The notes below the pieces were generated by a model. It had not been told where the DNA came from, did no database searches, and saw only the letters and a program-made list of their open reading frames with translations. Below are positions 1 through 44,267 of a stretch of 44,267 nucleotides of DNA, piece after piece. The stretch is from an uncultured Candidatus Micrarchaeota archaeon. Lineage in GTDB: Archaea; Micrarchaeota; Micrarchaeia; Anstonellales; Anstonellaceae. How positions within the stretch are numbered: position 1 is the first letter of the stretch; the number at the start of each line of letters is the position of its first letter. The stretch is from the NCBI GenBank assembly GCA_903892905.1, contig CAITKI010000113.1, positions 1 through 44,267 of the forward strand, in the 5' to 3' direction. The translations under genes and the position numbers were made by a program.

Positions 1-263
1 AGCCCGACTTTCACAGCTGCGCGCACGCCCTCCACGAACTTTTCGAGGTTGGCGCGCACCAATGCCTCTGAGGATGGATTGCCAAACTGGTAAGTGCGCG
101 TGTATTTTCTGCCATTATGCAAAATAGAGGTGGCAGGGCGCTCCTTTTTCTCGCGCGTGACGATTATGCCCTCTGGGCTAGGCTTGAACGACAGGCGCTT
201 GTGGCTTCCCTTTGCGCCCATGTTCACTTTTTCCTCAAGGCGCTTCACTTCTTTTTTCTGCAT
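1..263 (-). CDS. Hypothetical protein, 5' part (runs off the window edge)
   Basis: Manual translation from ATG at 263 gives MQKKEVKRLEEKVNMGAKGSHKRLSF..., open to the window start; lies downstream of dnaG on the same strand. Confidence 0.5.
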   Translation of the reverse strand, partial: MQKKEVKRLEEKVNMGAKGSHKRLSFKPSPEGIIVTREKKERPATSILHNGRKYTRTYQFGNPSSEALVRANLEKFVEGVRAAVKVG

Positions 264-341
264 GCAAAGCTAAGGGGGGAAGAAAATAAAAAGAGGGCGC
301 GCGTGCGCCCCATGATAAAAAAGAAAGGGGGGTTGGGCTGC

Positions 342-1724
342 TTATGTCTTGGTGTGTATCAGCACGCTTGCGGGCTTCCGAAACACGTTGCCCAGCTTTA
401 TGCCGACAACTATGCCGATTTTCTTGTTCTCGGCCAAGTCAGCAAGCCTCTGCGTGATGATTCCGTCGAAGACAATGGAGTAGATGTCCTTCTCGTCCTC
501 AAGCGCTTTCATCATCTCGCGCACTGGCATCTCCTTGGTGGAGACAAGCTCAGCGTTGTAGAAGCGCGCGCGCAATGTGTTCTCAAGCTCGTCAAGCGAG
601 GCGAGAAGCGCAGATGGCACTTCAGCTGGCTTTTGCACAACAGGCGCTGCCGGCGCAACCGGTGCTGCTGCCTGTTCATGCACAGGGGCTCTCGGTGGCA
701 TGTCTGGCTGCACCTGCTGCTCCACTGGCGCTGATTGCGCCTGTGCAGCCTGCTGTTCAGGGGGCAGCGGAGGCATCACATCATGCCTGTCGTCGCGCCT
801 CTGGCGGTTGCGGTCTTCATACCTGCCTCCGCGGTTGTTGCGGTCGCGCTCGCGTCCATATGTGGGGTACTTATCCTTCCTGTCCTCTCCCACCTGGCTC
901 ATGGGCTGGCTGGTCTCGAATGGCACCTTTGACCTCAGGCACTTGATGAGCTCCTTCCTTGTAAGCTCCTCCACTTCCTTGCCTGCAGGCGCGCGGGCCA
1001 CAAAGTCAATGTCAGCCACGCGGGCAAGCTCGTTGAGGATGATGTCCCCTCCGCGGTCGCCGTCCAGGAAAACTGTGACTTCCTTCTCGCGCGCAAGCTT
1101 TGCAATCGCATTGGTGACGTTTGCGCCTCCCACTGCAACCACGTTCTGCACGTCGTTCTTGAGCAGGTTCAGGACATCCGCCCTGCCCTCCACAATCACA
1201 ATGGCATCCATCTTCTCAATGCCTGGGCCGCACGGGAGCTTCTCAGGGCCGTACTCGGATATTTCCGCGACCTTGACCTCCTGGCGCACCATTTCCGAGA
1301 TTTCCTTGCTCTCGGGTATCTCGTGCGTAAGCATGCTCTTGAGCAATGTCTTTGCCCTGTCAACTAGGATCTTTCTCTTGGCATTCCTGGTGTCCTCCAC
1401 CTTCTCAATGCCGATTTTCGCCTCGCAGGGGCCCACGCGGTCCACTGTCTCCAAGGCTGCTGCAAGTATGCAGGTCTCCACCATGTCAAGCGAGGAGGGC
1501 AGCTTTATCTTGCCCACGCTCCTTCCGCCGCGCGGGTTGAGGTCCACCTCAATGCGCCCAATCCTGCCGTTCTTCTGCAGGTCGCGCAAGTCCAGCTCGT
1601 CGCCCAAGAGCCCTTCGGTCTGCCCGAAGATGGCACCCACTACGTCCGGCTTTTCCACCAATCCGTCAATCTCAAGATTAGCGTAAACCAGGTATTTCAC
1701 CGTGTCAATGTATGTCTTTCCCAT
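342..1724 (-). CDS. dnaG: Archaeal DnaG-type primase (exosome-associated DnaG)
   Basis: N-terminal GLVEKPDVVGAIFGQTEGLLGDELDLRDLQKNGRIGRI; TOPRIM motifs IVEGRADV and LDGDRGG; C-terminal VFDGIITQRL. Confidence 0.96.
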   Translation of the reverse strand: MGKTYIDTVKYLVYANLEIDGLVEKPDVVGAIFGQTEGLLGDELDLRDLQKNGRIGRIEVDLNPRGGRSVGKIKLPSSLDMVETCILAAALETVDRVGPCEAKIGIEKVEDTRNAKRKILVDRAKTLLKSMLTHEIPESKEISEMVRQEVKVAEISEYGPEKLPCGPGIEKMDAIVIVEGRADVLNLLKNDVQNVVAVGGANVTNAIAKLAREKEVTVFLDGDRGGDIILNELARVADIDFVARAPAGKEVEELTRKELIKCLRSKVPFETSQPMSQVGEDRKDKYPTYGRERDRNNRGGRYEDRNRQRRDDRHDVMPPLPPEQQAAQAQSAPVEQQVQPDMPPRAPVHEQAAAPVAPAAPVVQKPAEVPSALLASLDELENTLRARFYNAELVSTKEMPVREMMKALEDEKDIYSIVFDGIITQRLADLAENKKIGIVVGIKLGNVFRKPASVLIHTKT

Positions 1725-1782
1725 AAAATTTCCTCCGAAATTTTATGCATTGCCCATCAGGCAATGCACATTTGATTCATCT

Positions 1783-2085
1783 TTATTCCAGTTTGATTCT
1801 CTGTTGCTTCTTGTCATCCTTGTTTTCAAATCCCTTCACAGCTTCCACAATGCGGGATGCATCGCAGTCAGCGGAAAGGGTTTTCCTTTTGCTTGTGTGC
1901 CCTGCCACAATTTGCACGCGGCAGGCTAGCGCTTTTTCAAGCTCCAAAAGAAGGAACCGGTTGGCGCGCCCGTCTTCAGGCGCCTCAGGTATGTCGGCTT
2001 TCAGCACAAGCGGCGACTCCGACACCAGGCAGAGGCGGAGCCTCTTTGCGCCAGGGTGCGCGCGGACTGAAAATACCGTTGCCAT
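1783..2085 (-). CDS. DUF167/UPF0235 (YggU-like) protein
   Basis: APEDGRAN and IVAGHTSKRK motifs; start placed at MATVFSVRAHPG. Confidence 0.85.
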   Translation of the reverse strand: MATVFSVRAHPGAKRLRLCLVSESPLVLKADIPEAPEDGRANRFLLLELEKALACRVQIVAGHTSKRKTLSADCDASRIVEAVKGFENKDDKKQQRIKLE

Positions 2086-2518
2086 TGCACTTTCTCCGAA
2101 ATCATGCGAAGCGCGCAAAAGCGCGATACGGCACGTATTCCATCGAAAAGATTTGCCTGCTCAAGCCGGCATGGGCCGGTTGTTCAGCGGCTGCTCGCCG
2201 CCCCCAAACGCGCGAATGCGCGAGGGAAATGAGCGTGAAATCCTTATGATGCCAGCCCGCGCAAGCGCGGGCAATGATGTTCCTTCTTCTTTGTTTGAAA
2301 CCGGAAACCTGCGTTCCCGGAGCGTTAATATCACTGTTTTTTGTGTGCGGCGCGCTGTTGACAGGCAATTCACAGCGGTGAGCTCCTTCTGCCATCCACG
2401 CGCAGCACTCCCTATATGGTTTTGGGGGTATATAAAGCCCGCACCCAAGAGGGCGCATTTGGGCGCTTTTGCCCTGCCAGAAAGGCAGGATTTTATCCCT
2501 TCCCCCCAATATACTATT

Positions 2519-4516
2519 ATGCGCAGGCTGGTGGGAGCCATCGCGCTTCTTTTCATCGCCTTCCTTCTCGTTTTGTTCATCCCTCTCCCTGCAATCCCTT
2601 CCCAGCTGGCGCAGGAAAGCGCAAGCGCGAAGCTGGGATTTGGCATAAAATCAGCCGAAATTGCAGATTCTGATGGCTCTGGGGTGGCGCTGCTGCGGCT
2701 GTACCTTGTTTCTGACGGCGCGCGCAACCTGTCTGCCTTCTGTTCCTCTCGCCCCCTCCAAAACAACATCTTGCTGCTCTCCTTTCCCTCTGCGCCTGGC
2801 GTGGATGAGAGCCTTCCTGTGAAAATATCTGCAGCGCTGATGAAAAGCGGGCTTTCCTCCCGCGCTGCTTCCATTGCGGATGCGCTCTCTTCGGAAAACA
2901 CGCTCATAATCGCTTCCACAGGTGCAATTCCCATTCCCCTTCTTCAAAACGCTTCGGCACTTGAGCACCAAAACACCCGCGTGATAGTGCTTGAGGCGCT
3001 TTCAGGCAAAACAATAGACGAAAACGGCAATCTCGCGCAGCTGAACACCAGCCTTCCGAAAAACTTCGTGCTAGTGCATCTTTCTCCCTCTAACGAGGAA
3101 AGCGCAGTGGCAGAGGTGGCAAGGCGCGCGATTTTCCTTCCAGGCCTAGAAAGCGTGCGCGCGTCTTACTTGCCGGGCAACATAACGCTTGTGGTGCCCC
3201 TGAACGAAAGCTCTGCCTATTGCCGTGCAGTGTGCGAGGCTGGCGGAGGCAGGTACAGGTTTTCCGACAGCGGGCTGCTCTCTGCCTCTCCTGGCACGCT
3301 GATGGGGCCTGCAAGGCTTGCAGCAGGGCAAGACGGCATTTACGAATTTTCACTGCCTAATGGGGAAGAAGTGGGAAGGAACCTCAAATTTTTTGCACTG
3401 GCTATTCTTCCTGAAGGCGAGTCATTCAGGCGCGAAATTGCAGGCGGCGAGATAAAGCAAGGCTGGGCAAGCAGGTTCCAGCTGAACTTTTCGCGCGGGG
3501 GCAAGTATGCTGTGCGCGTGATAGACCAGTTTGGCAGGGTGCATGCGTCCGCCTTTGTTTCAGTGCCCGCGCTTTCAGTCACTCCTGTCTCATTCGAAGG
3601 CAGCAGGTACGAATTCCTGGCGCTTCTTGATGGCGTTCCTGTGGAAGGTGCAATATCTGCCCGGCTTGACAACGGCTCTCCAAAAAACTATTCAGTGCAT
3701 GAGGGAAAGCTTGTAATCTGGTCTGCCCCTTCTTCCGGGAATCACACTTTCGGGTTTGAGTTTTCAGGCTCGCGAGCGGATTACCAATTCATCTCCTCCC
3801 CATCTGGCATGGGCGCGCTTATTGACACCTACCTGCGCTTTGGCGTGCCTGCTGCAATCTTTGTGCTTGCGGTCTTCCTATTGCTTCGCGCAGGAAGGCG
3901 CGCGAAATATTCCATCACATTTCCCGAAGTCGCGCTTTTTGACCCTGACGTGGTGAACGTAAGCGCCGAAGAGGTCGTCTCAGCCTACACCCGCGCAGAC
4001 AGGAAGTTCGGGGGCTTTTCCCTGCCATGCTACCCATCGGAAATCGCAGATGGGCTTTTGCAGGAAAAAAACAGGCGTAATGCAATGCCCATAAACGCGC
4101 ACAGTGTGCTTCGCATCCTGCGCAAGCTATCAGCGCAAGGCGTTTTTGCAGAGCATGAAGGTGCATTCATCCCAACTTCCAAGATGGGCGGGTTTTCCGC
4201 GCAAGAGCTTCACATGCTTCGCATTATGCACGAATGCATGCTTGAGCAAGGACTGCGCTTTTCCAGGAAGCCGATTATCACTGTGAAGAAAGGCGAGCTT
4301 GAGCTTGCGCTTTTCAGGGGCAAGAAATCCCTTCTGTCCGGCATTGGGAAGGCATGCCGAGCAGTGGTGTTTGAAAGCAAGGAGGCGCTTGAGAAATTCC
4401 AGGAAGAGCTTGCGGTCCCTGGCTTTGAAAACAACAGGATACGCCTTGCGCTGGGCAACGATTTGCTTGTTTTCGTGGTTGCAAGCAGGGGCTCGCTCGG
4501 TGGCATTCTGCCTTAG
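2519..4516 (+). CDS. Hypothetical membrane protein (N-terminal signal/TM, extracellular beta-rich region, second TM, cytoplasmic tail)
   Basis: Start at MRRLVGAIALLFIAFLLVLF; internal TM FGVPAAIFVLAVFLLL; the upstream ORF extension to 1745 overlaps DUF167 and was discarded. Confidence 0.75.
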   Translation: MRRLVGAIALLFIAFLLVLFIPLPAIPSQLAQESASAKLGFGIKSAEIADSDGSGVALLRLYLVSDGARNLSAFCSSRPLQNNILLLSFPSAPGVDESLPVKISAALMKSGLSSRAASIADALSSENTLIIASTGAIPIPLLQNASALEHQNTRVIVLEALSGKTIDENGNLAQLNTSLPKNFVLVHLSPSNEESAVAEVARRAIFLPGLESVRASYLPGNITLVVPLNESSAYCRAVCEAGGGRYRFSDSGLLSASPGTLMGPARLAAGQDGIYEFSLPNGEEVGRNLKFFALAILPEGESFRREIAGGEIKQGWASRFQLNFSRGGKYAVRVIDQFGRVHASAFVSVPALSVTPVSFEGSRYEFLALLDGVPVEGAISARLDNGSPKNYSVHEGKLVIWSAPSSGNHTFGFEFSGSRADYQFISSPSGMGALIDTYLRFGVPAAIFVLAVFLLLRAGRRAKYSITFPEVALFDPDVVNVSAEEVVSAYTRADRKFGGFSLPCYPSEIADGLLQEKNRRNAMPINAHSVLRILRKLSAQGVFAEHEGAFIPTSKMGGFSAQELHMLRIMHECMLEQGLRFSRKPIITVKKGELELALFRGKKSLLSGIGKACRAVVFESKEALEKFQEELAVPGFENNRIRLALGNDLLVFVVASRGSLGGILP

Positions 4517-4523
4517 TGGTATT

Positions 4524-5816
4524 ATGAGAATGGCATTTTTGCTTTTCATCATCGTGCTTTTCGCACCCCTGTTTTCAGTGGCAGAGATGGGGCAGGCGTC
4601 CTCCCAAAACACTGCGCTTGCCCCTTCCCTTCTTGGCGCAGAAAATGCGTGCAGCGCGCCCTCGCGGCTGCCAAGCGAAGATGACATTTTCTCAGTGGCG
4701 GACGCGCGCATCGTCTCCCTCATCCCGCAAGTTGGCAATACGACGTCAGACTTGGCAAACGCATCCATCCTCTGGTCATGGTCTGCAGCTTTTCCAAGCG
4801 AGGCGCGCTTTTCCATCCGCGATGAAGCTCGCTGCCCTGCGGGGGAAATCCGCTATTTCTCCCCCTCCTCCCCAACGCTATCCGGCGCGCTTTCCTATTC
4901 GTACGGAAACTCGACAGAAACCCTGCCTCTCTCAGCAACCAGCGCAAATCCCATTCCCCTGAACCTGTCTGCAACAAAACTGGCCGACGCTGACTTCCTG
5001 CAGCCGTTCGCTTCCCTGTCTTTCATCCTGCGCGCCGATCTTTCCATCATCTATTCATTCTCAAAAAGCAGCTACGCCTATCGCTGCAGCGACATGGACG
5101 GTTACACTGGCTGCGGCTGCGAGAAAAATCATGATAATGGCTTTCGCACCTTCAAGCGCAGCCTTTCCGACGCGCGCAATTTCTCAGTGGAAGTGGGCCC
5201 AAACTCGCTTCTTTGGCTGAATCCCCCTCTTTCCTCCCGCCTTGCAGGCAATGGGGATGGAAAAGTGGCTCTATTTGCCCGCCGCCTTCCTGCAAACCTC
5301 TCGCTTGCTTTCCGCGGAAAAGAAATTGCCAATGCGCAGCCCTATTCATTTTCAGTGGCTACTGGCCCCTGCGGAGAGGCAATAGTGGGCAGGGAATTTT
5401 CATCATCAGACGATGCCGCTACTGGTGTTTTCATCAACACAAGCGCGCCCATTTTCCCCTCGCAGCTTGTGGACAAGAACGCATCCTACCTTCCATTCTA
5501 CCTGGAATTCCCCTGGCAAGCCGATGCTGGCAGGGCAAATTTCACCATTGTTTTCGAGGATGCTTTTTCCCACCAACAGATATTTTCACGCGAGTTTTCC
5601 GTGAGAGAGCCAACGCCTTTCTCTTCATTGCCAGGTGCGGCTGGTGAGGGCGGCGCGATGGAAAAAAGAGAGGCAAGCGATGATGCAACATCGGCAGCCT
5701 ACCCAACGCGGCAGCAGCAGGCTGCGTTTCCGGATTTTTCAATCATCGCCGTGGCATTTGCGTTCCCGCTTGCCATAGGCGCACTTGCGCTGTCGCGCCG
5801 CCTTGAGTGGCTGTAG
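4524..5816 (+). CDS. Hypothetical secreted protein with C-terminal membrane anchor
   Basis: Signal-like MRMAFLLFIIVLFAPLF; C-terminal TM IIAVAFAFPLAIGALAL followed by RR; 7 nt after the previous stop. Confidence 0.75.
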   Translation: MRMAFLLFIIVLFAPLFSVAEMGQASSQNTALAPSLLGAENACSAPSRLPSEDDIFSVADARIVSLIPQVGNTTSDLANASILWSWSAAFPSEARFSIRDEARCPAGEIRYFSPSSPTLSGALSYSYGNSTETLPLSATSANPIPLNLSATKLADADFLQPFASLSFILRADLSIIYSFSKSSYAYRCSDMDGYTGCGCEKNHDNGFRTFKRSLSDARNFSVEVGPNSLLWLNPPLSSRLAGNGDGKVALFARRLPANLSLAFRGKEIANAQPYSFSVATGPCGEAIVGREFSSSDDAATGVFINTSAPIFPSQLVDKNASYLPFYLEFPWQADAGRANFTIVFEDAFSHQQIFSREFSVREPTPFSSLPGAAGEGGAMEKREASDDATSAAYPTRQQQAAFPDFSIIAVAFAFPLAIGALALSRRLEWL

Positions 5817-5846
5817 CGTTTTATTCCTTGCCTTCTTCATCACACC

Positions 5847-6845
5847 ATGCTTGAAATCGACGGCTCACAAGGCGAGGGGGGCGGGCAGGTGCTGCGCACC
5901 GCGCTTTCCCTTTCATGCGTGCTCCAAAAGCCAGTGCACATAACAAGCATACGCGCAGGCAGGAGCAAGCCCGGGCTTGCTGCGCAGCATCTCACCGCCT
6001 GCCATCTCCTTTCCAGCATTTCAGGCGCAAAAATGTCTGGCGCAGGGCTCGGCTCCACAGAGCTTTCATTTTCCCCTGGAAAAATCTCAGGCGGGGAATA
6101 CAAATTCGACATCGGCACTGCGGGCTCGTGCACGCTTCTCCTTCAGGCTGTGCTTCCTGTCCTTGCGCATGCTCCTCGCCCAAGCTCGCTGGAAATAACT
6201 GGCGGCACGCACGTGTCGCACTCGCCAACGTTTGAGTATTTCTCAGAGGTGTTTCTGCCTGCTGTCCGCAAGTTCGGCGTGCGCGCAGATGTGCAAATGC
6301 AGCGCGCAGGCTTTTACCCAAAAGGAGGCGGGAAAGTAACGCTAGCCGTGGAGCCGTCAAAGCTTCGCGGATGCAAATTCCTGCCAGAGGCGCAGCCTGT
6401 GAAATATTCCATCCTCTCCTCCTCCCTTCCCCCTCATGTCCTTCAGCGCGAGGAGAAAGAAGTGAAAAAACTTTTCCCAAACGCAACCGGCGTTGCGCGC
6501 GAGGCAGAAGCATCATGCGCAGGCAACGCGCTTACGGTTTGGAGCGGCTCATTCGGCGCATCCTCGCTTGGCGAGATTGGGAAGCCTGCGGAAAAAGTGG
6601 CGCAGGAGGCGTGCGCAGAGCTCATGCGCGAGATGCCTGCAGCGCCTCATGAGCAGGGCGCAGGCCCTTCTGTTGACTCGCATTTGGCAGACCAGCTTCT
6701 CATATACGCTTCGCTTGCAGATGGGAAAAGCGAATTTTCCACTCCTGTGTTTTCATCGCACCTGAAGACAAACGCGGAGGTCATCCGCGCCATGACAGGA
6801 AGGAATATTAGGCTTGGCAACGACAGGACAGTGTCGGTCGAATAA
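5847..6845 (+). CDS. rtcA: RNA 3'-terminal phosphate cyclase
   Basis: IDGSQGEGGGQVLRTAL, RSKPGLAAQHL, GFYPKGGG, DSHLADQL and catalytic His in SHLKTN. Confidence 0.96.
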   Translation: MLEIDGSQGEGGGQVLRTALSLSCVLQKPVHITSIRAGRSKPGLAAQHLTACHLLSSISGAKMSGAGLGSTELSFSPGKISGGEYKFDIGTAGSCTLLLQAVLPVLAHAPRPSSLEITGGTHVSHSPTFEYFSEVFLPAVRKFGVRADVQMQRAGFYPKGGGKVTLAVEPSKLRGCKFLPEAQPVKYSILSSSLPPHVLQREEKEVKKLFPNATGVAREAEASCAGNALTVWSGSFGASSLGEIGKPAEKVAQEACAELMREMPAAPHEQGAGPSVDSHLADQLLIYASLADGKSEFSTPVFSSHLKTNAEVIRAMTGRNIRLGNDRTVSVE

Positions 6846-6858
6846 ATCAGGTGGTAAC

Positions 6859-7488
6859 ATGGCAACGAAGGCAAACGTCGCACTTCTGGATTTTGCAGGC
6901 CTTGGGCTTGCAGCCGTCATGGGCATAATCGTGGCGCTTGTCAACCCTGCTTTTCTCGCAATCATGCTCATTTTCCTCGTGCTTTCCGTGCTTGTGACGC
7001 GCTACGGGTTTGAGAAGAAGCGCGACTTGGGGCTTTACGAGCACGAGAGGAGCTGGGAGAATGTATTGGCAAACGGGCTCATCCCCACAATCTGCGCGGT
7101 TGCAAACCCCTGGATTGGATGGGGCGCCTATGTTGGCTCCATCGCCGCAATCACCGCGGACAAGTTCGCATCCGAGCTTGGCGTGCTTGGCGGCGAGCCC
7201 ATCTCCCTTCTGAACTTCAAGAAGACAAAGGCAGGCAGGAACGGCGCCATCACGGTGTTTGGCACCCTGATGTCTCTTGACGGCGCGCTTCTCATAGGCC
7301 TTGCCGCAATGTTCCTCATTCCCGGCTTAGATCTTAGAAAAGTGGTGGCAATCGGCCTCATTGGCTTTGGAGGCAGCATGGTGGACAGCATAGTAGGCGT
7401 GCTTGAGGAAAAGGGAATAGGCACCAAGGCAACCACCAACGCAGTGTGCGCGCTCTTCGGCGCGATTTGCGGGCTTGCATTCCTGTAG
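6859..7488 (+). CDS. DUF92 family integral membrane protein
   Basis: RSWENVLANG, ADKFASELG, G-x-NGAITVFG and GSMVDSIVG motifs; GGTGGT upstream of ATG. Confidence 0.9.
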   Translation: MATKANVALLDFAGLGLAAVMGIIVALVNPAFLAIMLIFLVLSVLVTRYGFEKKRDLGLYEHERSWENVLANGLIPTICAVANPWIGWGAYVGSIAAITADKFASELGVLGGEPISLLNFKKTKAGRNGAITVFGTLMSLDGALLIGLAAMFLIPGLDLRKVVAIGLIGFGGSMVDSIVGVLEEKGIGTKATTNAVCALFGAICGLAFL

Positions 7489-7770
7489 TCAGTATTTCAC
7501 TCCAAAAGAAGCATGCGCGCGCTTGCTGATTTCGATTTTTTCCTTTTCTTCCATCTTCTCAACATGTATGCCATTGAGCATGCGAACAGACACTCTGCGC
7601 GCGAGCTCGTCTATTTTCGCTGCCTCTCCTTCGGCGACGATTTCCACCGTGCCGTCAGCTAAATTTTTGGCATAGCCTGAAAGGCCGATGGATTGCCCTA
7701 TCCTGCAAACAAAGTCTCTGAAACCAACACCTTGCACGCGGCCTGATGCAATAAAACAAGCGCGGAACAT
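7489..7770 (-). CDS. acyP: Acylphosphatase
   Basis: SGRVQGVGFR and GYAKNLADGTVEIVAEG signature motifs. Confidence 0.93.
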   Translation of the reverse strand: MFRACFIASGRVQGVGFRDFVCRIGQSIGLSGYAKNLADGTVEIVAEGEAAKIDELARRVSVRMLNGIHVEKMEEKEKIEISKRAHASFGVKY

Positions 7771-7789
7771 TGCAACCCTCCCAACACCA

Positions 7790-8725
7790 TCATTCGTTTC
7801 CCTTGGCGGCTTCCACGTAATCCTCGCCCAGCTTCTGCACGAACCAGTCCACGAGCTTATCGAGTTTTTGGGTGTTTTGCGCATATTGGAGCTCTTTCAC
7901 ATAGGGGATGGTGTCCTTTACTTTTATGTTGACGGGCGGATATCCGTTGCGCATGAGGATTAGGCTGGTCAGCAGCCTTGCCACCCTCCCATTGCCATCC
8001 CCGAATGGATGTACTTCGATGAATTTCAGGTGCGTTGTTGCTGCAAGTTCTATCGGATGGAGCTTCACCTTGTTCTTTGCGTACCATGCAAGGAATTCCC
8101 TGAATTTTCCGTTGACTTCCTTTTCGGATGGCGGCATCCAGTTCGCGCCATCTATCGCAACCGGGTAATTCCTTATCCTTCCGCCCTGCTGCTCATCGAT
8201 GTTCGCCATCATCATTTTATGCAGCCGAAGGATGAGGCGCTTTGAGACATCTGCCTTGCATGCCATTATGTAATTCAGCGCTTTTTCCGTGTTGAATATC
8301 TCGTGTATCTCCCTGAGGCTTTTGCCTGACGGCATCACCTTCTTTTCAAGCATTGCCGCTGTTTCAAGAAGGGATACGGAATTGCCCTCTATGGCGTTTG
8401 TGTTGTATGTGAACCGTATGGTGAAGTCGCGCTCCCTCTTTTCAAGCGCAATCTGAGGGTAATTCTTCACTTTCTTCTGGAATTCCCCTATCACAAAATC
8501 AAGCTTTGCCAGCCGCTCGGGGTCAAGATAGGTGTATTTTTTCTTCACAGGTATTTTGTACTTTATGATGAAAAGCTTGGTGAGCTTTTGGAGTTCTGCC
8601 TTATTGGGCATTTTCTTCCCGATGTATTCCCGCAGCGACTTCCACTTTCCCCTATCTGTTCTGAGGTTGTGGGCAAGGTAATAATACGCCACTTTCCCTG
8701 TTTTTTTCCTTGCTACGAAAACCAT
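7790..8725 (-). CDS. Fic family protein with an intramolecular inhibitory helix motif
   Basis: Canonical HPFGDGNGRVAR motif; TNAIEGN inhibitory motif; start could alternatively be GTG 8734. Confidence 0.93.
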   Translation of the reverse strand: MVFVARKKTGKVAYYYLAHNLRTDRGKWKSLREYIGKKMPNKAELQKLTKLFIIKYKIPVKKKYTYLDPERLAKLDFVIGEFQKKVKNYPQIALEKRERDFTIRFTYNTNAIEGNSVSLLETAAMLEKKVMPSGKSLREIHEIFNTEKALNYIMACKADVSKRLILRLHKMMMANIDEQQGGRIRNYPVAIDGANWMPPSEKEVNGKFREFLAWYAKNKVKLHPIELAATTHLKFIEVHPFGDGNGRVARLLTSLILMRNGYPPVNIKVKDTIPYVKELQYAQNTQKLDKLVDWFVQKLGEDYVEAAKGNE

Positions 8726-8778
8726 TGTTACCACAAATCTATAAAACTCAGAAAATTCTTATAAATGTGGTGGTAAGA

Positions 8779-9750
8779 CTACTCTTTCTCCAGAGGGAAC
8801 AGGTCATACTTCACGTTGTGGTCGAAAATTATCGCACTCTCAATCTTTCCAACCCATGGGAATGCCTGCCTCAGCGCTGATACCTGGCGCTGGAATTCCT
8901 TTTGGTCGCGCACTTCCACAATCATCTCAAAATTCCAGCTTCCCAGCGTCTCTAGCAGGAACACCGCGTTCGGGTTTGCCTGCGCATAGCCATAGATTTT
9001 CCTGCGCTTCTCCTCATCCAAGCCATCCACCTGCAGGAAAAGCTGGTAGCACTGATAACCATACTTCTGGCAGCTTACCTGCGGCGATGCGCCCTGCAGG
9101 ATTCCTTTCTCCTCCAGCCTTTTCAGCCTGAAAGCAACCGTGCTTGCAGGCATGCCTGCCTTCTTTGCAATTGCAACAGTTTCCGCGCGCGCAGATTGTG
9201 AAATCGCTTTCAGAATGGCAAAGTCAGCGCCATCCAGTGTCTGTTTTCCAAGCTTCCTGCCAAAGTATGGCGTCTTGGCATTGGCTTTTCGCTCGCCTGC
9301 TGCCAAGTAGTCTCTTGGGAACTGCGTTAGCTCCATCCTGATTGCCACTTCCCAGCCTGCAAGCACATTGCGCGCCTTCTCCTTGATTTTTGTGAAGATG
9401 GAATAGAACTCAAAGTCATCGCGCGCCATCACAGCGAAGGCAAGGTCAAACCTGCCGCCAAAATCAGCGAGCCAATACACACGCGGGTGCGCCACGAGGT
9501 ATTCCAGCATCTCTTTCCTGCCCTCCTCAGACTCAAAGCAGCAGAAAACCCCGTAGCCGATATAGCCAAGCTCAGAGAAATTCACCAGCGCCATGTAGCG
9601 CTTCACCACGCCCTCCTTTTCCAATCGCGCGAGCCTATAGCGCACCACTTCAGGCGAGGATCGCACGGAGCGCGCAATCTGCTTCACGCCCGCGCGCGCC
9701 TTGCCTTCCAGCGCGAGCAATATCTTCCTGTCGAGGGCGTCAAGTTCCAT
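8779..9750 (-). CDS. Tandem-duplicated Lrp/AsnC family transcriptional regulator
   Basis: Two HTH+RAM repeats: LDALDRKILLAL...RLARLEKEGVV and LDGADFAILKAI...RLKRLEEKGIL. Confidence 0.9.
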   Translation of the reverse strand: MELDALDRKILLALEGKARAGVKQIARSVRSSPEVVRYRLARLEKEGVVKRYMALVNFSELGYIGYGVFCCFESEEGRKEMLEYLVAHPRVYWLADFGGRFDLAFAVMARDDFEFYSIFTKIKEKARNVLAGWEVAIRMELTQFPRDYLAAGERKANAKTPYFGRKLGKQTLDGADFAILKAISQSARAETVAIAKKAGMPASTVAFRLKRLEEKGILQGASPQVSCQKYGYQCYQLFLQVDGLDEEKRRKIYGYAQANPNAVFLLETLGSWNFEMIVEVRDQKEFQRQVSALRQAFPWVGKIESAIIFDHNVKYDLFPLEKE

Positions 9751-9896
9751 ATTTTCATTTATAGCAAAAAAAGCTTATAAAAGTTGTTGTTTGGCATGAT
9801 TTTTGCTAAAAAGTATAATAAACCACAATAACCACATTGAACAACACAGAACAACAGAACGGAAGAAAAGAAAAACAAAATTGGAGGTGGATTGAA

Positions 9897-10586
9897 ATGG
9901 CATTGATTATGAAGGATGGAAAGGAAATGCGCGTGCCCGGAAGGGCAATTCCTGCGGAAAAGTGCAGGCCGGAACGGGTTCATTTTCCGGAAATGCACTG
10001 CTATGTGGATTTCGGACCAGTCCGTATGCTCGATGCAATGAGCTTCAGTGAATTTAGGAAAGAGCGCACGGTAGCTCAGATTCAAGCACTGGTGGAAGCC
10101 AGGCAGGCAAAAGCGCTTGTAGCGGAGGATACCGGCGATCTAAAGACGGCTTACCTTCTCGTGGTAAAATCTGCGCGGAGCCTAGAGGATGTTTGCAAGG
10201 AGATGATTGCAATACGCCGCAAAGAACACGAAGATTTTGTCAAGTACCATGCAGGCGGCTTTCACATGTTTAACTTCGGAGATATTCATTATAAAATTCT
10301 TCAGGCGTGGGATGCGGCATACGACTACGCAACAAGCCCAGAAGACAAAGCAATGTGTGCTGAAAAAAAAGGGTTCTTCGACCGCTTATGGGTGATTTCC
10401 GGCATTCTGGAAGACACTCGCGTCTCCATCACCCGTAAATCCATGAGCGATGCCGAAAAAATCGAGCTGCTGCGGATGCTTGTGCGCATGAGCGAGATAG
10501 TCGGGCCGGAGTTTTCGACCTACTCGGAGTTCGATGTCAAGGGTGTCAAATCGGAAATTGCCGAGTTGGAAGGGCTCTCGAAGTAG
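9897..10586 (+). CDS. Hypothetical helical protein
   Basis: Strong SD GGAGGTG at 9883-9889 before ATG 9897; 229 aa ORF with no recognisable motif. Confidence 0.7.
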   Translation: MALIMKDGKEMRVPGRAIPAEKCRPERVHFPEMHCYVDFGPVRMLDAMSFSEFRKERTVAQIQALVEARQAKALVAEDTGDLKTAYLLVVKSARSLEDVCKEMIAIRRKEHEDFVKYHAGGFHMFNFGDIHYKILQAWDAAYDYATSPEDKAMCAEKKGFFDRLWVISGILEDTRVSITRKSMSDAEKIELLRMLVRMSEIVGPEFSTYSEFDVKGVKSEIAELEGLSK

Positions 10587-10618
10587 CTAATGCGCTGAAA
10601 AATTGGAGGTTGATTGAT

Positions 10619-11446
10619 ATGATGCAAAAAACCATTGCAACTGGCGGAAAATCCCTGCCCGTCAAGGCATTCATAGAAAAAAACAGCCTTGGCAGCTGGA
10701 GCAAGTTCAGGTCAATGTCCATCAAAGACCAGAACGAAATAATGCTGGGTGCCAAGTGCTACAAGAAGCTTGGGGAAAGAGTGCATGATTACTTGCATGA
10801 AAATCTGGGCGCAGAAGAGGCAAAAGAACTATACTCTCCTGCGAGCCGCCTCAGAAGCATAGTCCACCTTACCAATAAGAAGGCCCTCAAGACTTTTTGG
10901 GATAACAACAAAAAGGAATTTGCCGCCGCAATAAGGTGCGTTTCTGCAAGTGACAGGCTTAGAATAAGCGAATCCATTGCCATCGCCACTGGAAGAAAAA
11001 ATGCCGCATCTGCAGCCCGGTCTAAATTGGACGGCATGATCCTAAATGACGGCCTGGACCGGCTTGTAAAAAGACACGAGAACGCAGAAAATCGCGAAGG
11101 CCGCCGGTGGGGAGATGCTGTGAACAAACTGGCAGCGCAAGAAAGGCCAGTGGATTTGAGCCGGCATGTGGGAGTAATCGATATAATCTTCGAGGCGAGC
11201 CAATGCATGCTAGGTGAAATAAAAGAACACAATAATGAGCGCGTGTCACACGTGTACTTTGTGGGCGTTTTTAATGCAGATGCATGGTATCTTGCGAAGA
11301 AGATTAACGATGTGATCAGGGCACTCAAGAATATCAAAACATCTGGGAACGCATTGCCTGAAAAGACAAAAAATCAAATAAATGGATGGGTGCGTGAGTT
11401 GTCAGATATGCCCATACGCTCATACACTGTCCGTTATGGGATTTAA
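10619..11446 (+). CDS. Hypothetical basic protein
   Basis: SD GGAGGT before ATG 10619; no recognisable motif. Confidence 0.7.
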   Translation: MMQKTIATGGKSLPVKAFIEKNSLGSWSKFRSMSIKDQNEIMLGAKCYKKLGERVHDYLHENLGAEEAKELYSPASRLRSIVHLTNKKALKTFWDNNKKEFAAAIRCVSASDRLRISESIAIATGRKNAASAARSKLDGMILNDGLDRLVKRHENAENREGRRWGDAVNKLAAQERPVDLSRHVGVIDIIFEASQCMLGEIKEHNNERVSHVYFVGVFNADAWYLAKKINDVIRALKNIKTSGNALPEKTKNQINGWVRELSDMPIRSYTVRYGI

Positions 11447-11495
11447 ATTGGCAAACTGCCAAGAAATAGCAAAACCGTTCCCTCTTTTTCTTTTT

Positions 11496-12122
11496 TCAAT
11501 CCTTCTTTATCGGCAGCGGGGACGAATAGGGCGCGAGGAGCTTGGCAGCCTGGTTGAGCGCGGCTGAGACGTCTGCCTCGCTTCTCCCTCCCGTGCAGAT
11601 TATCTTGCCGTTCTTGAAGAGAAGCAGCGATGTCTTGGGCACAAGGAACTTCAGGATGGCGCCTGGGAACTGCTCAGGCTCGTATTCCACGTCTGGCACT
11701 TCGGACGCAATCCCGTAAAGGTCAAGCTCCACGCCAAGCGCGGCGGATGCCACGATGTTCTGGATGACGAATTTGGGCTTGAAGTTCTTCGGAGGCGTGA
11801 TTTTCGAGTATTTCTCGAGCATCTTCATGGTGAGCGCAATGGCGTCCGTGACCTCTTTCTCGTTCTTCCCGCCTGCGCAGATGATTTTCCCGTTCTTGAA
11901 AAGCAAAAGCGAGGTTTTCGGGTCTTTCAGCTTCAATATGGCGCCCGGGAACTGCTCAGGCTCGTATTCCACGTCATGAAGCTTGTAGGCAATGGTGTAA
12001 AGGTCAAGCTCAAGGCCCAGCTCGGAAGAGGCGACGATGTTCTCGATCTTGAAAGTAGGTTTTATGGCTATCTGGGGCATGCTGCCTTTCTTAAATTTCT
12101 TTTTGCTTTTGCTCTTTTTCAT
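11496..12122 (-). CDS. tbp: TATA-box binding protein
   Basis: Two TBP repeats (ENIVAS...EYEPEQFPG...LLFKNGKIIC and QNIVAS...EYEPEQFPG...LLFKNGKIIC); native start placed at 12122 from the reconstructed pre-insertion promoter spacing. Confidence 0.96.
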   Translation of the reverse strand: MKKSKSKKKFKKGSMPQIAIKPTFKIENIVASSELGLELDLYTIAYKLHDVEYEPEQFPGAILKLKDPKTSLLLFKNGKIICAGGKNEKEVTDAIALTMKMLEKYSKITPPKNFKPKFVIQNIVASAALGVELDLYGIASEVPDVEYEPEQFPGAILKFLVPKTSLLLFKNGKIICTGGRSEADVSAALNQAAKLLAPYSSPLPIKKD

Positions 12123-13454
12123 AAAACCCCTCGCAAGGAAACCCACAATTTCAATCGTGGGAGGAATTGCGCTCTCCATATTCTTGAATACATCCCCGAA
12201 CCATCTCTTTTGAATGGAATCTGGTTGTTCCGAAACCCTGAATGTTCTGTTGCAGTTTCTGGAAATTTCACCGGCATCCTACCGTCTGCAAGCCTTTTTA
12301 TAGCCGCAAAATCCTTAATAAAGACATGCTGAAGACCATCCCAACGGCCATCGAGGAATTGCCCGGGCAGCGCGCCATGCTTGATGATACATTGTCTTCC
12401 ATGTCTGACGCCATGAACTTTGCCGTTTCCTCCTGTTATGAACATGAGGAAACCAACGCCTTCCGGATGCACCATTTCAATTATTCTGCCCTTCGCAGAA
12501 AATTTAGCCTTCCTGCCCAGCTTGCAGTTGTTGCCAACAAGTATGCCTGTTCTTCCGTGAAGGAGGCAATCAAAAGAAAAGCCCCAAGACCAAAGTTTTC
12601 CGGCAAGTCTATCCATTACGATGCAAGGAGTAGCAAGATAGACCTCGTGAAGAAAACCGCAAGCCTCCTTACAAAAAACGGGAGGCTCAAGATGAAGCTC
12701 AACGTTCCTGAATATTTCCGGAAGTTTTCCGATTGGAAGGTCAAGGAAAGCAATCTTGTCAAGTGCAGAGATGGGAAGTTCAGGCTGATGATTGCTATTG
12801 AACGCCCAACCATCAAATCCAATGGCACTGGTAAGGTCATTGGGGTGGACCGAGGCATCAACAACATTATCGCCACTTCGGAAGGATGGCTTTACGAAGG
12901 GCACGATGTTTTTTCCAGAAAGCAAAGGTATGTTCTGTTGAGGGCAGGGTTGCAAAGCAAAGGCACTCGCTCCGCCAAAAGGCATCTTGTAAGGATGCGT
13001 GGCAGGGAGAAACGTTTTATGCGGGATGTCAACCACTGCATAAGCAGGGCTTTGATAAGCACTGCAGGACTGAATGGGGTCCTGGTTTTGGAGAACTTGA
13101 AGGGGATAAGAGCCGCAAGGCATCGGCACGAGCAGAACTGGCTCTTTTCCAACTGGGCTTTTTACCAGTTGGAAAGCTTCCTCGCATACAAAGGAGAAGA
13201 AACAGGAGTTGCTGTGAAGTTCGTTCCCGCGAGGGACACTTCCCGTGCCTGTTCCATATGCGGCAGCTTGAAAAGAGGGCAGAGACAAGGCTCTGTCTTC
13301 AAGTGCAAAACATGCGGCGTGATTCTCCACGCCGATTTGAACGCTGCCAAGAACATCCTGCACAGATACACTTCCATCAGCGGGCTGCAGTCAATCTGCC
13401 CATTGCTCCCGACCGGGTCGAGCAAGCCCACGTTTTTAACCGTGAGTAATTGAC
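12123..13454 (+). mobile_element. IS200/IS605-family non-autonomous (tnpB-only) insertion sequence
   Basis: Left-end hairpin CCCACaatttcaatcGTGGG (12142-12161) just after a TTCAT motif; related right-end hairpin gCCCACGtttttaacCGTGAG followed by TTGAC ending at 13454; no tnpA seen; no target duplication. Confidence 0.85.
12326..13453 (+). CDS. tnpB: TnpB RNA-guided endonuclease
   Basis: RuvC-I VIGVDRG, RuvC-II VLENL, zinc ribbon CSIC...CKTC, RuvC-III HADLNAAKNI; catalytic D/E/D intact; TATA TTTTTATA at 12295-12302. Confidence 0.95.
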   Translation: MLKTIPTAIEELPGQRAMLDDTLSSMSDAMNFAVSSCYEHEETNAFRMHHFNYSALRRKFSLPAQLAVVANKYACSSVKEAIKRKAPRPKFSGKSIHYDARSSKIDLVKKTASLLTKNGRLKMKLNVPEYFRKFSDWKVKESNLVKCRDGKFRLMIAIERPTIKSNGTGKVIGVDRGINNIIATSEGWLYEGHDVFSRKQRYVLLRAGLQSKGTRSAKRHLVRMRGREKRFMRDVNHCISRALISTAGLNGVLVLENLKGIRAARHRHEQNWLFSNWAFYQLESFLAYKGEETGVAVKFVPARDTSRACSICGSLKRGQRQGSVFKCKTCGVILHADLNAAKNILHRYTSISGLQSICPLLPTGSSKPTFLTVSN

Positions 13455-13470
13455 ATAGAACCAGCCCCAT
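13300..13470 (+). ncRNA. Putative omegaRNA (reRNA) scaffold plus flanking guide
   Basis: TnpB omegaRNAs overlap the tnpB 3' end and right end, with the guide just beyond it. Stems are visible (GGGCtG..CtGCCC at 13382-13402 and the right-end hairpin). Guide would be ATAGAACCAGCCCCAT (13455-13470). The 5' boundary is a guess. Confidence 0.6.
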
Positions 13471-13477
13471 ACAAACA

Positions 13478-13520
13478 TTTTTAAACCGTCTGAGATATTT
13501 AAAAGGGCAAGGTATTTAAA
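13478..13520. promoter_or_regulatory. Divergent TATA boxes (original tbp promoter and rpl21e operon promoter)
   Basis: TTTTTAAA 13478-13485, TATTTAAAA 13496-13504, TATTTAAA 13513-13520. Confidence 0.6.
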
Positions 13521-13586
13521 CTAGACGCAGGGTAATCATCCCCTGGCTGCGGTTCTCGCTGCCAAACGCTATTAAGGTGATGAAAA

Positions 13587-13871
13587 ATGAGACGCTCACT
13601 TGGAAAAATGTCAAAAAGAAGCCGCGCACTTGGCCAGTCCAAGCGCAAGCTCACGATCCCCGGGCTGATAAGCGGGTATTCCATCGGCGACTGCGTGGCT
13701 ATTGACCATCAGTCAAAGTACTCAGGCATGCCGCACCCGCGCTACCGCGGAAGGACAGGCACCATTGTCGCGCAGCGCGGCAAGTCATACGTCGTTGAAA
13801 TAAGCGACATGAATGCCACGAAGCAGCTTATCATCCCCCCGGTGCACCTCAAGGCAGTGGGGAAGAAATAA
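13587..13871 (+). CDS. rpl21e: 50S ribosomal protein L21e
   Basis: GMPHPRYRGRTGTIV and IIPPVHLK motifs; SD AGGTGA; canonical position before rpoF. Confidence 0.95.
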   Translation: MRRSLGKMSKRSRALGQSKRKLTIPGLISGYSIGDCVAIDHQSKYSGMPHPRYRGRTGTIVAQRGKSYVVEISDMNATKQLIIPPVHLKAVGKK

Positions 13872-13883
13872 ACGGTGGTCCAC

Positions 13884-14327
13884 ATGATAGGAAAAGGCGC
13901 AAACGAAATCCGCCCGGCATTGCTCGCCGAGGTGGAAAAGATACTCGACAAGAGGCAGGGCACGGCCGGCGAGTTCGGCTTCGAGCAGCAGACCACCCTT
14001 GAATACGCCAAGCGCTTTTCCCACCTGAAGTACAACGACGCCAAGGAGATGCTCGACGAGCTCGAGAAGCTCGAGGTGAAGACCGAGACCGCGGTGAAAA
14101 TCGTGGACCTGCTCCCGAAGAACAAGAGCCAGCTCATGCTCATCCTTGTTAAAGACAAAGTGGAGCTTCCAGAGAAGAAAATGGAGAAGGTGGAAGCGCT
14201 CATTGCGGAATACTCGAAAAAGGCAAAGAAATTCGAGCCCAAAGTAGAGGCACTGCCCGATGCGCCCGCGGCCGCGCCAGCAGAGGCGCCAGTCGAGGAA
14301 GCGAAGGAAAAGAAGAAATCCGACTGA
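13884..14327 (+). CDS. rpoF: RNA polymerase subunit F (Rpo4)
   Basis: FEQQTTLEYAKRF and AVKIVDLLP motifs; synteny rpl21e-rpoF-DUF655. Confidence 0.9.
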   Translation: MIGKGANEIRPALLAEVEKILDKRQGTAGEFGFEQQTTLEYAKRFSHLKYNDAKEMLDELEKLEVKTETAVKIVDLLPKNKSQLMLILVKDKVELPEKKMEKVEALIAEYSKKAKKFEPKVEALPDAPAAAPAEAPVEEAKEKKKSD

Positions 14328-14454
14328 CGCATAGCATTTTATAATGCCTTAAACATAATCCACGTTAACGCAGGTAATGAATAACGCCCGATGATTTTAT
14401 GGAAACACAGCCGCTTTGGCGGCTTATTTCCAAAAATCCAAACGGAATGATTTT

Positions 14455-15018
14455 ATGGAAATGGAACTGTACGCCCGTGTCATTGACTTCATGCCCGAGG
14501 GCAGGCCAACCGACCGCATGCGCGAGCCCATAGCGCAGCTTGTGGGCGAGAAGTTCTTCACCCTGCTTGAGGTTTCCATCATCCGCGGCTCGGCAGTCGC
14601 GCTTGGCCAGCGCCTGTGCATTGGCAAGGAAGGCAGGGTGGAAGTGGAGAAGATAAAAAAGCGCCTCGACTTCCAGGACCTATCCGCAACGTCGAGAAGC
14701 GAGCTTCCCATCGCGGCAAGGAACATAATTTCGGACCGCGAGGCTGATTTCGTTTCATTCTTCAATAAAGCAGGCCCCATCTCCATGAGGCTGCACCAGC
14801 TTGAGCTGCTTTCCGGCATTGGCAAGAAGCACCTTCAGGAGCTTTTGGGCGCGCGCGAGGAAAAGCCTTTCGAGAGCTTCAAGGACATCCAGTCGCGCGT
14901 GTCGCTTCTCCCTGACCCTGCAAACCTCATAGTCTCGCGCGTGAACGAGGAGCTTGGAGGCGTCTCGAAATACTACTTGTTCGTGCGACCCCCGTCCAAG
15001 CACTACGACGAGTTTTGA
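14455..15018 (+). CDS. DUF655 family HhH-containing putative RNA-binding protein
   Basis: AQLVGEKFFTLLE, RLHQLELLSGIGKK, PFESFKDI and KYYLFV motifs; conserved synteny. Confidence 0.92.
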   Translation: MEMELYARVIDFMPEGRPTDRMREPIAQLVGEKFFTLLEVSIIRGSAVALGQRLCIGKEGRVEVEKIKKRLDFQDLSATSRSELPIAARNIISDREADFVSFFNKAGPISMRLHQLELLSGIGKKHLQELLGAREEKPFESFKDIQSRVSLLPDPANLIVSRVNEELGGVSKYYLFVRPPSKHYDEF

Positions 15019-15082
15019 GTTTGCGCGCACAAGGCTGCAGTTCTCATTTTAATCGTTAGTGCCAAACATATGCATGCCTCAT

Positions 15083-15156
15083 GGGTCCGTGTGGTAACCT
15101 GGATAGCCGACGAGGCTTCGAACCTCGGGGTAAGGGTTCAAATCCCTTCGGGCCCG
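15083..15156 (+). tRNA. tRNA-Arg (anticodon UCG), intron-less, no encoded CCA
   Basis: Acceptor GGGTCCG/CGGGCCC; anticodon arm CGAGG-CTTCGAA-CCTCG; T arm AAGGG-TTCAAAT-CCCTT; D loop GGA with A20. Confidence 0.93.
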
Positions 15157-15178
15157 TTAGTTTCCATCTGGTGGGGAA

Positions 15179-15883
15179 ATGGACCTCCGTTTTCTCCTCA
15201 TTTTCCTGCTTCTTCTGCTTGCGCCAGCAAACGCGCTGTTCCTTGCAGGGCAATCAGAACAAGGGGGGGAAATCTCCGTGCTTTGCGAAGGGCAAAGCAA
15301 AGCGTTCCTGTCCCTTCCCACAGGCGAGCTTCGCGCGCTTGCGCTTGATTCTGATTTCCAGGCAAAATTCATCCCTGACGCAAGCGGCCCCTACACCATC
15401 CAGTGCGGCAATGAGACTCGGACAATTTCAGTCTTGCTGCCTGCGCGCGCGGACTCAGGCGCTTACTCCAGCGGGGAGAACTTTTTCCTCGTGGCAGGGA
15501 TGGCAATTGTTTTCCTCGCCGCTCTTTTGCTTGCCGCAAAAATTCTCCTAAGGCAGCGCACAATCTTTTCAAAGTCATTTAGCGGCGGGCGCGTGAGGCT
15601 CTATCTTCGCGCAGGGGAGGACCTGAGGGACATAAAGATAACTGACTTGCAGGGCGGTTTTGATGGCGCGCCGCTTTCGCTTTCCATCCCGCGCCTTGCC
15701 GCAGGCGCAGAGTGGAGCTGGGAATATGAAATCAGCGCAGGCGAGCCGCTGCTTGCCGCGCGGCTCTCTGCAAAGTGCGCCAAGGGCACCATCTCCCTTG
15801 TTTCAGGCACTGGGGAAAATAACAGCCAAGCGATGGAAAAAAACAAGCGCGAGAAAAGAAAGCTTCCAAAGCATGCGGTCTGA
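15179..15883 (+). CDS. Hypothetical membrane protein
   Basis: Signal peptide MDLRFLLIFLLLLLAPANA; internal TM; basic C-terminus. Confidence 0.7.
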   Translation: MDLRFLLIFLLLLLAPANALFLAGQSEQGGEISVLCEGQSKAFLSLPTGELRALALDSDFQAKFIPDASGPYTIQCGNETRTISVLLPARADSGAYSSGENFFLVAGMAIVFLAALLLAAKILLRQRTIFSKSFSGGRVRLYLRAGEDLRDIKITDLQGGFDGAPLSLSIPRLAAGAEWSWEYEISAGEPLLAARLSAKCAKGTISLVSGTGENNSQAMEKNKREKRKLPKHAV

Positions 15884-15888
15884 GGTGC

Positions 15889-16248
15889 CTAGTCTCCTGC
15901 GTGCCAGCCGCCTGCCACTATCATCAGAATCACGATGTCCACCAGCGCAAACGGAAGCATGAGTATGGGAAATCGCAGGATAAGCATTATCTGCACCGAA
16001 AGCAGGGAGATTGCGAGTATGACGGTTGCCGCAATGGAGCTTTTCCAGCACAATACCGAGCCTACGAACAGCACCAAAAGCGCGCAGCCAGTCGCCACTG
16101 ACACGGGCAAGTTGAACTGCACGAAAAAGCCAAGCGCGGTTGCGCAAACAAGCAGGATCTCGGCTATCATTGCCACAAGCACGCTGTCTGCAGCCTCGTT
16201 TTTCCTGGAATGGTAATCTGCGCACATGTGCGTCACCGCGCGGCACAA
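15889..16248 (-). CDS. Small hypothetical multi-pass membrane protein
   Basis: Almost entirely hydrophobic ORF directly after rsmA; start uncertain. Confidence 0.6.
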   Translation of the reverse strand: MCRAVTHMCADYHSRKNEAADSVLVAMIAEILLVCATALGFFVQFNLPVSVATGCALLVLFVGSVLCWKSSIAATVILAISLLSVQIMLILRFPILMLPFALVDIVILMIVAGGWHAGD

Positions 16249-17000
16249 AGCTGCCGCGCAACCTCAAGCGCCTCCGAAGGCGACATCGAAAAGACTTTCC
16301 TTTCATTGTATTTAAGCGTTTGCGCCATTCTTGCCGCCTCTTTTTTGTCGCGGTTCCCGAACAAGTCCCACCGCGCGTCCACCACGGCGTTCTTCAGGCT
16401 TTTTTTCTTGTGCGAGAAAAGCGCGCCAATCGCCTTTTCCTCGCACTCAGTCATCAAAAAGCCGGTTTTCACAAGCGAGACAATGCACGAGTCCACCTTC
16501 GGGGCTGGCAAAAAAGCAGTCCTTTCCACCAGCGCAAGCGTTTCTGTTGTGTAGGTGAGCTGGGCAAACACAGAAAGCCTTCCGTATTCGCGGCTTCCCG
16601 GCTCTGCCATCATGCGCGCTGCCACCTCTTTTTGCACGCAAAGCACTGCCTTGTCGAAATTCATGCGGGCAAGCTTGAGAAGAATGGGCGAGGTGATGTA
16701 GTAGGGGATGTTGCCCACAATCCTGCCAAAGCGCGCTTTTTCGTCGTAATCTAAAAAGTCGCCCTCATGCACGTGCACGCGCTTGTATGTTGCAAATCGC
16801 ATGCGCAGCTGCTTGGCAAGCTTGGGGTCGAACTCCACCGCGGTGATGTGGCCTGCGCCTGCGGACAATAGCTTCACAGTGAGCCTGCCGTCGCCTGCGC
16901 CGATTTCCAGCACGGAGTTGTTGCGCGCATCCGCGCATTCCGCCTCGTAGGCAAGCACGTTTTCATCAACAAGGAAGTTCTGGCCCAATTTGGCGTGCAT
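16233..17000 (-). CDS. rsmA: 16S rRNA m6,2A dimethyltransferase (KsgA/Dim1)
   Basis: KLGQNFL, VLEIGAGDG, GNIPYYITSPI, QKEVA, YGRLSV and PAPKVDS motifs. Confidence 0.96.
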   Translation of the reverse strand: MHAKLGQNFLVDENVLAYEAECADARNNSVLEIGAGDGRLTVKLLSAGAGHITAVEFDPKLAKQLRMRFATYKRVHVHEGDFLDYDEKARFGRIVGNIPYYITSPILLKLARMNFDKAVLCVQKEVAARMMAEPGSREYGRLSVFAQLTYTTETLALVERTAFLPAPKVDSCIVSLVKTGFLMTECEEKAIGALFSHKKKSLKNAVVDARWDLFGNRDKKEAARMAQTLKYNERKVFSMSPSEALEVARQLCAAR

Positions 17001-17009
17001 AATTGCGCC

Positions 17010-17987
17010 TCAAATTTTTGTGATCGATTTTGCGGAATCATGCTCCACAATCACGGTGTGCTCGAACTGCGCCACCATTCCCTTGCCAGTGTCGCGAAGC
17101 ACAGGGTAGGGGTGGAGCGCGCCGGAATTCAATAACTCGCGAAGCGCTGTTGCGAGCGTAAGGCGCGACTTGAAAACATTGCGCAGCCAGCGCTCCGCAA
17201 AGGGAAGCGAGAAGTAATTTGCAACAATGTATTCCATGAGCTCGCGCGAATACTTCATGCGGAGGCGGGGAGTTGCCTGGAGCGCGAATATTTCCACCTG
17301 CGATGTGTCTGCCACATGCCCGCTTCCAGTGGAGGCGAACGGCTCGATTGCGAAAATGTCCCCTTCCTGCACCATGTATCCCTGGTGCCCGCCGATGTTG
17401 GGTATGTCCACGCCTGCGTGGAGAAGGTAGGGCTCTATCTTGTGGCCGGTAAGGTTCTCAATGGGCTTAAAGCCGCGCGACACTATTTCCTTCTCAATGG
17501 CCGCGCCGATGTCGCCGACATAAACGCCCGGCTTTATGAAAGCAAGCGCCGCGTCAAGCGCGGCAGAGCTCGCCTCGCACAACTTGCCCTGCTCGCCGGA
17601 CAGGTCCACGGTGACTGCGGTGTCGCCGATGCAGCCGTCTATCTGCGCGCCGATGTCGATTTTCACCACGTCCGTCTCGCCGATGAGTATGGCATTGTCC
17701 GCCTCTGGCGTGAAGTGCGCGGCAATCTCGTTAATCGAAATGCCTGCGGGAAAGCCGGGCTTCCCCCCCGCATCCACAATCATCTTCTCAAGCGACTCTG
17801 CAATGTCAAAGTAGGACTCGCCTGGAAGCACAAGCTTGGGCGCCTCCTTCAGCACAGATGCCGCGATTTTTCCCGCTTTCTCGAAATTCGCGTACATCTG
17901 CGCAATCTCCTCTTCGCTTGGCTCGTCATGGGAATGCACATGCCCCTCATGCCCTTCAGCCCCTGTGGAAACGTCATCATCTGCCAT
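17010..17987 (-). CDS. map: Type II methionine aminopeptidase
   Basis: AAHFTP, KIDIG, GDTAVT, NLTGH, AIEPF and AQFEHT metal-ligand motifs; His-rich N-terminus. Confidence 0.96.
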   Translation of the reverse strand: MADDDVSTGAEGHEGHVHSHDEPSEEEIAQMYANFEKAGKIAASVLKEAPKLVLPGESYFDIAESLEKMIVDAGGKPGFPAGISINEIAAHFTPEADNAILIGETDVVKIDIGAQIDGCIGDTAVTVDLSGEQGKLCEASSAALDAALAFIKPGVYVGDIGAAIEKEIVSRGFKPIENLTGHKIEPYLLHAGVDIPNIGGHQGYMVQEGDIFAIEPFASTGSGHVADTSQVEIFALQATPRLRMKYSRELMEYIVANYFSLPFAERWLRNVFKSRLTLATALRELLNSGALHPYPVLRDTGKGMVAQFEHTVIVEHDSAKSITKI

Positions 17988-18045
17988 AATATCACGTATG
18001 AATTGGCATCCTCAGCTTTATAAGGGCGCGGGGGGAAATTGCGCC

Positions 18046-18543
18046 ATGGCAAGGGACTTCGCCAAGGGGAAAAAGAGCGAAAATGCAAAAGCGCAAGGGG
18101 CAGCCGGGCATCATAGCGCGCAAGCAGGCGCAAGCGCGCACGCAGGATTGGGCAAGGCAGGCGCCGCGCAGGAAAAAGGCGCAAGCGCGCACGCGATGGG
18201 GCAAGGAGTGTGCATAATCTGCGGGGAAATAAGCACAGGCACCCCCGCCCTGCCCGAGTTCCCAATCCGCGCGGCAAGGAAGCTCCGCGCAATCCTTAAG
18301 CAGCCTGCGAAGCACACCATTGCATGCAAGGAACACCTCGCCGAGGCAAGGCAGCACCGCGCGAAATTCGAGAAAAAGCAGCAGGATTACCTGCTTGGTG
18401 CGGTTGCGTTTTTTGCATTGGTGCTGTTTGGCGGCCTGTTTTTCGGGAAGCTTGGCATCAGCACGTTTTTGCCTGCCATTTTGGGCGCGGCAATCATCGC
18501 ATTCCTTCCTTTCTTCTATTATTTTCCGTCGTTTGGGAAGTAG
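18046..18543 (+). CDS. Hypothetical membrane protein with putative zinc site
   Basis: Ala/Gly-rich N-terminus, CIIC...CKEH, two C-terminal TM helices; TTTATAA at 18017-18023. Confidence 0.7.
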   Translation: MARDFAKGKKSENAKAQGAAGHHSAQAGASAHAGLGKAGAAQEKGASAHAMGQGVCIICGEISTGTPALPEFPIRAARKLRAILKQPAKHTIACKEHLAEARQHRAKFEKKQQDYLLGAVAFFALVLFGGLFFGKLGISTFLPAILGAAIIAFLPFFYYFPSFGK

Positions 18544-18557
18544 CTGTTTTTCGCCCC

Positions 18558-18573
18558 CAAAAAGCCTTATAAA
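18558..18573 (+). promoter_or_regulatory. BRE/TATA promoter of the large membrane-protein operon (probably leaderless)
   Basis: CAAAAAGCC-TTATAAA ends 21 nt before ATG 18595. Confidence 0.6.
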
Positions 18574-18594
18574 CTTCACCACCGCCGTAACAGC

Positions 18595-20235
18595 ATGGGA
18601 GGGGCGTTAGTACCAAAGCACATATTTCTTATCCTACTTCTTGCGCTTTCCCTCGTTCCGATTGCAAATGCCATTGCTTGCCAGGCATTCAATGGAGACT
18701 GCGGGCCGCAGGGCCAGGACCCAAGCCTGCCATGCTGCAGCACCCTTGTCTGCGCCCAGGGGCTGTGCAAGCAGGCATATGGCGGCGCCTGCAGCGCAGA
18801 TGCCGATTGCGGCAGCGGCCTGTTCTGCAGCGGGGGGGTGTGCAAGGGCTGCAACTGCAACACATTGGCAATCTGCAGCGGCGTGGCGTGCAGCTCAGGC
18901 GCGCAATGCTGCAGCGGCTCGTGCGGCGGCAGCCCCTCTGTATGCAAGCGCTGCCTGGGCATCGGCGACTCCTACCAGAACGGCATGGGCGCCTGCTGCT
19001 CGAGCCTCGTGCAGGACCCTGGCAGCGGCAAGTGCATCGAGGCTGCCACGCAAGGCGGCAGCGGCAACTGGTATGACAACATCTACGTCTGGGCGGGCCT
19101 CGCGGTGCTGATGTCCGCAATGTTCCTCGGGCTTGCCTATATGGCATCCCAGCTCTTCCGCGTCCAGGTCCTCGAGGCATGGGTGAGGATTGAGCTTGGC
19201 GAGCTTGTCAAGAGCATGGTGATCGCGGTTTTCTGCGTGGCGCTCATTGCAAGCACGAATGCCGCCGCGCAGTTCCTGTCAGGCGAATCCGGCGCCACCG
19301 ACGTCATCTCCGCCTCGCAGCAGTTCATGGTCACCCTTTACAGCGACGGGCACTCGCTTTACTCCAAGCTCGCCATCGTGTATTTCAACGTGGCGAAAGT
19401 GGCATCGTACTCCTACACGGCAGGCACATCGATTGGCGGCTATGCCACCATAAGCTACTCCTCCTCCCCCGCGTCGGGCATGTCGCCCCTTGTCGCCGAA
19501 GTTGGCCAGGCGCTTGACTCGGTGGCGAACTTCATGCTCCTTGCCGCAGCGCAGGCCGCGTTCCTGAAATTCTTCGGGGCAGCCGCGCTTGTCATGCTTC
19601 CCGTGGGCATTTTCCTGCGCTCGTTCTCATTCACGCGAAAGCTTGGCGCCACCTTGCTTGCCGCGACCATTGCATCCGCAGTCATCTACCCTGCATCCGT
19701 CCTGCTTTCGCAGCAGGTGTACGGCACTTTCTCGCCAGACCTCAAGGCGGGCATCGCGAACGTGGAGGTCACGCCAGCCGAAAACCCGCCCTCCTCCAGC
19801 GTGGTGTGCAACACCTTCATGCAGTATTTCGTGCAAAGCCCCATCCCGTTCCTCGGAGGCGAGATAGGCTGGTGGATAGTGGTGGGCACGCCAATCTGCG
19901 CCATTGCCGCAATCACGGGCGGCGGGTTTGTGGCATGCATGTCCGCGGTATACCAGATAATCAGCATGGTGTTCATGATAATCAAGGCGCTTTTCCCCAT
20001 ACTGCTTTTCGCCTCGGTGTTCATGACAATGGACGAAGGCACCAAGGTCGACAGGCTGATGGATAACTACTACGCGCCCCTGCATGATTACGCGCTGCCC
20101 ACAGTCGCCAAGTTCACCATGCTTTCCCTCACCACTTTCCTCATCCCCATAATAATCACGCTCTCGCTCCTGCGCGGGCTCGCCACTGCATTCGGCGGCG
20201 AGGCGCAGCTTTACGGGCTATCCAAGCTGGTTTGA
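18595..20235 (+). CDS. Paralog 1: CedA/VirB6-like polytopic membrane protein with N-terminal knottin-like Cys-rich domain
   Basis: Signal peptide; Cys-rich repeats; shared motifs AYM...WVRIELGE, LPVGIFLRSFSFTRKLGATLLA...IYP, C-terminal FGGEAQLYGLSKLV; family label is inference. Confidence 0.75.
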   Translation: MGGALVPKHIFLILLLALSLVPIANAIACQAFNGDCGPQGQDPSLPCCSTLVCAQGLCKQAYGGACSADADCGSGLFCSGGVCKGCNCNTLAICSGVACSSGAQCCSGSCGGSPSVCKRCLGIGDSYQNGMGACCSSLVQDPGSGKCIEAATQGGSGNWYDNIYVWAGLAVLMSAMFLGLAYMASQLFRVQVLEAWVRIELGELVKSMVIAVFCVALIASTNAAAQFLSGESGATDVISASQQFMVTLYSDGHSLYSKLAIVYFNVAKVASYSYTAGTSIGGYATISYSSSPASGMSPLVAEVGQALDSVANFMLLAAAQAAFLKFFGAAALVMLPVGIFLRSFSFTRKLGATLLAATIASAVIYPASVLLSQQVYGTFSPDLKAGIANVEVTPAENPPSSSVVCNTFMQYFVQSPIPFLGGEIGWWIVVGTPICAIAAITGGGFVACMSAVYQIISMVFMIIKALFPILLFASVFMTMDEGTKVDRLMDNYYAPLHDYALPTVAKFTMLSLTTFLIPIIITLSLLRGLATAFGGEAQLYGLSKLV

Positions 20236-21230
20236 TGAAATTTCCCCTAGCGCTTGCATTGGTCGTGTTCGCCTCTTCAGGGATTTGGGCAGCCAGCGCG
20301 CCGCCTGCCTACCTCGGCGCCAACTCGACTTGCAGCGTGGAAACCTTCGGCGTGGTGGGCGGGGGCATGGCAGTCTCGCTCATCACAGTCTCGTTCGCAA
20401 TCGTCTCGTTTGGCATTGCGCTTGCCTACATGTACTCCAAGGTGCGCGAGGACGCCGCAACCGGCGTGTGGGCAAAGGACGAGGCATTCAACCTCGTGAT
20501 TTCAGTTCTCCTGTTTGCCGGCCTTCTCATAGTCTTTTCCGCCTCCTGCTCGCTCGCCTATGACTATTCGGGCGGCAACCCCATCTACGCCTCGCAGAAG
20601 TACCTCGACTCGCTCATCTCCTCAAACGGGCTGAACATCCTAAAGACGCTCTCCTCGGACAGCATCACCAACCAGCTGGACGCCACCAAGTACCGCTACC
20701 TCGGGCTCACGCCGTTCTGGGGCGAGGGCGCGGCGCTGCGCTCCAACCGCAAGGCATACTCCGCGCACGAGGAGTACCTGATTGACCTGTACCTGCCCAT
20801 CATCGCCAGCCTCTCCGCGCAGAAATACATAATCACCGGCATTGCCTGGATGGGCGCCTATGTGCTGCTGCCATTCGCCTTCGTGATGCGGCTCATCCCG
20901 CCCACGCGCGACTTCGGCAACGTGCTCATCGCGCTTTTCTTCGGCCTCTACATAGCGGTGCCCACGCTCTACGCCATGAGCGGCAAGGTCTTCATGACGG
21001 ACATAGCGGGAGCAGTGTCGCCCTACACCACCGACTCGTCGCTTGAGAAGTTCTGCTCATACGGGCTGGACAACGCCCAGCCGGGCTCGTGCGGGCCCTC
21101 GAGCGGCACCGTGCTTTACAGGATAGGCTCCACCATCCCTCAGGCGGTGTTCCTCCCCAACCTCGCAATCATCGTGGCAATCAGCTGCATCATGGCGCTT
21201 TCAAAAGCATTGCGCGCGCTAGCGGTGTGA
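20235..21230 (+). CDS. Paralog 2: CedA/VirB6-like polytopic membrane protein
   Basis: TGATG overlap with paralog 1; AYM...WAKDEAFN and LPFAFVMRLIPPTRDFGNVLIA...AVP. Confidence 0.75.
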   Translation: MKFPLALALVVFASSGIWAASAPPAYLGANSTCSVETFGVVGGGMAVSLITVSFAIVSFGIALAYMYSKVREDAATGVWAKDEAFNLVISVLLFAGLLIVFSASCSLAYDYSGGNPIYASQKYLDSLISSNGLNILKTLSSDSITNQLDATKYRYLGLTPFWGEGAALRSNRKAYSAHEEYLIDLYLPIIASLSAQKYIITGIAWMGAYVLLPFAFVMRLIPPTRDFGNVLIALFFGLYIAVPTLYAMSGKVFMTDIAGAVSPYTTDSSLEKFCSYGLDNAQPGSCGPSSGTVLYRIGSTIPQAVFLPNLAIIVAISCIMALSKALRALAV

Positions 21231-21232
21231 AC

Positions 21233-24200
21233 ATGGAATTTGCAACCGGAAAGAAAAACAGCATCGGAATCCGTTCCCTCCTTTTCCTCAGCCTCGCGCT
21301 TCTCTCGCTCCTCGCCGCGCCGGCGCATGCAGCCGCCGTGACGTGCGGGCAGACCTTTGAGGGCTCAGGCACCTGCACCGGCGGCACCAATTCATTTTCC
21401 TGCTCCACGCTTACCCAAAACGGCATAGGCTGCTGCGAAGAGGCAGGCTGCCAGTGGTCTACTTCCCCGGATCAGGATACCTGCAAGGGCGGCACGCGCA
21501 CCGTGACCTGCTCGGGCTACAATGACAACCCCCAGGGATGCAATGCAATGGGCTGCAAGTTCAACATGAACGCAGGCGCAGGCAGCTGCGGGGGGAGCGT
21601 GGGCGGCAAAGGATATGGGGTGGCATGCAACAGCACAAGCGACTGCGCCAAGTGCCTGGTGTGCGACCCTGTTTCCAGCAAGTGCACGCAGAAGCCAGGC
21701 ATCTGCACCACCATTCCCGCGGAATACGTTCCGCAGGCCCCGCCCCTGGACCAGCCCGGCACAGGCATCACCCCGCAGTCCGCAATCGGGAACCTGGAAA
21801 GCGGCACCACTGGCGGGATGGGCGGCGCAGTGGTGGGAAGCGGGACCAACATCTACAATGCAGGATGGTTCTCGGACTGGAAGGCGATGGGGTTCATTGG
21901 CGTGGCAATCGTGTGCTCCATAATCGCGCTTGCGGCAATGATAGGCATTGCGTTCAACATGCCCGAGGTGCGCGCGTTTGCCAACACCGAGCTTCGGCAG
22001 GCCGTGATTTCGGTGCTGCTCATCGTGTCGCTCATCGCGATGGTCACGTTCTTCAACGAAATCGCGCATGACGCGGTGTATGCCGCAGGCCTGCCGGTTG
22101 CCTGCAACAACGGCGAGCCCTACAACGGCGAGCCCTGCTACGCCACGGCGGCAAAGGCATACCTCGGGCAGATTTATGACACCGGGAACGAGTATGCGCA
22201 GACCGAGCTGCGCGAGTCCATCGTGAACGCCAAGCGCGCGAGCTACGGCTACAACCTCAACCTGAACAAGATATACCTGCTCTTCGCAGGCATGTCCATC
22301 CGCTTCAACGCGGGCGACACGCTGGTCGCGGAGCGGCATGGCGCGCTTTTCACCCAGGCGGCAAAGATGATGTCGAGCATCTACTCGCAGAAGTATTTCA
22401 TCGACGTGATAACATTCGGCGTGGCGCCGCTTTTCATATTGCTTGGCATTGTGCTCCGCACCTTCTTCTTCACGCGCAAGCTCGGCGGGCTTCTCCTGGC
22501 AATGGCAATCTCGCTGTTCATAATCTACCCGCTCACCTATGCGTTTGCCTGGTACACGCTCAATGTCACGGTGTATGGCGAGAGGACGCTTGCTGTCGCC
22601 GACCCCAACTGCCCCGGCGAATGCACAGGCACCTATCCAGTCGCATTCTTCACCTCAAGCACAGGCGAGCTTGTGCAGTTTTCCACCATGCAGTCCATAA
22701 TGCGCGCAGGCATAAACGCGGCCAACTGGCCAAACGGCGGGCCGGGCGGGGCGTTCCCGGGGCTTGTGGCATGCCGCGACCTGGCTGCGATAAACCTGCC
22801 CTCAAGCGTGGCGCCGAATTCCTGCCCTGGCTGCCCTGACTACTGCCGCGACGTGCCGTTCCCCTCAGGCATCCCTGGCTGCAACATAACGCAGTGCTCT
22901 GCATGCAACGCCGGCTGCAAGATAGTGCGCCAGCGCCTCGACTGCCAGACCGACCCGTCCTGCGCAGGCAATTGCCCGCTTTCCTGCCGCACGCGCGTGC
23001 CCCTTGAGAACAAGTGCTTCAGCAACGAGGCCGGCGGCATCATCCCCGCCAACCTCGCAATCAGCTGCTCTGGCTGCGGCAAGTACCCTGCGTGGTGCCG
23101 CTTCCTGAAAAACGAGTCGGGCGTGCTCACGCGCGTCTACAACGACCCGAACAAGGACATGGCGTGCGCAAGGATTGATTCCGATCCCACCTGCCCGCAG
23201 CAGTGCTCCTATGTCACCAGCATGGGCAAGGACCTCACCTGCGACTCGCTTTGCAGCGACCCGATCAGCGACACGGTGTGCCCCAAGGAATGCCGGGTGA
23301 ACGAGCTTCTCAACAGCCCCTCATGGGCCAGCACGTATGACCTCGCCCCGCCCAACCTTACCAGCGCGTGCCGCGAAACGCCGCAGATAGCCGCGGCATG
23401 CTCTGCATGCGCCAACCACCCCGAGTGCCTGGTCACTGCAGGCGCAATCACCGGCTGCTCGAAATACCCAACCATTTCAAACGGCTCGGAGCTCTGCCTG
23501 GACTGCCCTGACTACTGCAGGCGCACCGCAGCCAACTTCAACGTCGTGTTTTCCAGCTTGTCAAACGCGGAGCGCAGCGCCTCCAACTTCCCTGACGTCT
23601 GCGTGCCCACGCAGACCAACAACATAAACTGCAGCGCTTCGGGCAATCCTCCTGCGTGCGCCTTAAACTGCTCGGTCAACGCCTCTCTTAACACGCCGCC
23701 CCAGCTTTGCAGGCCGCTGCAGACGCTTCCTAGTGCGGACAAGACGCTGTGCGGCGCCTGCCCTGATGAAACGCGCTACAGCCTTCGCTTCAACAAGTCT
23801 GGCATATGCCCTGGCGGAGGCTCCAGCACCCAGAACGATAGCGGCAACAATAACATCACGACAGGCGCGCCTGCCGGCGGCTATGACGTCGTCTTCTTCC
23901 CATCTGGCAATAAGATGGCATCTGGCGCGCCTGGCAAGATTGCCGGCACGCTTTGGCTTGCTGGCGGGGCGTCTGTCAACACAATTTCTGCACGCATCGA
24001 CCCTCCCAACCCAAGCAACACCTCCAACCCTGCGGGCTTCTGCAACGGCACAGGGGATGATGGCCAGGGCAGCGGCGGCGCCGCGCCCGCCGATGGCTCG
24101 ATACAATTCCAAGCCCCCACAATCCGGCTTGCAGCCATGAATATCAAGTACGAATACAAGTGGTATCTTGACGGCGTGCAAAACTCAAGCGGGCAAACCG

Positions 24201-25837
24201 CAGGTTCATTCCCGTCCGGCATCGAGGCATATGTCTCAAACCCATCCGGGCCTGTTGCCGTGGGGCAGAACTGGACATTCTCATGCCGCGCATTCAGCGG
24301 CGCCATTTCTGGCTCCTGGAAAAATGCCAGCGTGGTCATCCAGGCACAAAACCCGTCCATGGTCTCCTCGCGCATTTCAGCCGCGGTTCCCCCTGCCACC
24401 GCTGCCAGCACGCTGGTGGGATACTGCAACGGCACTGACAGCGGAGGGGCCCCCTTACTGTATAACTATACATATTACCTGAACGGCGTGGCAAACTCCA
24501 CTGGCCAGACATCATCCGCCCCATCAGGGACGGAGGTGGCGGCGCCCACCAACATCCAGCCGCCGCTTGCCGCAGGCCAAAGTTGGAGCTTCTCCTGCAA
24601 CGCATACAACGGCTCTGCCTATAGCGGCTGGCTTAACAGCACGCCCCTTACTATACAAGGCCCGCTGCCAGAGCCGAACTGCACAGTCACCATCGTGCCA
24701 GTGCTTCTCCAAAGCCAGTATGACTGCGGCCCGCCTGCGTGCAACGACAGCTGCATGGGGCCCATTGTAGAACTTCCAAACCCATCCAATTCGCCATGCG
24801 AGGACGCAAACCTCACGGGCTGCCCCTATGGGTGCCGCGTGAAAGGGGCTGGCGCGGATTACTTGAATGGAAGCTGCGCTGCAGCATGCGCAGGCTTGCC
24901 CGCAGAATGCTTCGTGGACCCGACAGTCCCGGCGCCCGCGCCCTGGCCAATCTGCAGCGAATACCTGGGCAATGGCCCGAAAACCTGCCACAGCACAGAC
25001 TGCATCGGGCTCAACGCCACCACATGCGAATCCCCCGGCACAGGCTGCGCCTGGGATGGGCTGCTTTGCGACAAGGCCGCATGCACTGCCAAGCCCAGCC
25101 AGGCATCGTGCACCGGCACCGCGGGCTGCGTCTGGATGTACACTGCCAAATACGTCCCGATAAACGACAGGCAGGAGCCATACAAAGACAGGACTGCCTG
25201 CCGCCAGTGCCCAGAGGAATGCAGGCTGGCTGGTTACACAGGAAGCTGCGGCGTGACGGGCAACAGCGACGGCAAATACGTGGACTGCAGCGAATCAGAA
25301 TGCCCGCCCACCTGCAGGGTGCCAAAGCCTTCGCCGACGTCCACCCCTGCATACGACAACTGCCAGCCATATCCTGAGGGCAACTACACTGCATGCCAGG
25401 GATGCCCTGCGCTTTGCAGGCGCCAAAGCGACATATCGATCAGCAGCTGCTCTTCCTACCCCAACTGCGCAGTGGGCGATTCGCCCACCAGCTGCACTGG
25501 CGACTGCCTGCTTGAAAACCCGCCCGAGAAGGCGTGCGAAGGCTGCCTGGCCTGCGACTACGACTGCATATACTACCCATCCATCCGCACGGACTGCTCG
25601 AGCATCTGCAGCGACGAGGCGCTGGCCGGGCCTGTCAACATCGAGCCCAACGACTTCATCAAGAGCCTGCCAGGCGCAAAGACTGCGTATGTGGAAACCA
25701 AGAACATCGGCACGCTTTACCTGCCGGCTGTGGTGCTGCCGCTGTTCTGCATAGTGATAGTGATTGCGTTCATCCGCGTGCTCTCGCCAATCCTTGGCGG
25801 CGACATCGAGATACCCGGGCTTGGAAGGATAATATGA
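21233..25837 (+). CDS. Paralog 3: CedA/VirB6-like membrane protein carrying a ~1050 aa Cys-rich/Ig-like extracellular insertion
   Basis: Signal peptide; FANTELRQ; LGIVLRTFFFTRKLGGLLLA...IYP; many CxxCPxxCR units; C-terminal LSPILGGDIEIPGLGRII. Confidence 0.8.
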   Translation: MEFATGKKNSIGIRSLLFLSLALLSLLAAPAHAAAVTCGQTFEGSGTCTGGTNSFSCSTLTQNGIGCCEEAGCQWSTSPDQDTCKGGTRTVTCSGYNDNPQGCNAMGCKFNMNAGAGSCGGSVGGKGYGVACNSTSDCAKCLVCDPVSSKCTQKPGICTTIPAEYVPQAPPLDQPGTGITPQSAIGNLESGTTGGMGGAVVGSGTNIYNAGWFSDWKAMGFIGVAIVCSIIALAAMIGIAFNMPEVRAFANTELRQAVISVLLIVSLIAMVTFFNEIAHDAVYAAGLPVACNNGEPYNGEPCYATAAKAYLGQIYDTGNEYAQTELRESIVNAKRASYGYNLNLNKIYLLFAGMSIRFNAGDTLVAERHGALFTQAAKMMSSIYSQKYFIDVITFGVAPLFILLGIVLRTFFFTRKLGGLLLAMAISLFIIYPLTYAFAWYTLNVTVYGERTLAVADPNCPGECTGTYPVAFFTSSTGELVQFSTMQSIMRAGINAANWPNGGPGGAFPGLVACRDLAAINLPSSVAPNSCPGCPDYCRDVPFPSGIPGCNITQCSACNAGCKIVRQRLDCQTDPSCAGNCPLSCRTRVPLENKCFSNEAGGIIPANLAISCSGCGKYPAWCRFLKNESGVLTRVYNDPNKDMACARIDSDPTCPQQCSYVTSMGKDLTCDSLCSDPISDTVCPKECRVNELLNSPSWASTYDLAPPNLTSACRETPQIAAACSACANHPECLVTAGAITGCSKYPTISNGSELCLDCPDYCRRTAANFNVVFSSLSNAERSASNFPDVCVPTQTNNINCSASGNPPACALNCSVNASLNTPPQLCRPLQTLPSADKTLCGACPDETRYSLRFNKSGICPGGGSSTQNDSGNNNITTGAPAGGYDVVFFPSGNKMASGAPGKIAGTLWLAGGASVNTISARIDPPNPSNTSNPAGFCNGTGDDGQGSGGAAPADGSIQFQAPTIRLAAMNIKYEYKWYLDGVQNSSGQTAGSFPSGIEAYVSNPSGPVAVGQNWTFSCRAFSGAISGSWKNASVVIQAQNPSMVSSRISAAVPPATAASTLVGYCNGTDSGGAPLLYNYTYYLNGVANSTGQTSSAPSGTEVAAPTNIQPPLAAGQSWSFSCNAYNGSAYSGWLNSTPLTIQGPLPEPNCTVTIVPVLLQSQYDCGPPACNDSCMGPIVELPNPSNSPCEDANLTGCPYGCRVKGAGADYLNGSCAAACAGLPAECFVDPTVPAPAPWPICSEYLGNGPKTCHSTDCIGLNATTCESPGTGCAWDGLLCDKAACTAKPSQASCTGTAGCVWMYTAKYVPINDRQEPYKDRTACRQCPEECRLAGYTGSCGVTGNSDGKYVDCSESECPPTCRVPKPSPTSTPAYDNCQPYPEGNYTACQGCPALCRRQSDISISSCSSYPNCAVGDSPTSCTGDCLLENPPEKACEGCLACDYDCIYYPSIRTDCSSICSDEALAGPVNIEPNDFIKSLPGAKTAYVETKNIGTLYLPAVVLPLFCIVIVIAFIRVLSPILGGDIEIPGLGRII

Positions 25838-25952
25838 AGATGAAAAAAACGAAGAGGGCGCCTGCAAGGGGCATGGAACGGTAAGGATGATATGAAGGGT
25901 GTGAAACGAAGAGGGCGCCCGGACAAGGGCATGAAGGGTAAGGATGATATGA
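25825..25952 (+). repeat. 57-58 bp tandem duplication of the stop/start junction
   Basis: AAGGATRATATGA at 25825, 25883 and 25940; AAACGAAGAGGGCGCC in both units. Confidence 0.85.
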
Positions 25953-26977
25953 CGGCTGGAAAAACTAAGAAAACGGCATCAATTTTCCGCTTCCTGCTTT
26001 TCGCCAGCATTGCCCTTGCGCTGTCCGGCGGCGCGCTCCACGCTGCAACAGCATCGCCGAACTACACGTACTTCTGGCTCGCGCTTCTCATCCCGACAGC
26101 CATAGTGGCAATCGCCTACATGGCAAGCTATGCTTTCAGCATGCCGCAGCTGCGCGCAATATTGCAGGACGAGCTCCTCCAGATACTTGCAACCGGCGCA
26201 GTGGCGCTCACGCTGGTGGGCACGCAGCTTGTGGTGGACCAGTACGTGGTGGCCACGCTGCAGGCATCCGGCGCAACCGGAAGCGACATCACCGGCGTGA
26301 TGGACGCAGCCTCGCTGAAAATCAACTCGCTTGCCAACAACACCACTGCCGTGCTGCAGAACATGCAGGACGTGAGCATGGCGCTTGGCAAGGAGGCATC
26401 CAAGGGAGTGTTCTGCAACTTCATGGGCGTGGGCTTCTCGCTGTCGAACTGCAGCCCGTTCAACGCCTACCGCGGCAGCCTCACGGCGTCCGCCTTCACC
26501 ACCACGGTGGCTCTTTCCGACACCTATGCGCAGTCCTACATCCTCTCGCTTGCGCGAAGCTACGGCTTCACATTGCTCATCCCGCTTGGCCTGCTGCTGC
26601 GCTGCTTCCGCGCGAGCCGCGGCGCAGGCGGCGCGCTCATCGCAATCGGCTTCGGCTTCTACACGGTCTATCCCGCAGTCATACTTGCCACCGACAACCT
26701 GCTGCACAACGGCACGCCCCCCGGCGCGCCCGCCCTCCCGCTGGTCGGCACCTGCGACCCCCTGGAGACGCAGGTGTCCACATCGCTTTCAGAATTCACG
26801 GACTATGGCGACTCCCTCACGGACTACGCCGCTGCGAAAGCGCTTGCGTATTTCGTGCTGGTGCGCGTGCTGTTCCTGTCCATCCTCAACCTCATAATCA
26901 CGCTGGGGTTCATCCGCGCCTTCGCGCACATGATAGGCAGCGAAATAGACGTGTCCGCGCTGGCAAGGATATCCTAG
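25949..26977 (+). CDS. Paralog 4: CedA/VirB6-like polytopic membrane protein
   Basis: AYMAS...LQDELLQ; IPLGLLLRCFRASRGAGGALIA...VYP; C-terminal IGSEIDVSALARIS; alternative start 25892. Confidence 0.78.
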   Translation: MTAGKTKKTASIFRFLLFASIALALSGGALHAATASPNYTYFWLALLIPTAIVAIAYMASYAFSMPQLRAILQDELLQILATGAVALTLVGTQLVVDQYVVATLQASGATGSDITGVMDAASLKINSLANNTTAVLQNMQDVSMALGKEASKGVFCNFMGVGFSLSNCSPFNAYRGSLTASAFTTTVALSDTYAQSYILSLARSYGFTLLIPLGLLLRCFRASRGAGGALIAIGFGFYTVYPAVILATDNLLHNGTPPGAPALPLVGTCDPLETQVSTSLSEFTDYGDSLTDYAAAKALAYFVLVRVLFLSILNLIITLGFIRAFAHMIGSEIDVSALARIS

Positions 26978-26984
26978 GGGAAAA

Positions 26985-28148
26985 ATGCACATGGCAAACG
27001 AAAAATCCCGCATCGCCCTCTTCGTTTTCCTCAGCCTTGCCGCCCTCCTTCCCCAAGCGCTGCACGCGGGCACGCCCTTCACCTGCGGCTCAGCGAATTT
27101 CAACGACACCATTCAGGTCTGCGCGATTGCCGTGCTTGCAATGTTCGCCCTCATCGCGCTTGCCTACATCGGCGGCGAGGCAATGCAAAGCCCCCGCATG
27201 CTTTCCTGGGCAAAGTCCGAGGCGGTGCAGGCGTTCGCCTCGCTCGTGATAGCGTCCATCCTGATTTTCGTGCTGTTCACGATGTGCAGCTTCCAGGTCG
27301 GCGAGCTGAATTCGGTTTTCGGCTCCGCCATGCCGCTGATATACCAGGATGCGCCGGCGCCCTATGCAGGGGGGCAGGACAGCCTGTACACAGGGGCAAT
27401 GCGCTACACCGAAAACCTCGCGGCGCTCGCGCTTGGCAACATCGCATCGCTGCGCTACGACCTGGGCGCATATGAGCTGCGGACGTCTTTCAACACGTTC
27501 GTGTGCAACGGGGTTTGCATCTTCTCGCTTTCAAGCACCAGCGTGTCCTACTTCGGCGGCGAGAGCATGAACCTGGCAATCTCCAACAACCTGCTTGGCA
27601 TCGCCACGGTCTCCTACCTCTCCGTGATTTTCCAGTACTTCACGCTGGTGTACATCTACAACGGGCTCTTCCTCACCTTCCTGCCGCTTGCGATAATCAT
27701 CCGGTCCATCCCATTCTTGCGCCACTTCGGCGGCTCGCTCATCGCGATTTTCGTGGCGCTTTACATAATGTACCCGCTCATGCTGGTGGCCGACGCCTAC
27801 ATCGCGCCAGGGCTGGCCTCGGGCAGCGGCGCGCCCATAACAATGTACAGCCGCGACGGGCTGAACTGCCAGGGCATCGGCGTGTTCTCCACCGCCGCGC
27901 ACACCGGCGCGGTGTGCAGCCAGGGAAGCAGGCCTGAATGGGACATGGAAGGCAAATGGCAGCAGTCGGACATGACCAATCTGTCTCCAAACACGCTTGG
28001 CAGCGCAATCCAGTTCAACGTGCTCATATTCCTCACCGCGATATTCCTGCCTGCGGTCAATTTCATAGCGATTGCGGCATTCGGCCGCGAGCTTTCGCGA
28101 CTGCTCGGCGAGGAAGTGGACATGTCAAGATTGGGGCAGATGATTTGA
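26985..28148 (+). CDS. Paralog 5: CedA/VirB6-like polytopic membrane protein
   Basis: AYIGG...WAKSEAVQ; LPLAIIIRSIPFLRHFGGSLIA...MYP; C-terminal LGEEVDMSRLGQMI. Confidence 0.78.
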   Translation: MHMANEKSRIALFVFLSLAALLPQALHAGTPFTCGSANFNDTIQVCAIAVLAMFALIALAYIGGEAMQSPRMLSWAKSEAVQAFASLVIASILIFVLFTMCSFQVGELNSVFGSAMPLIYQDAPAPYAGGQDSLYTGAMRYTENLAALALGNIASLRYDLGAYELRTSFNTFVCNGVCIFSLSSTSVSYFGGESMNLAISNNLLGIATVSYLSVIFQYFTLVYIYNGLFLTFLPLAIIIRSIPFLRHFGGSLIAIFVALYIMYPLMLVADAYIAPGLASGSGAPITMYSRDGLNCQGIGVFSTAAHTGAVCSQGSRPEWDMEGKWQQSDMTNLSPNTLGSAIQFNVLIFLTAIFLPAVNFIAIAAFGRELSRLLGEEVDMSRLGQMI

Positions 28149-28211
28149 TGGCGCATGCAAGCAGCTGCAATGCGCGCCAATCCTGGCGGAACAGGCAGAT
28201 GATTTGATGGC
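28135..28211 (+). repeat. 18 bp direct repeat of the stop/start junction (period 59 bp)
   Basis: GGCAGATGATTTGATGGC at 28135-28152 and 28194-28211. Confidence 0.9.
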
Positions 28212-29376
28212 AAGCGGAAAAGCAACCTTCGGCAGGAAGCCAAACGGCTACCTTCTCCTGCTCAGCGTATTTGCCATCCTTCTCCTTGTGCAGCTTGCAA
28301 GCAGCACCTCTGCGTTCGAGGATTACCTTACAAAGCAGCAGACCTACTTCCAGAACCGCGTGGGCGGCTGGTGGGGCATTGCCGTCACGGCAATACTGAT
28401 ATGCATCGCGTTCAACACGCTGGTGTACATGCTGGGCTTTGCCCTTGAGAGCCAGGAGGTGAAGAACTACGCAAAGGCCGAGTTCCTCCAGGTGAGCGCA
28501 AGCTCGCTGATGATATTCCTCGCAGTCTCCCTCATCTTCACCGTCACCAGCGGAAGCGCGAACGTATCAGGATTTTATTTCATGGGCGACCTGCTTGGCG
28601 ACGGGGCGTCAAGCATAAGCTGCGCGGCCTCGCAGACCGGCAGATTCTACTTCTGGAAAGGCGAGGGCGACTTCGGCCAGGGCCCCATCGGCGCATTCAA
28701 GTGCAAGCTGCAGGAAAAGATAAACGCGCTTGACAACGCATACGCCGACGTCTCGCATGCCAACCTTGCTGTGGAGCAGTACACCTCCATATGCTATTAT
28801 CTTCTCGGCGTGCCTGTCTATTGCGGGGACTGGGACCTGGGCATGCACAAGCGCGTGGAGGAGGCGCACCTGGTGGCGTCCAAGCTCGTGGACCTGCAGG
28901 TGGCGCTGCATTCCGAGTTCGTGCTTGCCGAGTACGTGCAGCGCAACATGCTGTCCGTGTTCCTGCCCTTCGGCCTGGTGCTGCGCATCTTCCCCCTCAC
29001 CCGCGGGGTGGGCGGGCTTTTCATCGCAATCGGCGTGGGCTTTTTCTTCGTCTGGCCCACATTCTTCCTGCTCACCGACCCGACATTCGTAAAGGTGAAC
29101 AACCCGCCCTCGCAGGCAATGCAGCAGGGCGTGTGCTTCACTGGCTTCCGCGGGAGCGCGGTGCTGCTTGCAGGCGTGGTGCAGACGGGCGGCGCAGGGC
29201 AGCAGTCGGACCTGGCGATACTCCAGGGCAAGGACCTGGTGTACCAGATGACAATCGCCACGCAGTTCTACCCCTTCATCGCGCTCGTGCTCACGCTCAT
29301 ATTCATACGCGCCATGACACCGCTTCTCGGCGGGGACATGGGCGAGCTCATGAAAATGGTATCGAGGCTGGGATGA
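28207..29376 (+). CDS. Paralog 6: CedA/VirB6-like polytopic membrane protein
   Basis: VYMLG...YAKAEFLQ; LPFGLVLRIFPLTRGVGGLFIA...VWP; C-terminal LLGGDMGELMKMVSRLG. Confidence 0.78.
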   Translation: MASGKATFGRKPNGYLLLLSVFAILLLVQLASSTSAFEDYLTKQQTYFQNRVGGWWGIAVTAILICIAFNTLVYMLGFALESQEVKNYAKAEFLQVSASSLMIFLAVSLIFTVTSGSANVSGFYFMGDLLGDGASSISCAASQTGRFYFWKGEGDFGQGPIGAFKCKLQEKINALDNAYADVSHANLAVEQYTSICYYLLGVPVYCGDWDLGMHKRVEEAHLVASKLVDLQVALHSEFVLAEYVQRNMLSVFLPFGLVLRIFPLTRGVGGLFIAIGVGFFFVWPTFFLLTDPTFVKVNNPPSQAMQQGVCFTGFRGSAVLLAGVVQTGGAGQQSDLAILQGKDLVYQMTIATQFYPFIALVLTLIFIRAMTPLLGGDMGELMKMVSRLG

Positions 29377-29445
29377 TGATTTTTGCTTCGCAAAAATGCG
29401 CGCCAAAAGCTGCGCTTTTGACGCTGGTATCGAGGCTAGGATGAT
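29357..29445 (+). repeat. 21 bp direct repeat of the paralog 6 3' end (period 68 bp)
   Basis: TGGTATCGAGGCTGGGATGAT at 29357-29377 and TGGTATCGAGGCTAGGATGAT at 29425-29445. Confidence 0.9.
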
Positions 29446-29558
29446 ATATTATGTATTATGTATGATGCGCTGGAATGGTGGATGAAAGCATTTGGTTGAT
29501 GCGATGGAAGGCATGGATGACATGCCGGGATGCCGGATGAGAATATTTGGTTGATTTG

Positions 29559-32500
29559 ATGGCGGCAAACAAGCAGCACGCATTCGCGCTTCTCGCGCTT
29601 TTGCTAGCCTTGCTCATCCTCGTTTCTGGCTGCACCAGCAGCAAGTACAACCCCTGCTGCATCAAGAGCGGGCTTTACGACGAAACAGGCGCGCAGCTTT
29701 CCAGCCCCAAGTGCTATTTCCCCAACGAAACCCTGTTTGGCGACTGCACTCTTGACGTGGGCGTCAGCGGCGCCGCGAACTGCACGGACCACTCGTCCTG
29801 CGCAAGCATAACAGGCGAGGAGGCATGCTCCCAGACAGCCTCATGCGCATGGAACGAATCCCAATCCCAGAAATGCACTGGTGCGCAGGCAAGCTGGCTG
29901 CTTGCGGTCTGCCAGGACCTGGTGCCGAAAAGCTGCGTGAACAACAAGTGCACCGCCATGGTCTGCGGCTACTCCAGCATCAGGCCCTCGCCTCCCCCTG
30001 CTTCCCAGGACTGGGACGCCAACAAGTCAGCCCAGGACTTCCAGGCAGACCAGCGCACGCTTTCAAACGCCATGCCGCCAAACGACATGATACTGCCTGC
30101 GGTGAACCTGCAGGGAGCGACGTGCGACTTCAACAGCATGAACAAGAAGCTTTACAACAAGATAACCTCCTCGCGCGGCGGGCTGTGGGTGAACTCCTTC
30201 CGCTTCGGCGTGGGCAGCAGCTTTTCCGACTACGAGACCGCCCGCAACTACTTCCCTGCGACCGACCGCGTGTGCGCTGCAAACCCGTACGCAAAAACCG
30301 ACAGGTTCTCGGTCTACCTCAACAGCGCAAACACTTTCTGCCAGCCCAGCCAGTCCTATTACGCCTGCAACAAGCTCTCAGGCGTCAACTTCAAGGACGA
30401 GCGGACGTGCAAGCTTTACTGCGGAGGCGGGGCCGACCCCTACATCTGCAGCCTGATAAGCGACCCTGAGCAAAAGCGCTACATCTGCAACGCCGACGGC
30501 TTTGCCTATGCCAGCAACGACACGTGCATGCAGAAGTGCGGGATAATATCCGATGCCAACGCATGCACGAACAACGAGAGCCAGTTCCCGTTCCTCAACA
30601 CCGACAGCTCGCTCCAGGCGCGCTACAGGCTGAAGTACGTGTCAGACTATGTGGTGGACACCCCGGACCCGACCCAATCGAGCCTCGCCTGCAGGGGCTA
30701 TGGCCAGCCGCAAGGCGATGCGGGATTCAACCAATGGACGGTATTTGACGGCGACATGAACCCGATTGCGTGCAACGACTACACCAGCTGGGGCGACGGG
30801 CCATGGTTCTGGACATACAGCTGCTATGCCGCCGCCGGCTGCACCATCGGGCAGCCCTGCCCTGCCTGCAATGGCGTGAACAAGCTCGGCGAGCTTCGCA
30901 CCTATTTTGACAACCATGCATATTCATCCGTGGACTTTGACTACGAATATTACGTGAAGAACCTTTTCGCCCAGTACCAGGACTCGCCCGACGCGAAGGG
31001 CAAGCTGCAGTTCGAGTGCGAAAGCGGCAGCGAATGCATCTCGGGCAGCTGCGACACCACGTATTACAAGCGCCCCATGTGCGAAAACATCTCCGGCGGA
31101 AGCTCCATGGCATGCGGCTGCTCCAAGGCGCAGTTCGACGACACAAAAGTGTCTTACCCGTCCTGCAACCTCAACAGCCCCCTGGCAATGCCTGCATATT
31201 CCGACACTGGCATGCAAGACCCGGACGCAGGCTCGGGCAGGCCCATAGTTTCCGACCCCATAAACAACTACGGCCCCCTGTTCTACCCATCGCAGTCAGT
31301 CCATCTCCAGAACGGCAGCGCAACCTCCAGCTTCAAGTACTATTTCCCGGCGCCTGACGGGGCATCGTCCCCCAAGCCAGCGCTGTTTGGCACCTGCGGC
31401 GTTGCGCCCGCGCAGGCGGCGCCCAAGAAGATGTGCATACTTTACGACAGGTACTGCGTGGATGTGGGCTTCGAGGAGCCGCGCATCCGCATAACCCCTG
31501 AGAAAATGATATGGCCTGCCGGGTCTGACGGCATATGCCACTACACGATGGAGGGCGAGCCATGCGACATAAACGGCGACAACGGCGGGCCTGGCAAGGA
31601 TTACTGGGAATACATCTTCAACCTCAACAGCGCAAACCAGGCCGACACTGTCAACTCGGCCCACTTCGGCACCTGCAAGATGAACGGCGAGCTGATGGGC
31701 AACTCCCAGACAAACGCCACCGCGCCCTACCTTGCCACGCGCGACCTGGGCTGGTGCGCGCCTTGCACATATGCCACGCTTGCTGTCCAGAAAGTGGACT
31801 TCGGCCCCGCCACCAACCCCGGAGGCGTGGGCGCGCCCCGCCCGCTTAGCTGCTATGAATACCGCGGGCAGTTCAACTATGTCCCAGACGCGCAGACCTA
31901 CCCATATGGCGGGCTCGTGGGTGCAGACCCGGACCCTGCAGGCTTGTATGACGGCCTGGCGCGCTTCGGGACCTCGTCCACCGAGCCTGTGCGCAAGAAA
32001 AGCAACCCGTCCGCATACGAGCAGGACAACGACGGGAACATACTGCAGGGCGGCAACTACGACAACCATTTCAATTACTACTGCCAGGACCAGTGGCATG
32101 GCTCAGGCGGCTGGTGGCCGACGGCAGAGCTTCCCGCGCCTTCAGCGCCATACCTGAAAGAGAAGCTCACCTCTTACCTGCAGTCCAACGTGATGCCCAT
32201 ACTCGACGAGCAAAGCTCGAAAACCTCGCCTGCAGCCTCCGCAGGCTGCGTGTTCGAGGCAGTGGGCGGCAACACCTACAGGTGCACTTCACCCAACTGG
32301 CTCTACACGAACTCCATCACCTGCTCTGCGCACTGCGGCGGTGCATGCACCTGGGAGGGCGGGGTGGGCGAAAGCTGGTACTGCCGCGAGGACGGCAAGG
32401 TTTACCTTGGCGAAACATTCGGCAGCGACGATGCGGCAGGGGTTGCCTGCAATGCCGCCTGCCTTGCATCAGCCACCAAGACCTACGCGCCGCTTTCGGT

Positions 32501-34070
32501 GTGCAACGACATGGGCGGCGACGGCGCAGTGGTGCACGTGATAGGCAACAGCTCCATGCTGGAAGCGGCAGCAGGCGGCTTTGGCTCGGTGCTGCCCGCC
32601 AGCCTGGGCTATGACACGCGCCGCTACATCGGCCTCTCAGAAGCGCCAGGCAGCACACCATCTTCCCTCGGGGGCAGCGCAGCAATAGACGTGCGCGCCT
32701 CATTCCTCAAGCAGGAATGCAACACGCCGCCTCTTACCGGAATCGAGATAATGCCCGGCGAGAATGCCACCACGCTCATAGGCACAGGCGACCTGACCAG
32801 CAAGGACAACCCTGACCGCGGCAAGCTGCACAAGTTCTTCTACAGCGCAACCGAGCCTGGCGACTTTGCCTACCGCACCGCAAACGGCATACCTGACAAG
32901 GTGCCTGGCAGCGTGGACATGCTGCTCCTGGACTGGTACCCGATGTGCAGCGGGACAGGGGTGTTCCCTGGCGATAACGAGCAGTACGAGTTTGACAGCA
33001 AGCTGGAATTCGCGCGCGCAATAATGGCGAACTTCTCCAAGCCCATGCTTGTCTGGAAGTTCGCCTTCCCGCAAAACACCTGGTGCAACACCACGTATTT
33101 CCTCGACTACATGTTCAACAACACCGCGGCAATGGTGGACTCGGGCATGATAGGCGTAATCTACAGCGACTGGATGATGCAAGACGGGCAGGGCTATGGG
33201 CCCTCGTCAAGGCAATACACCGACACCGCGTCCTACGGGGCCGACGCCCACAACTGGCAGGGGCCGATAAGCACAGGCCTTACCACGCAGGCGCCGCCCA
33301 CGGTGCGCGGCTCCAGCGCACTGACCATGACTTTGGACAGCCCGCGCAGCATGTCCGACTCAACGCCTGGCAAGGGCGCCCTGTTCTGCGCGCTGCAGCT
33401 TTTCTCCAAGCGCGCAATCGGCTACATCCCGCTTGCCTACGGACAGAAGCTCTATGCCGAGAACCAGACTTGCGTTTGCCAGGCATGCAGCGACTTCGAC
33501 TACATCACCGGCGCATGCGACGCTTTGGCAAAAGCTTCCACCGACCCAATGCTTCCCCAGATTTACTGCAACGACGGCGCCGTGTGCGCAATGCCCTCCG
33601 GGCGGAGCGATACCGGCAGCTTCCGCTGCGCCGACAGGTGCATGAACGCCACTGCGTGCAAGCTGTGCACAGGCCCTGCGAACGTCGGCCTCTCATCGTT
33701 CTGCAGGATGACGCCTGTTGGCGGCAGCACGTTTGGGACCTCCCGGTGCTACAACTCGATAACCGACGACTACTGGGAATTCCTCGCAGGCCTCTCGCCT
33801 TCGGAGAAATGCTGCCTGCAGGGCAACACCACCGACTTGTCGGACGCGAAATACACCTATACCATGATGACCGGCACCAAGCAGCAGTCCGAGTTCCTGC
33901 AGTTCCCCTCGCACGGCGAGCAGAACATCGACTGCGGAAGGAGCCCCGACACCTCGGTGCTGGAATACTGCAACATACGCGTGCCGATTTCGCAGAAGGA
34001 AATTGCGTGCATGCAGATACACACCCCGCTTTGCAGCACAAGCCCGGAGACCCAGATGTATATCGAGTGA
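29559..34070 (+). CDS. Large Cys-rich putative lipoprotein with a degenerate glycoside-hydrolase-like barrel
   Basis: Lipobox-like LLILVSGC; dispersed disulfide modules; barrel-like strands VDMLLLDWYP, KPMLVWKF, IGVIYSDW. Confidence 0.8.
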   Translation: MAANKQHAFALLALLLALLILVSGCTSSKYNPCCIKSGLYDETGAQLSSPKCYFPNETLFGDCTLDVGVSGAANCTDHSSCASITGEEACSQTASCAWNESQSQKCTGAQASWLLAVCQDLVPKSCVNNKCTAMVCGYSSIRPSPPPASQDWDANKSAQDFQADQRTLSNAMPPNDMILPAVNLQGATCDFNSMNKKLYNKITSSRGGLWVNSFRFGVGSSFSDYETARNYFPATDRVCAANPYAKTDRFSVYLNSANTFCQPSQSYYACNKLSGVNFKDERTCKLYCGGGADPYICSLISDPEQKRYICNADGFAYASNDTCMQKCGIISDANACTNNESQFPFLNTDSSLQARYRLKYVSDYVVDTPDPTQSSLACRGYGQPQGDAGFNQWTVFDGDMNPIACNDYTSWGDGPWFWTYSCYAAAGCTIGQPCPACNGVNKLGELRTYFDNHAYSSVDFDYEYYVKNLFAQYQDSPDAKGKLQFECESGSECISGSCDTTYYKRPMCENISGGSSMACGCSKAQFDDTKVSYPSCNLNSPLAMPAYSDTGMQDPDAGSGRPIVSDPINNYGPLFYPSQSVHLQNGSATSSFKYYFPAPDGASSPKPALFGTCGVAPAQAAPKKMCILYDRYCVDVGFEEPRIRITPEKMIWPAGSDGICHYTMEGEPCDINGDNGGPGKDYWEYIFNLNSANQADTVNSAHFGTCKMNGELMGNSQTNATAPYLATRDLGWCAPCTYATLAVQKVDFGPATNPGGVGAPRPLSCYEYRGQFNYVPDAQTYPYGGLVGADPDPAGLYDGLARFGTSSTEPVRKKSNPSAYEQDNDGNILQGGNYDNHFNYYCQDQWHGSGGWWPTAELPAPSAPYLKEKLTSYLQSNVMPILDEQSSKTSPAASAGCVFEAVGGNTYRCTSPNWLYTNSITCSAHCGGACTWEGGVGESWYCREDGKVYLGETFGSDDAAGVACNAACLASATKTYAPLSVCNDMGGDGAVVHVIGNSSMLEAAAGGFGSVLPASLGYDTRRYIGLSEAPGSTPSSLGGSAAIDVRASFLKQECNTPPLTGIEIMPGENATTLIGTGDLTSKDNPDRGKLHKFFYSATEPGDFAYRTANGIPDKVPGSVDMLLLDWYPMCSGTGVFPGDNEQYEFDSKLEFARAIMANFSKPMLVWKFAFPQNTWCNTTYFLDYMFNNTAAMVDSGMIGVIYSDWMMQDGQGYGPSSRQYTDTASYGADAHNWQGPISTGLTTQAPPTVRGSSALTMTLDSPRSMSDSTPGKGALFCALQLFSKRAIGYIPLAYGQKLYAENQTCVCQACSDFDYITGACDALAKASTDPMLPQIYCNDGAVCAMPSGRSDTGSFRCADRCMNATACKLCTGPANVGLSSFCRMTPVGGSTFGTSRCYNSITDDYWEFLAGLSPSEKCCLQGNTTDLSDAKYTYTMMTGTKQQSEFLQFPSHGEQNIDCGRSPDTSVLEYCNIRVPISQKEIACMQIHTPLCSTSPETQMYIE

Positions 34071-34137
34071 GTTGCGCGCATGTAAAGGTTTTTAGGCATT
34101 GGGCGAGATTTTAAGCAAAGGGAAGTGCGGTGAACTG

Positions 34138-37100
34138 ATGGAAATTGGAAAAGTGCGGCTGGCAGCTTTCATATTCCTCACAGCGCTCCTTCTCGCCCCA
34201 AGCGCGTTTGCCGCGTCAGCCACGTACGAAGCGAATTGCACTTCGCGGTTCACCGATGAGTGCAACCCCACGGGTGTGAGTGCCGTGACTGGGTTTTTCC
34301 CCATCCAGTGCAGCTATAATGATGGCCTGCCGGCAAACGCAATCGTGGAAAGCGTTTCAGTGGAATCCCACGTGCGCACCATCTCAGGCATGCTATTCTA
34401 CAGCTTCAATGGCGATTTTTTTGGCACATATTCGGGCTCTTCTCCAGCATGCAATGCCCCCACAAACACCGTTTTCGCCCGGAACGATCCGCCATACAGG
34501 GCCCAACAGCAAAATACCATAACAATTTCTGCCAATTGGCTTGATTCGGGCAGCATAGAGGGCGGCGAACCAGTGGGGCTTTCCGCCGGCAAGCATCTCA
34601 AGGTGACGGTCAACTACTCGCTTTCAGCGCCGGCAAACACCAAGCCAAGCGGGGTAACCAAGATTCTGCCATCCGTGCTGGAGCCTGGCACCAGGGGCGT
34701 GAACTGCACCGCCAGGATCATCGACGCCGAGAACCTGGCCCTGAACTACGTGGCAACCCTTTTGGTAAACGGCGCCCCGAACGCCACATCCTCGGGCACC
34801 ATCCAGAACAACACATTTGAGCCTGTCCTTATTGCAACCGCCATCCCTCTGTCGCAAGGCGACACACTGCAGTGCAAGCTGGATTACGACGACGGCGCCT
34901 TGCAGGGGGACACGGCCTATTCTGAAATTGTCGGCCCGCTTCCAGCGCCGGCAAACACCCCGCCAAGCGGCACAACCACGATTTCGCCTGTTGCCCCCTC
35001 CCCTGGAAGCGTGGACATATCCTGCACCGCCAGGATCATCGACGCCGAGAACCTGGCCCTGAACTACGTGGCAACCCTTTTGGTAAACGGCGCCCCGAAC
35101 GCCGCATCCTCGGGCACCATCCAGAACAACTCCTTGCAGCCTGTGCTTTCAGCCCCCAATGTCCAGGTTGCCCAGGGCGACTTGCTGAAATGCCAGCTGG
35201 ATTACGAAGACGGCAGCCTGCCTGGGGCCACTGCCTATTCTGAAACCACGGTCGGCCCAGGAAGCGGCCCTGGGGGCACATGCGGCGCAACGGTTCCCGG
35301 CACAGGGTTTTGCGACGGAGGGCCGGTATCCAATTTCTTGTGCGGCAGCATCTCCAACACTGCCTGCTGCGCCAATGCCACGAGCTGCAAGCTTGTGGGG
35401 GGCGTCTGCACGCAAACCGGCACCACTTCTGCGCTTTGCTCCGACTTCAAAGACAACCAGGCTGGGTGCCAGGCATTTGCATCCGCCGGCTGTTCATGGC
35501 GGGCGGCTGCCCCAAGCTGCGGCGCCATTTCCCAAGGCTCAGGCCAGTGCTCCCCCCGCACAGGAGCGCCATCAATGACATGCACCGATTTGGGCGGCTC
35601 GGACTGCTGCCAGGCATCAGGCTCATATTGCCAGTGGAGCGGCACGGCCTGCAATTACAACAGCCCGCTGCCATCATCCGGCCTCTGCCATTCCTTTGAC
35701 AATAATTATGTTGCCTGCACAATCTCCTCACAATTCTGCACCTGGAGCGCCACCACGTGCGGCATGCCGACCCCCAACACAGGCTGGTGCTTTGCGCTGC
35801 CTGGCAAAACAATGACGTGCGACAAGATAGGCAGCTTTGACTGCTGCCAGAAGGCAAACCCGTACTGCCTGTGGAGCGGCACAACGTCCTGCACCTACAA
35901 CAGCGCACCGCCGTCATCAGACTTCTGCCGCGCATTTGACGACAATTACGCGTCCTGCAGGATTGCCGGGGACTACTGCTACTGGGAAGGCAAGGAATGC
36001 TCAAACGCCAGCGGGTCATGCCAGAGCCCGCGCTTCTGCTGTGCGACGTCCGGCCTGTCATGCGGAAAGACCAACCCATACACAGGCAACAAGATGTGCT
36101 GCCTGGCCGACAACAGCTCAACGGCGTGCAACTACGGCTCGGAATGCTGCAGCGGCATCTGCGACAGCCACGTCTGCCAGCCCTCATTCTGCGACGTGGT
36201 GCCAACAATCCCGTCCTATACCGACGTCACGCTCAACCCTGAGAACGGCTCGATAAGCACCTACACCTACAACCTCTCCGAGGAGAACTACACGAAAACA
36301 GGGCTTCCAAACGCGCTCCTTTTCATGGTCAACCTGACAGACCAGTCCAACATCCAAATATGCTACGATGTCGCCGACTCAAGCGGGCATATGCAGATGA
36401 CTTATGACCCGACTGCGCCTGGCTGCACCGACTACTGGTACATCTTCTGCCCGCGCGGGGACGCCTCAACCAGCTCTGGCCTGAAGTCGCGCGAAATTTG
36501 CCTGAACAGCACCAATATAGATTACAATAAGCTCATCTACCCCCAGCCGGTGCCGTGCGCAGGCGCGACGCCGCCCGCCCCGAAAAGCTACCTCGACCAC
36601 ATACTCTCGCACAACGAACTATACTTCTGCAACAAGGTGACGAAAGACTACGCGCCGCTCTGCTGGCCGCTCATGCTCATACTCGGATTGCTTCTCGGCG
36701 CGAGTTTTGCCGCAGGCAAGAACCCATTCCAATCGTTTGATTTCTCCTCCCCGCGCATGAACCGCGGAAGGCAGTACTCCGCGCGCGTGCAGAACAAGAG
36801 CTTTGACCTCATGAGCTATCTTATGTCAGTGGGCAGCACCGCAGCGAGCTTCGTAAAAGGGAAGACCAAGGATGAAAAGGCGAAAATGGCCGAGGCAAAA
36901 GGCAAGGTCAAGGAAGCGAAGCAGAACCTGAAGGACGGGAAGGGGACAAAAGCTGACGTGAAAACCGCAAGGGCAGGAGTCGGCACCGCAAGGCAAGGAA
37001 TACGGGATGCCCGGCAGCAAAAAAGGCAAACGGCGCGCAAGGAAAAGTACGATTCAAGCGACCATAAGACAGGCATGGGCAAGTTCCTGCACAATGTCGG

Positions 37101-40100
37101 GGCGTTCGTAGGGGTGCGCGACAAGGGGCGGCCCGAACCGTCCAAGGATCAGAAAAAAAAACTGATTGATTTCCTGAAGCCAGTCCCGCCAAAAGACGCA
37201 TTCAGCACTGATACCCAGCAGCGCTCAACAGCGACCAGCTCAACCGGGCAGGTAAACATGGTGGTGTCGCCGCACCAGATCCGCAAGGCAAAGCGCGCTT
37301 CAATTGCCGCGCTCAACAAAAAGATAAAGGAGGCGAAAACGCCTGAGGAGAAAAAGGCGCTGCGCCAGGAAAGGCACGCGCTGAGGCAGGATTTCAGGAG
37401 CATGCGCCAGAACTATGGCGTGGATCCGAACGCGCTGGAAAAGAAGGGAATGAAAATCGAGGATGGGAAGCTGAAAAAGGTCAATGACAATATCGACATG
37501 AAAAAAGTCATAACAAACGTGACTGACAGCGACAGGTTTAGCTCTGCAAAAACCCTCTTCCAAAATCCGTTTGGCACCAACCAGCCCGCCAAGCAAAATG
37601 TGCTTTCAGATGAGGGCAAGGGAACCCAGTTCGGGTTCACCAAATCAAAAGAAACCGTCCTTTCCATGATCACTTCTCCTGGCGAAGGCAAAAGCGCGGA
37701 AAGCCAGTCAGGCAGCAAAACGGGCTCATCTGCCCAAGTAAGGCAGCCAACCACTGGAACTTCAGGTGCACAGGCTACCAGCATGTCTGCTACCGACATA
37801 CTTGGCGTTGGCATTTCAATGTTCAGCAGGGGCTTCTGGTCAAAGGAGGGAATGGCAAACCGCATGAAAGCCACTGGTGTGGATGAATTCTTCAAGGAGG
37901 CGTCAGGCGCCACGGTCGGGGCGGCGCTGGTCATCCTGCTGCGCTTCGTGCTCAAAAAAATGATGGAAAATGCCAAGCTGCGCGACGCGGAAAAAGGCAA
38001 GAACGATGGCTCGAGAGTAAAGACAAACCTGCGCTTCACGAGCCCCACCAAGGCCATCACGAGCCTGTTCAGGATATACGCAGTCATGTCATCGCTTTCC
38101 TCTTTTGTGAAAGGGCTTGGGGCGGCGACAGGCTCCAAATCACTGTCAGGCGGCATCGGCTTCATAGAAGGGGTCAACAGCATCAATATAGGCGGCATAG
38201 GCAAGTACAATCTCAATGTGGCAGAGCTTGCCACCTGGGTCGACCCAAGCCTGAGGGAGACCTATGTCGGAGGAGGCTCAAGCGCAATACCCTATCCGTT
38301 CAATATGGTCCAGACTGCGGTCAGCGGCGCCCTGGTGGGCGGCGACGTGCTGGTGCAGAAGGCGAGCGATGCCCTCAAGCGGGACGTCAAGCTGGCGTTT
38401 GTCCAGGGCGGCGAGGCATTCCTTGTGAAAGTCGACGAGTCCGGCAACATTCTCGATAAGAATGGCAAAGATGTCATGAAGGAAGGCAGCGGCCAGCCGT
38501 TCGCATACAAAAAAATAAACGTGAAGACAGGGGAAGCAACGGACTGCGCCGAAGTCATAGGCCTCTCTCAAACAAAGCGCACCTATGTGGTTGTCAATGA
38601 AGGCAGCTCCCCGAAAGAAACAACCTATTCAGCCATGGGAGCTGGCGCGGCAAGCTTCTATGACAACACGCAGCGAGACCGGGCAGAGACATACTTCAAC
38701 AGCAATTCGTTCGTTTATAGCCTGAAGTCACAGTATGGCGGCAGCAGCCCGACAAAGAGCCTTGTGAAAAACCAGGACGGCAGCTACGTGACAAAGATTA
38801 CGCTAATAGAGGACAAGGTGAACACCTGGGGGGTTGCAAGGAACATACCCGACCTGGCTTCATTGGACGGCAAGGAAGCTGCAAAGTACGTCTCGCTGCG
38901 CAACGCGTGCGAACACCAAGTCCAGCTTATCAATACGTTCCTAGGGGTCATAAACGGCAAAGACGCGCTTGACGTGATATCTCGGCTCCAGGACAGGGTG
39001 AAAATAAACGATGCGCTGGAATCCTTCAAGAACGCCCTCAAGCAATACGAATCGGTAGAATTGGGCAAGCTGACTTCCGATGACAAGCGCAGCATGTCGG
39101 AGCTCGAGGACAAAGTTTCAACGTACGGGCTTGCCCTCGTTGTTTTCGATGCAATGGGCAGCAGCCCGCTCGACATCAGCAAGGACGTGTTTGACAAGAC
39201 GAACGCGACCATCGAGCAAAACATAATAGCAGTCATCGGCTTCACAAACTCATACCTGAACTGCTATTCACAGGCAATTGCAACAGGCAATGACGATGCC
39301 CTCCTGGAAATATCAAAATTCAGAAAGCACGGGGTGGAAAACCTCCAGCAGGACACAGCGGTCCTCAATTCGATGGCCACTGCCATGCAATACTATGGCA
39401 TTGTGCACTTCAACAACGCGAAGGCGGAAAAAGAATACCTTTCAGGGCTCAAGACTATGGTGGACGCCGGCAGCAATTTGATGACTAACGCCAGCGACGA
39501 GAACACACTGGCATTTGCGCAGGCAACCGACAAGCTCTGTGAAACCATGATAAAGGGCGTGAGCTTCGAGGGCAGGTTCGGCAGCAAGGAGAAGGACTTG
39601 AAGAAACTTCTTGAAAATACGAACAAGTTATTGGAGGACATAAACATAAGCCACAAGGCGGGCAATGAAAAATATTCCTATACTGATGATAAGGGCACAC
39701 ACGAAATTGAATACAAGGATGCGGTGCAAAAATGCACCGCCGCATTGTTTACCGTTCTCCAGACTACGGTCTCCTTGCACCAAACATCTAATTCTTATCT
39801 CAATGCTGGATTAGCTGCAAGCGGCTGGCAGAACCGGCCGGCATACCAGGTTTCTCCAGAAGCTGACGCGCTCAACAGGCTGCCTGCTCCTGCGGAGGCC
39901 AGTGGCGAGCGAAATCTTTCAAGAGGATTCTATTCTCCCTCTTTCAACCTGAATAGCATTTCAAATGTAAAATATGGGCCGGGGGCAAGGTTTAACATTT
40001 CTCCAGCTATTTCTATAGAAGCTGCACCTATAGAACCCATCAAAAAAGAAGGATCCTTTCTGGAAGCAACGCAAATAGATGCCAAACCAAACACGGATAG

Positions 40101-40425
40101 CGAACCAAAAAGTGCAAAACTTGACTATGCCCGTACCGCTCTGACATCACAGGCTGCCTTGGATCAATCAACACACAAGCGCATAGAAACGGTGGAGAGC
40201 AGGTTTAACGCAGCAGAACAATCACTCGCAAACTCTATAGGGGGCATTCGGAGCATTTCACCTCCAAAGAACATTCAGAAACAAATAAACAATATAGAAA
40301 AAGAAATCCAAGAGCTCAAAAAAGACCCCCTAAACGAAGATAATGTTCAACGAATTGAATATTACTCGCAACTGCTCCGGCAGATGCACGATGCAGCCAT
40401 TCCTCTTATTAAGAAGAAGAGATAG
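34138..40425 (+). CDS. Giant membrane-anchored protein: signal peptide, two Ig-like repeats, three 10-Cys repeats, TM, ~1200 aa Lys-rich C-terminal region
   Basis: SD GCGGTGA; signal AAFIFLTALLLAPSAFA; TM WPLMLILGLLLGASFAAG at about 36664-36717; abrupt composition change after the TM. Confidence 0.82.
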   Translation: MEIGKVRLAAFIFLTALLLAPSAFAASATYEANCTSRFTDECNPTGVSAVTGFFPIQCSYNDGLPANAIVESVSVESHVRTISGMLFYSFNGDFFGTYSGSSPACNAPTNTVFARNDPPYRAQQQNTITISANWLDSGSIEGGEPVGLSAGKHLKVTVNYSLSAPANTKPSGVTKILPSVLEPGTRGVNCTARIIDAENLALNYVATLLVNGAPNATSSGTIQNNTFEPVLIATAIPLSQGDTLQCKLDYDDGALQGDTAYSEIVGPLPAPANTPPSGTTTISPVAPSPGSVDISCTARIIDAENLALNYVATLLVNGAPNAASSGTIQNNSLQPVLSAPNVQVAQGDLLKCQLDYEDGSLPGATAYSETTVGPGSGPGGTCGATVPGTGFCDGGPVSNFLCGSISNTACCANATSCKLVGGVCTQTGTTSALCSDFKDNQAGCQAFASAGCSWRAAAPSCGAISQGSGQCSPRTGAPSMTCTDLGGSDCCQASGSYCQWSGTACNYNSPLPSSGLCHSFDNNYVACTISSQFCTWSATTCGMPTPNTGWCFALPGKTMTCDKIGSFDCCQKANPYCLWSGTTSCTYNSAPPSSDFCRAFDDNYASCRIAGDYCYWEGKECSNASGSCQSPRFCCATSGLSCGKTNPYTGNKMCCLADNSSTACNYGSECCSGICDSHVCQPSFCDVVPTIPSYTDVTLNPENGSISTYTYNLSEENYTKTGLPNALLFMVNLTDQSNIQICYDVADSSGHMQMTYDPTAPGCTDYWYIFCPRGDASTSSGLKSREICLNSTNIDYNKLIYPQPVPCAGATPPAPKSYLDHILSHNELYFCNKVTKDYAPLCWPLMLILGLLLGASFAAGKNPFQSFDFSSPRMNRGRQYSARVQNKSFDLMSYLMSVGSTAASFVKGKTKDEKAKMAEAKGKVKEAKQNLKDGKGTKADVKTARAGVGTARQGIRDARQQKRQTARKEKYDSSDHKTGMGKFLHNVGAFVGVRDKGRPEPSKDQKKKLIDFLKPVPPKDAFSTDTQQRSTATSSTGQVNMVVSPHQIRKAKRASIAALNKKIKEAKTPEEKKALRQERHALRQDFRSMRQNYGVDPNALEKKGMKIEDGKLKKVNDNIDMKKVITNVTDSDRFSSAKTLFQNPFGTNQPAKQNVLSDEGKGTQFGFTKSKETVLSMITSPGEGKSAESQSGSKTGSSAQVRQPTTGTSGAQATSMSATDILGVGISMFSRGFWSKEGMANRMKATGVDEFFKEASGATVGAALVILLRFVLKKMMENAKLRDAEKGKNDGSRVKTNLRFTSPTKAITSLFRIYAVMSSLSSFVKGLGAATGSKSLSGGIGFIEGVNSINIGGIGKYNLNVAELATWVDPSLRETYVGGGSSAIPYPFNMVQTAVSGALVGGDVLVQKASDALKRDVKLAFVQGGEAFLVKVDESGNILDKNGKDVMKEGSGQPFAYKKINVKTGEATDCAEVIGLSQTKRTYVVVNEGSSPKETTYSAMGAGAASFYDNTQRDRAETYFNSNSFVYSLKSQYGGSSPTKSLVKNQDGSYVTKITLIEDKVNTWGVARNIPDLASLDGKEAAKYVSLRNACEHQVQLINTFLGVINGKDALDVISRLQDRVKINDALESFKNALKQYESVELGKLTSDDKRSMSELEDKVSTYGLALVVFDAMGSSPLDISKDVFDKTNATIEQNIIAVIGFTNSYLNCYSQAIATGNDDALLEISKFRKHGVENLQQDTAVLNSMATAMQYYGIVHFNNAKAEKEYLSGLKTMVDAGSNLMTNASDENTLAFAQATDKLCETMIKGVSFEGRFGSKEKDLKKLLENTNKLLEDINISHKAGNEKYSYTDDKGTHEIEYKDAVQKCTAALFTVLQTTVSLHQTSNSYLNAGLAASGWQNRPAYQVSPEADALNRLPAPAEASGERNLSRGFYSPSFNLNSISNVKYGPGARFNISPAISIEAAPIEPIKKEGSFLEATQIDAKPNTDSEPKSAKLDYARTALTSQAALDQSTHKRIETVESRFNAAEQSLANSIGGIRSISPPKNIQKQINNIEKEIQELKKDPLNEDNVQRIEYYSQLLRQMHDAAIPLIKKKR
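34704..35130 (+). repeat. Near-identical 109 bp intragenic repeat (period 318 bp)
   Basis: 34704-34812 vs 35022-35130 differ at one position by eye. Confidence 0.9.
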
Positions 40426-40456
40426 ATGTCTTATGAGGGTTTCTATGGGTGGCATA

Positions 40457-40951
40457 ATGTTGAAAAAAGAAAGCAAGCAACAAAATATACTCAAAAGGCA
40501 TGTTAAGCAAATAAACAAATTTGCAAAAGTGGCAGTCCTCGCAACCGGGCTGACTGTGGCAGCCAATCTTTCAAATGCCCAATCTATAAACACTCCTCCA
40601 GTCAATGCTACTCAAAATATAGAGTACATAAACAAAGCAGATACAACTGTTTCCGGCCTTCTATATCCATGGGTTTATGTCAAAACGCAGGCAATCAAAG
40701 GGCGTAACATAATTCTGACATTTCTTACTGGTGCAAAGATTCATATCAACGAAGACCCAACGGAGCAGATAGTCCTCGGAAATAGAAAATTTAAGATCGC
40801 ATTAAGTATCAAGGACCAAAAACAGCTAAAAGATAGCGTGTTATTGGAAAAAGACGGCTACTATCTTGTTTACTATCGTTCTTGCACAAGTTACAAAGAG
40901 ATTAAAAGTTTCTATGATCGGCTGGACATTTATCAGATAAAGCCAAAATAA
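40457..40951 (+). CDS. Hypothetical exported protein (AT-rich)
   Basis: GGGTGG upstream of ATG; basic N-terminus then hydrophobic AKVAVLATGLTVAA. Confidence 0.65.
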   Translation: MLKKESKQQNILKRHVKQINKFAKVAVLATGLTVAANLSNAQSINTPPVNATQNIEYINKADTTVSGLLYPWVYVKTQAIKGRNIILTFLTGAKIHINEDPTEQIVLGNRKFKIALSIKDQKQLKDSVLLEKDGYYLVYYRSCTSYKEIKSFYDRLDIYQIKPK

Positions 40952-41051
40952 ACCTATATGGCAAATGCTGTGGCGGATTCGCACTTTCCCCGCCCGCAAC
41001 CTTTAAATCCCCTTCCCACCTTATTTTAACACTTACATAGGGGGGGTCGGC

Positions 41052-41603
41052 ATGAACGCACAGAAACTTCAAATTGACAGGGCAAAGGCTATTGGAAAGA
41101 GCGCGAACAGGGCATTCAGGATTCCGCTCGGGACAAAAATCAAGCTCGGGGCGACCATGCTGTTCCTATATTTCGCCTCCAAGCTGATTGCCGAGCCGAT
41201 ATGCAGCAAGGACTCGCCGCAGGACAGGAAAGGCAAGCAGCCGGCTGTGGAAGTGCAAAACCAGAACGACTCTGCAATCATAAAAAGCGCGATGAAAAAG
41301 TACGCGGATAACGCGCTTCAGAGGAATGTCGTCGTTTCGTTCAACCAAGTGTTCAGCGTGAACGTTGTCTTCAATTCCCCTGCATACCTCCCAATTACCG
41401 ACCCAAAAACAGACAACACCGTAGTGAGGCTGTCTCCCGAAGAGCAAAAGAACCTGGAGGCCGGCGGGATGGTCAAGCCCATGGGCAGGCCCTATCTCCT
41501 TATTCTGGTCAAGGGCGCTGACGGAGCCAACAAGGTCTACGTGTATGAACTCAAGCACACCGACATAAAGCAGGCAAAGCCTGATTCGGTCAAAACACAG
41601 TAG
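41052..41603 (+). CDS. Hypothetical exported protein, probable paralog of 40457-40951
   Basis: TTTAAA at 41002-41007 and G-rich SD; basic N-terminus plus hydrophobic segment; shares RN[IV][IV][LV][TS]F and LSxxxQKxL motifs. Confidence 0.7.
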   Translation: MNAQKLQIDRAKAIGKSANRAFRIPLGTKIKLGATMLFLYFASKLIAEPICSKDSPQDRKGKQPAVEVQNQNDSAIIKSAMKKYADNALQRNVVVSFNQVFSVNVVFNSPAYLPITDPKTDNTVVRLSPEEQKNLEAGGMVKPMGRPYLLILVKGADGANKVYVYELKHTDIKQAKPDSVKTQ

Positions 41604-41722
41604 TTCTTCTTTTCATTTTTTCTTCTGAAGTTAGCAAAAGCTCGCGCTAAGCAAGGCAAAAATCACTGCCGCGTGTGCATGTTTCCGCTAGGGAAAGCAA
41701 AGGCACATGGAATGCTCGCATT

Positions 41723-42301
41723 TCAGCCAAGCAGCGCCCTCACCCTGTCAGCCAGCCTTCCAGGCACGCGCGCCAGGTAGCCATCCATCACGCCTTTGCG
41801 CACGGACTTTTTCAGGTCCATTGCAAGCTCGCGGGGAAGCGGCTGCCTGAAATGCACAAAATCAATGAGCGTTTTTTCAAGGTCGGAAACAGGCAGCCAA
41901 AAGTCGCCGTATTTCACCATGCCAAACCCGAAGAACATGCTTCTTCCAATGCGCCTCACGATATAGTTGCTTCCAAGGAATTCCCTTCTTCCCGCCCTGA
42001 CCTTCCTGGGCGTAATCACCACCGGCACTGTTTCCTGCTCCCATGAATTGCGGAGCGACAGGGCATCCTGGAGGCCGTAGTAGAACGGCTGGAAGGCAAA
42101 GCCGACAACCTGCGTCTCCTGCCTGAAAGTGTAGACGCCCCTGCCAATCCTTTGCAGCTTCCCCTCTTTCAAAAGCTTGTGAACCATAAGGTTCTGGTAC
42201 CCTTCCGAGAGCCTCCTCCTTTCGAAGAATGTCTTGATGTCGCGCGCGCAAAACGCCGGCTCCTTCTCAAAGCGGAGCCGAAGCTCGGATGTGAATGTCA
42301 T
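41723..42301 (-). CDS. AbiEi-like type IV antitoxin / wHTH transcriptional regulator
   Basis: LLKEGKLQRIGRGVY, PFYYGLQDALS, PVSDLEKTLIDF motifs; ATGA overlap with the toxin gene. Confidence 0.85.
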   Translation of the reverse strand: MTFTSELRLRFEKEPAFCARDIKTFFERRRLSEGYQNLMVHKLLKEGKLQRIGRGVYTFRQETQVVGFAFQPFYYGLQDALSLRNSWEQETVPVVITPRKVRAGRREFLGSNYIVRRIGRSMFFGFGMVKYGDFWLPVSDLEKTLIDFVHFRQPLPRELAMDLKKSVRKGVMDGYLARVPGRLADRVRALLG

Positions 42302-42942
42302 CCAAACCGCCTCCTAAGCGCAAGCAGCATCTGCGGAACTGAAGGGACTGCGCCGGAATAGACAAGCGATGACAGGTTCGCCTCGTCAAGCGGCGGCCTG
42401 AAGCCGGAAAGGAGGGAAGATACTGCCGCTTCCGCCCCGGGGCTGCCATCCACCCTTTCGCTCAGGTGGTAAATGTCGTACAAATCGCGCACAAAGCGCC
42501 TGTTCTTGTATGCCGATGCCTTCTCCACCACTAGTTCCTCAGGCGATAAGCAAAGCACATCCATGCGCGAGCCATTCATTTTTTCATATCTTGTTGCAAC
42601 CCCGTTTTTTTTCACAGACGTGTTTATCTCAAGGCGCACCTCAGCCTCGCCGTCGGTTATCTTTGCGAAAATGAGGTTTCCCGTCCTTTTGAGCCTCGAT
42701 AGCGTTAGCGCGCGGGAAGACAGGATTTCCCCCAACCCGTCGGCAATCCTTCCGGGATGCGAGGAATACATGTCCAAATCCTCCGAGAACCTGTTTCCCG
42801 AAAAGCAGCGCCAGATTGCGGTGCCCCCGTGGAAAACAAGCGAGCCGTCGAGCGCGTACGCTGCCTCCATCACTTCGTCCTGCAGCCTGCCGACGTCCAC
42901 ATGCAGGCGCTTCCTCAGCCTTTTTTCAAGCGGGATGTCCAT
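42298..42942 (-). CDS. AbiEii-like nucleotidyltransferase (type IV toxin)
   Basis: LVFHGGTAI, RFSEDLD, EK and RDLYDI motifs; TATA-rich upstream 42961-42980. Confidence 0.9.
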   Translation of the reverse strand: MDIPLEKRLRKRLHVDVGRLQDEVMEAAYALDGSLVFHGGTAIWRCFSGNRFSEDLDMYSSHPGRIADGLGEILSSRALTLSRLKRTGNLIFAKITDGEAEVRLEINTSVKKNGVATRYEKMNGSRMDVLCLSPEELVVEKASAYKNRRFVRDLYDIYHLSERVDGSPGAEAAVSSLLSGFRPPLDEANLSSLVYSGAVPSVPQMLLALRRRFG

Positions 42943-43115
42943 GTTTTGTTTAAGCAACGAATATTATATAAATATATAAGATTGGTAATGTATAATAATG
43001 GGCAGAATTATTCATTCAAGTGGCAAAACTCGAAATCATGTTTCATTTTTCAGGGGCAAATGATAGTGCAAAATAATGGCATATGTCCGGTTCGCCCAAG
43101 AAATCCAATCCCAAT

Positions 43116-43280
43116 TCGCGCTAAGAAAAATAAAATCACAACCTGCCTGCTTCCGCTAGGGAAAATAAAAATCACTTCCAGCAGAGCCTTTCGGCTCTGC
43201 TAGCTAGCAAACCATTGCTGGTTTGCTATCTTGCAATTCCCATGCCCATAGCGCTTCCGCTAAGAACAATAAAAATCACA
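43116..43280 (-). terminator. Repeated U-rich motif and hairpins downstream of 23S rRNA (putative terminators)
   Basis: Three copies of minus-strand GTGATTTT(T)ATT(T/G)TYYYTAGCG at 43119, 43154 and 43258; hairpins AGCAGAGCC-tttc-GGCTCTGCT and TAGCAAACCA-ttgc-TGGTTTGCTA. Confidence 0.5.
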
Positions 43281-43349
43281 ATAGTAAAAGAGAGCGACTG
43301 ATATTCACATGGAGTGAATCTCCCCGTGCTTGCGCACGGAGAAAATAAT

Positions 43350-44267
43350 ACGTTAAAACGGCTTTAGTAGCGACAGGCTGAATGCCTCGCGTAAGCTAAG
43401 CACTTACACCCTCGCCCTATCAAAGTCATCTACTATGACCGCCTACACCACCTAGTTTTGAGATTGACTTCGACCTTAGATGCTTTCAGGTCTTATCCAA
43501 TAACGCGTAGCTGCCCTGCGATGCTTTACACAACAGGTAGACCAGAGGCGTCGGACCCAAGTTCCTCTCGTACTCATGGGTACTTCCTCTCAAGTGGTGA
43601 CACTCCTAGGAGATACTACCGAACTGTCTCGCGACGTTCTGAACCCAGCTCATGTAAGTCTTTAATGGATGAACAACCCAACCTTTGGCGGCTCCTGCAC
43701 CGCCAGGATGACTTAAGCCGACAGCGATGTACCAAACCGCGGGGTCGATGTGTATTTGAGTAAATACAAATCACCAAAACGCACGAATCTTACAGCAATA
43801 TCCCTTATTTTTCTCGTGTACCGGACATCGACGACCGATACAGAGTGTCTCATGCTAAACCTCGACAGGAAACCTTGCTTATGTGCAAAGAGCCGAAGCT
43901 CTTTGCATATGCATTTTCGTTGCTTAAGCGAAAATGCACAAGGGTGGCCCTATCTTCATCAATTTAGGCAGAGAATATTCTTAGGGAATAGAAAGACTAA
44001 TCTTTCGTTTATTGAAGTAAGACTCGCGCGATGAAAAAATCAGATTTGTATCTAACTCTCGCCCGCGACGAGCCTGTTACCCCCAGGGTAGCTTGTCTGA
44101 CAGCTTGGACCCTCACTAAGAAGGTACCAAGGTTCGTTAAGCCCGACTTTCGTCTCTGCATTCCACGCTTTTAAGAATACAGTCAGTCTAGCATTTGTCT
44201 TTAACCCTTACCGGCGGATTTCTAACCCGCCTAAGCTAAACATTGGGCGCCCTTGTTTCCTTATCGA
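43350..44267 (-). rRNA. rrl: 23S rRNA, 3' portion (domains V-VI), partial and interrupted
   Basis: Reverse complement of conserved LSU segments: CCTCTCGTACT (sarcin-ricin loop), ACCGAACTGTCTCGCGACGTTCTGAACCCAGCTC, AGCCTGTTACCCC, TTAGATGCTTTCAG; 3' end approximate. Confidence 0.97.
43753..44053 (-). other. ~301 nt structured insertion (intron/intervening sequence) in the 23S helix 89 loop
   Basis: Splits the conserved GAGAGUU|CACAUCGAC; ends pair AGAUACAAAUC/GAUUUGUAUUU; boundaries uncertain by 1-2 nt. Confidence 0.88.

Follow-up and report, generated by a model that had tools for sequence, protein, structure and literature searches.

A tnpA-less TnpB element separates the TATA-binding protein gene of a Candidatus Micrarchaeota archaeon from its promoter and belongs to a family that docks on host start codons

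How does the gene for the TATA-binding protein survive when a transposon has come to lie between its start codon and its promoter? This question is raised by a 44,267-nt contig of an uncultured Candidatus Micrarchaeota archaeon, the whole of which is referred to here as the window (the genome assembly to which it belongs, G000, is 87.8% complete). A preliminary description, made from the sequence of the window, had placed a TnpB transposon at this locus, with the target-adjacent motif (TAM) overlapping the tbp start codon, and had proposed that TnpB locks the element in place by cutting any restored promoter. Here, we show that a non-autonomous IS200/IS605 element sits on the tbp ATG as one member of a family that docks in this manner, and we consider it probable that tbp is re-expressed from the element and that TnpB would cut the empty site.

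The element lies exactly between the tbp start codon and the tbp promoter

The tbp gene (11496..12122, minus strand, ATG at 12122-12120) encodes a protein of 208 aa which matches PF00352 over two repeats (E 5.4e-54). The NCBIfam TBP models match the product as well, with scores under their curated cut-offs. Its divergent neighbour is rpl21e (13587..13871, plus strand, PF01157), and the two genes are divergent neighbours in 29/29 of the relatives' loci. Between them lies a tnpA-less IS200/IS605-type TnpB element of 1332 bp (12123..13454, plus strand). Its left end follows the target motif TTCAT (12118..12122, plus strand), in which CAT (12120-12122) is the tbp ATG on the opposite strand; this placement, put forward in the preliminary description, is correct to the base. 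Since positions 12123 and 13455 are both A, the ends of the element carry an ambiguity of 1 nt.

Removal of 12123-13454 joins GCTCTTTTTCAT to ATAGAACCAGCCCCATACAAACATTTTTAAACCG, and in the restored junction a TATA box (TTTTTAAA on the plus strand, 13478-13485) stands 23 nt from the tbp ATG, the native box position being -31 to -24. Exactly this junction, which had been predicted from the window, is found in the tbp-rpl21e spacers of the five closest same-genus relatives (L009-L013, TBP 95-98% identical), where the site is empty and TTCAT is present once. The element was inserted at tbp without target duplication. The displaced TATA box (TTTAAAAA on the minus strand, 13478..13485) is now 1355 nt from the ATG, so that the element lies exactly between the start codon and the promoter, with 1332 bp separating tbp from its TATA box. 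We also looked for a second tbp, as the preliminary description had suggested, and only one was found in the 87.8% complete G000, in which the PF00352 matches are the two repeats of one gene.

Occupied and empty alleles in other samples and lineages

The junctions were followed in reads by means of Logan contigs, which are assembled and have rare variants dropped; 20 runs were found, none of them listed as RNA. In three runs, drawn from three studies, contigs bridge both junctions with 0 differences; the insertion at tbp recurs in L082, an independent contig from a metagenome. Given the contigs of three runs and L082, the insertion is real and not an assembly artefact. The empty junction, for which a search in reads had been proposed, is seen in X5 and X6, where the N-terminal codons of tbp differ from those of the window and thus mark other strains. 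On the window's own haplotype the empty allele was not seen in the contigs of X1 or X3, a result that is uninformative on rare excision. Occupied and empty alleles co-occur in the same lake communities, though the empty form was met on variant strains. Two more copies of the left end with TTCAT in front are present in the reads as loose ends.

Between the window and the sister lineage L082, tbp differs by 22 nt but only 2 aa, which indicates that purifying selection acts on the gene in each of these occupied lineages. The element itself is 99.85% identical in the window and L082 lineages; their flanking genes differ by 3.5-8%. We did not adopt homing as the cause of the low divergence of the element, since the segment 10530-11528 is likewise near-identical between the window and L082 (2 differences), with neighbours that differ by up to about 20%. 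For the same reason, ordinary recombination between lineages is an equally good reading.

Parts of the element

From left to right, the element appears to carry the left-end hairpin, then a tnpA remnant and a TATA box, followed by tnpB, the presumed omegaRNA scaffold and the right end. The tnpB gene (12326..13453, plus strand, PF07282 and PF01385) is an intact ORF of 375 aa, whose product scores 168.5 bits with NF040570 guided_TnpB against a cut-off of 100. Solved TnpB/Cas12f chains match it at the D, E and D positions (GVDRG, LENL and HADLNAA aligned with the motifs of 8j3r_A), which we take to be the catalytic RuvC residues; the RuvC D-E-D triad and the zinc-finger/TNB domain of RNA-guided TnpB nucleases are both present.

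The structured 3' part and the right end (13384..13454, plus strand) form a putative omegaRNA scaffold that ends with TTGAC. RNAalifold, applied to 29 sequences, gives a fold of 23 pairs, 13 of them with compensatory changes, and the structure stops exactly at the right end. With E values up to 1 allowed, 11400-14000 gave no match to Rfam; the omegaRNA assignment therefore rests on this covariation. The presumed guide template (13455..13470, plus strand), identical with the empty-site target, adjoins the conserved right end and was formerly -1 to -16 of the tbp promoter; the first 37 nt past the junction are identical in L009-L013. This 16-mer is unique in G000, and it is preceded there by TTGAC, not by the TAM.

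At the left end, the DNA fold and family covariation define a subterminal hairpin (12132..12171, plus strand) with an inner stem (12142-12146/12157-12161), a loop (12147-12156) and an outer stem (12132-12136/12167-12171). Compensatory changes occur in 8/9 pairs of the inner stem in the family alignment of 30 sequences. With the TnpA of a relative, L079, as query, tblastn picked out what may be the decayed 3' end of a Y1 tnpA gene (12160..12231, minus strand; 25 residues aligned at 48% identity with E 0.038, in a very small search space, which is weak alone), and 12129-12231 of the window gives a 63.6% alignment with L079 DNA. No Y1 TnpA (PF01797) match was obtained in the 87.8% complete G000. 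As far as its sequence tells, the copy in the window is non-autonomous.

The minus strand of the left part also contains an ORF of 52 codons (12119-12277), the terminal TGA of which overlaps the tbp ATG. It was set aside as a translational coupling device, since any frame stops there given ATGA.

Related elements share their ends and target motif

The element DNA is single-copy in G000, where it matches only itself, and the other TnpBs of this genome, which have the canonical type of N-terminus, reach 27-30% identity to its TnpB; the ends and the TAM were therefore defined from other genomes. Loci with less than 59% identity (L071-L078, L080, L081, L110, L111, L113-L122 and L124-L134) were left out of the analysis of ends. 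TCAT precedes the left end in 30/30 non-redundant relatives, the base before it being T in 19 (hence TTCAT), A in 6, C in 3 and G in 2, and TTGAC closes 30/31 right ends. The family comparison, which included the survey of other copies for a 5' TTCAT suggested at the outset, thus supports the proposal that TTCAT is the TAM and that the right flank would provide the guide, with TCAT as the part common to all.

In L079, a Y1_Tnp domain (PF01797, E 1.6e-39) is encoded between the left end and tnpB. The family thus has the features of IS200/IS605 elements: a Y1 (HUH) TnpA in autonomous members, as represented by L079, insertion 3' of a short motif without target-site duplication or terminal inverted repeats, and an imperfect subterminal hairpin at either end. 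Membership in the IS607 type, whose TnpA is a serine recombinase, is unlikely: both the Y1 TnpA of L079 and an NF038280 score of 49.8 bits, where the cut-off is 350, argue against it. Elements 99.2-99.9% identical were found at three unrelated sites (L094, L095 and L107), and these near-identical copies indicate that the family is recently mobile.

Captured ATGs are enriched in gene starts

At 22/29 junctions, the captured ATG is the start of a reading frame that is 100 aa or longer or runs off the contig, in comparison to 24.1% of the 10,213 ATGA sites of G000 (P 6.6e-9). An in-frame stop within 26 codons upstream is found in addition at 17/25, against a background of 5.2%. Besides tbp, the captured host genes include kae1 (twice), gatE, gapdh and map. 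At the captured ATGs, the Pfam domains NUDIX, GatB_N, Gp_dh_N, M24, Epimerase, RmlD and DUF6390 start at profile positions 1-3, and TsaD (twice) and Epimerase_2 begin within the first 10 profile positions. In the case of the epimerase captured at L064, the epimerases of seven relatives begin at the same ATG; a second exact empty site was not obtained there, as the relatives share the start codon and not the upstream neighbourhood. Five of the 29 junctions (L085, L096, L103, L105 and L106) are off any recognisable gene start. Comparison of the junctions thus shows that members of this Micrarchaeota family dock at many host genes in the way seen at tbp, with the target on the start codon (ATGA). 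The enrichment could reflect survivorship rather than adaptation or targeting.

A literature search found no report of start-codon copies or of an outward SD-like left end. A TnpB with a TCAT-type TAM could already be listed in published TAM tables.

Candidate expression signals in the left end

On the host strand, the left end has a Shine-Dalgarno-like (SD-like) motif, GAGGGG (12127..12132, minus strand), whose GAGG core precedes the tbp ATG by 6 nt; TTTT comes after the hexamer, and the window's own match to the SD is GAGG(GG) only. The outermost 12 nt of the left end vary, and in 25/29 copies they place an SD motif 2-8 nt before the captured ATG; the motif shifts along the SD register between copies. 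Matches of at least 4 nt at this distance are present in 25/29 left ends, in comparison to 41% of native starts (n=840) and 27% of random 20-mers, and matches of at least 5 nt in 13/29, in comparison to 17% and 6.8%, respectively, where the 29 counts come from homologous left ends and are not independent. These counts use a general 10-nt SD consensus in place of one read from the host 16S. The 16S gene of G000 leaves its contig at model position 1343/1478, thus we used k-mer enrichment before native starts, which gave GAGGT and AGGTG as the enriched G-rich 5-mers, with a spacing of mostly 4-7 nt. SD-like strings can also arise for other reasons, since conserved GGAG and GGAGG occur on the top strand of the left end, where they are unable to serve the host gene.

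Further inside the element, a TATA box (TTTTTATA, 12295..12302) stands 23 nt before the tnpB ATG and may be active in both directions. Most of the 30 copies tabulated have a T/A-rich box in this place, 22-25 nt ahead of the tnpB start codon. In L079, a palindromic TATA box is 22 nt from the ATG of both tnpA and tnpB, and the tnpA stop falls in the loop of the left-end hairpin, 28 nt from the captured ATG; the tnpA mRNA must therefore reach the host gene. These features suggest that the element brings replacement expression signals along.

A proposed route to tbp expression, weighed against other explanations

We propose that transcription of tbp now starts within the element. The TATA box that the divergent tnpA and tnpB once had in common would fire leftward, the transcript would pass the tnpA remnant and the left end into tbp, and translation would begin with the help of the SD-like motif, by which a leaderless gene would have been made leadered. 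The survival of tbp after the loss of its promoter thus seems to be explained by the left end of the element, and this would hold family-wide.

Survivorship only, which we regard as unlikely, would have it that insertion takes place at any TCAT and that, in these compact genomes, only copies that leave coding sequence uninterrupted persist. The SD-like string would then be incidental to the recognition sequence of TnpA, and tbp would be read from the old promoter across the element, antisense to tnpB, or be driven by a chance promoter. In favour of this, only 4-5 nt of the target are conserved, and 9595 of 11,218 ATGA sites fall within ORF cover and would lose any insertion; both strands of the left end abound in G/A and C motifs, and the old TATA box is intact (13478-13485). 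However, if tolerance is limited to start-codon and non-coding sites, starts make up from 10% (167 vs 1456) to 27% (533 start-like sites) of the tolerated sites, and the observed 22/29 has a P of 7.7e-17 under the former expectation and of 6.0e-8 under the latter. Moreover, promoter loss at essential genes (tbp, kae1 twice, gatE, gapdh, map) should kill unless the promoter is replaced, and the SD-like motif sits in a variable stretch with the native spacing kept. Alternatively, the loop of the left-end hairpin might be a substitute TATA box, 25-34 nt from the captured ATG, which is the usual distance for a leaderless gene, and tbp would then stay leaderless. An 8-mer with at least 7 A/T is present at about -33 to -25 of the host strand in 16/30 left ends, five of them fully A/T (AATAAATT twice, TTTAAATT, ATTTAAAT and TATAAATA), and the window has ATTGAAAT, near the -31 to -24 of the native tbp box. 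This reading is nevertheless rather improbable, as 14/30 loops contain G/C (e.g., TGGCTGAA), a purine-rich BRE-like stretch upstream is not evident by eye, and the SD-like motif is left unexplained.

Two further explanations give tbp or TnpB a different role. Some archaea have several tbp genes, and with an assembly 87.8% complete another tbp might lie in the unassembled 12% of the genome, the one in the window having been silenced by the insertion. We find this very improbable: only one tbp was found in G000, and among 40 relatives 34 have one match, five have two and one has none, and the double matches inspected adjoin each other at one place, back to back or end to end, which looks like a single gene matched in two parts. 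The ORF is also intact, and the two occupied lineages differ in it by 22 nt and 2 aa, which speaks against silencing. It is hardly credible, in turn, that this TnpB belongs to no transposon and has been domesticated to regulate the tbp/rpl21e promoter region under RNA guidance, as a TldR would. The presumed guide does match core promoter DNA beside the right end; however, the D/E/D positions and both transposon ends are intact, in place of the loss of RuvC residues and of transposon ends that marks TldRs, elements 99.2-99.9% identical are present at three unrelated sites (L094, L095, L107), and the target in the occupied state is preceded by TTGAC, not by the TAM.

TnpB as a possible lock, and the question of homing

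Along with re-expression from the left end, TnpB and an omegaRNA with the right flank as guide would cut TTCAT plus ATAGAACCAGCCCCAT, that is the empty site, as established for TnpB elements. By analogy, TnpB may act as the 'lock' on tbp, cutting any restored site, that the preliminary description had proposed. This proposal is weakened in that the 87.8%-complete G000 gave no match to a Y1 TnpA, so that excision may be absent altogether. A broader picture is more tentative, with the odds somewhat against it: a 'start-codon docker' family, in which a portable left-end promoter and ribosome-binding site takes over the captured and often essential gene, imprecise loss is lethal, precise loss is countered by TnpB, and horizontal homing may occur. 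The guide target would here be the conserved core promoter of an essential gene, with 37 nt identical in five species, and homing into related species would explain the 99.85% identity of the element despite a flank divergence of 3.5-8%.

Implications

TnpB elements are usually seen as selfish passengers that avoid genes, and a family located exactly on start codons (tbp, kae1, gatE, gapdh, map) contrasts with this view. If the left end supplies a promoter and a ribosome-binding site, then a transposon rewires the 5' control of archaeal core genes, leaderless genes become leadered in an archaeal lineage, and retention of the element is tied to the essentiality of the gene. The left end would then also be a natural compact cassette of a ribosome-binding site, a hairpin and a two-way TATA box. 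The locus is, moreover, a concrete case in which TnpB-mediated retention or homing at an essential promoter may be tested.

Comparison with known systems

IS200/IS605-family TnpB elements include ISDra2, IS608 and ISGst2-6. The element described here has in common with them the subterminal hairpins, insertion 3' of a 4-5-nt motif without duplication and a Y1 TnpA in an autonomous relative. Also shared, with respect to the mechanism described by Meers et al. (10.1101/2023.03.14.532601), are a putative omegaRNA scaffold extending to the right end, a presumed guide from the right flank and a TAM equal to the target motif. Unlike in these elements, there is no tnpA in the window copy and none was found in G000, the target is the complement of ATGA, copies sit on host start codons and the left end is SD-like in the outward direction. 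A TAM of 5'-TTCAT-3' by the left end is described for the IscB of ISGst5 from Geobacillus stearothermophilus (10.1101/2023.03.14.532601). ISGst5 differs in that its effector is IscB and not TnpB and its host is a bacterium; start-codon docking is unmentioned in the portion of its description consulted.

TldRs are TnpB-like nuclease-dead repressors (PMC10705468). The system at tbp is alike in having a TnpB-type protein and a presumed guide matching promoter DNA; it differs in that the RuvC triad is intact, both ends are present and the family appears recently mobile.

The tbp locus also resembles another class of sites, as homing endonuclease genes and group I introns occupy conserved essential genes. 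Here too, the predicted nuclease target is a conserved site of an essential gene, and the occupied allele is near-identical in lineages with flanks 3.5-8% apart. The nuclease is, however, RNA-guided and belongs to a transposon, and between-cell homing is only a possibility in this case.

The outward promoters of ISAba1 and IS10 (pOUT) drive neighbouring genes, and the element at tbp would likewise provide expression signals for the adjacent host gene. ISAba1 and IS10 are DDE elements with target duplications and a variable landing distance, whereas the junction in the window is exactly at the ATG, and the signal that we propose includes a ribosome-binding site at native spacing.

The TnpB element lies exactly between the tbp start codon and its TATA box

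The window constitutes the whole of contig C113 of a 1.33 Mb assembly (154 contigs, 87.8% complete). The gene for the TATA-binding protein, tbp (11496-12122, minus strand; PF00352, two repeats), has its ATG within a plus-strand TTCAT (12118-12122), whose CAT part is the complement of the start codon. TnpB is encoded at 12326-13453 on the plus strand (PF07282 and PF01385; NF040570 at 168.5 bits against a cut-off of 100) and rpl21e starts at 13587, also on the plus strand. In relatives, tbp and rpl21e are divergent neighbours in 29/29 loci, and we read the spacer in 11 of these (L009-L019). In the five closest ones (L009-L013; TBP 95-98% identical) the site is empty, with ...CTCTTTTTCAT joined directly to ATAGAACCAGCCCCATACAAACATTTTTAAACCG, which equals window position 12122 fused to 13455 and leaves 23 nt from the TATA box to the ATG. 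The insert is thus 12123-13454 (1332 bp, with a 1-nt ambiguity), without target duplication. The preliminary description had placed the element exactly between the tbp start codon and the TATA box, and the junction that it predicted for relatives is the one found in these five. The L014 junction has one base different, while the spacers of L015-L019 are diverged and keep a TTTTTAAA or TTTATAAA box 15-46 nt from starts estimated via tblastn offsets.

Contigs assembled from three sequencing runs of three studies (X1, X5 and X6) span both junctions with 0 differences, and the same insertion is present in L082, an independent metagenome contig. The empty joint, also proposed as a check, was found in contigs of X5 and X6, whose tbp N-terminal codons are unlike those of the window. 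We conclude that the insertion is real and exact. A second tbp, looked for as suggested earlier, was not found in the 87.8% complete assembly. Between the window and L082, i.e., two occupied lineages, tbp differs at 22/627 nt and in 2 residues only.

Ends and relationships of the element

Since the element DNA is single-copy in its own genome, its ends were defined from relatives. A genome scan (18 loci) and a metagenome scan (53 loci) were performed, and the 38 loci in which TnpB identity reached 59% or more were analysed together with the window; L082 (the window site), L086 (the same as L064), L099 (as L098) and L123 (as L079) were left out of the counts, and a contig end removes the left end in five loci and the right end in four. 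TCAT lies directly 5' of the left end in 30/30 non-redundant copies, preceded by T in 19, A in 6, C in 3 and G in 2. The right end is TTGAC in 30/31 copies and TTGAT in 1/31. The left end carries a subterminal hairpin with compensatory changes in 8/9 pairs (30 sequences), and the final ~70 nt before the right end form stems with such changes in 13/23 pairs (29 sequences). This fold is what an omegaRNA (TnpB guide RNA) scaffold should look like, and we regard it as a putative omegaRNA; an Rfam search of the region gave no match. The D, E and D positions, which we take to be the catalytic residues of RuvC, aligned with solved TnpB/Cas12f chains.

The family belongs to IS200/IS605, as shown by the relative L079, in which a Y1 transposase (PF01797, E 1.6e-39) separates the left end from tnpB. 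The L064 element is of this type, with ~260 nt of tnpA deleted, and the window retains only a weak tnpA remnant (E 0.038); a PF01797 match is absent from the 87.8% complete assembly. Elements 99.2-99.9% identical occupy three unrelated sites (L094, L095, L107), thus the family was mobile recently. By every feature tested, the element is a member of the IS200/IS605 family with guided TnpB.

Several structural variants were observed. L079 (2501-3157) alone among the relatives has an intact Y1 tnpA, and its tnpB is internally deleted (248-aa ORF, matching query residues 1-103 and 257-353); tnpA and tnpB were never seen intact together in one copy. A nested hairpin-rich insert of ~150-180 nt with long inverted repeats, which looks like a small MITE, is present in L102 (~2900-3100) and L104 (~1230-1460), interrupting the omegaRNA region in one and the interval between left end and tnpB in the other. 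L084, a 93%-identical TnpB element on a Sec61beta-like gene, has ~80 extra nt of stem-loops within the last omegaRNA stem (3580-3682) and, like the window, a TATA-like box in the right flank, ~22 nt from the junction. Contigs of runs X1 and X3 match only the left-end core (window 12130-12172) and have other flanks, ending in ...TTTCAT and ...GTTCAT, hence the source community contains further related copies that share the TAM.

TAM, guide and a plausible lock

For TnpB, the motif beside the target (TAM) reportedly equals the insertion target motif and the guide corresponds to the right flank. The earlier assignment of TTCAT as TAM and of the right flank as guide fits both the TCAT conserved at the left end and the conserved scaffold, which finishes in TTGAC; of the 5' TTCAT expected in other copies, TCAT held in 30/30 of the non-redundant copies and the full motif in 19/30. 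The 16-mer 3' of the right end is unique in the genome and preceded there by TTGAC instead of a TAM, so that the occupied site is no target. A TnpB-mediated lock of the element at tbp is thus plausible by analogy, and it may never have been exercised, given that TnpA was not found in this genome.

The family docks on start codons

At 22/29 junctions, the captured ATG (the ATG adjoining the left end, whose complement ends the target) begins an ORF that has 100 aa or more or runs off the contig, against 24.1% of 10,213 ATGA sites in the assembly (P 6.6e-9). An in-frame stop within 26 codons upstream is present as well at 17/25 junctions with both flanks, against a 5.2% background. Pfam family N-termini fall at captured ATGs (protein residue/profile position: NUDIX 1/1, GatB_N 2/2, Gp_dh_N 1/1, Peptidase_M24 3/1, Epimerase 3/1, RmlD 1/1, DUF6390 3/3, TsaD 28/10 and 25/8 in two ORFs, Epimerase_2 29/10). 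The host gene in L079 is a P-loop kinase/dCMP deaminase, the epimerase in L064 shares its start ATG with seven relatives' epimerases, and kae1 is the host gene of two different elements from different lineages (L087, L108). A recognisable start is absent at five junctions (L085, L096, L103, L105, L106), and two more have small ORFs (L084, Sec61beta-like and under the Pfam cut-off; L095, a 47-aa zinc-ribbon ORF).

Survivorship must contribute to this enrichment, because insertions within genes get lost. However, if only non-coding and start sites were tolerated, starts would make up 10% of sites (167 vs 1456), and 22/29 would have P 7.7e-17; with 533 start-like sites (27% of tolerated sites) P is 6.0e-8, both values taking insertion events as independent and relying on a crude gene model. 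We thus conclude that this TnpB family docks on start codons.

Signals within the element may drive the captured gene

The first ~12 nt of the left end differ among copies, and the host strand reads a Shine-Dalgarno (SD) motif 2-8 nt before the ATG. Scored with what we assume to be the SD consensus, matches of at least 4 nt occur in 25/29 copies (41% of 840 native start-like ATGs, 27% of random 20-mers) and of at least 5 nt in 13/29 (17% and 6.8%, respectively), bearing in mind that the left ends are homologous and that their top strand has SD-like strings too. The variants shift along the SD register (GAGGGG, GAGGTGA, GGAGGTG, AGGTGAT, GGTGATC). Upstream of native starts in the genome GAGGT is enriched 5.0-fold and AGGTG 4.4-fold, mostly at a spacing of 4-7 nt. 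The loop of the L079 left-end hairpin contains the tnpA stop codon, which is 28 nt from the captured ATG. A palindromic TATA box, CTTATAAG, stands 22 nt from the ATG of tnpA and equally 22 nt from that of tnpB. In the autonomous form, tnpA is thus in effect followed by the host gene as second cistron. In most of the 30 tabulated copies, the tnpB ATG is preceded at 22-25 nt by a T/A-rich box (window 12295-12302).

From the left-end SD, the L079 layout and the box before tnpB, we infer that the captured gene is expressed from signals in the element: tbp would be transcribed leftward from the 12295-12302 box, with a leader of ~150 nt that takes in what remains of tnpA as well as the left end, and initiation at 12122 would be led by the left-end SD. 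The hairpin loop, T/A-rich at -33 to -25 in 16/30 copies, would be a competing or additional expression signal. A 52-codon minus-strand ORF (12119-12277) also crosses the tnpA remnant together with the left end; its TGA overlaps the tbp ATG (ATGA). As the target is the complement of ATGA, any frame that comes from upstream in this phase will terminate at the captured ATG, a geometry of termination-reinitiation coupling.

Age and possible spread of the insertion

The closest relative of the window is L082, and vice versa (tbp 96.5%, rpl21e+rpoF 91.9%; empty-site species 84-89%), and their elements differ at 2/1332 positions, with an identical tract at 12061-13494. The same tendency of the element to be less diverged than its flanks is seen for L098 and L099 (0/1259 differences in the element, 6/1200 and 6/693 in the flanks). 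This pattern fits an occupied allele that has recently spread among lineages, as homing would produce. General recombination is an equally good reading, since 10530-11528 is nearly identical too. This ~1 kb has 2 differences from L082, against ~15-20% at 10100-10400 and 3.5% in tbp, a mosaic which suggests recombination between the two lineages; the ORF within it (10610-11446, 278 aa) has no Pfam match.

Neighbouring observations and comparison with known systems

A canonical TnpB unrelated to this one (442 aa; L044 1250-2763, G040:C2) was noticed in a different genus of the same order, where it stops ~45 nt short of the TATA boxes in the tbp promoter region. The right end of that element, and with it the presumed guide, borders on tbp/rpl21e promoter DNA, and the tbp of this locus carries an SD motif, GGTGAT. 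TnpB is near tbp also in G034:C19. In the window's own genome, the 16S rRNA match (G000:C88:31616-33714, L135/L136) is interrupted: ~700 nt of additional sequence, which may be an intron, separate model positions 828 and 863, and the gene leaves the contig at model position 1343/1478.

TTCAT is given as the TAM of ISGst5 IscB in a preprint (Meers 2023, 10.1101/2023.03.14.532601). In the abstracts and literature listings searched, a family with a start-codon-overlapping target and an outward ribosome-binding site in the left end was not found. Compared with the published IS200/IS605 TnpB elements, as far as these sources describe them, the apparent novelty is thus the combination of a start-codon target with a left end that carries a putative outward ribosome-binding site.
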